DNA of 64,000 bases from the NCBI GenBank assembly GCA_965195345.1, contig OZ239628.1, forward strand, positions 1,312,001 to 1,376,000, in the 5' to 3' direction. The notes beneath the pieces were generated by a model, which was given only the letters and a program-made list of their open reading frames with translations, was not told where the DNA came from and did no database searches. Within the stretch, counting starts at the first letter, position 1, and every line of letters begins with the position of its first letter. This document shows, piece by piece, positions 1 to 64,000 of the stretch. This stretch comes from an uncultured Thiomicrospira sp. (GTDB lineage: Bacteria; Pseudomonadota; Gammaproteobacteria; CAKMZV01). The translations under genes were made by a program, and so were the position numbers.

Positions 1-2
1 AT

Positions 3-764
3 AAAGATGATGCAAGGAGCATGTTCCTTGGCTTGAGCAAACATATTTCGAACTCTTGAGGCTCCGACACCGACAAACATCTCAACGAAATCAGAGCCAG
101 AAATAGTAAAGAATGGCACAGAGGCTTCACCAGCAATTGATTTTGCAAGCAAAGTTTTACCTGTTCCAGGCTGTCCAACCATCAAAACTCCACGAGGAAT
201 TTTTCCTCCAAGTTTGCGGTATTTCTCAGGTGATCTAAGGAAATCAACCAATTCGGAGACTTCTTCTTTTGCTTCATCAACACCAGCAACATCACGAAAC
301 GTGACTTTGACTTCATCAGCCTCCAGCATACGTGCCTTAGACTTGCCAAACGAGAGTGGATTGCCCCGTCCACCTCCCATTCCGCCACCGCCCATCATTG
401 AACGCATAAAAAACAACCATAGGAAAACCAATAGTAAGATGGGGAACCAAGAAATTAACATTTGCAACCAAAAACTTTCTTCTTTAGGTGGAATTGAACG
501 TATGCGTACGTTGTAATTGAGCAAGTCACCTATCAACCCACTGTCACCGGGATTGAACGTAATAAAATCCTGTCCTGTTGCTGATTCACCATAGATAGAT
601 GGTCCATCAATCTCCACGGCACTAATTTGTCCTCCTTTCACTTGTTCAATGAAAGTGGAATATTCAATTGTTTGACGTTTCGAGTTGTTGTCACCTCCAA
701 ACTGACTAAATAAACTAATCAGTACGAATCCTACAATTACCCAAGTCACTAAATTACGCCACAT
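3..764 (-). CDS. ftsH: ATP-dependent zinc metalloprotease FtsH, N-terminal part (runs off the window start)
   Basis: Not in the ORF track; translated by hand: [19 protein letters not shown]...[10 protein letters not shown]...[16 protein letters not shown]...[52 protein letters not shown]. Two TM segments, Walker A, GGAG RBS at 771-774. Confidence 0.97.
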
Positions 765-1039
765 GTTTATCTCCGTTTTTTTGTTTACGCACTTAGTTCA
801 ATGCGTAGTGAAATAAAAAATCATTCCACAAAACTATTTTTTTCAATTATCCCCTATACATTCCGCCATCAAATATGGAACAAAGCACGTTGATGATTCA
901 ACATAATTAATTTGATCATGCTGTATTATATCTGCTGAACTCTTATGATTTTCCACAATACAAAACAATCTATATGGTCGATTAAAAAGTTTACAATAGT
1001 AATACGACATAAAAACTCTAATCACAAGTCCGCAATAAA

Positions 1040-3006
1040 TTGATTTCCATAAAAGCATCAGCAACTTTAGCATTATTATTTGTACTTCAAGCGTGCAATC
1101 CTTTAAATACTCCATACCCTGATGATTCTGAAACGAGCAACACGCTTTACTCTTCGTTTCAAATACGCCCAAAACACCTTGACCCAGCACGTTCCTACAG
1201 TAGTGATGAATACGTTTTCATAGGGCAGATATACGAGCCTCCCCTGCAATATGACTATCTGAAAAGACCTTATCAGCTTATTCCTCTAACTGCTGAACGT
1301 GTCCCCGTATCCTATTTGCAGGACATTGATGGCAAAATGCGATCAGTATACGATATCGAAATTCAACCGGGCATTTACTATGCACCGCACCCTGCATTTG
1401 AAGGGAAAAGAGAATTAACAGCTTCTGATTATATTTACCAAATAAAACGTATTGCTGACCCCAAGAATCAATCACCTATTCGATCACTTATGGCTGCACA
1501 TATCTATGGTTTTCAAGATTTTTCAAAACAAGCGAAAGATGCAAACGATCTCTTAAGCATCGAAATGAAAGGCATTCAAATGCTTTCACGCTATAAATAT
1601 CGAATTATTCTTAATGCGCCATATCCCCAATTTATTTATTGGCTCGCATTGCCTTTCTTCTCACCGATGCCTCCTGAAATAATCGCCTGGCATGCTTCTC
1701 CTGAAAGAGGCACGAATCATCATGCATCGATTGGTACCCCATTGGAACTGGAGCTTACCAATTAACAACCAATAATCCGAATAGAGAAATGGTTCTTGAG
1801 CGTAACCCCAACTATCGCAAAGTGTATTACCCAAATACGAAAGAGCAAATGCCATTTATTGACCGTGTTGTTTTTAAATTAGAGAAAGAAAGCATTCCCT
1901 ATTGGCAAAAGTTTTTACAAGGCTATTATGATGCTTCAGGCGTTGGTTCTGACCAGTTTGATCAAGCTTTACGAATTACAAGCGATGGCGATTTTGAACT
2001 AAGCGAGAAATTTAACAAATTAGGCATCAGTTTGAACAAAAACATTGAACCAAGTATATTTTATTTTGGTTTCAATATGCTTGATGAGACAATAGGAGGA
2101 TACACTCCTGCTAAAAAAGCATTGCGACAAGCCATTGCTATCGCAGTCGATTATGAAGAAATGATTAGTATTTTTGCTAATGGTCGAGGAAAAATAGCGC
2201 ACGCCCCCCTCCCCCCCGGTATTTTTGGACAACGCGAAGGAGAAAGTGGGATTAATCCAATAACCCATCAATGGAAAGACGATAAAGCACAGCGTCATAA
2301 TATTGAGAAAGCTAAAAAACTACTTGTAGAAGCAGGGTACCCCAATGGCATAGATCCTAAAACAGGTAAACAATTAATTTTGCATTTGGATGTATCGGCA
2401 TCTGGCCCAGACAGTCGCCCTCGCCTTAATTGGATGCACAAACAATTCGCCAAGTTAAACATCGAAATGGTAGTACGGTCTACCGATTACAATCGGTTCC
2501 GCGAAAAAATCACTAAAGGAAATGCTCAAATGTTTGAATGGGGTTGGAATGCAGATTATCCTGATCCTGAGAATTTTTTATTCCTGTTATTTGGACCTAA
2601 TAGCAAAGTTTCTTTTGAAGGTGAAAACGCCACTAATTATAATAATGAACAGTTTAATCGTTTATTCAAAAGAATGACCAATCTTCCCAACAATGCTGAA
2701 CGGCAAGAAGTGATTGACCGCATGGTTAATATTTTAAGAGAAGATTCACCATGGCTATGGGGTTGGCATCCTCTTCGAGTTAGCATCTATCATCAGTGGC
2801 TCAGTAACATGCAACCCAATCCTATGGTACACAATAACTTGCAATACCGAAAATTAGACCCTTATTTACGTGTGGAAAAAAGAAACGAATGGAATAATCC
2901 TCGATGGTTTCCGTTATGGTTCTTGCTGCTCGGTTTAACAGGCTCAATATACTATGCATATTTGCGGTATAAAAAACGTCAATTAAGAAAAATTAACGTA
3001 CAGTAA
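1040..3006 (+). pseudogene. Peptide ABC transporter substrate-binding lipoprotein (family 5), split by a -1 frameshift near 1705-1728 (pseudogene or sequence error)
   Basis: ORF 1040-1765 has lipobox LQAC and HLDPARSYS. The frame of ORF 1789-3006 is open from 1705 and reads IDWYPIGTGAYQLTTNNPNREMVLERNPNY (the PxGTGPY motif), later GWNADYPDPENFL and a C-terminal TM helix. Confidence 0.85.
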
Positions 3007-3060
3007 TAATTACACACATAAATATTAAATTTTTAGAATCCTTAACTATTGGAGAATAAT

Positions 3061-3891
3061 ATGAAATCGTATAACACTACAAAATCACACGCAGGCTTTT
3101 CCCATTACTGGAAATCCATTTTTGCGTTTTTACTGCTATTTGCGTCCACTTCACTCTTTGCACAATTGCAAAGCGAGGAGGTAAGCTATACAGACGGCGA
3201 AACAGAAATGATTGGCTATCTTGTTTGGGACGACAAATTCAAAGGGAAACGCCCAGGAATAATTGTCGTACATGAATGGTGGGGACTAAATAGTTATCCG
3301 CGTGAACGTGCTGAGCAGTTGGCAAAGTTGGGATATACGGCCTTAGCAATGGATATTTATGGAGAAGGAAAAGTAGCGGACCACCCCAAAGAAGCGAAAA
3401 AATTTGCGACGATGGTGGCTAAAAACTTGCCTAATGCCAAAGCACGTTTCGAAGCGGCAATGAAAGTACTGTCTGAACACCCTACTGTCGGCAACGATAA
3501 ACTTTCGGCAATAGGATATTGTTTTGGAGGCGGCATTGTATTGAATATGGCACGCATGGGATTGCCACTCAAAGGCGTAGCAAGTTTTCATGGTTCTCTA
3601 GCTGCAGCTACCAAGATTAAAGGCAAGGTTGACACTAAAATAGCCGTTTTTAATGGAAAAGATGATCCCTATATATCGGGTCAACAAGTTGAAAGGTTTC
3701 GCGATGAAATGAATTCAAATGATGTTGATTTTGAACTACATAATTACAAAAGAACCGTTCATTCTTTTACTAATCCTGCTGCAGATCAGGTGGCAGAGAA
3801 GTTTAATTTGACTGGCATTGGCTACAATGAAAAATCGGATAAAGACTCTTGGAAAAGAATGCAATTTTTTCTCAAAGAACTTTATAAATAA
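3061..3891 (+). CDS. Dienelactone hydrolase family protein, probably exported
   Basis: VHEWWGLN, GYCFGG nucleophile motif, SFHG, catalytic HSFTNP; hydrophobic N-terminal signal-like segment; GGAG RBS upstream of ATG 3061. Confidence 0.9.
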   Translation: MKSYNTTKSHAGFSHYWKSIFAFLLLFASTSLFAQLQSEEVSYTDGETEMIGYLVWDDKFKGKRPGIIVVHEWWGLNSYPRERAEQLAKLGYTALAMDIYGEGKVADHPKEAKKFATMVAKNLPNAKARFEAAMKVLSEHPTVGNDKLSAIGYCFGGGIVLNMARMGLPLKGVASFHGSLAAATKIKGKVDTKIAVFNGKDDPYISGQQVERFRDEMNSNDVDFELHNYKRTVHSFTNPAADQVAEKFNLTGIGYNEKSDKDSWKRMQFFLKELYK

Positions 3892-3914
3892 TTTTTCTTA
3901 ACGTTCGTTAGCAA

Positions 3915-4892
3915 ATGTTAAGTTATTTGGTCCGTAGATTGTTGTATGCTATACCCATACTGATTGGAATCAATATACTTACTTTTTTGCTGTTTTTTGT
4001 CGTCAATTCACCTGATGATATGGCGCGTCTGCATTTAGGTGATCGTCATCTAAACACTGAAAGCATCAGCGAATGGAAACAAGCAAATGGATATGACAAA
4101 CCACTCTTTATCAATGATCAGAAAGATGGATTGGAACAATTAACCGATACCATTTTTTTTGACAAAAGCATTAAACTTTTTGTTTTTGAGTTTGGAAAAT
4201 CGGATGGAGGGCGTTCCATATCAGCGGATATAAAAGAGCGCATGTTCCCCTCATTAGCACTTGCTTTGCCAACTTTTGTCATTGGTCTGCTAACGAACAT
4301 ATCACTTGCGTTATTGGTGCTTTTATTTCGGTTTAGTACGCTTGAAACAATTGTATTGTCAAGTGCCGTTGTCATGATGTCTATTTCTGGGCTTTTCTAC
4401 ATCATAGGCGGACAATATCTGATCAGCGAGTTGTGGCATTGGTTACCTGTTTCAGGCTACGTTTCAGGCGAATATTTATGGCGTTTTGTACTGTTGCCAG
4501 TATTTATAGGTGTGGTTGCTGGTATAGGTATTGGCATCCGTTGGTATCGTATACTTTTTCTTGAAGAAATTGGCAAAGACTATGCACGAACTGCACGGGC
4601 GCTTGGCCTATCCGAAATTCAAATGCTTTTCAAACATATTTTACCAAATGCCATGATCCCAATTCTTACAGGCGTTGTTACAGTAATACCGACCCTATTC
4701 ATGGGCAGCTTGATTATGGAAGCATTTTTTGCCATACCTGGATTGGGGAGCTATACTGTTGATGCCATAGCTTCACAAGATTTTGCTATAGTCCGCAGTA
4801 TGGTATACCTCGGAGCTGTGCTGTACATAGTAGGACTAATCTTGACTGATTTGGCCTATGCATGGGTTGATCCGCGCATACGGTTAAATTAA
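3915..4892 (+). CDS. Peptide ABC transporter permease (OppB/DppB-like)
   Basis: YLVRRLLYAIP N-terminus, EAA-type motif DYARTARALGL, FAIPGLG, C-terminal DPRIR. Confidence 0.93.
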   Translation: MLSYLVRRLLYAIPILIGINILTFLLFFVVNSPDDMARLHLGDRHLNTESISEWKQANGYDKPLFINDQKDGLEQLTDTIFFDKSIKLFVFEFGKSDGGRSISADIKERMFPSLALALPTFVIGLLTNISLALLVLLFRFSTLETIVLSSAVVMMSISGLFYIIGGQYLISELWHWLPVSGYVSGEYLWRFVLLPVFIGVVAGIGIGIRWYRILFLEEIGKDYARTARALGLSEIQMLFKHILPNAMIPILTGVVTVIPTLFMGSLIMEAFFAIPGLGSYTVDAIASQDFAIVRSMVYLGAVLYIVGLILTDLAYAWVDPRIRLN

Positions 4893-4894
4893 TA

Positions 4895-6193
4895 ATGCCC
4901 AGTCTTCTTTTATCTGACGTACTCTGGTTTTTGCTGATTGCATTATTAGCTTGGAGTATTCGACGCATTTATAAAGATAAATGGTTGCGTAGTAATTGGA
5001 TAAATATCATCGACCATCCTGTTGGTATCATTTGCGCAATAACGATCATATTTTTCACGGCGATAACAACATTGGATTCAATGCGTTTTTCAACAGAAAA
5101 AGAATCTCATATTACTGTATTAGATACCATTCTGAGCGTCTCCAGAAAACAGGTTGAACGGACTTACTCAAAACCTTTTTCCAGCCATTCAATATATAAA
5201 GAAAGTCGACAAATTGGTGATAAAACAGTGCGCGTCTACAAACCACTTAAGTACGTGGAGCAATTAGACAACCACTTTCAAAACATTGCCAAACTGAGTC
5301 TTTATGCCTTTGTTCTGGGTGTTTCAATTAGTGCTTTGCTGTTGCTTCTTTTGACACGAATATCTGCAATCAAAAAACTGCGGTTTAAAAAGACTTTATA
5401 CCTTTCAATTACCAGTGCCATTTTCATAGTAACTTGGGCATTGATATTGTCGAAACATTACCATCTGCTTGGAACGGATAAAGTGGGTCAGGATGTTTTT
5501 TTTGAAGTGGTTAAAGGTACACGAACCGCTGTACTTATAGGCACGCTTACAACGCTCATCATGCTGCCTTTTGCCATTACGCTCGGCATAATGGCGGGTT
5601 ATTTCCGAGGGATAGTAGACGACATTATTCAATATTTATACACCACGTTGAACTCAATCCCTGGCATACTCTTAATTGCTTCCATGATTCTATTGGCACA
5701 AGCGTTTATTCAAAATAATGCCGATTTGTTTGATAGCGAAATTGCACGCGTAGATTTTCGTTTTATGATGCTTTGTGCAATACTCGGACTTACTTCTTGG
5801 ACGGGTATGTGTCGACTTTTACGTGCAGAAACTCTGAAAATACGAACCTTAGACTATATTAATGCTGCTCGTTCGTTCGGTGTACCTTCAGGCAGCATTC
5901 TTAGACAGCATATACTACCTAACGTTGGACATATAATCCTTATCACCATCGTCCTTGATTTTAGTGGGCTTGTATTGGCAGAAGCTGTGCTCTCCTATAT
6001 AGGTATCGGTGTTGAACCAAGTATGCCAAGCTGGGGGAATATGATAAATCACTCTCGCTTTGAGTTATCACGGATACCCGTTGTATGGTGGCCCTTGGCT
6101 TCCGTATTTTTCTTTATGCTGGTATTAGTTTTGGCAGTAAATTTACTTGCCGATAGAATTAGAGATGCCTTTGACCCAAGAAAAACTTTATGA
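4895..6193 (+). CDS. Peptide ABC transporter permease (OppC/DppC-like)
   Basis: HLLGTDKVGQD, DYINAARSFG, HILPN, EAVLSYIGIG, PSWGNMI, RDAFDPR. Confidence 0.93.
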   Translation: MPSLLLSDVLWFLLIALLAWSIRRIYKDKWLRSNWINIIDHPVGIICAITIIFFTAITTLDSMRFSTEKESHITVLDTILSVSRKQVERTYSKPFSSHSIYKESRQIGDKTVRVYKPLKYVEQLDNHFQNIAKLSLYAFVLGVSISALLLLLLTRISAIKKLRFKKTLYLSITSAIFIVTWALILSKHYHLLGTDKVGQDVFFEVVKGTRTAVLIGTLTTLIMLPFAITLGIMAGYFRGIVDDIIQYLYTTLNSIPGILLIASMILLAQAFIQNNADLFDSEIARVDFRFMMLCAILGLTSWTGMCRLLRAETLKIRTLDYINAARSFGVPSGSILRQHILPNVGHIILITIVLDFSGLVLAEAVLSYIGIGVEPSMPSWGNMINHSRFELSRIPVVWWPLASVFFFMLVLVLAVNLLADRIRDAFDPRKTL

Positions 6194-7785
6194 ATGATAT
6201 ACCTATTTTAAATATCTCTAATTTGCAGTTGCATTTCAACGCTAATCAACCAATTATTAAAGGGATTAACCTAACCATAAAGAAAGGCGAAGTTTATGCT
6301 CTAGTGGGTGAATCTGGTAGTGGCAAATCACTAACAGCCCTTTCAGTCATGCGGTTACTACCCGACAATGCTAACTTAACAGGTGAAATACGCTTTGCCG
6401 AATCAGATTTATTTACGCTGACCGAAAAACAAATGCAATCGATTCGGGGGGCTCGCATAGGAATGATTTTTCAAGAGCCTCAATCTGCCCTTAACCCAGT
6501 GCGTACAATAGGCGAGCATATTATTGAAGTATTGCAGCTCCATCTTAACCTTTCAGGAAAAAAGGCACGCATACGTGCGATTGAACTATTAGCTGAAGTG
6601 ACGTTACCAGATCCTGAATTGCGTATAGATTGGTATCCTCATCAATTATCCGGTGGACAGAAACAACGCGCAATGATTGCTTGTGCACTGGCTGCCAAAC
6701 CTGATTTATTGATAGCTGACGAACCAACCACTGCGCTTGATGTAACCATACAAGCACAAATTCTTGAGTTGCTTTTGCAACTGAAAAAAACTCGACAGCT
6801 GAGTATTTTACTGATTACACACGATATGGGTGTAGTAGCAAAAATAGCAGATCGTGTGGGTGTAATGCGCCATGGAGAACTGCTTGAAGAGGGAGAGACT
6901 CAAGCGTTTTTTAAAAACCCTCAAACTCAATACAGTAAGCACCTTATTCATTTACTTCCCTCTGCCAAAGAATTTCGCGAACAAGTTCAACCGAAGGTGC
7001 TGCTTGACGTTCAACAGTTAAATGTCTATTTCCCAATTCAGAAAGGGCTTTTAAAAAGAACTGTTGGTCATATTAAAGCCGTTGACGGTGTTGACTTCCA
7101 AATATACCACGGAGAAACTTTAGCGGTTGTAGGGGAGTCAGGCAGTGGCAAAAGCACTCTTGGACGCGCCATTATTAATCTACAGCCCATCACGAATGGT
7201 AATATTTTTTTTGAAGGTGCTGACATACATCGAACAGATAAAAAAGCCTTACATCTACTGCGCAAAAAGATACAAATCATTTTCCAAGATCCTTTTTCTT
7301 CAATGAACCCACGTATGCGTATAGGGGAAATAATCAGTGAAGGCATACGCGCGCTTGGATTGGTGGATAAAAAAGAAGAAGCATTAGAAATTTCAAAATC
7401 TATGCTTATAAAAATCGGACTTGAAGCCGAGCATTTAGACCGCTTCCCTCACGAATTCTCTGGAGGGCAACGACAGCGTATTGCCATTGCACGTGCGCTT
7501 GCCGTAGAACCTGAGTTGATTATTTGTGATGAACCAACTAGTGCCCTTGACGTTTCAGTTCGTTCGCAAATTTTAACCTTGCTCGATGAATTACAACGTG
7601 AGAAACAACTCACCTACTTATTCATAACCCACGATCTATCCTTGATTGCACGCATTGCTCACCGAGTTGCCGTTATGAAAGATGGTAAGATAATCGAATC
7701 TGGGGTTACTAAAAAAATATTTGAATCACCTGAGAATGAATACACGAGAGCATTAATTGCAGCAACACCAATAATCCCAAAATGA
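6190..7785 (+). CDS. Peptide ABC transporter ATP-binding protein with two fused ABC domains (YejF/GsiA-like)
   Basis: Two Walker A motifs (GESGSGKS x2), signatures LSGGQKQR and FSGGQRQR, DEPTTALD and DEPTSALD. Confidence 0.95.
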   Translation: MNDIPILNISNLQLHFNANQPIIKGINLTIKKGEVYALVGESGSGKSLTALSVMRLLPDNANLTGEIRFAESDLFTLTEKQMQSIRGARIGMIFQEPQSALNPVRTIGEHIIEVLQLHLNLSGKKARIRAIELLAEVTLPDPELRIDWYPHQLSGGQKQRAMIACALAAKPDLLIADEPTTALDVTIQAQILELLLQLKKTRQLSILLITHDMGVVAKIADRVGVMRHGELLEEGETQAFFKNPQTQYSKHLIHLLPSAKEFREQVQPKVLLDVQQLNVYFPIQKGLLKRTVGHIKAVDGVDFQIYHGETLAVVGESGSGKSTLGRAIINLQPITNGNIFFEGADIHRTDKKALHLLRKKIQIIFQDPFSSMNPRMRIGEIISEGIRALGLVDKKEEALEISKSMLIKIGLEAEHLDRFPHEFSGGQRQRIAIARALAVEPELIICDEPTSALDVSVRSQILTLLDELQREKQLTYLFITHDLSLIARIAHRVAVMKDGKIIESGVTKKIFESPENEYTRALIAATPIIPK

Positions 7786-7801
7786 TAACAAGAATATAAC
7801 T

Positions 7802-7867
7802 TATAATTTGCGCCTTATTTTACGGCTCAAGATAATTCTATTACGAATTTCTATTATAATGAGGCGC
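7802..7867 (+). promoter_or_regulatory. Two tandem candidate sigma70 -10 boxes with GC-rich discriminators upstream of the FKBP gene
   Basis: TATAAT at 7802-7807 followed by TTGCGCC, and TATAAT at 7855-7860 followed by GAGGCGC; no clear -35. Confidence 0.4.
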
Positions 7868-7896
7868 TCAATTCTCAAAATATACTACTAAAAAAA

Positions 7897-8610
7897 ATGA
7901 ACATGAATAGAACAACTTATAAATTACTTACTGGCGTTGGAGCATTTGCTCTTTTATTTTCTCAAACTGTCTTCGCTGATGAAACAAAATTAGAATCAAG
8001 CTTAGATCGTCAGTCTTATGCTATAGGAATAAATATTGGGTTTTCAATTAAAGCCCAGGATCTTGTAATTGACTTAGATAAGTTCATTGCAGGAGTGAAG
8101 GCTGGATTGAGTGAAAATGAAAATTTGCTAACTCCTGAAGAAATGCAAACTATTTTCGAAGAAATTGAACAAAAAATTCAAAGCAAGAATCTTGAAAAGC
8201 AAGCTGCATCTGCCACGGAGAATCTCAAAAAAGGCATTCAATATTTGGCAGATAATAAGAAAAAAGAAGGCGTAAAAGTAACCAAGTCAGGACTTCAATA
8301 CAAAGTTATTAAGGAAGGAACTGGTGTGAAACCGAAGGCAACGGACACAGTCACTGTCCACTATGCTGGACGTTTTATTAACGGTGAAGAATTTGATTCA
8401 TCTTACGCACGACAGCAAGCAGCAACTTTTACCCTTAATCAAGTAATTAAAGGCTGGTCTGAAGCACTTCAGTTAATGACTCCTGGTTCAAAATATTTGG
8501 TAACTATTCCAGCTGAAATCGCTTATGGAGAAAATGCGCCTCCTGCTATAGGTCCAAACCAAGTATTAGTTTTTGATATTGAGCTTATTGAAGTCAAAAA
8601 AACTCAATAA
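7897..8610 (+). CDS. FKBP-type peptidyl-prolyl cis-trans isomerase (FkpA/Mip/FklB family), exported
   Basis: Signal peptide (VFA-DE), SYAIG dimerisation region, TKSGLQYKV, VTVHYAG, FDSSY, VIKGWSEAL, IPAEIAYG. Confidence 0.95.
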   Translation: MNMNRTTYKLLTGVGAFALLFSQTVFADETKLESSLDRQSYAIGINIGFSIKAQDLVIDLDKFIAGVKAGLSENENLLTPEEMQTIFEEIEQKIQSKNLEKQAASATENLKKGIQYLADNKKKEGVKVTKSGLQYKVIKEGTGVKPKATDTVTVHYAGRFINGEEFDSSYARQQAATFTLNQVIKGWSEALQLMTPGSKYLVTIPAEIAYGENAPPAIGPNQVLVFDIELIEVKKTQ

Positions 8611-8619
8611 ATATTTTTT

Positions 8620-9444
8620 TCAATCGCGCTCAATATTCATAGAATCAATAATTCCCACTCCTAAATCGGTTGTCGCGAAAGGGCCACCGTGGCATGTTGC
8701 AGCAAGATCGGTTAGATCGCCATAGTCTTCTTTTGCCAGCATTTCATCGGCGTATATTTCTGCGTTATCATTAGGACGATACCCCAGAAAGGAAGCATCT
8801 GAGTTATCAACATTGACGCGATCGTTATTCGACACCCCATAAACAATACTAAACCCTGTGACCTGCGCCTGTACTGCGCGGGTTACCAACTGTATTAAGT
8901 CGTCATACGAGAGCCACGTACTCAATGAGCGTACATTGTTCACTTTTGCACAAGAGTAAATTCGCAAGTGCACCGATTCTAAATTATTTTTATCGAAATA
9001 CATACGCCCCAAATCTTCGCTAAAACACTTAGCCAAGCCATAAAAAGTATCAGGACGGTGTGCCATAGTGGCGTTAAGCAGTTGCGTTCTTGGATACATT
9101 CCTACAGCATGAATAGAGCTGGCATATATCACACGGCGTGCTCCAGTACGATAGGCTGCTTCCCATACATTATAAGAACCTATGAAATTTGGACCAAGCA
9201 ACTTATCAAACGATCCTTCGTCAACAATAGCACCAAAATGAACAACCATATCCGCCCCTTCGATAACGTCCATCATTTGATCAAAGTTTGCTAAATCAGC
9301 ACGTTTGTAGATTTCACCGTCTAATAAGTCCCCTATGTCTTCAACAATATCCGTGGATACCAAACAATCAGCCATTTTGGATAAAGGTTTACGCAAATAA
9401 GTAGCCAAACGACCATTTGCTCCCGTCAGTACAATTTTATTCAT
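8620..9444 (-). CDS. NAD-dependent epimerase/dehydratase, uronate dehydrogenase (Udh)-like
   Basis: TGANGRLA Rossmann motif, YASSIHAVG, RPDTFYGLAK (YxxxK), TWLSYDD and YGVSNN as in Udh-like extended SDRs. Confidence 0.8.
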   Translation of the reverse strand: MNKIVLTGANGRLATYLRKPLSKMADCLVSTDIVEDIGDLLDGEIYKRADLANFDQMMDVIEGADMVVHFGAIVDEGSFDKLLGPNFIGSYNVWEAAYRTGARRVIYASSIHAVGMYPRTQLLNATMAHRPDTFYGLAKCFSEDLGRMYFDKNNLESVHLRIYSCAKVNNVRSLSTWLSYDDLIQLVTRAVQAQVTGFSIVYGVSNNDRVNVDNSDASFLGYRPNDNAEIYADEMLAKEDYGDLTDLAATCHGGPFATTDLGVGIIDSMNIERD

Positions 9445-9764
9445 AATTTTAATTTACCCCGATTTTTTACAATTAACGATCAGTTTATTGAAACGATCCA
9501 TCCATTCTTTGCTCTTATATTTTAAAGTAGCCTAAGTACCACTCAACTCACTTTCACATTTTAAAGGATTCAATGCGTGGTGAACACAAGAATGTACTAA
9601 AGTGCACGCTACTATAAACGAGTAAGTTCAAATCAAGCAAAGCAGCATGTGTATCCTTAGTGATTTTCTTTCTTAGTGCATTGAAAAGTGCTAAACTATA
9701 CTTTTAAAATTCGCTACCAATACAATTTCGCTACTTTGTAACTTTGAATTGTCGATCCATTATT

Positions 9765-10610
9765 ATGCATATCCCTCAAGGTGCCATTCTCATTACAGGC
9801 TGCTCCAGCGGCATTGGGCTTTATTGCGCCCAAGCTCTTAAAAAATCAGGGTTTCAGGTATTGGCAAGCGCACGAAAAGAAACGGATGTTGAACTTTTAA
9901 AAGAACAAGGATTGAACGCATGTGTACTAGACGTTGATGATCCTCAAAGTATCGAATCAGGCTTGCAATGGGCAATTGAACAAAGCGACGGCAATTTATA
10001 CGCCCTTTTTAATAATGCTGGATTCGGGATTGTTAGCGCTGTTGAGGATTTGAGTCACGATGCTATGCTCGCGCAATTCTCTACTAACGTAATTGGCACA
10101 CAGACCTTAACCAACCAGTTTATTAACCATTTACGTCGCAATGGTAGCCCACCAGCACGTATTATTTATAATTCGTCGGTATTAGGATATGTTTCTATTC
10201 CTTTTCGTGGTGCTTACAATGCAAGTAAATACGCATTAGAAGGCTTTGCAGATAGTCTACGCTTAGAATTGGCACGCGATCCAATTGAGATCGTTTTGAT
10301 TGAACCCGGTCCTATTACCAGCAAATTTCGCCTTAACGCTATTGCTTCTTTTAATCGTTGGATTGATCCCGATAAAAGCCACTTCAAAGGCTATTACGCC
10401 AAACAAGCGGCAATATATAGTGATGTCAATAATTTACCTAAAATCCCTTTTACTCTTGAACCCGATGCCGTATATCGTGCTTTGTTACATGCGCTCACTA
10501 ACCGACATCCTAAGGCGCGCTATCGCATTACTTTCCCAAGCAAGCTGTTTTATTTATGCAAACGTCTATTACCAACGCGCTGGCTTGATGCCGTCTTATT
10601 AAAGATTTAA
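9765..10610 (+). CDS. Short-chain dehydrogenase/reductase (YbbO-like)
   Basis: ITGCSSGIG, FNNAGFG, YNASK (YxxxK), IEPGPI; start taken at ATG 9765. Confidence 0.9.
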   Translation: MHIPQGAILITGCSSGIGLYCAQALKKSGFQVLASARKETDVELLKEQGLNACVLDVDDPQSIESGLQWAIEQSDGNLYALFNNAGFGIVSAVEDLSHDAMLAQFSTNVIGTQTLTNQFINHLRRNGSPPARIIYNSSVLGYVSIPFRGAYNASKYALEGFADSLRLELARDPIEIVLIEPGPITSKFRLNAIASFNRWIDPDKSHFKGYYAKQAAIYSDVNNLPKIPFTLEPDAVYRALLHALTNRHPKARYRITFPSKLFYLCKRLLPTRWLDAVLLKI

Positions 10611-10646
10611 AAAACAGATTAAATCTTTAGAAGATGGCAGATCTTC
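10600..10646. terminator. Twin hairpins between convergent genes, candidate bidirectional terminator
   Basis: Perfect 11-bp inverted repeat TAAAGATTTAA (10600-10610) / TTAAATCTTTA (10619-10629), then GAAGAT/ATCTTC (10630-10646). AT-rich, so weak. Confidence 0.35.
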
Positions 10647-10701
10647 CATTCAAAAAAATTCACCAAGAATCCGAATATATCAGTATTCAATTTAGCAAAA
10701 A

Positions 10702-12768
10702 TTATACACTCGGCTTTATATGTTCCCAGATGATGGGATAGATGAACTGATGAAGAAATGTGCGTCCTTCAGGGTTATCGGCTATGGCAGTTTGAGTGCT
10801 GATGTTTTGACAAAAATCAACCTGATTTTGTAATGTACGCTTTTGTTGCTCAAGACGATGTAAGTATCCACGTTTTATGGGTGGGCGCTGCATCCATGAT
10901 TTCTTCTGTATTTCTCGAATTTCTCTATAGCACTTATCAATACTTTGTTCTATCTCATTAATACGACGATTAAAACGCTGATAGACTGTAGGAACGTACG
11001 CAGCTAATGCATGCAAATCGGATGATTTACTATGCCAAGCATTGGGAACGCACTGGCGACCGTACAATGTTTCCAAAAGTTCATGATTTTCGTCAGAATC
11101 TAATTGTTTACCTGAAACTTTTTCTCCAAATCGTTTGAAATCAGCAAGCACCAAATCCCACCAAATGAAGTCTGATCCTTTACCTTTCGGTGGCATTGCC
11201 AAAAATAAAGCAATGTGTTCTCTTTTAGCAAAGCGATAAATTAAATTTTCAGCTATGTGCTGAGCAGTTCGCCGCCCTATCGTATCAGCAATACAATCTG
11301 CCAATCGGGAAATAAAAGCATCAACTTCAGCAAGGAAATCATCCAAACTTTTCTTTGAGATACTGCTTGCGTGCCTGCCTCCACCAACCCTCCATAAGTT
11401 AGTGAACGGTTTATCACCAACAAAGACGCGAGAGGCTGACAAGTTAATCAGTTCATCTTTTGGTTGGCTTATCCGATCAGGATCATTGGCATTTCCGTAG
11501 CAGTAAACGAAACCAAAATGCCCTAATACTAAATTCGCAAAGTCAGGCGTAATGTTAAGATACATTTGTTCGAATGCAAGGCTTTCTGGATCGTTGCAGT
11601 TTCTGTTGGAACTGTAACTAAAGACTGCTTGGCGACAAACAATGTCTGCTGATGGTGTCACTAATGGGGGTTTTCCAGCATCTCTTCGCACGCGAGCAAC
11701 GTATTGTAAGTATGTATCAAGAAAAGCAATTTGTTCGTCGTGATTGGCTTCGGCATATTCTTTACTGAACTGAGTGCTCAGCATTTTAACAACCGATGGA
11801 ACCGCACCACCAGGAACACCTGCTAAGCAAAATCGCTCGCGTACATCTTGAGGAATTTGAGTATCAATGCGCGTTACATTTGCAAAATAACTATGAAGAT
11901 AATCTATGATTTTATTGAGTCCATCACGATTGAGCGTTTGAACGTTTTGAAGATCGACAAAGTCCATCATATCGTGGTGTGCTGTGCCACGAATTAAAGG
12001 AGGTAAGGCAAGTTCAATACCGTCTATATTACATGCCAATGCTGTTTCGATGGTTTTTAAGGATTGGCTCTCATAGGTAGAATGAATATGTAGAGTGATG
12101 GGATGATTAGGAAATGCTTGCTTAAGTCGAGTAATTAATTCTCTTGCGCGATCCGCACTAAGTTGTCCTGCCATATCTTTTATACATAAGGATTTAAAGC
12201 CCTTTTCAACCAGTTTACGCGCATAATTCAAATAATATTCAATCGTATAAATAGGTTCTTCGCCTGTTTTTAAATCACCGTCGGTGGTGTATGATAACGC
12301 CCCCTGCATATGAATATTGCTGTCAGCATCAAAGTTAAAAAAGTTTATATTTCTTATATCATTCAAAGCATCGAAAGTTCTGAAAACCTGAATGCCAGCT
12401 TGGGCATGTTGTCTGATTAGTTCTTCTTGTACACTGGGATCGACTGGATCAAATCCCATACCGTTGGGACCACGCATCAACACTTGCAATTGCAGCTTAC
12501 TATCTCTTTTATCCAAATTATCTATCTCGTCTTTCGATTTATGAATTAATCGAAAAGGATTCTGACCATTTAGAATCGCAATTTCCCAAAACCGTCCACC
12601 ACCAATCTCCATAGCAGGAATATTTGCTTCAATCGCAGCATCTGTCAACTCAATTAGCTTTGTACCACTTACAGCCCACTGATCATCAGCAAGTGTCGAC
12701 TGTTGAGAATCACGCAACAACCATAATATCTGCGTTTTATTCTCCGCTTGGGCTTTTTTTAAGTACAT
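10702..12768 (-). CDS. Divergent carboxyltransferase-domain protein (oxaloacetate decarboxylase alpha / pyruvate carboxylase / transcarboxylase 5S family), no biotin domain, unknown C-terminal region
   Basis: LRDSQQS, QVLMRG, FRTFDALND, CIKDMAG, LHIH, VPGG, GKPPLVTPSADIV match the family motifs in order; no AMKM biotinylation motif. Confidence 0.8.
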   Translation of the reverse strand: MYLKKAQAENKTQILWLLRDSQQSTLADDQWAVSGTKLIELTDAAIEANIPAMEIGGGRFWEIAILNGQNPFRLIHKSKDEIDNLDKRDSKLQLQVLMRGPNGMGFDPVDPSVQEELIRQHAQAGIQVFRTFDALNDIRNINFFNFDADSNIHMQGALSYTTDGDLKTGEEPIYTIEYYLNYARKLVEKGFKSLCIKDMAGQLSADRARELITRLKQAFPNHPITLHIHSTYESQSLKTIETALACNIDGIELALPPLIRGTAHHDMMDFVDLQNVQTLNRDGLNKIIDYLHSYFANVTRIDTQIPQDVRERFCLAGVPGGAVPSVVKMLSTQFSKEYAEANHDEQIAFLDTYLQYVARVRRDAGKPPLVTPSADIVCRQAVFSYSSNRNCNDPESLAFEQMYLNITPDFANLVLGHFGFVYCYGNANDPDRISQPKDELINLSASRVFVGDKPFTNLWRVGGGRHASSISKKSLDDFLAEVDAFISRLADCIADTIGRRTAQHIAENLIYRFAKREHIALFLAMPPKGKGSDFIWWDLVLADFKRFGEKVSGKQLDSDENHELLETLYGRQCVPNAWHSKSSDLHALAAYVPTVYQRFNRRINEIEQSIDKCYREIREIQKKSWMQRPPIKRGYLHRLEQQKRTLQNQVDFCQNISTQTAIADNPEGRTFLHQFIYPIIWEHIKPSV

Positions 12769-12790
12769 CTTTTATCTCTCGTTTAGACTC

Positions 12791-12806
12791 AGGGCGGGGT
12801 ATTATA
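12791..12806 (-). promoter_or_regulatory. Candidate -10 box plus GC-rich discriminator for the carboxyltransferase-like gene
   Basis: Minus strand reads TATAAT-ACCCCGCCCT about 32 nt upstream of the ATG; no recognisable -35. Confidence 0.45.
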
Positions 12807-12878
12807 CTTTGATGCATCGCCTAATTGATGAAGGAGACTGCACGAGGTTTAATAAATTGTTGCTTTTTAACACTATGA

Positions 12879-13352
12879 TTACTTCCTACTATAAACTTCA
12901 AAGGTATAGTCATATCCATGGCGCGCATCAGCATTGTGCTTTTCATGTGTTTCAAGCACCCATTCATCTTTATTCCAATTTGGAAAATAAGCATCGCCGT
13001 CAATATTGATATCGACGTGCGTCAGATACAAATAATTTGCAATATCAATCGTAGCTTCATATATCTGAGCCCCTCCAATAATCATCACATCTTCCTCACT
13101 ATCAAGACAGGAGAAATTGTCAACACATTCAGTATTAAGAGGCAAATCCAGACTTTGACGGCTAAGCACCAAATTGCGGCGACCAGGCAACGGTTTAATT
13201 GGCAAAGAATCCCATGTTTTTCTGCCCATGAAAATCGTTTTTCCAAGTGTATGTTTTTTAAAAAATGCAAAATCGTTTGGCAAGTGCCATAACATTTGAT
13301 TGTCTTTACCGATAACACCGTTAGTACCTACAGCACAGATTAATGAAATCAT
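12879..13352 (-). CDS. folA: Dihydrofolate reductase
   Basis: [44 protein letters not shown]; overlaps the thyA stop. Confidence 0.97.
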
Positions 13353-14140
13353 ACAGCAATAGGAGCAGAAATATGCGGGTGCGCTTGATAGTTTTCCAGC
13401 CTAAAATCAGAAAAGCTAAAAGCATCAATGCTTTGAACACTAGGATTAAGAGTCAACGTTGATAACACCATTGGCTCTCTTTGTAACTGCACTTTTGCCT
13501 GATCTATATGGTTTTCGTATATGTGGACATCCCCTCCTGTCCATACAAAATCCCCTACTTGCAGACCACAAACTTGTGCAACCATCATCGTTAATAAAGC
13601 GTAGCTTGCAATGTTGAATGGAACGCCTAAAAAAGCATCCGCTGAACGTTGATAAAGTTGACAACTAAGCCGTCCATCGGCTACGTAAAATTGAAACAAA
13701 CAATGACAAGGTGTTAATGCCATTTTGTCAAGTTCTCCAACATTCCAAGCCGAGACGATCAATCGCCTTGAATCAGGATTATTTTTAATTTCATTGATGA
13801 TTTTAAGTAATTGATCGATTTCACCATCCGAACTTTTCCAACTGCGCCATTGGCTTCCATATATAGGTCCAAGATCACCCTGTTCATCCGCCCACTCATT
13901 CCAAATGCGCACGCCATTTTCTTGTAAGTACTTAATATTGGTATCACCTTTAATGAACCATAGCAATTCATACAAAATTGATTTAAAGTGCAATTTTTTT
14001 GTAGTTAATAGTGGAAATCCATTGTTAAGATTAAATCGCATTTGATAACCTAATACCGAACGCGTTCCAACGCCAGTACGATCGCTTTTATGGCACCCTT
14101 TTTTCAAAACATGATCAAGCAGCTGTAAATACTGATGCAT
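13349..14140 (-). CDS. thyA: Thymidylate synthase
   Basis: True start probably MHQYL at 14140; [27 protein letters not shown] (catalytic Cys), [15 protein letters not shown]. Confidence 0.98.
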
Positions 14141-14145
14141 TTTAA

Positions 14146-14952
14146 CTATTTTGCTGGAGCCTTTGAATAAGCCCAAATGATCAGTCCAATGCCTAAAAGC
14201 AACATCGGTAAAGACAGGAGGTGTCCCATTGTTAGCCAATCCCCTGTTAAGTAGCCAATATGTGCATCAGGAACTCGCCATATTTCGACGGTGGATCGAA
14301 ATACGGCATACCCAATGAGAAAAAGTCCTGTAATCACTTTTCTTCTAGGTTTAACATACCTTGCAATAATCCATAAAATAGCTAATAGCGCAACGCCTTC
14401 AAGAGCAAATTCAAGCAATTGAGTTGGGTATTTTTCTACATCTTTAGCAAGCGCAACATCGTAAACACGCATGCCCCAGAAAGAGCCTTCAGGAGCCTGT
14501 TTTCCCCAAAGCTCAGAGTTTATAAAATTGCCAATTCGACCTGCACCAAGCCCAGGTGGCACACACATCGCGACAAAATCAGTAACCGCAAACAAAGAGA
14601 TTTTATGTTTTTTTGCAAATAGAAAGAGTGATAAAGAAACACCAATCAAACCGCCATGGAAGGACATTCCACCTTGCCAAACTCGTAATAATGCTACAGG
14701 GTTTTCAATGTAGTAGTCTAAGTTGTAAAAAAGCATGTAGCCAATGCGTCCACCAACAATCATGCCAATGGCGATGTAAAACACCACATCATCAACCATG
14801 ACTTTGGTCCACGCATTATTTGGCCATTTACACTGTATTCGTCCAAGCCACCAACCTAAAAAACAGCCGACAACGTACATAAGTCCGTACCAATGCACGA
14901 CCACCGCTCCAAAGTCTAAGGCTACTGGATTTGGATACGGATATTCAAACAT
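14146..14952 (-). CDS. lgt: Prolipoprotein diacylglyceryl transferase
   Basis: [43 protein letters not shown]. Confidence 0.97.
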
Positions 14953-14956
14953 TTTT

Positions 14957-17032
14957 TCAGGAGAGTAATGCCTTCATCGATAACCGAACACGTCCTTGCT
15001 TATCAACACTCAAAACCTTCACTTTTACAGTGTCTCCTTCCTTTAAGTACTCTTTAACATCGTGTACACGGTCATTGGCAATTTCAGAAATATGAACCAA
15101 CCCTTCTTTACTTGGTAATACCGATACGAAAGCACCAAAATCAACAATTTTAATAACGGTCCCTTCATACACTCTATTAACTTCAACTTCTTCAACCAGC
15201 TGCTCAACCCATTTTTTAGCTTTTTCTGCCGCTTCTCCATCGCTTGCAGCAATAGTAACTAACCCTTCATCATTGATTGAAACTTCTGTGCCCGTTTCTT
15301 CTTGGATATTACGAATGACAGAACCGCCCTTACCAATAACATCACCGATTTTATCAACTGGAACTTGAATGGTTGTCAAACGGGGAGCATACTGTGAGTA
15401 ATCATCACGCTTTGTTGATATGGTTTTTGCCATTTCATTCAATATGTGAATTCGCCCATCATTCGCTTGCGATAAAGCTTTCTCCATTATCTCGCGCGTA
15501 ATGCCTTCGATTTTTATGTCCATTTGCAAAGCGGTTACTCCATTAGCAGTTCCTGCAACTTTGAAATCCATATCGCCCAAATGATCTTCATCACCCAGTA
15601 TGTCTGAAAGCACTCGATAGTTGTCACCCTCTTTGATGAGCCCCATTGCGATCCCAGAGACAGGTGCTTTTATAGGCACACCTGCATCCATCAATGCCAT
15701 AGATGAGCCACATACCGAAGCCATTGAGCTGGAACCATTTGATTCGGTTATTTCAGATACCATGCGCAATACATAGGGAAAGTCTTCACTGTTTGGCAGT
15801 ACTGCCATGATCCCTCTTTTAGCAAGCATTCCGTGCCCAATTTCACGACGTGAAGTTACACCTGAACGCCCGCATTCTCCAACTGAGTAGGAAGGGAAGT
15901 TGTAGTGGAAAAGGCAATTGCTTTTGTACTCTCCTTCAATGTCATCAATGCGTTGAGAGTCACGCTCAGTACCCATTGTTACTGTTACGATGGATTGCGT
16001 TTCGCCACGAGTAAATAACGAGGAACCATGTGTTCTTGGTAGCACACCAACGCGTGTATTAATTGGTCTTACCGTAACCAAATCACGTCCATCAATACGA
16101 GGTTCATCATTGAGTATGCGCCCACGAACGATGCTTTTTTCCAATTTGTTTAGTAGCCCAGAAACTTCTTCAGCGTTTTCATCGCTGGCAATTTCGGCTA
16201 CCATCTGCTCTTTAACTGCGCGTACTGCAATCTGTCTTTGTTGCTTATCAGAAATATCATACGCTTTTGACAATTCACTTTCAGCAGCTTGTTTTACTTT
16301 CTCCACAAGGCTTGCATCCGATTCATCGAGCTGCCAATTCCATTTTTCTTTCCCTGCTTCTGCTACCAATTCATTGATGGCATTGATGGCAATTTGCATT
16401 TGTTCGTGTCCGTATGTAACCGCATCAAGCATCACTTGTTCTGATAGCTCGTCTGCTTGGGACTCAACCATCAAAACAGCATTTGCAGTACCAGCAACCG
16501 AAAGTTCAAGCTTCGATTCTTTCAATTGTTCGTGACTGGGGTTAAGTACTAATTGACTGTCCACATATCCAATTTTAACTGCACCAATTGGACCGTTAAA
16601 CGGCACACCTGATAAAGCAAGGGCTGCTGAAGTACCTAGCATAGCAGCTACTTCCGCGCCCATTGAAGGATCAAGAGACATAACTTGTGCCGTAACCTGC
16701 ACTTCATTTAGAAATCCTTTAGGAAATAACGGACGGATTGGACGATCTATCAAACGAGACGTTAAGATTTCTTTCTCAGTTGGACGCCCTTCGCGACGGA
16801 AGAAACTTCCTGGAATGCGGCCTGCCGCATAATGCTTCTCAATATAGTTGACTGTAAGCGGGAAAAAACTTTGTCCTTCTTTGGCACTATCGGAGGCAAC
16901 AACTGCGACTAATACATAAGTATCTCCAATCTTTACTTCTACCGATCCTGTTGCTTGTCTAGCAACTTCTCCAGTCCGCAATATCACTTCATGCGCTCCG
17001 TATTGAAAACGCTTCTCTACTATGTTACTCAT
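14957..17032 (-). CDS. pnp: Polyribonucleotide nucleotidyltransferase (PNPase)
   Basis: [53 protein letters not shown] and S1 domains. Confidence 0.99.
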
Positions 17033-17142
17033 AAATTTCCTGTAATTCTCTGCAGATCATGCAGAATGATAAAAAATCGAGGCATGCCAAATTAAGATTC
17101 AACTGCTCTGTGCCAAAATGTCTAAAAATGCGAATAATAATG

Positions 17143-17412
17143 TTATTTACGCAAACCAAGACGACCTATCAATTCAAGATATCTGTGATGCGACTTGCTC
17201 TGTAAGTAGCGTAGCAGACGACGACGTTTGTTAACTTGGCGCAACAAACCTTGACGAGAATGATGATCTTTTTTATGGGTTTTAAAGTGCTCAGTTAAGT
17301 GTTTAATGCTAGCTGTTAGCAAAGCCACTTGTACTTCTGGGGATCCTGTATCGCCCTCGTGAACTGCATAATCAGTAATAATAGTACGTTTTGTATCGAC
17401 ATCAATTGACAT
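17143..17412 (-). CDS. rpsO: 30S ribosomal protein S15
   Basis: [29 protein letters not shown]; 89 aa; AAGGAG RBS; upstream of pnp. Confidence 0.99.
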
Positions 17413-17500
17413 ATAACTCCTTGAAAGTTAGAACGATCTTAAAAATCTAAAAATTGTTATCACACCACGACCGTTTGCAGAGTGATAACTTACCATTGTA
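17413..17500 (-). promoter_or_regulatory. rpsO promoter and structured 5' leader (candidate S15 autoregulatory element)
   Basis: TACAAT -10 at 17495-17500 (minus strand), then an 8-bp stem GTTATCAC/GTGATAAC (17456-17463 with 17482-17489) ahead of the RBS. Confidence 0.5.
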
Positions 17501-17625
17501 TCTTATCATCACTACGGTATGCTTTCTTGAATGCCAATTATCTCCATAATGTTAGAATAAAACATACAGCATCTCATTAACTGTTTCTGAGTGCTATCTA
17601 TTTCATTAAACCTGAGGATATTGCA

Positions 17626-18063
17626 ATGCTTAAAGTTCAAACGGGAGGATGTTTGTGCAAGGAAGTGCGTTTCAAAGTTAATGGCCCTTTGCGTGGTGTG
17701 GTGAATTGCCACTGCAGCATGTGCCGTAAGCTAATGGGTTGCTATGGTGCGCATACTAAAGCACGTAACGAGCATATTGAAATAACCAAGTCTGATGGAC
17801 TTAAATGGTATTCGTGTGATGACGGAATTGCATTGCGTGGTTTTTGTAGTCAGTGTGGCTCAACAATTTTTTGGAAACCAGAAAACCAAGAAGCTACTGG
17901 CATTGTTGCTGGCTGCATGGATAATATTGATCACCTTGAAACCATTGGTCATATTTTTGTAGCAGATAAAGCGCAATTCTATGAAATTGCCGATAATTTA
18001 CCACAATTCTCTGGTTCATCCAATGGGCAATTACCCGACGATACGTTAAAAAAATCTGAATAA
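17626..18063 (+). CDS. GFA (glutathione-dependent formaldehyde-activating / CENP-V) family zinc protein
   Basis: GGCLC, CHCSMCRK, FCSQCGS cysteine pattern; HIFVADKA. Confidence 0.92.
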   Translation: MLKVQTGGCLCKEVRFKVNGPLRGVVNCHCSMCRKLMGCYGAHTKARNEHIEITKSDGLKWYSCDDGIALRGFCSQCGSTIFWKPENQEATGIVAGCMDNIDHLETIGHIFVADKAQFYEIADNLPQFSGSSNGQLPDDTLKKSE

Positions 18064-18106
18064 TATTGAATTTTAAACGACATTGTTCTACTTAAATCCA
18101 TTCAAT

Positions 18107-18847
18107 CTAAAACGAATCTTTAGTAAAATTTGATTGTAAGTTCGTAAGCTCTTCCGCCATTGTGGCATCAAAACGTTGTGGAAGTTTTTTTTGCGTCGCC
18201 AATAAAGACTGATAACGCCTCCATTGAACAATTCTACGGTGATCCCCACTTAATAGCACAGATGGCACAGTCATTCCGTCAACGCTATCTGGACGTGTGT
18301 AGTGAGGACAATCAAGGCTTCCATCCACACCAAAAGAATCCTCCTCAGAAGACGCATCGTTCCCAAGCACTCCAGGAATTAAGCGCGCACAAGCATCTAT
18401 AATGCTCATAGCAGCCAATTCTCCCCCACTTAACACAAAAGGTCCAATACTAAGTTCTTCACAAACAAAAGCATCAATAACTCGCTGATCTATTCCTTCA
18501 TATCTTCCACAAAGCAAAGCAAAATGTGTGTTAGTACACATTTTTCGTGCCTTATTTTGATTAAATTGCTTACCTTGAGGGGATAAATAATAAATCGGTA
18601 TTTTAGGATTATTTTTCTTTAAAGCTCGTATGCAATTTGCTAATGGTTCATACATCATCACCATTCCAGGACCACCACCAAAAGGGCGATCATCAACTCG
18701 TTTCCATTTATCATCAACAAAATCACGAGGATTCCAAAATCCAAATTCCACTAAACCCCGTTTATGGGCTCGTGCAACAATTCCTTCTTCACGTAAAGCA
18801 TCAAAGATAGATGGGAATAATGTGATTATTTCGACTTTCACAACCAA
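18107..18847 (-). CDS. trmD: tRNA (guanine-37-N1)-methyltransferase
   Basis: IITLFP, VDDRPFGGGPGMVM, YLSPQG, CGRYEGIDQR, SIGPFVLSGGE, LDCPHYTRP, LLSGDH. Confidence 0.98.
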   Translation of the reverse strand: MVVKVEIITLFPSIFDALREEGIVARAHKRGLVEFGFWNPRDFVDDKWKRVDDRPFGGGPGMVMMYEPLANCIRALKKNNPKIPIYYLSPQGKQFNQNKARKMCTNTHFALLCGRYEGIDQRVIDAFVCEELSIGPFVLSGGELAAMSIIDACARLIPGVLGNDASSEEDSFGVDGSLDCPHYTRPDSVDGMTVPSVLLSGDHRRIVQWRRYQSLLATQKKLPQRFDATMAEELTNLQSNFTKDSF

Positions 18848-19359
18848 TCTTTTTGCCAGTGAACTCGGATTGCATCGCCAATTTGGTACACTATTTCAGG
18901 ACGACGAAAAGGTATCAAATAACGATTTTTACCCTCAACCACAAGCACATCATTTGCGCCTGTTTCCATTAAATCAATAACTTTTCCCATAACGATTCCA
19001 TCACTGTTTATCACTTCTTTGCCTATTAATTCATGCCAATAATACTCCCCCTCTTGCAAAGGAGGAAGTTGATCATCATCTATATAAATAGTGCTTTTTT
19101 GATAATTGATGGATGCTTCTGGAGAATCTAATCCAGCTAATTTTGCCAAAATAGATTGACCACCTTTATGCTCTTTACCGTCTTCAAGTTTAAAAGACAA
19201 CAGAGTATTTTTGTGTTCAATTTTCCAATTCGAATATTGCAATATTCCAACACGTGGTTGCATATAAGAGTAAATCCGCAGCCAGCCTTTTACTCCGTAT
19301 GTTCCATTTATATGTCCTACTTGTATTGGCAAAATTATTTGATTGGTTTTGCTACGCAA
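18838..19359 (-). CDS. rimM: Ribosome maturation factor RimM
   Basis: VGHINGTYGVKGWL, GEYYWHELIG, ETGANDVLVV, LIPF. Start uncertain (TTG 19359 or TTG 19332). Confidence 0.95.
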   Translation of the reverse strand: MRSKTNQIILPIQVGHINGTYGVKGWLRIYSYMQPRVGILQYSNWKIEHKNTLLSFKLEDGKEHKGGQSILAKLAGLDSPEASINYQKSTIYIDDDQLPPLQEGEYYWHELIGKEVINSDGIVMGKVIDLMETGANDVLVVEGKNRYLIPFRRPEIVYQIGDAIRVHWQKDWL

Positions 19360-20263
19360 CCTTTGAATGAATGAAATTGATGGGAACGTCGGATTCGTTG
19401 TCAAACTCAACAACTGTCCATCTCTCGGATAATTCGTTGAGCGCGCGCAACAATTTGTTATTCAAAGCATGCCCCGATTTGTGCGCAGTGTAACTGCCAA
19501 TTATGTAATATCCAAAAACATATAAATCACCAACGGCATCAAGTACTTTATGCTTAACAGGCTCTTCATCAATACGAAAGCCTCCTTCATTTATTGGTCC
19601 ATTGTCACCTAAAACGATTGCATTGTTAACACTGCCGCCCAGCGCCATGTTATTGTTCTGCAACATCTCAACATCTTTTAAAAAACCAAAAGTACGCGCA
19701 CGCGCTACTTCTTTTAAAAAGGAGGTATTCGAAAAATCCACAGTGGAAAAATTAGACTCATTATTGAATGCAGGATGTTCAAAATCAACGGTGAAAGTCA
19801 GCTTAAATCCTTCATAAGGTTCGAGACGAGCCCAACCGCCTTTTTCATCATGTACTTCAATCGTATCAAGTATGCGTAAGAATTGTTTAGGAACATCTTG
19901 CTCTTGCAGCCCAGCCGACTGTAATACAAATATAAATTCGGAAGCAGAACCGTCAAGAATGGGGACTTCAAACGAGTTAATATCGATGAATATATTATCG
20001 ATGCCTAAACCATACAAGGAAGACATTAAGTGTTCTATTGTTGTAACCTTTACATTGCCCTTAACTAAACTCGTACAAAGCATAGTTTCTTTAACTAAAT
20101 CGGTTGACACTTTAAATTCAACCACTGGATCCAAATCAATTCGTCTGAACACAATACCCGTGTTAATCGGAGCGGGGTTTAAAGTGATTGTAACGGGCAA
20201 TCCATTATGCAGTCCCACGCCTGAAACACTGATTACATATTTGATTGTTGCTTGATTTTTCAT
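19352..20263 (-). CDS. lpxC: UDP-3-O-acyl-N-acetylglucosamine deacetylase
   Basis: GVGLHNG, TIEHLMS, EVPILDGSA, ARARTFGF, HKVLDAVGDL, KSGHALN. Confidence 0.98.
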   Translation of the reverse strand: MKNQATIKYVISVSGVGLHNGLPVTITLNPAPINTGIVFRRIDLDPVVEFKVSTDLVKETMLCTSLVKGNVKVTTIEHLMSSLYGLGIDNIFIDINSFEVPILDGSASEFIFVLQSAGLQEQDVPKQFLRILDTIEVHDEKGGWARLEPYEGFKLTFTVDFEHPAFNNESNFSTVDFSNTSFLKEVARARTFGFLKDVEMLQNNNMALGGSVNNAIVLGDNGPINEGGFRIDEEPVKHKVLDAVGDLYVFGYYIIGSYTAHKSGHALNNKLLRALNELSERWTVVEFDNESDVPINFIHSKVA

Positions 20264-20278
20264 GTATTTTCCTAGAAA

Positions 20279-21511
20279 TTAAAAGTGTTTCCCAATCCAG
20301 CCTGTCATTTTTTTCACGACATTAGAACGTTCATTTTGCTTTTCAATGCTGGAACTTTTATCATTACTGCTCACATACTTCAATAAACCTATAGAAGTTG
20401 CAAATTGTGGGTCAAAGACTTCATTAACCAACGACTTCACTCCATGAGGTTCACCTACACGTGCAGGCATTTCCATAACCTCTTCCACTAATTCTACTAA
20501 TCCAAATACTTTAGAAGCGCCACCAGTCAAAACTATTCCAGCACGCAACATATCATAATAACCGGTATTTATTAAATGCTCTCTAACAGATTTCAATAAT
20601 TCAGCATAACGTGCTTCCACGGCAGGTGCCAAGGTTGCAATGGTCATTTCACGAGGCGCTCGCCCTCCTACACTTGGCACTTCGACAATTTCTTCTGCAG
20701 AAGCTAACTCTGACCAAGCACATGCATGATTCAGTTTGATTTTTTCTGCATCATAGTGTGGTGTTCTAAGTAGCATGGCGATATCACGAGTTACTTGTTG
20801 TCCTGCGATCGGTATTGTTGATATATGGCGAATTGCACCATCAAAGAAAACCACCAAATCGGTCGTCCCAGCACCTATATCAATTAAACATATACCAAGT
20901 TCACGTTCATCTTCTGTAAGAACCGCTTTACTTGCTGCTAAAGACTCCAGTACCACGCTATTTACTCTGAGTTGACATTGACGCACACATTTCATTAAAT
21001 TTTGTATAGCACTAGTGGCACAAGTAATCATATGCACTTTTGCTTCTAAGCGTACACCTGCCATACCGACAGGCTCAAGAACACCTGATTGGCTATCAAT
21101 CATAAATTCTTGCGGCAATACATGTAATACATGTTGATCTGCTGTCAAAGCGACTGTGCTGGCACTGTCAAGAACCCTTTGCACATCTTCTTTGCTCACT
21201 TCTTTGTGGGATATAGCAACCATACCTGTGGTATCTCGTGATGCTATATGCGTTCCGGCTATATTAACAACAACTTCTTCAATTTTACAGCCCGCTATTA
21301 ATTCAACCTGTCCTATAACTTCCTTAATGGCATGGACAGTGCTTTCAATATTTACCACCACGCCTTGTTTAATGCCGTGGGATGGGTGACTTGCTTGAGC
21401 AATTATTTCAAAAGTTTTATCAGCGTGTCTTTCAGCAACAACCACCAAAACTCTTGAAGTTCCAACATCCAAGCTTGTAACCAGTTCTCTTTGCAACTTA
21501 TCTTGCGCCAC
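20279..21511 (-). CDS. ftsA: Cell division protein FtsA
   Basis: LDVGTS, GIKQGVVVNIE, PVGMAGVRLE, IDIGAGTTD, VLTGGAS, C-terminal amphipathic helix KKMTGWIGKHF. Confidence 0.98.
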   Translation of the reverse strand: MAQDKLQRELVTSLDVGTSRVLVVVAERHADKTFEIIAQASHPSHGIKQGVVVNIESTVHAIKEVIGQVELIAGCKIEEVVVNIAGTHIASRDTTGMVAISHKEVSKEDVQRVLDSASTVALTADQHVLHVLPQEFMIDSQSGVLEPVGMAGVRLEAKVHMITCATSAIQNLMKCVRQCQLRVNSVVLESLAASKAVLTEDERELGICLIDIGAGTTDLVVFFDGAIRHISTIPIAGQQVTRDIAMLLRTPHYDAEKIKLNHACAWSELASAEEIVEVPSVGGRAPREMTIATLAPAVEARYAELLKSVREHLINTGYYDMLRAGIVLTGGASKVFGLVELVEEVMEMPARVGEPHGVKSLVNEVFDPQFATSIGLLKYVSSNDKSSSIEKQNERSNVVKKMTGWIGKHF

Positions 21512-21512
21512 T

Positions 21513-22193
21513 TTAACTCCGTTTTATATTGCTTATACTGAAGCCATTATTGTAACGTAAATCTATGCGCTTTATACTCTTCCCATCATAATCAGGATTC
21601 AATTTAATAAAAATCATTATTTCATTGATTTTTTTGAGTATATCCTTCTCATCAAATACAATTTGACTGCCACTTTTCAATGTAAACTCAATAGTTTTCC
21701 AAGGAGTTATTTTAAGCGACTCTAGTTCAATATTATTCTTATCAAACGCTTCTTTCGCCTGATAAAGAATAGGAAGCAATAAATTTAAAGACTGAGTACT
21801 ACTTTCTACCTTTGGCAAATGCGCCCATTCGCTCAATTCTTCATTATTGGGAATAAACCACTGCCCTGTTTTTGAAATCAAATAATTTCCTTTCCAACGC
21901 AGTATCGGTTCGTGCTCTTGCAAAGTAATTAAAACACTTTTTGGCCACCTTTTATTAACTGTTACTTCTCGCACCCACGCAAGCTCACTTAACTCATCAC
22001 TCAATGCTTCTTCATCAAGCAACCACCAACTCTTATTATCTATTTCTTTAAGTTGCATGCGCAACGTCTTAAGATCAACGTGTGGATGGTACCCTGTAAC
22101 TTCTACACGTTCTATTTTTTCCAACATAACTCCACCGATGACTACAGCAATAAGTAGCAATGAAACCCCAGCTATTATCCGAATTAATTGCAT
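21513..22193 (-). CDS. ftsQ: Cell division protein FtsQ/DivIB
   Basis: N-terminal TM, POTRA region (WVREVTVNKRWP), C-terminal IDLRYNNG; lies between ddl and ftsA. Confidence 0.92.
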   Translation of the reverse strand: MQLIRIIAGVSLLLIAVVIGGVMLEKIERVEVTGYHPHVDLKTLRMQLKEIDNKSWWLLDEEALSDELSELAWVREVTVNKRWPKSVLITLQEHEPILRWKGNYLISKTGQWFIPNNEELSEWAHLPKVESSTQSLNLLLPILYQAKEAFDKNNIELESLKITPWKTIEFTLKSGSQIVFDEKDILKKINEIMIFIKLNPDYDGKSIKRIDLRYNNGFSISNIKRS

Positions 22194-23128
22194 GCAATCA
22201 TTGCTACTAATTGATCAATACTTAATCCAGCTTTTTTTGCTGCCGTAGGTACCAAACTGTGATCGGTCATGCCAGGTATCGTATTAATTTCTATCAACCA
22301 TGGCTGCTCTTTTTCATCGATCATAAAATCAACCCGCCCCCAACCAGTTGCCCCCGTTACATTAAATGCTTTAAGAGCTATATCTTGTAATTGTTGAGAA
22401 TGCCGCTTTGAAAAGTTTCGTGGAGGAGATAAAAACTGTGTATCTTCGGCAATATATTTTGCATGATAATCATATATTCCACTGGATGGTATGATTTCAA
22501 TGGCGGGCAAAGCAACGTCCGAAACAATACCGACTGTTATTTCCTTTCCTTTAATGTATTGCTCAACCATCATAAATGTAAATTGTTGTGTTTTTTCCAA
22601 CGCTGCATTTAGTTCGTCTGTATTGTGAACAATAAAAAGGCCCAATGATGATCCTTGTGCAACAGGTTTAACAACCAGTGGAAACGGAATTTTCAGTTCA
22701 TTAGCCGACTTCAATTGTTGCGACTGTGGTGTTTTAAACCCATATGCCTCCCACACTTTCTTAGTCTGAATTTTATTCATGCACAATGCGGAAGCTTGTG
22801 CTTTGCTACCAACATAAGGGATCCCCATCCCATCAAGCAAACATTGCATGCCTCCATCTTCTCCAAACTCTCCGTGCAAAATTGAAAAAACTTTATCAGG
22901 CTTCACTTCCTGAAGTTGTTTTTCAACATCATCCCAACGATCAATAACTACATCAACCACATCAGCTCCAGAGCGCACAAGTGCTTCAAGTACAAATTGA
23001 CCACTTATGAGCGAAACCGCTCGCTCTCCAGATTCGCCTCCGCGCAAAATTGCTAAACGACCTAATTTAGGTAATTTATTAATCGCGACATTAGCCTGTT
23101 CAATTAAGTTCATTACTTGCTTGTTCAC
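22184..23128 (-). CDS. ddl: D-alanine--D-alanine ligase
   Basis: GGESGERAVSLISG, LHGEFGEDG, VKPVAQGSS, YDYHAKY, GRVDF, EINTIPGMT. Start could be ATG 23113. Confidence 0.97.
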   Translation of the reverse strand: MNKQVMNLIEQANVAINKLPKLGRLAILRGGESGERAVSLISGQFVLEALVRSGADVVDVVIDRWDDVEKQLQEVKPDKVFSILHGEFGEDGGMQCLLDGMGIPYVGSKAQASALCMNKIQTKKVWEAYGFKTPQSQQLKSANELKIPFPLVVKPVAQGSSLGLFIVHNTDELNAALEKTQQFTFMMVEQYIKGKEITVGIVSDVALPAIEIIPSSGIYDYHAKYIAEDTQFLSPPRNFSKRHSQQLQDIALKAFNVTGATGWGRVDFMIDEKEQPWLIEINTIPGMTDHSLVPTAAKKAGLSIDQLVAMIACN

Positions 23129-24515
23129 TTGGCATATCTTGCATTAACTGGCGCATCCACCCCGAAATACTCCCTGCTCCCATGCTAATTAAAATGTCTT
23201 CTTCTTCAACTATATTGCTAAGCACATCCTCCAATTCAATATTATCAGCAACCTGTATTAGGTGCTTCACCCCGCGCAAACGCAATGCGTTAGCTATCGT
23301 TTCTGCACTACCACCTTGTGAAGGATCTTCTCCAGCTGAACAAACATCCATCAGAATAAGCACGTCTGGTGTAACCAAACTCAATTCACGCACAAAACGA
23401 TCAAACAATTCAATAATTCGACTGTAACGATGAGGCTGAAAAATCAATATTCTTCTTTTATCTGGCCAACAACGGATAACTGCGTCCCACGTAACAGCCA
23501 ATTCTTTAGGATGATGCGCGTAATCATCCACCCATGTTAATGGTTTAGACTGAAAAGAAACTTCATGTATTTCAAAACGCCGCCCTACTCCAGAAAAACT
23601 TTCCAATGCCTCTTTTACATCTTTTAAAGAAATATCCAGCTTATCAGCAACAGCTATTGCTGCTAAGGCATTGCAAACGCTATGAACACCTGGGAAATTT
23701 AAAATTATCCTCCCATTGGGTACTCCTCTTACTTCGAGGTTAAAGTGCATTTTTATCCCTTCTTGCTTTAAATTGGTTGCACGGAAGTCTGCTTCTTCAC
23801 TCAATCCGTAAGTAACCACTTTACGAGCAATATTTGGCATGATTTGGCGCACACCCTCATCATCTATGCACAGGACAGCAAGCCCCCAAAAAGGCAAATG
23901 ATGTAAAAAATCAGAAAATGCGTTATACAAAACCTGTATTTTATGATCGTAAGTTTGCATATGATCTTCATCAATATTGGTCACAACCGAAATAACGGGT
24001 TGTAGCTGTAAAAATGAACCATCGCTTTCATCCGCTTCAGCAACTAAGTACTGCCCTTCACCCAGCTTTGCATTTGCAGATATTGCATTAAAGCGCCCTC
24101 CAATAACATAGGTAGGATCTAACTTTGCGCTAGCGAGGACGGTAGCGATCATTGAAGTCGTCGTAGTTTTCCCATGCGTTCCCGCAACGGCAATACCATA
24201 TTTAAAACGCATCAATTCAGCCAACATTTGTGCACGCGTTATAACGGGTATACGAGCTTCTTTTGCTGTAATTAATTCAACATTGTCCGATGCTATCGCA
24301 GAAGAGACCACCACCACATCAGCGCCCAAAAGGGCTTCGGAAGAATGACCAATAAATATCTTTGCGCCTTGTTTGCGCAATCGATGTGTCATCGCACTAT
24401 TTTGAATATCACTTCCAGTAATATTGTAGCCAACACCAATAAGCAACTCAGCTATTCCTGACATTCCTGTGCCGCCTATACCAACAAGATGAATGTGTTG
24501 CACACTTTCTCGCAT
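23100..24515 (-). CDS. murC: UDP-N-acetylmuramate--L-alanine ligase
   Basis: HLVGIGGTGMSG, AGTHGKTTTT, EADESDGSF, GVGRRF, DDYAHHP, FQPHRYSR. Confidence 0.98.
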   Translation of the reverse strand: MRESVQHIHLVGIGGTGMSGIAELLIGVGYNITGSDIQNSAMTHRLRKQGAKIFIGHSSEALLGADVVVVSSAIASDNVELITAKEARIPVITRAQMLAELMRFKYGIAVAGTHGKTTTTSMIATVLASAKLDPTYVIGGRFNAISANAKLGEGQYLVAEADESDGSFLQLQPVISVVTNIDEDHMQTYDHKIQVLYNAFSDFLHHLPFWGLAVLCIDDEGVRQIMPNIARKVVTYGLSEEADFRATNLKQEGIKMHFNLEVRGVPNGRIILNFPGVHSVCNALAAIAVADKLDISLKDVKEALESFSGVGRRFEIHEVSFQSKPLTWVDDYAHHPKELAVTWDAVIRCWPDKRRILIFQPHRYSRIIELFDRFVRELSLVTPDVLILMDVCSAGEDPSQGGSAETIANALRLRGVKHLIQVADNIELEDVLSNIVEEEDILISMGAGSISGWMRQLMQDMPSEQASNELN

Positions 24516-24610
24516 ACTTTTCCTTATATTATTTAACCTTTATAAACCTACGCAACTATGAATAAGTGCTAAAGCGTTCATTTTCAAAAATTTATTATAA
24601 AGTCTGTTCT

Positions 24611-25744
24611 TTATATTCGCTTGTTAGACAAAACATCAGCATTTGTATCATCCAACTGTTGTAAGCATAATTTGCTTACCTGTTGAGTAGCATTGTTTTC
24701 AATCTGCTTTAGTGTATTATGCGCGCGCTCAATCAAAAGCGGATTATTGTATAAATCTATTATTTTTCCTGTTAAGCTTTCAACGTTCAAATTACTTTGT
24801 TGCATCACCCATCCTCCACCGTTTTTTTGAAAAAGTGACGCATTGACACTTTGATGATCGTGGGTAGCGTAAGGAAATGGTATAAGTATTGCAGGTTTTT
24901 GAACTTGTGTAAGTTCACTTATTGTGATTGCTCCAGAACGTGCAATAACGACATCAGTATTGCTATAGGCTGTCATCATATTATCTATAAAGTCGACCAA
25001 TTCCAATTGCCCTGAAGCCACCATATCTGAATATTGTAACGCTATGCTTTCAGAACGTCCACGTCCACATTGCAATAAACATTTAATGTGTCTCCCATCT
25101 TGCAATAGCGATTGGATAGTTCTCGGTATAATTTCATTAAATGCTACAGCACCTAAACTGCCTCCAAACACCAAAATTTTCAGTGGTCGTTTTTCATCAA
25201 AAAATGTCGGCGCACTCCAATTTAATCTATGGATGCTTCCACGCAATGGATTGCCTGTGGTTACCACTTTTTTGCCTTTTGGAAATGCACCATCAAATCC
25301 TTGACAAACTGTTCCTGCAAAATAAAAAGCAAATCTATTACCTACTCCAGCGCGTGCATTTTGTTCATGCAATATGATAGGGATTTTCAAGAATCTGGCT
25401 GCTAAGACCGTCGGAACACTGATATACCCCCCCATAACCAACAACACACTATTACTGCGCAAAACTCTTAAAATTTTTTGACATTGCAAAAAAGACCTAA
25501 ATAGCTTCCAAAGCAATGTTAACCATTGCATCAATCCTTTTCCTAGAAATCCAGAAAAATTGATGGAATGAAAGGTATGCGGTGTATGAGAAACAATGTC
25601 CTCTTCCATGCTAGATGAAATGCCAATCCAATGAACTTTAGCGCTTTGCTCGTAAACATAATTAGCAACAGCAAGCGCTGGGAAAATATGCCCGCCCGTA
25701 CCAGCAGCAGCCACTATGAGCGTTTTATTTTTCCACAACTTCAT
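24611..25744 (-). CDS. murG: Lipid I N-acetylglucosaminyl transferase
   Basis: AAGTGGHIFPA, MGGYIS, HEQNA, TGNPLR, GGSLGA, ARSGA, HQSVNA; start at the ATGA overlap with the ftsW stop (25741-25744). Confidence 0.97.
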   Translation of the reverse strand: MKLWKNKTLIVAAAGTGGHIFPALAVANYVYEQSAKVHWIGISSSMEEDIVSHTPHTFHSINFSGFLGKGLMQWLTLLWKLFRSFLQCQKILRVLRSNSVLLVMGGYISVPTVLAARFLKIPIILHEQNARAGVGNRFAFYFAGTVCQGFDGAFPKGKKVVTTGNPLRGSIHRLNWSAPTFFDEKRPLKILVFGGSLGAVAFNEIIPRTIQSLLQDGRHIKCLLQCGRGRSESIALQYSDMVASGQLELVDFIDNMMTAYSNTDVVIARSGAITISELTQVQKPAILIPFPYATHDHQSVNASLFQKNGGGWVMQQSNLNVESLTGKIIDLYNNPLLIERAHNTLKQIENNATQQVSKLCLQQLDDTNADVLSNKRI

Positions 25745-26925
25745 AACAAACGCCTCAACTCTATGTCGGCTCTTAAAACAAGTCCAAAAGTAATACACAT
25801 CATTAACAAATTACTACCTCCATGACTGATCAATGGCAGTATCAATCCTTTGGGAGGAAGCAACCCGAAAGCAGAACCTATGTTGACAATAATTTGAAAT
25901 AAAATCCAAAGACCTAGCCCAAGCGGCAATGATCCCAGAAATAATGCTTTAACTTTCCATGCTCTAATCACCATAGCGAACAAGCGCCAAAGAATCGTCA
26001 AGTATAGTGATAAAACTATGCAAAACCCAATAAAACCAACTTCTTCAATAATAACTGCAATGATGAAATCAGAATGCTGATCGGGCAAAAAACCCGTCTT
26101 CTGTACAGAATTCCCCAAGCCTACTCCAAACCATCCACCTTCTGATATAGCCATCAAAGAATTCGACACCTGATAACCTGCACCTTCCTTATGAGCCCAT
26201 GGATCAAGAAAAGTCAACCACCGTTGCAGGCGATATTCTGTAAAAAAGATAAGCGAAAAAAGCAAGCCGACAACGCCCGTTGAAAGAATAGCGTACCCTA
26301 TTAGATTTGCTCCTGCGAAAAACATCATTCCCATAACAATAAAAAGCATTCCCGCCATTGCGCCAGCATCTGGCTCAAAAAACAACAGCAACAACACCAA
26401 TGCCATAGGTAACGTGACCACTTTCAATGTGTTGTGCCAATCTCTGCGCATGACTACAGAAAACTTTTCTATATAGCCTGCCATGAATATTATGAAAGCA
26501 AATTTCATATATTCCGAAGGTTGAAAACTAAAACCTGGTAGATTTAACCAACGGCGACTTCCTTTGATTTCCACACCAATTCCTGGGATGAGCACCAAAA
26601 TGAGCATAGTCAAGCCAATAATAAATATCGGCCATCGCAATGTGCGCCAAATATCCAATGGAATTTTGCTGATAAACCAAAACAATAGCAGTCCAAAAAA
26701 AAGCACACTCCACTGCCTTAAAGCCATTACGGCTGGCAAATTAAAATGTGTTTGACTGTAGTAGACGGTTGCTGATAAAACCATCACGCTGCCGAACATA
26801 ATGATAAGAGAAAATGCACCCCAAAGGATATGGTCTATTTCGCCATTAAGAAGTGCGCTGATATTTGATGATATTTTATCTTTCACCATAGGTGACGCAT
26901 TGTACTCATCAAAGGAGTGTGGCAT
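25741..26925 (-). CDS. ftsW: Peptidoglycan glycosyltransferase FtsW (SEDS family)
   Basis: GSRRWL, FQPSEYMK, EPD, GYQ, GVGLGNSVQK, LPDQHSDFI, LPPKGLILPLISHGGS; directly upstream of murG. Confidence 0.95.
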   Translation of the reverse strand: MPHSFDEYNASPMVKDKISSNISALLNGEIDHILWGAFSLIIMFGSVMVLSATVYYSQTHFNLPAVMALRQWSVLFFGLLLFWFISKIPLDIWRTLRWPIFIIGLTMLILVLIPGIGVEIKGSRRWLNLPGFSFQPSEYMKFAFIIFMAGYIEKFSVVMRRDWHNTLKVVTLPMALVLLLLFFEPDAGAMAGMLFIVMGMMFFAGANLIGYAILSTGVVGLLFSLIFFTEYRLQRWLTFLDPWAHKEGAGYQVSNSLMAISEGGWFGVGLGNSVQKTGFLPDQHSDFIIAVIIEEVGFIGFCIVLSLYLTILWRLFAMVIRAWKVKALFLGSLPLGLGLWILFQIIVNIGSAFGLLPPKGLILPLISHGGSNLLMMCITFGLVLRADIELRRLL

Positions 26926-27215
26926 TTGAATTTGCTGTTAAATACTTTTGATATACTTGCATCACCCATAAAATGTGTTTATTGCACTTTGTTTGCCAGC
27001 GACTCCTTATTCAGGGTTTATCTTTCAAAGATTTGAAAAATAACTATATATCATTTTTGATATTAATAAAGCCATTATGTAAATAAAATATAGACTAATA
27101 GATGACATTAGTATATCGTTTATGTAATTTATTGTTGAATAAGTTATTTTAAATTTCCACCTTGATTTCGATTGTAATTACATTTGAGATTACGGAAGAG
27201 TGTAAAATTTCAAGA

Positions 27216-28232
27216 ATGCATACAATCCTTTCCATTGATGGTGGCGGAATACGAGGCTTGATTCCTGCTCGCCTACTAAAGTGGGTTGAAAAAAGGCTTC
27301 AAGAGAAGACTGATAATAATGAATTGCGCCTTGCTGACGTGTTTGACTTCATGGCAGGAACATCCACTGGTGGCATTATGGTTAGTGCTTACCTTAAGGC
27401 GCATCCCGATACTAAGCGTCCTGAGTTTAGCACAGATGAAGTTGAACAGCTCTACATCAAAAACGGTGCAAAGATATTTGATTTGAATGCTTTTCAACAA
27501 CTAAAAAGCGGTTGGGGAATAGCTGACTCCAAATTCTCTTCAGCAGGTATTGAGGATTGTATGTTAAAGTATTTTGGCAATACAAAGACGAGTGAGTTAC
27601 TGCGTCCTTGCATAATAACTGCTTATGATTTGCACTCTCACAACAGTCTGTTTTTTGGTCAACATCATGCTTTGGAAAACCCCACTAAAGATTTTTATGT
27701 CCGTGATATAACGAGAGCGACTTCAAGTGCTCCGGTTTTCTTCCCAGCAGCCGATGTGTCAAGCATTGATGGGAAAAAAGAATTCTTATGCATAGATGGT
27801 AGCTTATTCGCATATAGCCCTGCTATTTCTGCTTATGCTGAGATGCGTCGGTTAAATCCAGAAGATCATGCCGATTCAATGTTCCTGTTGTCGCTCGGCA
27901 CAGGTGAAGCAGTATTAGATCATTCGCACGAAACAATTAAACACTGGGGCATGTTTGAGTGGTCACAAGTGCTTAGTGATTTGGTTTGCGACTCCAATGG
28001 GAACAACGTTGATTTTAACCTTAATCAAGTTTTCAGGAATTCTCCTGATCAATACTATCGGTTAAATCCAATGATAAAAGGCAAAGTTCCCATGATGGAA
28101 GCAAGTAAAAAAAGCATAAGAAATATTCTCACTATTGCAGATAGTTACATTGAAGAAAATCAAAGCCAGCTAGAGAAAATAGCAGATATATTATTCAAAA
28201 ATTTTGAAGAAAGATCATCAAAGATTTCATGA
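27216..28232 (+). CDS. Patatin-like phospholipase / acyl hydrolase
   Basis: ILSIDGGGIRG oxyanion motif, AGTSTGG (GxSxG), RATSSAPVFF, IDGS (catalytic Asp), LSLGTG. Confidence 0.93.
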   Translation: MHTILSIDGGGIRGLIPARLLKWVEKRLQEKTDNNELRLADVFDFMAGTSTGGIMVSAYLKAHPDTKRPEFSTDEVEQLYIKNGAKIFDLNAFQQLKSGWGIADSKFSSAGIEDCMLKYFGNTKTSELLRPCIITAYDLHSHNSLFFGQHHALENPTKDFYVRDITRATSSAPVFFPAADVSSIDGKKEFLCIDGSLFAYSPAISAYAEMRRLNPEDHADSMFLLSLGTGEAVLDHSHETIKHWGMFEWSQVLSDLVCDSNGNNVDFNLNQVFRNSPDQYYRLNPMIKGKVPMMEASKKSIRNILTIADSYIEENQSQLEKIADILFKNFEERSSKIS

Positions 28233-29908
28233 GAAAAGCATCATTAAACATTTCTAAACCTTGGTTAACAAGCTACCCTCCAGGGGTTCCAGAGTTTATA
28301 GATGCAGATAAATACGAAAACATTCCATTGCTAATTGATGAGGCTTGTCAAAAATTTAGCGAGCGCGTTGCCTTTGAAAACTTTGGTGCTCAGTTAACTT
28401 TTAAAGCAATGAAAAATTTGAGCGATGCTACTGCTGCTTGGTTACAAAGCCAATCTTTTGAACAAGGGGATCGTGTTGCTATTATGATGCCCAACTGCCT
28501 CGCTTACCCAGTCATTCTTCACAGCATATTAAAAGCAGGATTATGTGTTGTTAACATTAATCCACAATACTCTGTTCGAGAGCTTAAGCACGTTTTGAAT
28601 GATAGCAAGGCAAAACTCATATTTTTGTGGGAAGGATCCGCTCATACCCTAAGCATTACAAAAATAGATGCTCCAATAAAACTAGTACTCGTTACCATCG
28701 GTGATTTGATGGGCATCAAAGGTATTGCGATAAACGCTGTAATTCGTTATGTTAAAAAAGCAGTCAAACCCTTTTCAATGACAAGCGCAATACCTTTTTC
28801 AGAAGTCATTAAATTAGGGAAAAAACGAAACCTTCACCAAGTAAAAATCAATTCAACTGATACTGCTTTTTTTCAATACACTGGTGGAACAACTGGCGCA
28901 TCCAAAGCTGCAATTCTGACTCATCGCAATCTCATCGCCAATACCGAACAAGCGGACGCATACCTCAACCCTACTCTGACACGTGCTGATAAGCAGATAA
29001 CTATCATTGCGCCATTACCGCTGTATCACATCTTTTCACTTATGGTTAACGGTATATTGATGCCAAAACTGGGGGCACTGAATGTCCTCATTACTAATCC
29101 TAAAGATATATCTTCTTTTATTAAAACACTGAGTAGTCATAAATTCAATGCACTGCCTGGAGTAAATACACTGTTTGCGGCACTGCTTGATCATCCTAAT
29201 TTCGCTAGCGTTGATTTCTCACATCTGCAATTAACGCTTGGTGGTGGTATGGCTGTACAAAGCAATACCGCGCGCCAATGGCAAAGCACCACAGGGTGTC
29301 CAATACATCAGGCTTATGGCTTAACTGAAACTTCACCTGGGGTGTGTGTGATGCCTCACACTAATCTCGAATTTTCAGGGAGCATTGGCTTACCACTCCC
29401 CTCAACAGAAGTAGTCATTTTTGATGATTTCAATAACCCTCAGCCTACAGGAGAAATTGGCGAATTATGTGTTCGTGGACCGCAAGTCATGCAAGGTTAT
29501 TGGCAAGAGAACGAAGACATTGAGGATACTGATCACACCAACTGGCTACGTACTGGTGATATTGCTAAAATCGATGAAAATGGCTATGTGTATATAGTTG
29601 ATCGAAAAAATGATATGATCTTAACATCCGGCTTTAATGTATATCCAAATGAAATTGAAGATGTGTTAACCTCTCATCCTGCAATTAAAGAATGTGGTTG
29701 CATAGGTGTGGATGATGAGCGAAGCGGGCAGATAGTAAAAGCTTATATCGTTTTTAATGCTTCATTTGCTGCAACCGACGAAGAGTTAAAGGCATTTTGT
29801 GAAACACAATTAACCAGCTACAAAATACCAAAACTATTCGAATCCATTGATGCACTTCCGAAAAATAATGTCGGGAAGGTTCTTCGACGCGAACTACGTA
29901 CGATTTAA
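28229..29908 (+). CDS. fadD: Long-chain-fatty-acid--CoA ligase
   Basis: KPWLTSYPPGVP, QYTGGTTGASK, PLPLYHIFSL, YGLTETSP, RGPQVMQGYW, RTGD, SGFNVYPNEIE, GKVLRRELR. Confidence 0.93.
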   Translation: MRKASLNISKPWLTSYPPGVPEFIDADKYENIPLLIDEACQKFSERVAFENFGAQLTFKAMKNLSDATAAWLQSQSFEQGDRVAIMMPNCLAYPVILHSILKAGLCVVNINPQYSVRELKHVLNDSKAKLIFLWEGSAHTLSITKIDAPIKLVLVTIGDLMGIKGIAINAVIRYVKKAVKPFSMTSAIPFSEVIKLGKKRNLHQVKINSTDTAFFQYTGGTTGASKAAILTHRNLIANTEQADAYLNPTLTRADKQITIIAPLPLYHIFSLMVNGILMPKLGALNVLITNPKDISSFIKTLSSHKFNALPGVNTLFAALLDHPNFASVDFSHLQLTLGGGMAVQSNTARQWQSTTGCPIHQAYGLTETSPGVCVMPHTNLEFSGSIGLPLPSTEVVIFDDFNNPQPTGEIGELCVRGPQVMQGYWQENEDIEDTDHTNWLRTGDIAKIDENGYVYIVDRKNDMILTSGFNVYPNEIEDVLTSHPAIKECGCIGVDDERSGQIVKAYIVFNASFAATDEELKAFCETQLTSYKIPKLFESIDALPKNNVGKVLRRELRTI

Positions 29909-29968
29909 TTTACTCACTTTTATCGGCGTTATCGACGTAAAGAGGCATTATAAACACCATCCAAAATG

Positions 29969-29977
29969 GTTATAATA
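29969..29977 (+). promoter_or_regulatory. Candidate -10 promoter element of the mqo-sdh operon
   Basis: GGTTATAAT about 77 nt upstream of GTG 30054; the leader holds a CTACGTT/AACGTAG inverted repeat. Confidence 0.4.
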
Positions 29978-30053
29978 GCGACCTACGTTAGGTTCCTATA
30001 TCAAAGTTCTCAACGTAGCTTTCATCAATTCACCGTTAAGCTAATATTAAAAA

Positions 30054-31397
30054 GTGTCCTCATTAAACTACGATGTAGTAATCATTGGTGCTGGGGTAAC
30101 CGGCACTTCATTATTTTACTTACTTAATCAATTCAGCGATGTTACGTCCAGCTGTTTGATTGAAAAAAATCATGGTGTAGCCGAACTTAACTCAAGTTCA
30201 AAAGCAAATTCTCAAACGTTACATTTGGGTGAAATTGAATCTAATTATTCTCTTGAAAAAGCCAAGAAAGTCAAGTTGCAAGGCAATATGATTAGAAACT
30301 ATGCGCTTAAGCAAACCAATCGAGATGAAATCATTCACGCTTTACCTAAAATGTTGCTTGCAGTTGGTGAAAAAGAAATAGATTCTTTGCATGCTCGATA
30401 CGCTGAGTTTAAAGAATGCTATCCTGAAATTGAATGGTGGGATATTAATAAGATACATAAGTTTGAACCATTAATTGCTCAAGATGGTAATGGCAAAAAA
30501 CGTAAAGAACCTATTGCGGCTATTGGATGTGAGAAAGACTGGTGTGCGGTCAATTATTCTAAGCTGTGTGAATCCTTGCTCAACAATGCACTCGTCAACA
30601 AACCACAAGCGCACGTTTATTTTAATAGCAATGTTCATCGCATTCACAAAACCGAGTGCGGATATACCATTGAAGTTATTCGTAATGGCAACGTACTGCA
30701 AGAAATTAAAACGAAGTTTCTCGTCGTAGCTGCTGGAGCTTACAGCTTGCTATTTGCTCATCGGCTTGGTTACGGCAAACACCTTTCCACCATATCCGTA
30801 GGCGGCAGCTTTTATTTTTGCGACTTCCCTTTAAAGGGCAAGGTTTACACTATGCAGAACCCACAACTTCCATTTGCCGCAATACATGGTGACCCTGATA
30901 TCGCTGTTGATAAAACACGTATTGGACCAACCGCCGTATTTATGATGCAATTGGAGCGTTATCGTAAAGGAACTGTGAAAGATTTTTTCGAATTGATAAA
31001 GTTTGATAAAGGAATGCTGAAAGCAATTTGGAAAATCTTCAAAGAACCAGGTGTTAGAACGTATTTATTGTTAAATGTGTTGTATGAAATACCTTTTGTT
31101 CGAGAGTATCTTTTCGCCAAAAGTGCCCAAAAAATATTCCCATCTTTGACCAGTGAAAATATAACTTTTGCACAAGGTTTTGGAGGTAATCGCCCTCAAG
31201 TTATTGACCGTGCCAATGGCAATGTTATAATGGGCTCAGTTGCAGTAGCAGGTGATCGATCTTTGTTTAACATCACCCCCTCCTATGGAGCAACTGCCTG
31301 CTTAGCAAATGCAAGAGATAATCTTAGTACCATTGCTGAAAAATTAAACTTGACTATTAGCGAAGATAAAATAACTGAAGTTCTTGATTATGACTAA
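30054..31397 (+). CDS. mqo: FAD-dependent oxidoreductase, probable Helicobacter/Campylobacter-type malate:quinone oxidoreductase
   Basis: VIIGAGVTG, NSQTLHLGEIESNYSLEKAKKVK, GKVYTMQNPQLPFAAIHGDPDI, GFGGNRPQ, FNITPSYGAT; overlaps sdhC. Confidence 0.75.
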   Translation: MSSLNYDVVIIGAGVTGTSLFYLLNQFSDVTSSCLIEKNHGVAELNSSSKANSQTLHLGEIESNYSLEKAKKVKLQGNMIRNYALKQTNRDEIIHALPKMLLAVGEKEIDSLHARYAEFKECYPEIEWWDINKIHKFEPLIAQDGNGKKRKEPIAAIGCEKDWCAVNYSKLCESLLNNALVNKPQAHVYFNSNVHRIHKTECGYTIEVIRNGNVLQEIKTKFLVVAAGAYSLLFAHRLGYGKHLSTISVGGSFYFCDFPLKGKVYTMQNPQLPFAAIHGDPDIAVDKTRIGPTAVFMMQLERYRKGTVKDFFELIKFDKGMLKAIWKIFKEPGVRTYLLLNVLYEIPFVREYLFAKSAQKIFPSLTSENITFAQGFGGNRPQVIDRANGNVIMGSVAVAGDRSLFNITPSYGATACLANARDNLSTIAEKLNLTISEDKITEVLDYD

Positions 31398-31764
31398 ACG
31401 ACCGATTGTTACCTCGCCTCATTTGCAAATCTACAAGCCACAGCTCACTTCGATGTTATCGATATCACATCGCATATCGGGTATGATTTTGTTTTTGGGT
31501 TTTGTATTGCTTGCATTATCGATGAGCTTTGCAATTCTCCATCCCGTCGCCTACGATGCACTGGCTTCGTCTTTACTTTCATGGATAATTTATTTTGCTA
31601 TTTTTGCAGTAAGTGCTGCTTGGATATTCCATTTTTTAGCCGGAATTCGCCATCTTGCATGGGATAAACTGATAGGGTTAGAGCTCAGACATGCATATTG
31701 CAGTGGATACGCCGTCATTGCTATATGGGCAATAACTCTAATAGCCGTTTGGGTAATATTATGA
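31390..31764 (+). CDS. sdhC: Succinate dehydrogenase cytochrome b556 subunit
   Basis: SPHLQIYKPQLTSMLSISHRISG, FHFLAGIRHLAWD; three TM helices. Confidence 0.95.
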   Translation: MTKRPIVTSPHLQIYKPQLTSMLSISHRISGMILFLGFVLLALSMSFAILHPVAYDALASSLLSWIIYFAIFAVSAAWIFHFLAGIRHLAWDKLIGLELRHAYCSGYAVIAIWAITLIAVWVIL

Positions 31765-32084
31765 CTCCTGCTAAGCATTGGAAAATTCAAGGTTACAGCG
31801 CTTATGCCCTTATTCCACTTAGTTTGTGGCTGTTCATCAGTTTATTTAATCTAGCAGCTTATGAAGCCTATGTCCTTTTGACTTGGATTAGCCAACCCTT
31901 CAATGCCATCTTTTTTGTGCTAACTATATCGATTGGTTTTTATCACGGAAAATTAGGTGTTGATGTGATTCTTGAAGATTACATTCCAAACCCAAAGTCG
32001 AGAGCCTTCTTTGAGAAAACAATCTCTGCCCTACTATTATTTATTTGGGTGGTGATGGTATATTCTATTATTCAAACTTTCTAA
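31761..32084 (+). CDS. sdhD: Succinate dehydrogenase membrane anchor subunit
   Basis: HWKIQ...[23 protein letters not shown]; ATGA overlap with sdhC. Confidence 0.93.
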
Positions 32085-32091
32085 CTACATT

Positions 32092-33882
32092 ATGAGCACA
32101 TACGAGTATACCGAACACGAATACGATGTCGTCGTTATTGGGGCTGGCGGAGCAGGATTGCGCGCAACTATGGGCGTAGCAGAAAAAGGTTTTAAGACTG
32201 CTTGCATTTCAAAGTTATTCCCTACTCGATCACATACCGTCGCGGCTCAAGGGGGCATTTCAGCAGCACTCAGCAATGTTGAAGATGACAAATGGCAGTA
32301 CCATATGTACGATACTGTTAAAGGATCTGATTGGTTGGGCGATCAAGACGCCATAGAATTTATGTGTCGAAATGCTCCTCGAGCTGTCTATGAACTTGAG
32401 CATTATGGCGTTCCTTTTTCCCGCACCGAAGAAGGGAAAATTTATCAACGTGCTTTTGGTGGGATGAGTACAAACTACGGAGAAAAACAAGCACACCGCA
32501 CTTGCGCAGCTGCAGATCGAACAGGTCATGCTATCCTCCATGCTCTTTATCAACAATCTCTGCGTTTTAAAGCGGAATTTTTTATCGAACATTTTGCTAT
32601 TGATCTATTAATGGACGAAACAGGAAGCTGTAGAGGTGTAGTAAGTACTAGTTTAATGGATGGAAGTATTCACGTATTTAAATGTCAACAAGTAATTCTC
32701 GCTACAGGTGGTTACGGACGCAGTTACTTTTCGTGCACATCGGCACATTCTTGTACTGGCGATGGTGCTGGCATGGTCGCTCGCGCAGGACTTCCGTTGC
32801 AAGATATGGAATTTGTTCAGTTTCATCCTACTGGCATTTACGGCTGTGGAGTACTCGTTAGCGAAGCCGTTCGAGGTGAAGGGGGCTATCTTACCAACAG
32901 TGAAGGAGAACGTTTCATGGAACGCTATGCTCCAAGCGCTAAAGATCTTGCTTCACGTGACGTTGTTTCGCGCTCTATGACTCAGGAAATTATTGAAGGA
33001 CGCGGTGTAGGAGAAAAAGCAGACCACATGCACTTACACATACATCATCTTGATCACGATATTATTGAAGAGCGCCTTCCGGGCATTTCATCCCATGCTA
33101 AGGTTTTTGCAAATGTTGATGTGACCAAAGAACCAATACCTGTGCTACCAACCGTTCATTACAATATGGGTGGTATTCCTACTAACATCCATTGTGAAGT
33201 TATTTCCATGCTTAATGGTGATGTCAATCAAACGGTCAAAGGGCTGATGGCGATTGGCGAAGCAGCTTGTGTATCAGTACACGGTGCTAACCGATTGGGA
33301 TCAAATTCCCTACTCGATCTTGTTGTTTTTGGACTAGCAGCGGCTGAGCGTTGTGCTGAAACGCTTAAAGCAGGTGAAAAACTGCCACCTATTGAGCACA
33401 AAAAAGTGGATGAAATTTTAAATCGCTTTGACCGTATACGCCATTCACAAGGATCAACTACTCCATCAGAAGTACGCTCTGCCATGCAAGATAATATGCA
33501 AAAACATGCGGCTGTATTTCGTCGACAAGACCTATTGGACACAGGCTATGAGAACATGCTTGACATCTATAAAAGTTTTACCAACATAGGCATACAAGAT
33601 CGCTCATTAATTTGGAATTCTGATTTGATTGAAGCGCTTGAACTTGAAAACTTACTACTTTCCGCGGTGGCAACTGTCGGATCAGCAAAAGTCCGCACAG
33701 AAAGTCGTGGAGCACACGCACGTGAAGACTTTACTGATCGTAATGATGCAGATTGGATGAAGCACTCGATGTGTTGGGTCGACTTGAATAATGGCAATAC
33801 GACACTAGACTATCATCCAGTTAGACTCGAAACACTCACCAATGAAGTTGAAACATTTCCACCCAAGAAAAGGGTTTATTAA
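32092..33882 (+). CDS. sdhA: Succinate dehydrogenase flavoprotein subunit
   Basis: [19 protein letters not shown] (FAD-linked His), [31 protein letters not shown]. Confidence 0.99.
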
Positions 33883-33900
33883 AAACGAAAAGGCAGAACT

Positions 33901-34692
33901 ATGGCTGAATTTTTTCTCGATTCCTCTTCCGTTGTTACGCAAGGCAAGCATTTATACGCTGGTCAAAAAGATGAAATGCAAAACCCCAAAACCTTTGCTG
34001 TTTATCGCTTTGATCCCGATCATAATAAAAACCCGAATATAACGCGATACACTGTTGATCTCGAAAAAACAGGGTCAAAAGTACTTGATGCACTTATATG
34101 GATTAAAGATAATCTGGATTCTTCTTTAACTTTTAGACGTTCGTGTCGCGAAGGCGTTTGCGGTTCTTGTGCAATGAACATTGGTGGTGTAAACACACTT
34201 GCATGTACTCTTCCCATCACCGAAGTAAAAGGAGAGATTCGCTTGTATCCTTTACCACACATGCCTGTGGTAAAAGATCTTGTGACCGATCTTCAGTCAT
34301 TTTACGATCATTATGCAGAGATTGAACCGTGGTTGCAAGCTGGTGATCTTCCATCAGATGGAAAAGAACGTTTACAATCACCCGAAGATCGCAAAAAACT
34401 TGATGGGATGTACGAGTGCATTTTATGTGCTTGTTGCTCAACATCATGTCCATCTTATTGGTGGAACCCTGATAAGTATTTGGGACCAGCAGCTTTGTTG
34501 CAAGCACATCGGTTTGTAAAAGACAGTCGAGATAAAGAAAAAGTAAAACGACTTACTTACCTTAATGATAAATTTCGACTTTACCGCTGTCATACCATAA
34601 TGAATTGCACCAACACATGTCCTAAAGGGTTAAATCCTGCCAAAGCCATTGCTGAATTGAAGCATGAAGTTGCTCAACTTGGCAATTTGTAG
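33901..34692 (+). CDS. sdhB: Succinate dehydrogenase iron-sulfur subunit
   Basis: [46 protein letters not shown]. Confidence 0.99.
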
Positions 34693-34748
34693 AATTATTA
34701 TGGCAACACTAGTCAATTCAAAATGAGTGATTTTCTTTTGAAGGTGAT

Positions 34749-35612
34749 GTGAATTATATAAAGCTGCTTTTATTAGCAGCCTTATGGGGGTCTTCTTTTT
34801 CTTTGATGAAAGTGAGTGTTCATGATTTCGATACCGCTCCACTCACCTTTCTTCGTGTTTTTATAGGCAGCCTTTTTCTATTACCTTTTGTTTTATATCG
34901 CAAAAATGTTGTAACGGACCCTAAAATCATATTGATAATCGCAGGTGTTGGATTACTAAGCTCAGCATTACCATTTGCTTTTCTCATACAAGCCAGTTAC
35001 TCTTTAAACTCTGGCTTGATCTCCATAATTAATGCAACAACTTTAGTATTTACTGCTTTCCTAGCGCACATTTGGTTAAAAGAAAAATTTACTATTGCTC
35101 AAAGCATTGGCTTAGTCGTTGCAATCGTCGGCTTGTATATACTCCTTTTTCATCGGATGTCATTCAAACCAGGTGGTGATGGATTTGCTATTGTTTTATG
35201 CCTTGCTGCCGCTCTAAGTTATGGCATCTCAAACTGTATCACCCGACGTTCGCTAAAAGGAATTGATCCCTTTTTCTTGGGTTTTACATGTTTATTCGTC
35301 GCCTCCCTATCATTACTCCCATTTGCTTGGCACTATTGGCCAGAAAATGATTTAACTGCAACAGCATGGATTCCACCGCTTGTCCTTGGTTGTTTCACTA
35401 CTGGATTAGCTGCTGTAATTCACTTTAATCTCATAAAAAACATTGGACCAAGCAAAGCATCATCTGTCACGTTATTGATCCCTTTTTTCGGAGTTATTTG
35501 GGGGATGATTTTTTTACAAGAAGTTTTACTTTGGCAGTCCATTGTTGGAGGACTGATCATATTGATAGGCGCTGCAGTTATAAATCAACTTATTTTTGCA
35601 AATAATAAATAA
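34749..35612 (+). CDS. DMT/EamA family transporter
   Basis: LAALWGSSF, about 10 TM helices, two EamA repeats, GVIWGMIFLQE. Confidence 0.9.
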   Translation: MNYIKLLLLAALWGSSFSLMKVSVHDFDTAPLTFLRVFIGSLFLLPFVLYRKNVVTDPKIILIIAGVGLLSSALPFAFLIQASYSLNSGLISIINATTLVFTAFLAHIWLKEKFTIAQSIGLVVAIVGLYILLFHRMSFKPGGDGFAIVLCLAAALSYGISNCITRRSLKGIDPFFLGFTCLFVASLSLLPFAWHYWPENDLTATAWIPPLVLGCFTTGLAAVIHFNLIKNIGPSKASSVTLLIPFFGVIWGMIFLQEVLLWQSIVGGLIILIGAAVINQLIFANNK

Positions 35613-35689
35613 AGCAAAAACCACTGCCTACCAGTTCAATGTGTAGATATTCTCACACAATCAAGATTTATTCTAAATAATCTCGTCTG

Positions 35690-35783
35690 TGTTAGAATGC
35701 GCGTCTAATTTCCCTTGCTCTACAATAAAACCCTGCCTGCCTATGTAGGTAGCAATATTGAGGGCTTTTTAAACCATAAGGAG
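35690..35783 (+). promoter_or_regulatory. rpsF promoter and S6:S18-type ribosomal protein leader RNA
   Basis: Extended -10 TGtTAGAAT (35690-35698) with GCGCG discriminator; CCTT can pair with the AAGG of the RBS, GCTCT with AGGGC; unpaired CCA (35774-35776) just before TAAGGAG. Confidence 0.7.
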
Positions 35784-35790
35784 TACTACT

Positions 35791-36171
35791 ATGCGACATT
35801 ACGAGATTTTGTTCATGGTGCACCCAGATCATAGCGAGCAAGTCCCGCAAATGGTCACTCGTTATCAACAGATTTTCACATCTGTAGGTGGCAAAGTGCA
35901 TCGATTAGAAGACTGGGGACGCCGCCAGCTGGCCTACCCAATAGAAAAAAAACTACACAAAGCACACTACATCCTCATGAATGTAGAAGCCAACCAAGAA
36001 GCTATTGATAGCTTGCAATCTGCATTTCGTTTTAACGATGTTATCATTAGACATTTGATAATCCAGCGTACGCATGCAATCACAGAACCTTCAGTCATCA
36101 AAAACCCACGTCAAAGTAACGAAGACGCTGAAACCACAAAGAAAGAAGGAGCACGGAATGAACAGAGGTAA
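35791..36171 (+). CDS. rpsF: 30S ribosomal protein S6
   Basis: [41 protein letters not shown]. Confidence 0.99.
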
Positions 36172-36385
36172 TAAACGTAGTAATTTGCGACATGACTCCA
36201 TTAATGAGCACGGTGCGGACTATAAAGATATTCAGTTGCTTAAAATGTTTTTAACTGAGACTGGCAAAATCGTTCCTGCACGAGTAACAGGTGTTACTGG
36301 CAAGCAGCAACGCCAACTAACACGTGCCATTAAACAAGCACGTCAGATGGCATTGTTATCTTATACGGATCAACACGCGATTTAA
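36158..36385 (+). CDS. rpsR: 30S ribosomal protein S18
   Basis: Start ATG 36158 after AAGGAG; [34 protein letters not shown]. Confidence 0.97.
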
Positions 36386-36387
36386 CA

Positions 36388-37278
36388 ATGTTCAACTCCA
36401 TAGCACGACACACAATGGCTTCGCGTAGTAAAGCGTTTGTCATTGTGTGCTTGTTTGCTGTGTTGACTTTGTTTATCAAACCGTTAGGAATAATCGCAGG
36501 AGGCATCATTGCTTTAGCAACCTTTGCTATTAATCTCAATGCTGCCCTCATGCTTTCCTTCGCGTCAAGTGCCGCTGTTGGGTTCGCAAGCTTCTGGCTA
36601 ATAGAATCAACGTTTATCCACACAGCCATTTATCTGAGTATGTTTGTCATACCTGTAATTGTTGCATCGGTCCTTGTGCGATCTGGGTTATCACTGGATA
36701 AAGCGAGTCTGTCTATCGCTGGATGGATAATTGCACTTACTGTTTTAGCACAATTTTTATTGGGTGGTAGTCTTAGTGATTTTTGGCAAGTTAGACTTGA
36801 AGCGTTAATCTCACAGCTACAAGTTCCGTTGAGTGTAGAACAAATCGGAACATTATCGTTAACGCTTACTCCAATTTTGGGAGCTATGGCCTTCCTTTCA
36901 GCATTGTTAAGCTTTTTCTTGGGTTATCATTGGAAATCAGTTTTATCTGAAGAAGAAAGTTTTTCTACGCTATTTCGAAACATAAGCTTCGGTTCAAATG
37001 CGGCCATCGTTATGACCATTATTTTGGGGTTGGCATTTATAAATAATAATCTTGCATTTAACATCAGTGGTATCATTGGCGCTGTTTGTTTGGTACAAGG
37101 CATTGCTATCTTGCACTTTATAATGCATGTGCGCAAATGGAATCGTATTTGGTTATTTATCTTTTATTTTTTAGTGCTACTCATACCTGAAGCAATGTTG
37201 CTGTTGGCTTCATTGGGCTTAGTGGATAACTGGATAAATTTTAGAAAAAAGATAACACCAGCAATTACCCCAAAATAG
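36388..37278 (+). CDS. Multi-pass membrane protein (DUF2232/YybS-like)
   Basis: Very hydrophobic; QGIAILH and LGLVDNWINFR motifs; sits between rpsR and rplI, as in Pseudomonas-like genomes. Confidence 0.8.
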   Translation: MFNSIARHTMASRSKAFVIVCLFAVLTLFIKPLGIIAGGIIALATFAINLNAALMLSFASSAAVGFASFWLIESTFIHTAIYLSMFVIPVIVASVLVRSGLSLDKASLSIAGWIIALTVLAQFLLGGSLSDFWQVRLEALISQLQVPLSVEQIGTLSLTLTPILGAMAFLSALLSFFLGYHWKSVLSEEESFSTLFRNISFGSNAAIVMTIILGLAFINNNLAFNISGIIGAVCLVQGIAILHFIMHVRKWNRIWLFIFYFLVLLIPEAMLLLASLGLVDNWINFRKKITPAITPK

Positions 37279-37304
37279 TTATTAAATTTATTAGAGGATT
37301 TAGA

Positions 37305-37757
37305 ATGAAAATCATATTGTTAGAAAAAATAAAAAACCTTGGAAATCTCGGAGAAGTTGTAGAGGTTAAGCCCGGCTATGCTCGCAATTTTCTATTACCT
37401 AGTGGCAAAGCACAATCAGCCACTGAAAAAAACATCAAATCGGTAGAAGCTCGTAAAGCGGAACTTGCAGAAAAAGCCAATGACCAATTGGTGAAAGCTC
37501 AGATTATTGCCGATAAAGTTAATGGTTCTACAATAACCATCTTTAAGAAAGAATCTGGTGAAGGGAAAATTTTTGGTTCTGTGGCAAACACGGACATTCT
37601 TGAAGCTTTATCCACTGAGGGACACGAAATTGATAAACGTCAAATTCAATTAGACGCTTCTATACGTGCCTTGGGTGAATATAAAGTACGCTTATTATTG
37701 CATACTGATTTGACAGCTGAAATCAACGTAGTTGTTAGTGCTGAAAAAGAAGTGTAA
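37305..37757 (+). CDS. rplI: 50S ribosomal protein L9
   Basis: MKIILLEKIKNLGNLG, VKPGYARNFLLP, GKIFGSV, IRALGEY. Confidence 0.99.
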   Translation: MKIILLEKIKNLGNLGEVVEVKPGYARNFLLPSGKAQSATEKNIKSVEARKAELAEKANDQLVKAQIIADKVNGSTITIFKKESGEGKIFGSVANTDILEALSTEGHEIDKRQIQLDASIRALGEYKVRLLLHTDLTAEINVVVSAEKEV

Positions 37758-37782
37758 CACCTCGTTTATAAGATGAGGAGTC

Positions 37783-39207
37783 ATGGATTCAATCGATAAA
37801 GCCAGAGTTCCTCCGCATTCCATCGAAGCAGAACAATCCGTTATCGGTGGGATGCTCATTGATAATTCATCAGCCGATAGTGTCATTGGCTTCATCAATG
37901 CCGATAGTTTCTACCGTCGAGATCATCAACTGATTTTTAATGCTATTATTACGCTGGTATCTTCACAGCAAGCCGTAGACATAATCACATTAAGCGAATA
38001 TCTCGACCGTCAAAACATACTTGAACAAACTGGAGGCACCGCCTATCTTGCCGAGCTAAGTCACAATACACCTACTGCTGCCAATATTTTACGCTATGCA
38101 AGCATTGTTCGCGAACGATCACTTATGCGCGAGCTTATTAACGTCGGCACAGAGATTGCTAAATTAGGTTTTGAACCAGGCGAATTAGATTCAAGAGAGC
38201 TTACTGAAAAATCAGAGCAAATGGTTTTTCAATTAGCTGAACAGCAAATAAAGACCAGTAGTTTTCGCAATATGAAGGTTGTCCTCGACTCTTTGACCGA
38301 TACTCTTGAAGAACTTAGTAAAATTGAAGGAAATATAACAGGCGTACCTACAGGACTTATAGAGCTGGATAATATGACAGCAGGGCTACAAAAAGGCGAC
38401 CTTATTATTCTTGCAGGTCGCCCATCCATGGGTAAAACAACGTTGGCTATGAATGTTGTTGAATATGCCGCACGCTTTCATACAGTTGTGCTTGATGGTG
38501 AGAAAGCCGAACCAACATCTGCTGCTGTAGGCGTTTTCAGCATGGAAATGGATGCCGAGCAATTAGCGATGCGCTTAGTTTCTTCTATGGGATTGATACC
38601 TCTTAAGAACATTCGTTCTGGAAAAATTGATAATAAAGAATTTACGGATTATTTCAAAGCGGCAGGCACACTGAAAAAGACTCAAATTTTTATTGATGAT
38701 TCTTCGGGTTTAACTGCTTTTGAACTACGCGCACGCGCGCGCCGCCTTAAACGTGACAATCCAAACTTATCGCTTATCGTGGTTGATTACTTACAGCTCC
38801 TAAACAGCGCATCCTCTCGGGAAGAAAATAGGGCAACAGAAATAACCCAAATTTCTCGTTTACTTAAAGAAATGGCACGTGAATTAAATATTCCTGTAGT
38901 CGTATTGTCCCAGCTCAATCGTAGTGTTGAAAAACGTACTGATCGTCGCCCTATCATGTCTGATTTGCGTGAGTCAGGCTCTATTGAACAAGATGCAGAT
39001 GTTATTATGTTTGTGCATCGTGAAGAGGTATATGAACCCAAAAAAGAAGAGTTAAAAGGAGAGGCACTACTCATTGTTGCAAAGCAAAGGAATGGAGAAA
39101 TCGGTGACTTGAGATTGCGATTTGAAGGCAAATTTACGCGTTTTGATAATCCATCGGTTGACGATGCTCCTTTTCCACAAACAAGGGAATACTTCCCTGA
39201 TTTATGA
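37783..39207 (+). CDS. dnaB: Replicative DNA helicase
   Basis: PPHSIEAEQSV, AGRPSMGKTT, FSMEM, VDYLQL, LSQLNR, SDLRESGSIEQDAD, AKQRNG; no intein. Confidence 0.99.
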   Translation: MDSIDKARVPPHSIEAEQSVIGGMLIDNSSADSVIGFINADSFYRRDHQLIFNAIITLVSSQQAVDIITLSEYLDRQNILEQTGGTAYLAELSHNTPTAANILRYASIVRERSLMRELINVGTEIAKLGFEPGELDSRELTEKSEQMVFQLAEQQIKTSSFRNMKVVLDSLTDTLEELSKIEGNITGVPTGLIELDNMTAGLQKGDLIILAGRPSMGKTTLAMNVVEYAARFHTVVLDGEKAEPTSAAVGVFSMEMDAEQLAMRLVSSMGLIPLKNIRSGKIDNKEFTDYFKAAGTLKKTQIFIDDSSGLTAFELRARARRLKRDNPNLSLIVVDYLQLLNSASSREENRATEITQISRLLKEMARELNIPVVVLSQLNRSVEKRTDRRPIMSDLRESGSIEQDADVIMFVHREEVYEPKKEELKGEALLIVAKQRNGEIGDLRLRFEGKFTRFDNPSVDDAPFPQTREYFPDL

Positions 39208-39213
39208 TAAAAA

Positions 39214-40269
39214 ATGTCAATGTCGCAATTGAAAATCAATACTGCTGGGATCGTATACAACTATAAATTAGCCAAAAAATTTCATAATAACCAGCATGTT
39301 TATGCTGTCATTAAATCCAATGCATACGGGCATGGTTTACTTGAAATAGCAAATACTCTCAGAAAAGCCGATGGTCTTGCTGTGGCTCATATAGAAGAAG
39401 CCATAGCACTACGAAATAATAATTCTAAAATACCCATTGTTTTAATGCATGGCGTTCTCCAAGAAGATGAATGGGCAATTATTGATGAATTTCGATTAGA
39501 TTGTGTTATTCATAGTCAATGGCAATTTGAATGGATGGAAAAGCACCAATTCAAAAAGAAACCACGTTTGTGGTTGAAATCGAATACCGGCATGAATCGT
39601 CTCGGATTAGATTCAAAAAGCATTGTTACAATATTCAAAAAAACTGCGGATTTCCCACGTTTGATAATGAATCACTATGCGTGTGCAGATGACCCAGAAA
39701 ATCCTATGAATCATAACCAAGCGAATAAAATTAAAGCGATTGAAAAGCAATGCGACTATCCTTTAACATCATTTGCTAACTCTGCAACTGTCATTGCAAA
39801 TAAAAATCCGCTAGGTGATATCGCACGAGTTGGTATTATGCTATTTGGTCACAATCCTATACGAAATCATGTGCAATTAGCCAATGTCTCAACTTTTGAA
39901 GCACCCGTCATTGCAATACAAACAATAGAAAAAAATGATCGGGTTGGCTACGGTTCTTTGTGGAAAAATGATGAAAAAGGATATCTCGCCATCATACGTG
40001 CAGGCTACGCCGATGGCTATCCACAAACAATGCCTTCTGGAACTCCCGTATTCTGTAAAAACAAAAAGCATTTCATTGCAGGACGCACATCGATGGATTT
40101 AATAGCCATTTATCTTGGTCAAAATCAAACCAATGTTGATGTTGGAGATATGGTTGAACTTTGGGGAGAAAATATTCATATCGATGAAGCAGCTGACGCA
40201 GCGAACACTTCAGCTTATGAGTTATTTACTCGAATATCTCCAAGAGTCCAAAGGGTTTACTATTCTTGA
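39214..40269 (+). CDS. alr: Alanine racemase
   Basis: AVIKSNAYGHG (PLP lysine), NTGMNRLG, HYACAD, VGYG, GYADGY, GRTSMD; follows dnaB. Confidence 0.96.
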   Translation: MSMSQLKINTAGIVYNYKLAKKFHNNQHVYAVIKSNAYGHGLLEIANTLRKADGLAVAHIEEAIALRNNNSKIPIVLMHGVLQEDEWAIIDEFRLDCVIHSQWQFEWMEKHQFKKKPRLWLKSNTGMNRLGLDSKSIVTIFKKTADFPRLIMNHYACADDPENPMNHNQANKIKAIEKQCDYPLTSFANSATVIANKNPLGDIARVGIMLFGHNPIRNHVQLANVSTFEAPVIAIQTIEKNDRVGYGSLWKNDEKGYLAIIRAGYADGYPQTMPSGTPVFCKNKKHFIAGRTSMDLIAIYLGQNQTNVDVGDMVELWGENIHIDEAADAANTSAYELFTRISPRVQRVYYS

Positions 40270-40775
40270 TGCACGTGGTTATCAATTAAAAATTGTTTCA
40301 TTTGTTCCGATGTAAAGCGTTCCAAATAAATCACTGAATAACCCAATTCTATATAGTTTTTCCGCTCAGCGGGTGCCGACACTACTGTTTCCACATTTTC
40401 TTGATATTGAAATTCGTCAATGCCTTGCCAGTCAGAGGACACTGAACAAACATTTAAAGAAACGGATTTAAGCAAATTTTTTACTTTTTCCTTTAGTTTG
40501 GCATTTTCTGTCAATTGTTTAAGCTCACGCCCATGACTCAAGATAACCACATCAGAACCAGGAAATTTTTCTTTCAATGCAGTCACTTGATTTTCCACAT
40601 AAAAATACTTTTTAGTCCAAAAATCTGGATCATTGCTCTCAATATCTAAAATTATTCCATCAATATCCTCATTACTTTGCAATAATTCCACTACAGCAGG
40701 GTGTATATTAGAGGCATTGGCTGAAAAAACGAACATTGTCAGCACAAAAAATGTCTTGGTAAAAGTTTTTAACAT
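40260..40775 (-). CDS. Exported DsrE/DsrF-like protein
   Basis: Signal peptide (ANA-S) from ATG 40775; DVVILSHGRE, single Cys in LNVC, C-terminal APAE...LGYSVI typical of the DsrE-like fold. Confidence 0.65.
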   Translation of the reverse strand: MLKTFTKTFFVLTMFVFSANASNIHPAVVELLQSNEDIDGIILDIESNDPDFWTKKYFYVENQVTALKEKFPGSDVVILSHGRELKQLTENAKLKEKVKNLLKSVSLNVCSVSSDWQGIDEFQYQENVETVVSAPAERKNYIELGYSVIYLERFTSEQMKQFLIDNHVHQE

Positions 40776-40865
40776 CAGTCTTATATTTCGATTGTTGATT
40801 AGGATTATAAAAAAAACCATACGTACATTATTAATCATAATACGCTATTTACAAAAAAACAAGCA

Positions 40866-41441
40866 ATGCAATACAAAATAATTTCAAAGAAGAAATGTTA
40901 TCAAGGCTTTTTTTCTCTCAACAAATATCAATTGCAGCACCAAAGCTATGACGGCAGATGGACCGAAATGATTGAAAGAGAAGTGTTTGAGCGAGGGGAT
41001 GCTGTTTGTGTTCTCCCCTATGACCCACTTCTACAAACAGTGGTACTAATAGAACAGTTTCGTGCAGGTGCAATACATTCCAAAGACCCATGGCTTTTAG
41101 AAACAATTGCTGGAATGATTGCTGACGGTGAAGATACGAAACAAACAGCTTCTCGTGAGTTAAAAGAAGAATGCGGGTTAGACTCTTCTAACCTCTATTA
41201 TATTGGCCAATATTACTCCAGCCCAGGTGGCTGTAGTGAAAAACTATCTATCTATTGCGCTTTTGTTGACAGCACACAAGCGTTAGATTTCGCAGGTTTA
41301 GAAGAAGAAAATGAAGACATTCGTGTATTAAAATTATCCTTAAATGCCGTTCGAACAGCTCTTAAAGAAAACACTATTAAAGTTGCTCCAACTGCTTTAG
41401 CCTTATATTGGCTGCTTAACAACCATAACCGACTAATATAA
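40866..41441 (+). CDS. nudF: ADP-ribose pyrophosphatase (Nudix)
   Basis: REVFERG, LPYDP, IEQFRAGA, Nudix box AGMI...ASRELKEECG, SSPGG, ENEDIRV. Confidence 0.92.
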   Translation: MQYKIISKKKCYQGFFSLNKYQLQHQSYDGRWTEMIEREVFERGDAVCVLPYDPLLQTVVLIEQFRAGAIHSKDPWLLETIAGMIADGEDTKQTASRELKEECGLDSSNLYYIGQYYSSPGGCSEKLSIYCAFVDSTQALDFAGLEEENEDIRVLKLSLNAVRTALKENTIKVAPTALALYWLLNNHNRLI

Positions 41442-41443
41442 TT

Positions 41444-42733
41444 ATGATTCCTTTAGCAGAGCGAGCACGCCCGCGTAGCATTGATGAAATAATTGGACAA
41501 GATCATTTAATCAGTCCAGGACAGCCTCTGCATCAAACCATCGTGCAAGGACACCCACACTCAATGATTTTATGGGGTCCTCCAGGTTCTGGAAAAACCA
41601 CCCTTGCTCGCCTGTTAGCAAATAACGAAAAGTGGGCATTTACACCCTTATCAGCAGTTCTCGATGGTGTGGCTCAAGTACGCAACGCTATAGAACAAGC
41701 CAAACAAAATAAAACGGGGCTGATGCCTCAAGAAACGGTTCTATTCATCGATGAAGTACATCGTTTCAACAAAGCACAACAAGATGCTTTCCTACCTCAT
41801 ATTGAAGACGGCACTGTTTTTTTTATTGGTGCAACCACTGAAAATCCCGCATTTGAGTTGAATAAAGCATTGCTTTCTCGTTGTCGAGTGTATCAGCTCA
41901 AAGCACTTAGAAAAGAAGATTTAGAAGTGCTCATTACACGCAGTACCCAATGGGTTAAAGAGCAGCACCCTAGTATTCAGTCCATCGATTTCAGCTTAAT
42001 AAAAAGTGCCCTATTGAACATAGCAAACGGCGATGCTCGCAAATTACTCAACACTATAGAGATCCTGTCTACGCAATTTAGTGACCAAGCGCATGTCAAG
42101 CCAACCGCAGAAGATCTTATAAAAATTCTCGACTCAAAAGTTCACGGTTTTGACAAGCAAGGAGATGACTACTACGATATGATTTCTGCAGTACATAAAT
42201 CCATTCGTGGCTCTGATCCTGATGCAGGACTATACTGGTACGTACGTATGGTTGAAGCAGGCTGTGATCCTCTGTACATTGCTCGTCGTTTACTGGCAAT
42301 TGCTTCTGAAGATATTGGGAATGCTGACCCACGTGCATTACCTTTGGCGATTTCAGCATGGCAGACCTATGAGCGTTTGGGTGCTGCTGAAGGGGAACGT
42401 GCCATTGCACACGCTATTATCTACTTAGCTTGCGCCCCTAAAAGCAATGCGGTTGATGTCGCTCTATCGCGTGCTCGTCACTGCGTACGTTCGAATCCCG
42501 ATTATCCAGTACCGCTACACATTCGCAATGCCCCAACTAAACTTGCTGAAGAACTTGAGCATGGAAAAAATTATCGCTACCCACATGCTGAGCCGAATGC
42601 TTTTTCTGCTGGTCAAACGTATTTGCCACCCAAGTTACTCGATAGCGTTTTTTATAGTCCCACTGATCGAGGTATGGAAAAACAAATTGCCGAAAAAATC
42701 CGATGGCTAAAAAATCTTAATCGCTCTGCATAG
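41444..42733 (+). CDS. rarA: Replication-associated recombination protein A (MgsA/RarA AAA+ ATPase)
   Basis: PLAERARP, WGPPGSGKTT, FIDEVHRFNKAQQD, GATTENP, SAVHKSIRGSDPD, ASEDIGNADP. Confidence 0.97.
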   Translation: MIPLAERARPRSIDEIIGQDHLISPGQPLHQTIVQGHPHSMILWGPPGSGKTTLARLLANNEKWAFTPLSAVLDGVAQVRNAIEQAKQNKTGLMPQETVLFIDEVHRFNKAQQDAFLPHIEDGTVFFIGATTENPAFELNKALLSRCRVYQLKALRKEDLEVLITRSTQWVKEQHPSIQSIDFSLIKSALLNIANGDARKLLNTIEILSTQFSDQAHVKPTAEDLIKILDSKVHGFDKQGDDYYDMISAVHKSIRGSDPDAGLYWYVRMVEAGCDPLYIARRLLAIASEDIGNADPRALPLAISAWQTYERLGAAEGERAIAHAIIYLACAPKSNAVDVALSRARHCVRSNPDYPVPLHIRNAPTKLAEELEHGKNYRYPHAEPNAFSAGQTYLPPKLLDSVFYSPTDRGMEKQIAEKIRWLKNLNRSA

Positions 42734-42747
42734 ACAACCCATTCTAC

Positions 42748-43224
42748 TTAGATAGCAGAAAATACAGCGTCATAGTCCGGTTCGTCTTTCACTTCTGGAA
42801 CTAACTGTATATATTCAAGTGTTCCATCATTGACAACAATCACACACCTTGCATATAACCCTGTCAGAGGTCCTTGTGCCATAATCATGCCTTTATCAGC
42901 CATACTGCGGTGCCGAAAGTCAGATACTGCTTGTACTTTGTCTATCCCTTCAGCCCCACAAAAGCGCGCCAAAGCAAAAGGCAGATCCATTGATACAACA
43001 TAAACTGGCAAACCGCCTTCGGCAGCTCGTTTATTAAACTCCCTTGTTTGTGCAGCGCATACTCCTGTATCAATGCTCGGAAATAAATTGATTATTGCGC
43101 GTCCATTAATTGTTACTTCTGCTAAGTCTTGACCTACAAATTTCAGACAACCCAAATTATCTCCAACATTTGGAAGATTCCCCATTAGTTGAACAACATT
43201 TCCAGAAAACGTTACATTTGCCAT
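42748..43224 (-). CDS. tpx: Thiol peroxidase (atypical 2-Cys peroxiredoxin)
   Basis: FPSIDTGVCA, SMDLPFALARFC, GPLTGLYAR, EPDY. Confidence 0.96.
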   Translation of the reverse strand: MANVTFSGNVVQLMGNLPNVGDNLGCLKFVGQDLAEVTINGRAIINLFPSIDTGVCAAQTREFNKRAAEGGLPVYVVSMDLPFALARFCGAEGIDKVQAVSDFRHRSMADKGMIMAQGPLTGLYARCVIVVNDGTLEYIQLVPEVKDEPDYDAVFSAI

Positions 43225-43237
43225 TTTTTCTCCTAAA

Positions 43238-43579
43238 TTAAATATTCATACATTCTATGCATCGAGTAGCTACGGGATTTATTCTCAACCGATCAAGGGT
43301 TATAGGCTCATGACAGTTATAGCATAAACCATATTTTTGCCCTTTGATACGCTCTAATGCTCCATCAATAGCTGCAATCATGCTTTTCCTGCGTCGCTGG
43401 CTCTCCAAAGCCATTTGCTGCGACTGCATAGCGTCTACCCTTGATAACCGACCTACTCTTGTTTGATCAAGCGGCACCACCTCACTCGAACCAGCTGACT
43501 CGACTGCCTCCGCTTCAAGCGTCGCCTTTAATTCTAACAGTTGCTTTGTAAAAGTGGTTAAGTCTTCAGAAGTTATCAT
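43238..43579 (-). CDS. TraR/DksA family C4 zinc-finger protein
   Basis: Coiled-coil N-terminus, ALERI...YGLCYNC...RLRINP...RCIEC. Confidence 0.9.
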   Translation of the reverse strand: MITSEDLTTFTKQLLELKATLEAEAVESAGSSEVVPLDQTRVGRLSRVDAMQSQQMALESQRRRKSMIAAIDGALERIKGQKYGLCYNCHEPITLDRLRINPVATRCIECMNI

Positions 43580-44478
43580 TGAACTTTACTCACTCCTTTT
43601 TTCTTGGCAATCAAATAAACCCCAAATAACGATAGCACAAACCCACCAATCGCAGTCGGTTGTATTGCCTCACCAAATAATAAATAAACCTCAAAAGCCA
43701 CCACCGCGGGTGTTAAATAAAATAAAGAAGTAACCGAAGCCGCTGCTTTTTTATGAACCATATATAACAAAATAAGAACAGCGCCTATAGATAGCACAAG
43801 TACTAACCATACCATCGAGAAAATCGTGTGTGTGTTCCATACTATGATACCCTCTTCTAGCCATAAGGACGCAAGAAAAACGAATACAAATGCACCAATG
43901 TATTGAATGGTTGCTCCAGCAATCAAGTCGATTTTCGCACAATAACGCTTTTGATACGTTGTAGCAACGGTAATTGCTAATAAACTGCTAAAGCAGATAA
44001 TAATATGTTGCCACTGCAAATACGAATGCTCTCCTAATGTAGGTGACAATACAACCATCAGTCCCCCAAAACCTAACAAAAGCCCCAACCATTGAATGCG
44101 ATTGATTCTTTCGCTTAATGCGAGCATTGCAAATAAACTAGCTAATAAAGGCTGTAGCCCAACAATGAGTGACGTATAGGCGATTGGAAATTGATTCCTC
44201 GTTACATAGAAAACGCCACCTAAATAAACTGCATGCAACAAAAACCCAACCACAATTGAATGAGCGATTTCGCTTATCTTTCTTGGAAATTTTTGTTTGA
44301 AAATAAAAACGATTGGTATTAATACAAATGCAGCAATCGCCATACGAATGCTTAAAAAAGTGAGCGGTTCAGCATAAGGAGTTGAAAACCGAGCGGCAAT
44401 AAATCCAGTACTCCAAAGCAAAACAAAAACAACTGGTATTATGGCAATGAGATATTTGTTCCAATTGAAATTAAACAT
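43576..44478 (-). CDS. DMT/EamA family transporter
   Basis: FVLLWSTGFI, EPLTFL, VGLQP, TSLFYLTP, LFGE; about 10 TM helices. Confidence 0.9.
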   Translation of the reverse strand: MFNFNWNKYLIAIIPVVFVLLWSTGFIAARFSTPYAEPLTFLSIRMAIAAFVLIPIVFIFKQKFPRKISEIAHSIVVGFLLHAVYLGGVFYVTRNQFPIAYTSLIVGLQPLLASLFAMLALSERINRIQWLGLLLGFGGLMVVLSPTLGEHSYLQWQHIIICFSSLLAITVATTYQKRYCAKIDLIAGATIQYIGAFVFVFLASLWLEEGIIVWNTHTIFSMVWLVLVLSIGAVLILLYMVHKKAAASVTSLFYLTPAVVAFEVYLLFGEAIQPTAIGGFVLSLFGVYLIAKKKGVSKVQ

Positions 44479-44489
44479 GTCATCAGCAC

Positions 44490-45119
44490 TTAAGTTGATT
44501 TGATACTATCGTATAAAACTTTAGCTGCTAAAGTAGTCATGAATAATGCCGCTGTATTATCGAAAAAAACTTTACTACGGACATACAAAGATTGATACGG
44601 TCCAGAAGAGAAAGCGCACGCCATCAACACATACCAACCAGACTCAAGTATGAGTACACCAATTAGTAAAATAACATAGTCAACAAGCCCTGGGTTTTGA
44701 GGCAGTAATGCGGAAAAAACGCTAGCAAAAAATATAATTGCTTTTGGATTGCTTATTTGTGTCAAAACACCTATCATTAAAAATCTCCAATAACCAGCTG
44801 ACTTAATCTTTGAGTGCTTCAAAAAAAACGCATTTTTAGAGCCTCTCCACATCATTGTTGCCAAATACAATAAATACAAAGCACCCAACACCTTGATACC
44901 AAGATATAAATTTGGAGCGTTAGCAAGCAATGTGTCAATTCCTAACAAAACAATTGAAGCCAGAATTAAACTGCCAATACCAAGCCCTACGGCGGCGGCA
45001 ACACCATTTAAACGAGAATGAGTTGCAATACGTGCGATCAAAATGAAACTCGGTCCAGGAGACATAATCGCTACTATTAGCGCCCCAAATATCACAACAT
45101 AAGGTAAGATAAAATCCAT
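44490..45119 (-). CDS. LysE/RhtB family amino-acid exporter
   Basis: MSPGPSF, GALYLLYLA, TQISNPKAIIFF. Confidence 0.92.
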   Translation of the reverse strand: MDFILPYVVIFGALIVAIMSPGPSFILIARIATHSRLNGVAAAVGLGIGSLILASIVLLGIDTLLANAPNLYLGIKVLGALYLLYLATMMWRGSKNAFFLKHSKIKSAGYWRFLMIGVLTQISNPKAIIFFASVFSALLPQNPGLVDYVILLIGVLILESGWYVLMACAFSSGPYQSLYVRSKVFFDNTAALFMTTLAAKVLYDSIKST

Positions 45120-45310
45120 TGCTTTTTCAAAATAGAAGGTGGGTTATTTCTCAAAAAGAAAGAAATCATTGTAGCATCTCATAATACAAATGCGTTTGAT
45201 GAAATATACTTATACAAATGCCAAAAATCCTGAATATCGCCAACAAATAATTTGAAAATTACCGTTACAATAAGTAAAACAATAATGTATTGTTAACTTA
45301 CAATTATAAA

Positions 45311-46216
45311 ATGCCTTTAGAAATCAACCGCAATGTATTTATTACTTGTGCCGTAACTGGTTCAGGTAATACTCAAAATAAAACCCCTCACCTACCAATT
45401 ACCCCCGAACAAATAGCCAATAGTGCTATAAGTGCTGCTAAAGCGGGGGCTGCTATCGTCCATTGTCACGTAAGAAATCCTGAAACTGGCAAACCATCTC
45501 GAGACATCAAACTATATAAAGAGTTAACCGAGCGTATTAGAAGTGCCAATACTGATGTAATTCTTAATCTCACAGCTGGCATGGGAGGCGATATTGTTTT
45601 TGGGGATCACGAATCCCCTCTTCCTTTGAAAGAAAGCACTGATATGGTAGGTGCTAGTGAACGCATAACTCATATTGCGGAATGCTTGCCAGAAATCTGC
45701 ACGCTGGATTGTGGAACAATGAATTTTGCTGAAGCTGATTATGTTATGACAAACACACCTGGTGTGTTAAGAGCCATGGCTCAAATGATAACTGATCTAG
45801 GCGTTCGCTCTGAAATCGAAGCATTCGACACTGGTCATCTTTGGTTTGCTAAACAATTAGTTAAGGAAGGAATTATAAAAGATCCTGTACTAGTGCAATT
45901 ATGCATGGGAATACCTTGGGGTGCACCTGATGATTTGAACACTTTTATGGCAATGGTGAACAATGTTCCAACCAACTGGAATTGGTCTGCATTTTCTATA
46001 GGGCGCAACGAAATGCCTTATGTCGCCGCTGCCGTTTTAGCTGGCGGGAATGTTCGCGTAGGATTGGAAGACAATCTGTTTCTTGAGAAAGGAGTTTATG
46101 CAACCAACTCTCAACTAGTTGAAAAGGCAGTTAATATAATAGAAAATATGGGGGCTACTGTTTTAACTCCAGCGGAAGTTCGTGATAACCTGAAGTTAAC
46201 CAAACACAGTAGTTAA
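45311..46216 (+). CDS. Beta-keto acid cleavage enzyme (BKACE/DUF849), 3-dehydrocarnitine cleavage enzyme (CdhC)-like
   Basis: FITCAVTG, AGAAIVHCHVR (HxH), LTAGMGG, PEICTLDCGTMNF, GGNVRVGLEDN. Confidence 0.9.
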   Translation: MPLEINRNVFITCAVTGSGNTQNKTPHLPITPEQIANSAISAAKAGAAIVHCHVRNPETGKPSRDIKLYKELTERIRSANTDVILNLTAGMGGDIVFGDHESPLPLKESTDMVGASERITHIAECLPEICTLDCGTMNFAEADYVMTNTPGVLRAMAQMITDLGVRSEIEAFDTGHLWFAKQLVKEGIIKDPVLVQLCMGIPWGAPDDLNTFMAMVNNVPTNWNWSAFSIGRNEMPYVAAAVLAGGNVRVGLEDNLFLEKGVYATNSQLVEKAVNIIENMGATVLTPAEVRDNLKLTKHSS

Positions 46217-46273
46217 TATTAACATACCATTGATGCATTTCTTCTTCATAAGAAAACACTTAAAAAACACTTT

Positions 46274-46846
46274 ATGTTAAAACCAGGATTTGATGGGAAA
46301 AAACGATGCTTCGGCAACTCTAACCTCGTGAGTGCTCAATACCATGATACAGAATGGGGTGTTCCTGTTCATTGTGATAGAACGCTCTTTGAAATGCTCA
46401 TTTTGGAAGGTGCTCAAGCAGGATTAAGTTGGGATACGGTTCTGATGAAAAGAGATGGTTACCGCGAATCTTTTCATAATTTTGATGTGCAGAAAGTAGC
46501 TAACATGAGTGATTCTGATCTTGAATCGAATCATACCAATAGCGCCATAATTCGCAATAAATTGAAAATATCTTCTACTCGAAAAAATGCCATTGTATTT
46601 ATGGAAATACAAAAAGAATTTAAAACTTTCAACGATTACATTTGGAAATGGGTAAACTATAAAACCATTGTTAACAAACCAGTAGATCATCACTCATTGA
46701 ATGCCAATTCTGATATAAGTGATGCAATCTCCTATGATCTAAAAAAACGCGGGATGAGCTTTGTGGGCTCTACCATTATGTATTCGTATATGCAAGCAGT
46801 AGGATTGGTAAACGATCATTTGGTTGATTGTTGGTGTACCAAATAA
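46274..46846 (+). CDS. tag: DNA-3-methyladenine glycosylase I
   Basis: YHDTEWG, LFEMLILEGAQAGLSW, IIRNKLKI, LKKRGMSFVG, MQAVGLVNDH...C. Confidence 0.96.
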   Translation: MLKPGFDGKKRCFGNSNLVSAQYHDTEWGVPVHCDRTLFEMLILEGAQAGLSWDTVLMKRDGYRESFHNFDVQKVANMSDSDLESNHTNSAIIRNKLKISSTRKNAIVFMEIQKEFKTFNDYIWKWVNYKTIVNKPVDHHSLNANSDISDAISYDLKKRGMSFVGSTIMYSYMQAVGLVNDHLVDCWCTK

Positions 46847-46944
46847 GAAACACTTACTATGAGGAATTCATACGCGGTGCATAAATGCATGGTTTATGAA
46901 GACAATGCTATCCCCGAAAGCAAGTCGTTTAAAAAACTTAGACT

Positions 46945-47814
46945 TTATTCAACGATTGCTTTTCCTAAAGAATATACAGCCAAAGCATACAGGTTGCTGT
47001 TGTTATACGTTTTAAGCACTTTGAAGTTAGCATCTGGCATCCACCATTCTTCTCCTTCATTCAGTTCAAACCGTAGGGAAGAATCCTGCTTTTGTTTAGA
47101 TTTAGTGGCTACGCCCACTCCCTCTTTCCAACCGTGTTCTTTGAGGTAATTAGCAATGCTGAAAATAGCGTCTTTCTTTGAAGAAACCAAATCAATCACT
47201 CCATCATTATCACCGTCAACCCCCCAGCGTCTGATACTTGTTGGAATGAATTGCCCCATGCCCATTGCTCCTGCATACGAACCTTTGATCGTAGGGTCAA
47301 GCTTTTTCCTATGTACTAACAGCAAAAAGTCAGCTAATTGAGCATTAAAGAATCTTTTCCTTTTAGATAGATCATGCGTTGACAAAGTAACCAACGCATC
47401 GCGAACAGAGGTCTTGCCAAGAATTCGTCCAAAATAAGTCTCTACCCCAAGTATTCCTAAAATTATATACGCTGGAACATTGTATTTTTTTTCAGATGAT
47501 TTGATAATATCACCATACTTTTGATGGAATTTCTGCCCCACTTTAATCCTTTCTTTTGTCATAAAGATACTGCGATATTTCTCCCAATTGAGTTTGCTTT
47601 CTGCCGAATTATTGATCAAACGCACCACACTGGGTACAAAACTTGCGTTGTTGACCATTTTTTCCACCCATTCGGCAGGAAGAGCAGGATAGTGCCTGTT
47701 AACTTCACTTATAGCATTACGCATACTGTTAGGACTTACATGTTCATTAATATCTGCCAAAACGGAAAATGGCATGTACAAAAAAACACTCAAACATAAA
47801 AATATTTTTTTCAT
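46945..47814 (-). CDS. mltB: Lytic murein transglycosylase B family
   Basis: ILGVETYFG (catalytic Glu), GSYAGAMGMGQFIPTS, DGDNDGVIDL EF-hand, SIANYLKEHGW, YNNSNLYA. Confidence 0.92.
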   Translation of the reverse strand: MKKIFLCLSVFLYMPFSVLADINEHVSPNSMRNAISEVNRHYPALPAEWVEKMVNNASFVPSVVRLINNSAESKLNWEKYRSIFMTKERIKVGQKFHQKYGDIIKSSEKKYNVPAYIILGILGVETYFGRILGKTSVRDALVTLSTHDLSKRKRFFNAQLADFLLLVHRKKLDPTIKGSYAGAMGMGQFIPTSIRRWGVDGDNDGVIDLVSSKKDAIFSIANYLKEHGWKEGVGVATKSKQKQDSSLRFELNEGEEWWMPDANFKVLKTYNNSNLYALAVYSLGKAIVE

Positions 47815-48245
47815 TTTAGACTCAATAGTTCTATACGTATAGACCGTCGTAGATCATCAATACCGTTAGTTAAAAGATCGGTTTTCTTCTGGCTCTCATG
47901 AAAACTCTCCCAATGTGTGCTCCACAACATCTTTAGATTGTTGGCTTTCTCGGTAATGTCTTCAGTTGTTAATAAGCTCAATTCTGTAATTAGCCCAATT
48001 CTAACCCAACCTGACCGAGGACTTCCCGCATTCACTAAGTCACCATCGTAGCGAGCCGCATAAACAATTTGCTCAAAATTGCCAAGTTCACGAGTAATTT
48101 CAAAACAGGCTTCTCTAAGGTTGTTGTTTTTCTCCGTTTCTTCAGCTCTCCAAACGTTATAGGAAAACCCTACTATTGCAAATAAAATGCTTGCAAGCGT
48201 AGCTATTTGCAAATAATGTACTCGTGTGACGTCTTTTATATTCAT
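47811..48245 (-). CDS. Hypothetical protein with one N-terminal TM helix
   Basis: 144 aa; TM (IATLASILFAIVGFSY) then helical domain with SPRSGWVRIG; ATGA overlap with the mltB start supports a real gene. Confidence 0.7.
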   Translation of the reverse strand: MNIKDVTRVHYLQIATLASILFAIVGFSYNVWRAEETEKNNNLREACFEITRELGNFEQIVYAARYDGDLVNAGSPRSGWVRIGLITELSLLTTEDITEKANNLKMLWSTHWESFHESQKKTDLLTNGIDDLRRSIRIELLSLK

Positions 48246-48477
48246 TCTTGATGATTTTCAACCATTAAAATTCTTCTTCATGATATTTTAATTTCTCAAT
48301 GTCATTTGGCAAGTGGAATTATAGAACATTGGATGCAATCTATATTAACTTTGATTTTTAAATAAATGCTGTATTTAAAGCAGAAAAAATATAAATTTGT
48401 AGTACTTCAACGCTTATTTCAATGCCAATACGACCTAATTAAGGAGCCCAGCTCCAAAAATAACTTCGTAGGTCAAG

Positions 48478-48483
48478 TATAAT
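48478..48483 (+). promoter_or_regulatory. Candidate -10 box of leuC
   Basis: TATAAT followed by GGGC, 70 nt upstream of the leuC ATG. Confidence 0.4.
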
Positions 48484-48553
48484 GGGCATAAGCTTTTTTT
48501 CTCAAAATATTGCGTTAATAATTAACCAATAAACTAAACTAACCGAAACAAAC

Positions 48554-49972
48554 ATGACAGAAGCTAAAACACTTTATGATAAATTGTGGGACTCGCACTT
48601 GGTTCATAACCAAGAAGGGGGTTCTTCATTGCTTTATATTGATCGGCATTTGGTACATGAAGTAACATCACCTCAAGCTTTTGAAGGGTTACGTATCGCA
48701 AAACGTCAACCTTGGCGCACAAATTCCATTTTAGCCGTTCCTGATCACAACGTTCCTACAATGAATCATGCTGCAGGAGCACAAGGAATTATTGATAAAA
48801 CTTCTCGTTTACAGGTAGAAACGCTTGAAAAAAATACACGCAGTTTTGGCATAGAACAAATTGCTCTAACCGATATTCGACAAGGGATTGTGCACGTTGT
48901 TGGTCCCGAGCAAGGCGCAATACTCCCTGGAATGACAGTCGTTTGTGGAGACTCACACACATCAACGCATGGTGCATTAGCAACTCTTGCCCATGGCATT
49001 GGCACTTCAGAGGTTGAACATGTGCTCGCAACACAATGTTTGATCCAGAAAAAAATGAAAAGCATGCTCATTAAGGTAGATGGTACTTTACCTGATGGGG
49101 TTTATCCCAAAGATGTAATCCTCGCAATCATTGGCACTATAGGTACTGCAGGTGGTTCAGGCTATGCTATAGAGTTTGGGGGAGAAGTTTTTTCTGACAT
49201 GAGCATCGAAGGTCGTATGACTGTTTGTAACATGTCCATTGAAGCGGGCGCGCGAGCTGGTATGGTCGCGGTTGATGAAAAGACGATTAAATACATACAA
49301 AATCGTCCATTTGCACCTACAGGAAAACTCTTTGACGATGCGACGGATTATTGGTACTCTCTTCATTCTGATGAAGATGCTGTGTTTGACAGTGTAACTG
49401 TTATTGACGGCTCCAAGCTAAAACCGCAAGTTACTTGGGGAACTTCTCCTGAAATGGTGGTTTCAGTCAATGATAAAATCCCCTCCCCTAAAAAAGCAAA
49501 ATCTGTTGCCCAGTCAAAGAATATCGAGAATGCATTGAATTATATGGGATTGAAATCTGGCACAGCAGTTGAAGACATTCCTTTGGATTATGTATTCATT
49601 GGCTCTTGTACGAATGCTCGTATTGAAGACTTGCGTATTGCTGCAAAATTTCTTCAAGGGAAAAAAATCGCATCTACAATTCAGAGAGCGATGGTCGTTC
49701 CAGGCTCAGGACTCGTACGAAAACAAGCAGAAGATGAAGGTTTGGACGATGTATTTAAATCCGCAGGATTTGAATGGCGCGAAGCAGGATGCTCCATGTG
49801 TTTGGGGATGAATGAAGATCAATTGCCCTCAGACATGCATTGCGCGTCTACCTCAAACCGCAACTTTGAGGGCAGACAAGGACGAGGAGGAAGGACACAT
49901 TTAGTTAGCCCTGCTATGGCAGCCGCAGCCGCCATTGAAGGTCATTTTGTTGACATCAGCAATTCGAATTAA
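48554..49972 (+). CDS. leuC: 3-isopropylmalate dehydratase large subunit
   Basis: [64 protein letters not shown]. Confidence 0.98.
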
Positions 49973-50013
49973 TCGATATTAAGGATGTTTAAACGCGTAA
50001 GCTATCAAAAATC

Positions 50014-50805
50014 ATGAATGTAATTGAACTTGAAAATTTGACATTTAAAAGGAATTCTCAATTCATCTTTGATGGGCTGTCTCTTAATATCCCTGCGCAA
50101 GGCATTCACGCAATAATGGGTCCTAGTGGTTGCGGTAAAACAACATTGCTGAAATTAATTACCGCACAAGTGACACCGCTTTCAGGAACGGTCCGCTTGC
50201 TTGGCGAGAACATTCATAAATTGAATCGTAAATCGCTCTTTTCCCTAAGAAAAAAGATCGGCATGCTATTTCAACAAGGCGGTTTGCTTGCTGATTTAAG
50301 TGTATTCGACAACATTGCCCTTCCTTTGCGAGAACACACTTCATTGTCTGAATCTGTGATTCGCAACCTCGTTATTATGAAATTAGAAATGGTAGGACTT
50401 AGAGGTATAGCTTTAACCTTTCCCAGTGAGTTATCGGGAGGGATGGCGAGACGTGTATCTTTAGCAAGAGCAATCGCGCTTGACCCTGAAATAGTATTCT
50501 ACGACGAACCTTTTACTGGTCAAGATCCCATTAGTACAGGAGTTCTCGTGCGTCTCATTGATATCTGCACAAGGAATTCTTCTGCAACTTCCGTGGTTGT
50601 TTCGCACGATGTTCCTCAAATACTATCTATTGCAGACACGGCATGTATTTTATCTCAAGGACAAGTTATTGCGTCTGCAAAGGCAGATCAAATAATGAGT
50701 GATGCCACACTTGATGTTAAGCAATTTATACGGGGAGAACCTGACGGACCAATCCCATTCCACAAACCCACCAACATACCCTATCCAGAAGTGCTATTAC
50801 AATGA
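50014..50805 (+). CDS. mlaF: Mla phospholipid ABC transporter ATP-binding protein
   Basis: MGPSGCGKTT, PLREHT, ELSGGMARRV, YDEPFTGQDPI, GEPDGP. Confidence 0.96.
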   Translation: MNVIELENLTFKRNSQFIFDGLSLNIPAQGIHAIMGPSGCGKTTLLKLITAQVTPLSGTVRLLGENIHKLNRKSLFSLRKKIGMLFQQGGLLADLSVFDNIALPLREHTSLSESVIRNLVIMKLEMVGLRGIALTFPSELSGGMARRVSLARAIALDPEIVFYDEPFTGQDPISTGVLVRLIDICTRNSSATSVVVSHDVPQILSIADTACILSQGQVIASAKADQIMSDATLDVKQFIRGEPDGPIPFHKPTNIPYPEVLLQ

Positions 50806-51587
50806 TTCAAACATGCAATAACATTTTTATTAACATAGGAGAAAAAACGCTTCATACGCTGCGTTCTTTCGGAAAATTGCATATGTTTATGTGGTTAGTT
50901 CTCACTCAAACTCCTAAATTAAAGGGGCTATATAGTGCGAGTTGTTTTCAAATATACAATATAGGCGTTCTCTCTTTACCAATAATATTAGTCTCAGGTC
51001 TATTTGTTGGCATGGTTTTAGGTTTACAAGGCTACTACACATTGGTTAATTACGGTGCTGAAAGCTCTCTTGGAGTATTGGTGGCTTTATCGCTTATTCG
51101 TGAATTAGGACCAGTGTTAACTGCAATTTTATTTGCAGGTCGCGCAGGATCATCAATTGCATCAGAAATTGGATTTATGAAAACAACTCAACAATTAGAT
51201 GCACTTGAAATTATGGCAATAGATCCTATACAAAAAATCTTTCAGCCTCGCCTTTTAGCAGGCTTCATCGTCATGCCAATGCTCAATTTAATGCTCATAT
51301 CGGCTGGATTAATCGGAGCTTGGTTTATTGGATCGTATATACTAGGAATAGACGATTCTTCTTACTGGACGCAGATGCAGGACAAAGTTGATTGGTATGC
51401 AGATGTAATGAATGGAATAATCAAATCGCTTTTCTTCGGATGGACCGCAACTATAGTTGCTCTATATTTCGGCTATAACTGTATACCAACAGCAGAAGGA
51501 ACCAATCTAGCTACTACCAAAACAGTTGTCTATACTTCACTTGCTGTATTGGCGCTAGATTTTATATTAACGGCTATTATGTTTTAA
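50802..51587 (+). CDS. mlaE: Mla ABC transporter permease
   Basis: GMVLGLQGY, RELGPVL, AGRAGS, PTAEG, ATTKTVV. Confidence 0.96.
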   Translation: MIQTCNNIFINIGEKTLHTLRSFGKLHMFMWLVLTQTPKLKGLYSASCFQIYNIGVLSLPIILVSGLFVGMVLGLQGYYTLVNYGAESSLGVLVALSLIRELGPVLTAILFAGRAGSSIASEIGFMKTTQQLDALEIMAIDPIQKIFQPRLLAGFIVMPMLNLMLISAGLIGAWFIGSYILGIDDSSYWTQMQDKVDWYADVMNGIIKSLFFGWTATIVALYFGYNCIPTAEGTNLATTKTVVYTSLAVLALDFILTAIMF

Positions 51588-51590
51588 ATT

Positions 51591-52037
51591 ATGAAAGAAA
51601 AAGCAATACAATTATGGGTGGGAATATTTGTCTTATTAGGCATATCTTCTCTAGTTTTTATCGCTTTGAGCGCCAGCAATCTTAACGCTTTTTCCAGTGG
51701 CGATGGTTATCGAATCAAGGCTTCCTTCAGTGAAATAGGCGGTTTGAAAAAATCGGCTCCTGTGACGATAGCAGGTGTTAGAGTTGGTCGAGTAGAGAGT
51801 ATTTATTTGGATTTAGAGTCATTTCAAGCTCGGGTTGTTTTAAATATTGATGAAAAGTATGACCAAATCCCCATTGACAGCAGTCTAAGTATTTTGACTG
51901 CAGGATTACTTGGAGAGAAATATATTGGTCTCACTCCAGGTGGAGAAGAAGAATATTTAGCAGACGGAGAGTTTATTGAAATCACTCAATCTGCTATAGT
52001 ATTAGAAAATCTAATAAGCACATTTTTAAATAACTAA
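51591..52037 (+). CDS. mlaD: Mla MCE-domain protein
   Basis: N-terminal TM, IGGLKKSAPVTIAGVRVGRV, TAGLLGEKYI, TQSAIVLENLI. Confidence 0.96.
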   Translation: MKEKAIQLWVGIFVLLGISSLVFIALSASNLNAFSSGDGYRIKASFSEIGGLKKSAPVTIAGVRVGRVESIYLDLESFQARVVLNIDEKYDQIPIDSSLSILTAGLLGEKYIGLTPGGEEEYLADGEFIEITQSAIVLENLISTFLNN

Positions 52038-52630
52038 TGAAAAAAATCTTACTACTATTGGTGTTTTTCTCAATTAGTGCGCACGCTGGTCCCGTGAGCG
52101 ACTTTTTACAAGGAGAGACAAAAGAATTATTCAAAGGAATTGATTTAGATCGCGAATATTACGAGAATAATCCTAATGCGTTGGAGCTTATAACGAGAGA
52201 ACGTATTTACACTTTGTTCGATTGGGAAAAAATCAGTCGATTCGTTTTAGCCAGACACTGGCGCAGCTTGAATAAACAGAAAAAGCAGCTTTTCATCGAC
52301 GAATTTTCAGCCCTACTCCTCACCACTTATAGCCAACTACTCATCAAAATTACTTTTGACGATTTGACCTTTCAAGAAGAACGTAAGGGCCTACGCAAGG
52401 GAACCTATATCGTGCCTTCTATAGTACAAAGTGACACCAAGAAATACCGTTATGAGTATTTTGTCATTGAAGAAAAAAAAGTTTTGCGTATTGTTGATTT
52501 GCGCGTTGAAGGTCTTAGCCTTCTTATTAACTATCGCAAAGCATACGCTGAACAGTTGGAAAACAAGGATATAGATCAATTCCTTAATGATATAATTTCA
52601 AAAAATAATAACAGTGCCATTAAAAATTGA
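52037..52630 (+). CDS. mlaC: Periplasmic phospholipid shuttle MlaC (Ttg2D family)
   Basis: Signal peptide, SRFVLARHW, LLLTTY, IVDLRVEGLSLLINYR; operon position. Confidence 0.88.
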   Translation: MKKILLLLVFFSISAHAGPVSDFLQGETKELFKGIDLDREYYENNPNALELITRERIYTLFDWEKISRFVLARHWRSLNKQKKQLFIDEFSALLLTTYSQLLIKITFDDLTFQEERKGLRKGTYIVPSIVQSDTKKYRYEYFVIEEKKVLRIVDLRVEGLSLLINYRKAYAEQLENKDIDQFLNDIISKNNNSAIKN

Positions 52631-52895
52631 AGTCAATGGAAATCGTGTGTTTTTCTTGGGTAAAGCAACCATTAAAAATATCGAATTACTCCCCCCTCCT
52701 ACTCTTAAACCAGGAACTTACGAAGTTGAATTTGAGAGACTTGAAGTTGTTGATAGCGCTTTTATAGCATGGTTACTTGATTGGCAGAAATCCATGTTAA
52801 AGAAAAATATCTTTTTTAAATACACGAAATTACCCATTCAATTTGAGAACATAGTTGCAGCATATAGACTGCAATCTTTGTTTGAGAATGACTAA
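52614..52895 (+). CDS. mlaB: STAS-domain protein MlaB
   Basis: VVDSAFIAWLL STAS motif; operon position. Confidence 0.8.
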   Translation: MPLKIEVNGNRVFFLGKATIKNIELLPPPTLKPGTYEVEFERLEVVDSAFIAWLLDWQKSMLKKNIFFKYTKLPIQFENIVAAYRLQSLFEND

Positions 52896-53639
52896 ATGAC
52901 TACCAAAGCCATATCCTTTAACAAAGTTAGTAAACATTTTAGTAATGTTTACGCTCTTAATGAATTAAGTTTTTCCATCGAAGAAGGCGGATTCTTTGGA
53001 TTACTTGGCCCTAATGGTGCAGGTAAATCAACACTCATTAATGTCACTTCAGGTTTAGCTAGACCTACTTCAGGAAGTGTAAATATTTTTGGAAAAGACG
53101 TAATTAAGGATTTTCGCGATACGCGTCGTATGGTGGGTGTTGTCCCACAAGAGTTGATTAGTGATGGTTTTTTCTGTGTACGTGACATGTTGCGTCTTCA
53201 GGCTGGTTACTTTGGTTTTGGGAAAGAGCAATATGACTGGATAGAAGAACTTATCGACACTATGGCCTTGACTGCTAAAGCAGAGGAGTTAACTCAAACG
53301 TTATCTGGCGGCATGAAAAGGCGCACCTTAATAGCTATGGCACTTGTTCATCGTCCGAAAATTGTCATTTTGGACGAACCAACTGCAGGTGTTGATGTCA
53401 ACCTTCGACAAACTTTATGGAAGTTCATTCGCAAATTACACCTCATGGGGCACACAATTATTCTCACAACACATTACTTAGAAGAAGCTGAACAACTATG
53501 CGATCGTATTGCTATACTAGATCAAGGAAATCTAGTAACCCTTGAAGATAAAAGCACCCTCCTCAATGATTCATCGCGACGATTGGAGCAAGTGTATCTT
53601 GATATTATCAAACAATCAAGAGACCAAGAAGAAGAATGA
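52896..53639 (+). CDS. ABC transporter ATP-binding protein (YadG-like)
   Basis: LLGPNGAGKST, VVPQE, LSGGMKRR, LDEPTAGVD, LTTHYLEEAE. Confidence 0.93.
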   Translation: MTTKAISFNKVSKHFSNVYALNELSFSIEEGGFFGLLGPNGAGKSTLINVTSGLARPTSGSVNIFGKDVIKDFRDTRRMVGVVPQELISDGFFCVRDMLRLQAGYFGFGKEQYDWIEELIDTMALTAKAEELTQTLSGGMKRRTLIAMALVHRPKIVILDEPTAGVDVNLRQTLWKFIRKLHLMGHTIILTTHYLEEAEQLCDRIAILDQGNLVTLEDKSTLLNDSSRRLEQVYLDIIKQSRDQEEE

Positions 53640-54415
53640 ATAATTCAATATTTAATTATTATGGCACATGGGTTCTGTTTATAAAAGAGATCAAACGATT
53701 CTTAGCAGTCTCCTTACAAACTATCTTTGCCCCAGTCATTAATGCTATTCTCTATCTAATCATTTTTTACCCGTTTGGCGAATACATGACCAGCTTCAGT
53801 TCAAGCGATCATGAGTATGGCGTTTTCCTTATTCCTGGATTGGTTATGATGACTGTATTGCAGAATGCATTTTCAAACTCTTCTTCGAGTATGATTCAAT
53901 CGAAATTTTATGGAAACGTCACATTTATGTTACTGGCGCCTCTTTCAGCAATAGAAATATATACCGCTTTTGTTGCTGCTGCAATACTGAGAGGACTGCT
54001 TGTGGGCTTTGCGGTTTTCCTTTGTGGCTGGATACTGTATGACTTTAACCTTGAACATCCTTTACTGGTTATACTGTTTACAATACTTTGCTCTGGAGTA
54101 ATGGGCGCAATGGGATTAATTGTTGGAATTTGGGCGGATAAATTTGATCATTTAGCAGGATTTCAAAACTTTGTGATTTTGCCGATGACATTTTTGAGTG
54201 GCGTGTTCTACTCAATTAACAAACTTCCCCCTTTGTGGCAGCACCTTTCACTTTATAATCCATTTTTATACATGATAGATGGCTTGCGCTATACCACCCT
54301 CGGTTTTTCTGATCAGCCTTTTTGGAAGGCAGTTATTATCGTAACACTCATGTTTATAGCTTTGAGTTGGTGGTGTTGTTCCATCCTAAATAAAGGATAT
54401 AAATTGAGGTATTAG
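53636..54415 (+). CDS. ABC-2 type permease (YadH-like)
   Basis: KEIKRF, PGLVMM, NSSSS, PMTFLSGVFYS, NPFLYMIDG, GYKLRY. Confidence 0.93.
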   Translation: MNNSIFNYYGTWVLFIKEIKRFLAVSLQTIFAPVINAILYLIIFYPFGEYMTSFSSSDHEYGVFLIPGLVMMTVLQNAFSNSSSSMIQSKFYGNVTFMLLAPLSAIEIYTAFVAAAILRGLLVGFAVFLCGWILYDFNLEHPLLVILFTILCSGVMGAMGLIVGIWADKFDHLAGFQNFVILPMTFLSGVFYSINKLPPLWQHLSLYNPFLYMIDGLRYTTLGFSDQPFWKAVIIVTLMFIALSWWCCSILNKGYKLRY

Positions 54416-54642
54416 TGAAAAAAGAAGAAATTATTCAGAAAATACGTAATGCGGTAGGTCCATGTGAAATAGAACTAAATGGATCCGATTGTAATTTTAG
54501 TGTGAAAGTTGTTGCCGCAGTCTTTGATGGAAAAAACACAATACAACGCCATCGTATGATTAACGATGCTCTAAAAGCCGATATTCAAAATGGTACACTC
54601 CATGCCGTTTCGATTTCCACTGCAACACCCGAAGAGGATTGA
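54415..54642 (+). CDS. BolA/IbaG family protein
   Basis: FDGKNTIQRHRMI, LHAVSI, TP; usual position before murA. Confidence 0.9.
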   Translation: MKKEEIIQKIRNAVGPCEIELNGSDCNFSVKVVAAVFDGKNTIQRHRMINDALKADIQNGTLHAVSISTATPEED

Positions 54643-55943
54643 TGGATACGTTACTAATAAAAGGAGGCGTTTCCTTAAATGGTGAGATTTCCATATCAGG
54701 AGCCAAAAACGCTGTTCTTCCTATCATGATTTCTTCATTATTAACAGAAGAACCCGTAACTATACGACGCATCCCATACCTCAAAGATGTAAGTAATACG
54801 ATGCAGCTTCTTGCAGGGTTAAATGTCGATATTACTGTAGATTATGTAGATCAATCCAGCACTATATTTCAAGCCGTTAAAAAAAACTTAAGCTCTGAAC
54901 CACCAACTGACGTTGCAAGCATGATGCGCGCTTCAATTCTTTCTTTAGGTCCATTAATGGTTCGACTAGGAAAGGCGCGCTTAATAATGCCAGGAGGTTG
55001 TGTAATCGGTGACCGACCTATCGACATTCATCTTGAAGGTTTAAAGCAAATGGGCGCCGATTTCTCGCAAAGTCATGATAACTGGATAATTGGTCATGTT
55101 GATGGACGTTTAAAAGGCAGTGATATCTCGTTACGCAATGTATCAGTAACTGGTACGGAAAACTTAATAATGGCTGCTGTTCTCGCAGAAGGAACAACTA
55201 TACTTCGTAATACTGCTAAAGAACCTGAAGTGGTAGATTTGGCCAATTGTTTAATTACCATGGGTGCTAAGATTAGTGGACATGGTTCTGATGTCATAAC
55301 AATAGAAGGAGTAGAAAAGCTTGGTGGGACTGATTACACCATCATGCCTGATAGAATTGAAGCAGCTACTTATCTTGTTGCTGGGGCGATGACGAAAGGA
55401 AAAGTACGAGTGTGCGATGTCATTGTCGAGCATTTACAGTCAACAATAATCAAGTTAAAAGAGGCAGGAGTCCGAGTAACCACCGGTCCTGATTGGGTTG
55501 AGGTAGACGCAATAGGCTGCACACTCAAAGCGATTGATCTTACCACTCAACCATTTCCAGGATTTCCCACTGACATGCAAGCTCAATTCGTAGCACTTAA
55601 TAGCATTTCAGAAGGAAAAGGACAAATTATGGAAGAGGTTTTTGAAGGGCGTTTTCATCACGTAGAAGAATTGATCAAAATGGGTGCTTTGCTTAAAGTA
55701 AATGGCAATTGCGTTGAATCCAATGGCATAAAAAAACTCAAAGGAGCAGATATTACTGCCAGTGATCTTAGAGCTTCTGCTTCTTTGGTTTTGGCTGCAT
55801 TAATAGCAGAAGATACTTCAATTATTCACAAGGTCTACCATATAGACCGTGGTTATGAATTAATTGAAGAAAAATTGCGGAAATTAGGAGCGATTATTTA
55901 TCGACTTCATTCTTCCGAAGAACTCTCTCATGACTATTCATAA
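54639..55943 (+). CDS. murA: UDP-N-acetylglucosamine 1-carboxyvinyltransferase
   Basis: ISGAKNAVLP, MRAS, PGGCVIGDRPID (active-site Cys present), PDRIEA, PGFPTDMQ, DLRA, HIDRGY. Confidence 0.99.
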   Translation: MMDTLLIKGGVSLNGEISISGAKNAVLPIMISSLLTEEPVTIRRIPYLKDVSNTMQLLAGLNVDITVDYVDQSSTIFQAVKKNLSSEPPTDVASMMRASILSLGPLMVRLGKARLIMPGGCVIGDRPIDIHLEGLKQMGADFSQSHDNWIIGHVDGRLKGSDISLRNVSVTGTENLIMAAVLAEGTTILRNTAKEPEVVDLANCLITMGAKISGHGSDVITIEGVEKLGGTDYTIMPDRIEAATYLVAGAMTKGKVRVCDVIVEHLQSTIIKLKEAGVRVTTGPDWVEVDAIGCTLKAIDLTTQPFPGFPTDMQAQFVALNSISEGKGQIMEEVFEGRFHHVEELIKMGALLKVNGNCVESNGIKKLKGADITASDLRASASLVLAALIAEDTSIIHKVYHIDRGYELIEEKLRKLGAIIYRLHSSEELSHDYS

Positions 55944-56568
55944 AGTAACAATCGCCCTATCAAAAGGACGTATACTGCAGCAAACTATTCCTTTATTGAA
56001 AAAATCAGGGATTGAAGCGACTACTGACATATTTGATTCTCGCAAGTTAATCTTTGAGACCAATCACGATAACATTGAGTTATTATTGCTTCGTGCCACT
56101 GATGTGCCTGTATATATACGGGAAGGTGTAGCCGATATTGGCATCGTAGGTAAGGATTTACTCCTTGAAAATGGCGGAATTGGCATTGGTGAATATACTG
56201 ATTTGAAAATCGCTCAATGTGCGCTTTATTTGGCAGCCAAGAAGAATAGGGAAATGAACCCTGCTCTTAAAATCAGAGTGGCGACTAAATACATAAATAT
56301 TGCATCAAACTGGTTTGCCGAGCAAGGACAACCCGTCGAACTTATAAAACTATATGGTTCAATGGAAATTGCTCCTCTTATTGGGTTAGCTGACTTTATT
56401 GTTGATTTAGTTGAATCAGGAAAAACATTAAAAGCAAATCAACTCCAACCCATAACAAAAATATGTGATATTAGTGCGCGCCTCGCTTTTAATCCAACAT
56501 CGATGAAAACCAAAAACGCAACCATCACCCCATTGTTAAAACATATTACCAGCTATATTGATGATTAA
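55930..56568 (+). CDS. hisG: ATP phosphoribosyltransferase, short form (normally needs HisZ)
   Basis: IALSKGR, RATDVP, GIVGKD, VATKY, GSMEIAP, DLVESGKTL; 212 aa with no C-terminal regulatory domain. Confidence 0.97.
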   Translation: MTIHKVTIALSKGRILQQTIPLLKKSGIEATTDIFDSRKLIFETNHDNIELLLLRATDVPVYIREGVADIGIVGKDLLLENGGIGIGEYTDLKIAQCALYLAAKKNREMNPALKIRVATKYINIASNWFAEQGQPVELIKLYGSMEIAPLIGLADFIVDLVESGKTLKANQLQPITKICDISARLAFNPTSMKTKNATITPLLKHITSYIDD

Positions 56569-57844
56569 ACATCTCGATACAATACAAGAAAATTTTGATC
56601 ATTTATTCGAGCAATTGTTAACCTACTCTGACTTCACCAACACTTCGCTTGAAAAAGACGTAAAGGACATTATCACTCGTGTGCAGAATGAAAAAGACAG
56701 CGCACTTTTTGAATATACGCATCGATTCGATAGTTTTTCTCCTTCTTCTTTAAAAATAAGTGATGAGGCAATTCTCTCCTCTTGCGATAAAATTGAAAAA
56801 GATTTGTTAGACGCTCTAACTAACGCGGCTCAACGCATTAAAAAATATCATCAGCATCAAGTACAAACTGACTGGATGTTTCAAGACGAGCTTGGCGTCC
56901 AATTAGGACAAAAAATCACACCAATTGATAGCGTCGGCTTGTATGTTCCAGGAGGTAAAGCCGCTTATCCATCTACCGTTTTAATGAATGCTATCCCAGC
57001 GCTTGTTGCAGGTGTTGGACGCATTGCAATAGCCACTCCTTGCCCCAATGGAATACTCAATCAAGCAGTGCTTGCTGCCGCTTATATATGCGGCATTAAA
57101 GATATTTATTGTGTTGGTGGAGCACAAGCGATAGCTGCTTTAGCGTTTGGAACTGAAACAATTACACCCGTTGATAAGATTGTTGGTCCAGGCAATGCAT
57201 ACGTTGCTGAAGCGAAACGGCAAGTATATGGGAAAGTCGGTATTGATATGATTGCTGGACCTTCAGAGATTACTATTATTGCCGACGGTTCAATGCCTGC
57301 AAAATGGACAGCAATAGATATGTTCTCCCAAGCAGAGCATGATGAACTTGCTCAGGCAATTTTGTTATGTCATGACGAGCAATACATAGAAGAAGTACAA
57401 AAACAAATCACATTATTGTTACCAGAGATGTCTCGCCAATCCATTATTGCTCAATCATTAAAAAACCGTGGTGCTCTTATAAAAACTTCAGACTTGGATG
57501 AAAGCTTAGCCTTATCTAACCAAATTGCACCAGAGCATCTACAGCTTGCCATTGAAAATCCTGAGTCTGCATTGACGCATATAAAACATGCTGGAGCCAT
57601 ATTTCTTGGACATTACACTCCAGAAGTCTATGGTGATTATTGTGCAGGTTCCAATCATGTTTTGCCTACTGCATCTACCTCTCGATTTTCTTCTCCTTTG
57701 GGTGTGTATGATTTCCAAAAACGATCAAGTGTGGTACACGCGTCAAAATCATCTGCTAACCAATTGTCACAGATAGCAGCTACTATTGCGAAACACGAAA
57801 ATCTAACTGCACACGCTCATGCTGCTCAACTTAGATACCAATAA
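56558..57844 (+). CDS. hisD: Histidinol dehydrogenase
   Basis: GLYVPGGKAAYPS, GGAQAIAALA, VGPGNAYV, DMIAGPSE, SQAEHD, APEHL, GSNHVLPT. Confidence 0.98.
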   Translation: MMIKHLDTIQENFDHLFEQLLTYSDFTNTSLEKDVKDIITRVQNEKDSALFEYTHRFDSFSPSSLKISDEAILSSCDKIEKDLLDALTNAAQRIKKYHQHQVQTDWMFQDELGVQLGQKITPIDSVGLYVPGGKAAYPSTVLMNAIPALVAGVGRIAIATPCPNGILNQAVLAAAYICGIKDIYCVGGAQAIAALAFGTETITPVDKIVGPGNAYVAEAKRQVYGKVGIDMIAGPSEITIIADGSMPAKWTAIDMFSQAEHDELAQAILLCHDEQYIEEVQKQITLLLPEMSRQSIIAQSLKNRGALIKTSDLDESLALSNQIAPEHLQLAIENPESALTHIKHAGAIFLGHYTPEVYGDYCAGSNHVLPTASTSRFSSPLGVYDFQKRSSVVHASKSSANQLSQIAATIAKHENLTAHAHAAQLRYQ

Positions 57845-58924
57845 ATGAAGCATCTTGTACGTCATTCTATTCGTGAATTAAAGGCATACGCCAGTAATAC
57901 CACTCCAGGGAAAATAAAATTAGACGCTATGGAAAACACTGCGCCCACTCCCCCTGAGTTGATTGAAATTTGGCAGCAACAGCTAACTCAAGCAAAAGTT
58001 AATTTATACCCAGACCCAACACAGAGTGAACTTCGAAACGCCTTTGCCCAATCATTTGCGCTTGATGAACAACAGTTATTATTCGGCAACGGCTCTGATG
58101 AACTCATTCAATTGATTCTCCTTGCATGCTGCGAAAACGAAGACTCTGTAATGTCTTTTGATCCTGGATTCACAATGTATAGAATGAGCGCTGCCTTCTG
58201 TCGATTGAATTTTCATGGTGTGGATTTAAATGACGATTTTTCTATTCCAACAGCATCCACAATTGAGGCAATAAAAAAACACAACCCAAAAGTGTTTTTC
58301 ATTGCTTATCCAAATAACCCCACAGGTAATTCGTTCTCATCGGACGACATAGAAAAAATAATAAAAACAATCGATGGAATAGTTGTTATTGATGAAGCAT
58401 ATTGCAATTTTTCAAACGACACTCTGCTGCATAAATTGAATAACTTCGACAATGTTATTTTATTAAGAACATTCTCGAAAATTGGTTTAGCTGGTTTGCG
58501 CCTAGGGACGCTTATTGCACATCCAGAGTTAGTCAAGGAAATAAATAAAGTGCGTATGCCCTACAACATTAATACGCTCACCCAGCGAATGATTACAACT
58601 TGGTTGAAAATGCCTGATTCTTTGACAAATCAAACAAAAAAAATTGTAGAGCAGCGAGAAGCACTCGCAAAAACGCTTGAGAAGCTTGCAATTTTTGAAA
58701 CAATTTATCCAAGTCAAGCGAATTTCTTGCTCACCCGTATACAAAAAAAATACAGTTCAGATAAATTGCATGCCGAATTAGAAAACAAAGGTATTCTTGT
58801 GAAAAATTTAAATGGTAATCACCCATTACTTGCAAACTGTTTACGAATAAGTATAGGACAAGAACAGGAAAATGAACAATTATTGGATTGCCTGCACAAG
58901 ATAACCGCTGAAACCAATGATTGA
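57845..58924 (+). CDS. hisC: Histidinol-phosphate aminotransferase
   Basis: LDAMEN, GNGSDELI, PNNPTG, IDEAY, RTFSKIGLAGLRLG. Confidence 0.97.
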   Translation: MKHLVRHSIRELKAYASNTTPGKIKLDAMENTAPTPPELIEIWQQQLTQAKVNLYPDPTQSELRNAFAQSFALDEQQLLFGNGSDELIQLILLACCENEDSVMSFDPGFTMYRMSAAFCRLNFHGVDLNDDFSIPTASTIEAIKKHNPKVFFIAYPNNPTGNSFSSDDIEKIIKTIDGIVVIDEAYCNFSNDTLLHKLNNFDNVILLRTFSKIGLAGLRLGTLIAHPELVKEINKVRMPYNINTLTQRMITTWLKMPDSLTNQTKKIVEQREALAKTLEKLAIFETIYPSQANFLLTRIQKKYSSDKLHAELENKGILVKNLNGNHPLLANCLRISIGQEQENEQLLDCLHKITAETND

Positions 58925-59660
58925 ACGTACTCAATTATTAAACGATCTCAACGAGCTTCTTGATGTTGAGAGAATAGAAGATTATTGTCCTAATGGGCTA
59001 CAGGTTGCTGGCAATTCGACCATCAAGCGCTTGGTTACTGGAGTAACTGCTTCTCAAGCGCTTATAGATGCAGCTATCGAATATAAAGCAGATGCTCTAC
59101 TCGTCCATCACGGCTATTTTTGGAAGGGAGAAAGCGCACCTCTGACTGGGATTAAGGGTGAGAGAATCACTCACCTTATAAAAAACAACATCAATCTGAT
59201 TGCTTATCATCTACCACTTGATATTCATCCTGAATACGGTAATAACGCATTACTTGCCAAAGCATTAGAAATAACCGACAACAATCTGGATTCTCGTAAT
59301 TTACTTCGTTTTGGAAGCATCAAAAAACAAAAAATTGGCGACTTCATTGCAACCATCTCTCGCACATTAAATCGCACACCTCTACACTTAGAAGGTGGTC
59401 CAGAAGAGATAACCTCGATTGCTTGGTGTACAGGTGCTGCCCAAGACATGATTGAAGATGCTCAGATGCTTGGAGCGGATGTTTTTATAAGTGGCGAAGT
59501 CAGCGAACGTACTACCCATATAGCACGTGAGTCAGGCATTCATTATCTGTGTTGCGGCCATCACGCCACGGAAACATTTGGGGTCCGAGCATTGGGGGAA
59601 AAAATCGCAGATAAATACGCCATTGATGTCCGTTTTATAAATATTCCCAATCCTGTATAG
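58917..59660 (+). CDS. Nif3-like dinuclear metal centre protein (YbgI/DUF34)
   Basis: DYCPNGLQV, VHHGYFW, YHLPLDIHPEYGNN, CTGAAQ, SGE, GHHATE, NPV. Confidence 0.95.
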   Translation: MIERTQLLNDLNELLDVERIEDYCPNGLQVAGNSTIKRLVTGVTASQALIDAAIEYKADALLVHHGYFWKGESAPLTGIKGERITHLIKNNINLIAYHLPLDIHPEYGNNALLAKALEITDNNLDSRNLLRFGSIKKQKIGDFIATISRTLNRTPLHLEGGPEEITSIAWCTGAAQDMIEDAQMLGADVFISGEVSERTTHIARESGIHYLCCGHHATETFGVRALGEKIADKYAIDVRFINIPNPV

Positions 59661-59662
59661 GA

Positions 59663-60598
59663 ATGAATACTGAAACATTTCGTAATGTTCTATTGCATAT
59701 GCAAGCTGACTTTTGTGCATCTTTAGGCTCATTTGAGACATGCGCCTTCCAACAGGATAATTGGCAACGTGGTGATGAAGAAAAACTCAAAGGTGAAGGA
59801 CGTACTTGGACTATCGAAAATGGAGACGTGATAGAAAAAGGCTGCATTAATTATTCCCACGTGCGCGGAGATTCCCTCCCTGACGCAGCTACAATATCTC
59901 GCTCAGAAATCGCAGGCAGTCCATTTGAAGCAATGGGGGTATCAATAGTAATGCACCCCAAAAGCCCAATGGTCCCAACTTCGCATTTCAACATCCGACT
60001 TTTTGTTGCCTACCCACGTGATAAAAAGCCTATCTGGTGGTTCGGTGGCGGGATGGATTTAACGCCTTATTATCCTTTTGACGAAGATATTATTCATTGG
60101 CATCAACAAGCAAAAAAGGCTTGCGATTTTTTGGGAAAAGAAAATTATCAACGTTTCAAAAAGGCTTGTGATAATTATTTTTATTTAGAGCACCGCAAAG
60201 AAACGCGTGGGGTTGGTGGTGTTTTTTATGACGACTTAAATGAAGTTAATAATGGTTATCCCTTTGAAAAATGCTGTGCCTTTCAAAAATGTATAGGACA
60301 TGCTTATACATCGGCGTACTCATCCATTCTTATGAAGCGTAAGGATATTCCTTATGATGATAAAGCCCGTTCTTTTCAACTATATCGTAGAGGTCGTTAT
60401 GTCGAATTCAATCTTATCTACGACCGAGGAACTTTGTTTGGATTGCAATCAGGCGGTCGTACTGAAAGCATTTTAGGCTCGCTTCCAAATATTGTGCATT
60501 GGAAATACGATTGGCGTGCAGAAGAAAATTCTGCAGAGAGTCGATTGAATTCCTATCTTAAACCGCAGGATTGGCTAGAAAACACCAATAATTATTAA
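59663..60598 (+). CDS. hemF: Oxygen-dependent coproporphyrinogen III oxidase
   Basis: GVSIVMHP, PTSHFN, WWFGGGMDLTP, RGVGGVFYDD, RRGRYVEFNL, RGTLFGLQSGGRTESI. Confidence 0.98.
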   Translation: MNTETFRNVLLHMQADFCASLGSFETCAFQQDNWQRGDEEKLKGEGRTWTIENGDVIEKGCINYSHVRGDSLPDAATISRSEIAGSPFEAMGVSIVMHPKSPMVPTSHFNIRLFVAYPRDKKPIWWFGGGMDLTPYYPFDEDIIHWHQQAKKACDFLGKENYQRFKKACDNYFYLEHRKETRGVGGVFYDDLNEVNNGYPFEKCCAFQKCIGHAYTSAYSSILMKRKDIPYDDKARSFQLYRRGRYVEFNLIYDRGTLFGLQSGGRTESILGSLPNIVHWKYDWRAEENSAESRLNSYLKPQDWLENTNNY

Positions 60599-60615
60599 AA
60601 TCGAGGTGCTGCAAA

Positions 60616-61638
60616 TTATTCTGATGAATAGCCATTAGGATTCATACTTTGCCAGCGCCACGTATCCGCACACATTACTTCAAGATTACGTTGTGCTTTC
60701 CATTTTAACAAATTGCACGCGCGTTCCGTATCAGCAAAGCAGACAGGAACATCACCTTTTCTACGAGGTGAATATTTATACGTTATTTTTTGACCACTTC
60801 CTTTTTCAAAAGTATTAATTAAATCAAGAACACTATAACCCTTCCCTACGCCCAAATTACAAACAATCGGTTTACTAGAGCAATGATTTTTTAAAGCATT
60901 CAAGGCAGCCAAATGCCCTTCTACCAAATCCATAACATGAATATAATCGCGAATACAGGTTCCATCCGGCGTGTCATAGTCATTACCAAAAACACTAAGA
61001 ATGTCACGCTTTTTTGAAGCAACTTGAGAAATAAACGGCATTAAATTATTGGGAATTCCTTGAGGAACTTCGCCAATTTTTCCACTCTCATGAGCACCTA
61101 TTGGATTAAAGTATCTCAATATAGCTATTTTCCAAGCATCTGACGTGCTATTGACATCGCAAAGCATTTTCTCAATCATGAGTTTTGAACGCCCATAAGG
61201 ATTAACAGCTTGCAAAGACAAATCTTCTTTCATTGGTGAATCTGCACTTCCATAAACAGTCGCTGATGAACTAAAGATGAGCTCGTGAATAGCGCATTTT
61301 TGCATTACATTAAGTAAATTCAACGTCCCAGAAACATTATTTTGATAATACTTAAGCGGATCTGATACCGATTCATTAACTGCTTTACAACCAGCGAAGT
61401 GCAAAACAGCCGCGGGCATTAACGCGCAAATATACTTTTCAAGCCTTTGGATATCACATAAGTCTATATTTTCAAAGTCAACGCTTCGACCAGTAATTTT
61501 TTCAACGTTTTTCAACGCTTGTAAATGTCCATTACTTAAATTGTCAATCACTGAAACAGTGTATCCGGCCTCAAGTAAAACTAATACAGCGTGCGACCCT
61601 ATATAGCCTGCTCCGCCTGTTACAAGAATACGTTTCAT
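60616..61638 (-). CDS. galE: UDP-glucose 4-epimerase
   Basis: TGGAGYIGSH, KAVNES, FSSSATVYG, PYGRSK, LRYFNPIGAH, DGTCIRDYIHV, NPNGY. Confidence 0.97.
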   Translation of the reverse strand: MKRILVTGGAGYIGSHAVLVLLEAGYTVSVIDNLSNGHLQALKNVEKITGRSVDFENIDLCDIQRLEKYICALMPAAVLHFAGCKAVNESVSDPLKYYQNNVSGTLNLLNVMQKCAIHELIFSSSATVYGSADSPMKEDLSLQAVNPYGRSKLMIEKMLCDVNSTSDAWKIAILRYFNPIGAHESGKIGEVPQGIPNNLMPFISQVASKKRDILSVFGNDYDTPDGTCIRDYIHVMDLVEGHLAALNALKNHCSSKPIVCNLGVGKGYSVLDLINTFEKGSGQKITYKYSPRRKGDVPVCFADTERACNLLKWKAQRNLEVMCADTWRWQSMNPNGYSSE

Positions 61639-61646
61639 AAGCTACC

Positions 61647-62729
61647 CTAAGAAGAACTCAACCATTCGTTGAGATTTAATTGTTGTGCGTTGCGTAATAA
61701 AATAAAAATCATCCCATTATCTTCCTGTGAAGGGCTGCCCCCACTTAATCCTATTTTATCGCCGTTTTTTATGATGTCACCAACTTTCACATAGCTCGTA
61801 TCGACCTGTGCATAAACGCCACGATATTTATTTCCATGGTCAATAATGATTGTATTTCCAAGATTGGGTAACCATTGTATGGACACCACTTTACCCGCGG
61901 CGATCGACATTACTTGCTGTGGTGCATTTTGTTTCAATCGCCAAGCATTATCAAAATGACTTATTTTTGTTGGGTTTCCTGTACTTGGCCAAGGAATGCT
62001 TCGCTTTCTTGCCGCTAATGTATTTGAATTTTTAAACACTTTTTGCAAAGATGCTTTTTTCTGAGTGTTTACTATTTCTTTTCGCAAGCGTTTGCGGCTT
62101 TTACCTAAAGCATAGTGTTTTAATTTTTTATTTTTTACTAATTGTTTTTTGATTTTTTCAGAGGTTATCAGCGCTAATTTTCGTTGTTTATCAAGCTTTA
62201 CTTTCCTGTTCTTCAAGTTGATTTCTTGATCTTTTAAATTGGTTTGCTCTTGCGCTAATTCATTCGTCAATTGAATTTCATGACTTTTCAGACTTTCAAT
62301 GGAGTGAATGCTGATGATATGAGATCCTTTTAAAGCCTCGTAATAATGTCTATACCTTGCTCTACGATTAAACTCTGTAGCGTATTGAGTTGCCGACGCT
62401 AATGAAAAAATATCAGACATATAGGCATGACGTTGCAAATGACGAATTTGATTGCTTAACTGTTTCTTGTGGAGTTCAAGATTTTTTTCCAACTCTTCCA
62501 ACGAACTTTTTGTTTCTCCAATGGAAATGCGCAATTTCTTTTGATTTTTTTTAATCGCCTCTATTTGTGAACGCAACTTCGCACTATTTGTCTCAGCTGA
62601 CTCAAGTATTTTAATTTGTTGATCGTATTTTTTTTTCATCTCCTTGAGATTCGTAGCGGCAAATGAACTTCCAACAGAAGCAAGACAAAAAGCGCCCAAT
62701 AGTAGAGAAAAATATTTTAAACGACACAT
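61647..62729 (-). CDS. envC: Murein hydrolase activator EnvC-like (coiled coil plus degenerate M23/LytM domain)
   Basis: Signal sequence, long coiled coil, IPWP, GNTIIIDHG...VKVGD...IGLSG lacking the zinc ligands; coupled to gpmI. Confidence 0.8.
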   Translation of the reverse strand: MCRLKYFSLLLGAFCLASVGSSFAATNLKEMKKKYDQQIKILESAETNSAKLRSQIEAIKKNQKKLRISIGETKSSLEELEKNLELHKKQLSNQIRHLQRHAYMSDIFSLASATQYATEFNRRARYRHYYEALKGSHIISIHSIESLKSHEIQLTNELAQEQTNLKDQEINLKNRKVKLDKQRKLALITSEKIKKQLVKNKKLKHYALGKSRKRLRKEIVNTQKKASLQKVFKNSNTLAARKRSIPWPSTGNPTKISHFDNAWRLKQNAPQQVMSIAAGKVVSIQWLPNLGNTIIIDHGNKYRGVYAQVDTSYVKVGDIIKNGDKIGLSGGSPSQEDNGMIFILLRNAQQLNLNEWLSSS

Positions 62730-64000
62730 TACTTTGCTAACAATAGATTATTCCCTGTCATTTCAATGGGTTTTTCAAGCCCTGCCAAATAGAGCAAAGT
62801 CGGTGCTATGTCTGTTAAGTTGCCACCATCTCGAATGGTAAAGTCACGTGCCCCAACGTACAAAAAAGGTACTAAATTGGTAGTATGCGCTGTATGTGGG
62901 TTCCCTGTTTCGATGTCGATTTGGCATTCTGCATTTCCGTGGTCAGCACATATAATTAACTCTGATCCTGTTGATTGTATCAAAGGGATAATTTTTGATA
63001 ATGCATCATCGCAGGCCTCAACTGCCTTTATCGTTGCAGATAAAATACCACTGTGCCCAACCATATCAGGATTAGCAAAGTTAACAATAAAAAAGTCGTG
63101 ATTATCCGATTCAATAGCGGCACACAATGCTTGTGTTACCAGTGGAAGGCTCATCTCAGGTTGTAAATCATAGGTAGAAACTTTGGGAGACGCAATCAAA
63201 CATCTCTCTTCACCGCTCAAAGGCTCATCCACTCCTCCGTTAAAGAAAAACGTTACATGAGGATATTTTTCGGTTTCTGCACTGCGATACTGCTTTTTTC
63301 CAGCTTTAGATAGAACAACCCCTAAACCATTTTCCAATTTCTGTGGGGGGAAGGCAATTGGATAGCTATAGTCCTGATGGTATTGCGTTAAAGTAATGAA
63401 TTTGGATATTAGCGGAACTTTTGTACGTTCAAAACCTGAAAATTCAATATCGTTTAAAGCATTTGTTAATTGGCGTGCTCGGTCAGAACGAAAGTTCATC
63501 ATCACAACAACATCGCCATCTTCGATACGACCTTCTTTGATAAGAACAGACTGAATGAATTCATCACTCTCTCCACGCGCATACGCCGCTTGAATTGCTT
63601 CTTTCAAACTATCTGTCCTAAAATTTGCCTTGTTATTGACTAGTAATTCGTACGCCTTTTCAACGCGTTCCCAACGAGAATCTCGATCCATAGCGTAATA
63701 GCGCCCAATCAATGTTGCAACAATTGTGCCCGTCTCTTCCACCACTTGTTCCAGTTGTGACAAATTATCTAATGCACTGCGTGGAGAACAATCACGTCCA
63801 TCGGTAATCAAATGCAGATAAATTTTCTTCAAACCTCGACTATGCGCCAATTTAAGAAACGCGTATATATGTTCTTGATGGCTGTGCACGCCTCCTGCTG
63901 ACCATAAGCCAATCACATGCATTGCTTTGTCCGTTAGAATGGCCTTCTCAATGCCGTCATGAAAGACTTTATTATCAAAAAACTGACCATTTTCAATAGC
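62729..64000 (-). CDS. gpmI: 2,3-bisphosphoglycerate-independent phosphoglycerate mutase, C-terminal part (starts beyond the window)
   Basis: GGVHSH, DGRD, GRYYAMDRD, NFRSDR, AETEKYPHVTFFFNGG, NPDMVGH, ADHGNAE, TAHTT; frame open to the window end. Confidence 0.98.
   Translation of the reverse strand, partial: AIENGQFFDNKVFHDGIEKAILTDKAMHVIGLWSAGGVHSHQEHIYAFLKLAHSRGLKKIYLHLITDGRDCSPRSALDNLSQLEQVVEETGTIVATLIGRYYAMDRDSRWERVEKAYELLVNNKANFRTDSLKEAIQAAYARGESDEFIQSVLIKEGRIEDGDVVVMMNFRSDRARQLTNALNDIEFSGFERTKVPLISKFITLTQYHQDYSYPIAFPPQKLENGLGVVLSKAGKKQYRSAETEKYPHVTFFFNGGVDEPLSGEERCLIASPKVSTYDLQPEMSLPLVTQALCAAIESDNHDFFIVNFANPDMVGHSGILSATIKAVEACDDALSKIIPLIQSTGSELIICADHGNAECQIDIETGNPHTAHTTNLVPFLYVGARDFTIRDGGNLTDIAPTLLYLAGLEKPIEMTGNNLLLAK

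Follow-up and report, generated by a model that had tools for sequence, protein, structure and literature searches.

The window, by which we mean the whole stretch of 64,000 nucleotides that was analysed, carries on its minus strand a gene for a carboxyltransferase (CT) that has no biotin carrier, P0001 (Table 1). The 688-aa open reading frame and every motif quoted from it in an earlier note on this DNA, the heptad-like stretch included, were found as described. One contig of a public run, which is possibly the source sample, covers the reading frame with zero differences, and the GC3 of the gene is typical for the host genome, G000. Upstream lie folA, thyA and lgt (in the order lgt-thyA-folA), and a convergent SDR gene lies on the other side, with a short hairpin of a 6-bp stem between it and the P0001 gene (10630–10646), at which a terminator scan made no call. 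No oadG, oadB, biotin carboxylase or carrier gene was found among these neighbours.

The TATAAT that had been assigned to the gene is followed by ACCCCGCCC. The same hexamer is found 28 nt before the ATG of the orthologues in two members of the host's family, G001 and G002, while its chance expectation is ~0.03 per 110 bp. Although a consensus promoter scan made no call at this position, the recurrence of the hexamer upstream of both orthologues makes it a likely promoter of the P0001 gene. An Rfam search of the window gave no match. A mobile gene was rejected, as plasmids and phages had no full-length match and viral contigs had none, and so was a defence gene, as PADLOC matched none of four proteins. 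Elsewhere in the window, a gene at 45290–46216 resembles 3-keto-5-aminohexanoate cleavage enzyme of the beta-keto acid cleavage family, under the curated cut-offs, and a phospholipase-like gene at 27162–29908 (a weak match to a CBASS lipase model, under its cut-off) overlaps the 5' end of a fadD-type acyl-CoA ligase gene.

Table 1 Features of the P0001 gene and its product (window coordinates)
Feature	Position	Strand	Remarks
Carrier-less carboxyltransferase gene (protein P0001)	10702..12768	(-)	688 aa, ATG start; orthologues in G001, G002, G004
Probable -10 box TATAAT and GC-rich stretch after it	12801..12806	(-)	32 nt 5' of the ATG
TIM-barrel catalytic domain, ~residues 11-277	11938..12738	(-)	Holds R19, D20, Q23, E54, L97, R99, F132, K197, M199, H227, H229
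Arg59, the Ala610 site of the biotin pocket	12592..12594	(-)	Family rows: Gln 26, Arg 9, Asn 1, Ala 0 (n=36)
Funnel subdomain, ~residues 278-531	11176..11937	(-)	OadA/5S homology extends as far as the ALFLAMP motif
VTPSAD motif	11644..11661	(-)	Proton-shuttle Thr371 kept; biotin-binding Ser replaced by Ala374; Lys/Gln replaced by Asp375
Lineage-specific tail, residues 532-688, in the place of the biotinyl domain	10705..11175	(-)	~157 aa; matches no known domain

P0001 includes the Arg-Asp, Gln, Arg, Lys, His-x-His and Thr set of the OadA/PycB/5S superfamily together with a PYC_OADA funnel (PF02436, 36.3 bits against a cut-off of 27), and hhalign against CT gave a probability of 100 over 428 columns, with homology reaching ~residue 531. 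The barrel boundary was placed by alignment with the barrel as delimited in PMC9581989. P0001 is inside the CT superfamily, its scores lie well under all curated cut-offs for OadA, PycB, PC and 5S, and it does not qualify as OadA, PycB or 5S. In the funnel, the carrier-closing helix is altered to GGAVPS. P0001 lacks a C-terminal biotinyl domain, and a biotinyl motif was present in none of 70 locus-derived proteins of its family.

The C-terminus had been described as ~200 unrecognised residues; it is indeed without a known domain, but the reach of CT homology leaves only the shorter tail of Table 1. Searches of this tail returned a sub-threshold Spc7 coiled-coil match in Pfam, Ndc80 alone in the PDB (E 0.7–1.2) and nothing reaching 0.8 in the Atlas. 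No membrane span was found in it, and the heptad-like stretch occupies residues ~596–652. A tail common to the whole family was also rejected: tails are conserved inside lineages and unrelated between most subclades, the Akkermansiaceae and P0005 groups excepted. In 14 unsaturated family pairs, among which P0001 itself has no close enough relative, the dN/dS of the tail was ≤0.055 in 11 and 0.15–0.60 in three, and between G001 and G002 dN/dS was 0.027 in the tail as compared with 0.013 in the core.

Relatives were collected by profile searches and a genome scan; 18 of 359 sequences, with an incomplete core, were dropped, and filtering the remaining 341 by identity left 132. Thirty-six non-redundant rows were assigned to the family by rank and motif (RDxxQST, ExxGG[Q/R], KDM[S/A]GQ, HxHST, G[V/I]PGGA[M/I]P and VTP[T/S]ADI) ahead of tree building. 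Fragments aside, the relatives are ~610–1040 aa long. In the 132-row tree the family forms one side of a long branch with an SH-aLRT of 100, in an unrooted tree in which long branches may attract, and the likewise unrooted 51-row mixture-model tree supports the split at 100/100. Both place the family outside the canonical OadA, PycB, PC and 5S set, as the separate subfamily that had been suspected, and P0001 itself branches apart from P0025 and P0030 and is not placed with 5S. The earlier note had reckoned with the outcome that P0001 nests in a canonical clade with a normal partner elsewhere and a known domain in its tail, or else that it lacks both full-length homologues and purifying selection; we found instead a family of its own, with orthologues at 53–57% identity and low dN/dS in family pairs.

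The named hosts are Pseudomonadales, Cellvibrionales, Akkermansiaceae and Verrucomicrobiales MAGs, Thiohalocapsa, Chromatiaceae and Thiomargarita. In the host's class the gene was found in three of 400 genomes, two of which are the host genome and its genus mate. It is near-core in one Pseudomonadales family (17/21 genomes) and present in 24 of 151 Akkermansiaceae genomes, its subgroups there corresponding in large part to the PEP carboxylase subgroups. The host's family has four other genomes, of which G001, G002 and G004 contain the full-length orthologues, and the remaining one, G003, has canonical oadGAB in place of the gene. Members are labelled in databases as hypothetical, pyruvate/oxaloacetate carboxyltransferase or oxaloacetate decarboxylase alpha subunit.

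No operon is conserved past genus-level synteny; the neighbours of the family gene vary and are often housekeeping genes, and the gene was never found in a catabolic operon. A set of 82 family loci, 583 kb in all and in many cases with flanks of just 1.5 kb, contained no carrier, biotin carboxylase or oadB motif apart from one spurious off-frame match, and none of these loci showed linkage to acc genes. The CT family of P0001 is small and apparently undescribed, and its gene stands alone throughout. In two metagenome members (L219 and L222) it lies directly 3' of a gene that we take to be a gcvP-like glycine dehydrogenase gene, and in L223 it lies near what is presumably a serine dehydratase-like gene; both arrangements are possibly incidental.

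A second set of 17 long-tailed carrier-less CTs (P0180, P0181, P0185, P0186, P0188, P0190, P0194, P0206, P0209, P0213, P0218, P0227, P0228, P0246, P0262, P0266 and P0303) falls between the P0001 family and the canonical CTs. In nine of the 17 the Ala610 site holds Thr, which makes them natural A610T variants, and 16 keep the biotin-binding Ser; the set may represent a transitional stage or a family of its own. Six genomes (G148, G066, G111, G101, G130 and G155) encode a carrier-less canonical CT of 505–555 aa and have no biotin carboxylase or PEP carboxylase match, which suggests ATP-independent transcarboxylation.

The 36 family rows were compared residue by residue with 79 canonical CT rows, in R. 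etli and human numbering that is partly presumed. The motifs of P0001 are RDSQQS (19–24), EIGGGRFWE (54–62), KDMAG (197–201), HIH (227–229), GTAHH (261–265), AGVPGGA (316–322) and VTPSADIV (370–377). Thirteen metal and keto-acid (pyruvate) residues are kept, 12 of them in 36/36 family rows and Met720 in 33/36. P0001 has the metal ligands D20, K197, H227 and H229 and the keto-acid-binding shell of R19, Q23, R99, L97, F132 and M199. Thr882 and Lys718, which are needed for catalysis rather than binding, are present in all 36 rows at a mean column identity of 22% in the alignment. Eight biotin- or carrier-site residues, Ala610, Asp590, Tyr628, Gln/Met844, Asn847, Gln851, Ser885 and Lys/Gln886, are retained in 0–1 of 36 family rows as against 72–77 of 79 canonical rows; for Asp590, Tyr628, Gln844 and Lys886 we presume the biotin- or carrier-site role.

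At the Ala610 site, a pattern search of the 70 locus-derived proteins, which include near-copies and overlap the 36-row set, found Gln in 67. Sites 59 and 62 are paired, as Gln/Gln in 23 of 36 rows and Arg/Glu in eight, representing few independent events, and Tyr628 is replaced by Phe in 32 of 36, so that an aromatic ring is retained. New invariant polar residues surround the biotin slot: Gln/Arg59, Gln/Glu62, Asp375, Gln202 and Glu252. Thr at the Ala610 site inactivates PC (PMC5059739), Ser870 binds biotin, and helix 827–840 closes on the carrier, a role of Thr867 being described as well (PMC9581989). Residues 844–851, altered in the family, sit on this carrier-closing helix (helix role per PMC9581989).

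As a control, 84 columns that are conserved in canonical CTs were followed: the family keeps 45 and loses 25, and just eight of the 25 lost columns are the listed biotin sites, the remainder including the ATR and EDPW loops. Judged from these alignments, the protein surface is widely remodelled, the contrast between 13/13 residues kept and 0/8 kept is sharp, and the altered part is the biotin/carrier site. The earlier note had the substrate pocket re-tooled; the alignments point the other way, as the pyruvate-site residues are kept, and a different keto-acid substrate is the least supported of the three options it offered. The GTAHH that it counted as a distinctive change is present, but His264 within it is shared with 21 of 79 canonical CTs.

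The host genome, a single contig that is 99.7% complete, encodes one CT, one biotin carboxylase (beside accB) and one biotinyl protein, AccB, ~75 kb from the P0001 gene. No oadB was found in G000, G001, G002 or G004, and tblastn gave no oadG match in G000, so that the orphan status claimed for the gene holds at its locus and genome-wide. G000 has neither a dedicated 1.3S-type biotinyl subunit, a biotinylation motif within a biotinyl domain being found in AccB only, nor a dedicated biotin carboxylase for P0001. It encodes PEP carboxykinase, pyruvate kinase, malic enzyme, isocitrate lyase and an FAH-family protein, and is without PEP carboxylase and PEP synthase. Within the host's one small family the whole pyruvate node varies: G003 has oadGAB and PEP synthase, without ATP-type PEP carboxykinase or pyruvate kinase, and the other four genomes have the family gene, ATP-type PEP carboxykinase and pyruvate kinase, without PEP synthase.

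Among 47 bearer genomes, PC was found in none and the OadGAB pump in six, in a survey in which most genomes are incomplete MAGs and kin are not independent. A simple replacement of the pump holds in the host's family and is contradicted by the six genomes that have both. In Akkermansiaceae, PC was found in 0/24 bearers as against a PC-like match in 75/127 non-bearers by hand count, a pattern that requires just three changes on the PEP carboxylase tree. In G324 the family gene is the sole CT, and both family relatives of G324 carry pycAB. PEP carboxylase was absent from all 11 gammaproteobacterial bearers tested and present in 24/25 verrucomicrobial bearers; in Akkermansiaceae it accompanies PC (24/24) and the family gene (24/25) alike. 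Malic enzyme had no match in 15/25 verrucomicrobial bearers, and ATP-type PEP carboxykinase was found in 0/3 of those tested. PEP synthase/PPDK showed no pattern linked to the gene across genomes. AccB was ordinary in all 16 bearers from which its sequence was recovered, with no special feature seen. No bearer was free of biotin proteins, as biotinyl/lipoyl domains were found in 71/71 genomes scanned. The PEP carboxylases of 53 sampled Akkermansiaceae-group genomes (L126–L178) are of two deep types, and of the 24 PC genomes in this group, all with PEP carboxylase, 23 had no malic enzyme match.

The P0001 family probably works without biotin. What it would then catalyse is less certain, and our favoured, still tentative reading, among those offered in the earlier note, is a soluble, metal-dependent enzyme that acts alone, descends from the OadA/PycB CT and would convert oxaloacetate to pyruvate and CO2. 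Oxaloacetate would be bound as in PC and its C4 carboxyl would leave as free CO2; the enolpyruvate would be stabilised by the metal and the arginines, and C3 would be protonated by Thr371, which would be reloaded from water or the new Asp375 and not from biotin. The Gln/Arg59–Gln/Glu62 pair would fill the biotin slot, the direction of Arg59 being presumed, and the tail might, at a guess, serve in assembly or regulation.

This decarboxylase reading is favoured by the kept metal and keto-acid residues against the lost biotin sites, with the Ser and the carrier-closing helix both altered, by the lack of a dedicated partner in G000 and of partner motifs at the 82 loci, and by the gaps in malic enzyme and ATP-type PEP carboxykinase among verrucomicrobial bearers. 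The absence of PC from bearers would be expected, because a futile cycle would be avoided. A precedent exists in another fold, as biotin-independent MdcD-MdcE resembles acyl-CoA carboxyltransferase (PMC5534430). Against it, the lost columns extend past the biotin pocket, six bearers also have the OadGAB pump, and a PC domain without its carrier kept no activity in an oxamate-induced assay (PMC5895798). In G000, an extra route from oxaloacetate to pyruvate would be redundant, since PEP carboxykinase with pyruvate kinase, malic enzyme and the FAH-family protein are present. The missing PEP carboxylase of the gammaproteobacterial bearers suggests that their gap lies on the carboxylating side, and since every AccB examined is ordinary, the bearer genomes are compatible with the use of biotin in trans.

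The last two points lead to the main rival, which makes the partner docking proposed in the earlier note concrete and which we consider serious, if unlikely: P0001 would be the CT of a three-part PC, or a transcarboxylase, that makes use of the AccB and AccC of acetyl-CoA carboxylase, its remodelled funnel and lineage-specific tail docking the foreign carrier. The gene stands where PC stands, in Akkermansiaceae as in G324, and its coexistence with the pump, the lack of PEP carboxylase in gammaproteobacterial bearers and the equal company that PEP carboxylase keeps with PC and with the gene all agree with this proposal. The gene distribution fits the replacement of PC at least as well as it fits a decarboxylase. 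The aromatic ring at Tyr628 and the invariant Thr882 also speak for it. However, Ala610 is replaced by Gln/Arg and Ser885 by Ala, and biotin would have to pass a residue far larger than the Thr that blocks PC. The AccB of bearers is unspecialised, linkage to acc was never seen, the exclusion of PC amounts to few events, and in G000 isocitrate lyase could cover anaplerosis.

Somewhat improbable as well is another biotin-free chemistry of the pyruvate enolate, either an aldolase that joins pyruvate to an aldehyde or keto acid lodged where biotin used to sit, or a tautomerase for the keto and enol forms of oxaloacetate. The sequence pattern behind it is identical to that behind the decarboxylase reading, the new invariant polar residues that ring the slot could suit it, and it would not be redundant with the PEP carboxykinase or malic enzyme of G000. 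Related barrels act as aldolases. The repair of enol-oxaloacetate is a known need (PMC10825186), but G000 already has a protein of the FAH family, to which the known tautomerase belongs. The absence of a catabolic operon, with variable and often housekeeping neighbours, counts against this alternative, and the exclusion of PC is left without explanation. A variant that we consider distinctly unlikely has the family fill the place of PC by biotin-free C–C chemistry, in which the pyruvate enolate would be added to an acceptor that Gln/Arg59 and Asp375 hold in the vacated slot; if true, this would be an unrecognised reaction at the pyruvate–oxaloacetate node that explains both the altered pocket and the bearers without PC. 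A non-catalytic pyruvate or oxaloacetate sensor or scaffold, with the tail as output domain, is very improbable: selection on the tail is as strong as on the core in most close pairs and yet tails are unrelated between most subclades, a pattern often shown by partner-binding domains, but Thr882 and Lys718, the residues of catalysis, are kept throughout and no partner gene is conserved.

To our knowledge, the characterised members of the superfamily (PC, OadA, 5S and the ketone carboxylases) all need carboxybiotin. P0001 shares the CT barrel and funnel, all metal and keto-acid residues and ~30% identity over the barrel with OadA, the alpha subunit of the Na+-pumping oxaloacetate decarboxylase (TIGR01108; PDB 2nx9). 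It differs from OadA in its score of 160 bits against a cut-off of 756.5, the missing biotinyl domain, the absence of oadB and oadG from G000 and the altered biotin pocket. With PycB of the two-subunit PC (PDB 5ks8) and the CT domain of single-chain PC it shares the catalytic centre, and in two lineages the bearers carry the family gene and their relatives carry PC instead. P0001 has neither a carrier domain nor a dedicated biotin carboxylase, it scores 176 bits against a cut-off of 734, and of the PC biotin pocket (Ala610, Asp590, Tyr628 and Ser885) each residue is found in 0–1 of 36 family rows, with Gln/Arg in the family at Ala610. Transcarboxylase 5S (PDB 1rqb) is the best PDB sequence match of P0001 (E 1.6e-28) and is, like it, a stand-alone CT without a fused carrier; P0001 reaches 139.7 bits against the NCBIfam cut-off of 827, and the only biotinyl protein of G000 is AccB. 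Proteins of the 5S type keep the biotin pocket and have 1.3S and 12S partners.

The biotin-independent oxaloacetate decarboxylases (the soluble type of C. glutamicum, the malic-enzyme-derived type and the PEP mutase/isocitrate lyase type) differ in fold and would share with P0001 the proposed reaction and its metal dependence. Four oxaloacetate decarboxylase types are given in the accessible part of a review, with no biotin-free OadA-type CT in that part (PMC8100219); should P0001 prove to be a decarboxylase, the count would rise to five. If it instead uses AccB and AccC, it would represent a PC that shares parts with fatty-acid synthesis, which is likewise undescribed in the literature searched. 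The CT subunits of the ketone carboxylases HpeB/XccC, likened here by description, are divergent and free-standing as is P0001, and their own carrier and biotin carboxylase are encoded alongside (PMC9618137); such operons are absent from the P0001-family loci. In our literature search, outside whose coverage most subscription papers lie, neither the family nor a biotin-free CT of this fold was described. The gene is inherited across several Akkermansiaceae lineages and is unnamed or labelled OadA, so that metabolic models of its bearers are probably wrong at the pyruvate–oxaloacetate node. MdcD-MdcE of malonate decarboxylase, which is CT-like and decarboxylates without biotin (PMC5534430), offers an evolutionary precedent, but it has the acyl-CoA carboxyltransferase fold, a thioester substrate and an unrelated sequence. 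The P0001 family, a natural family in which the catalytic centre is kept and the biotin site is replaced, is a ready experiment on the contribution of biotin.
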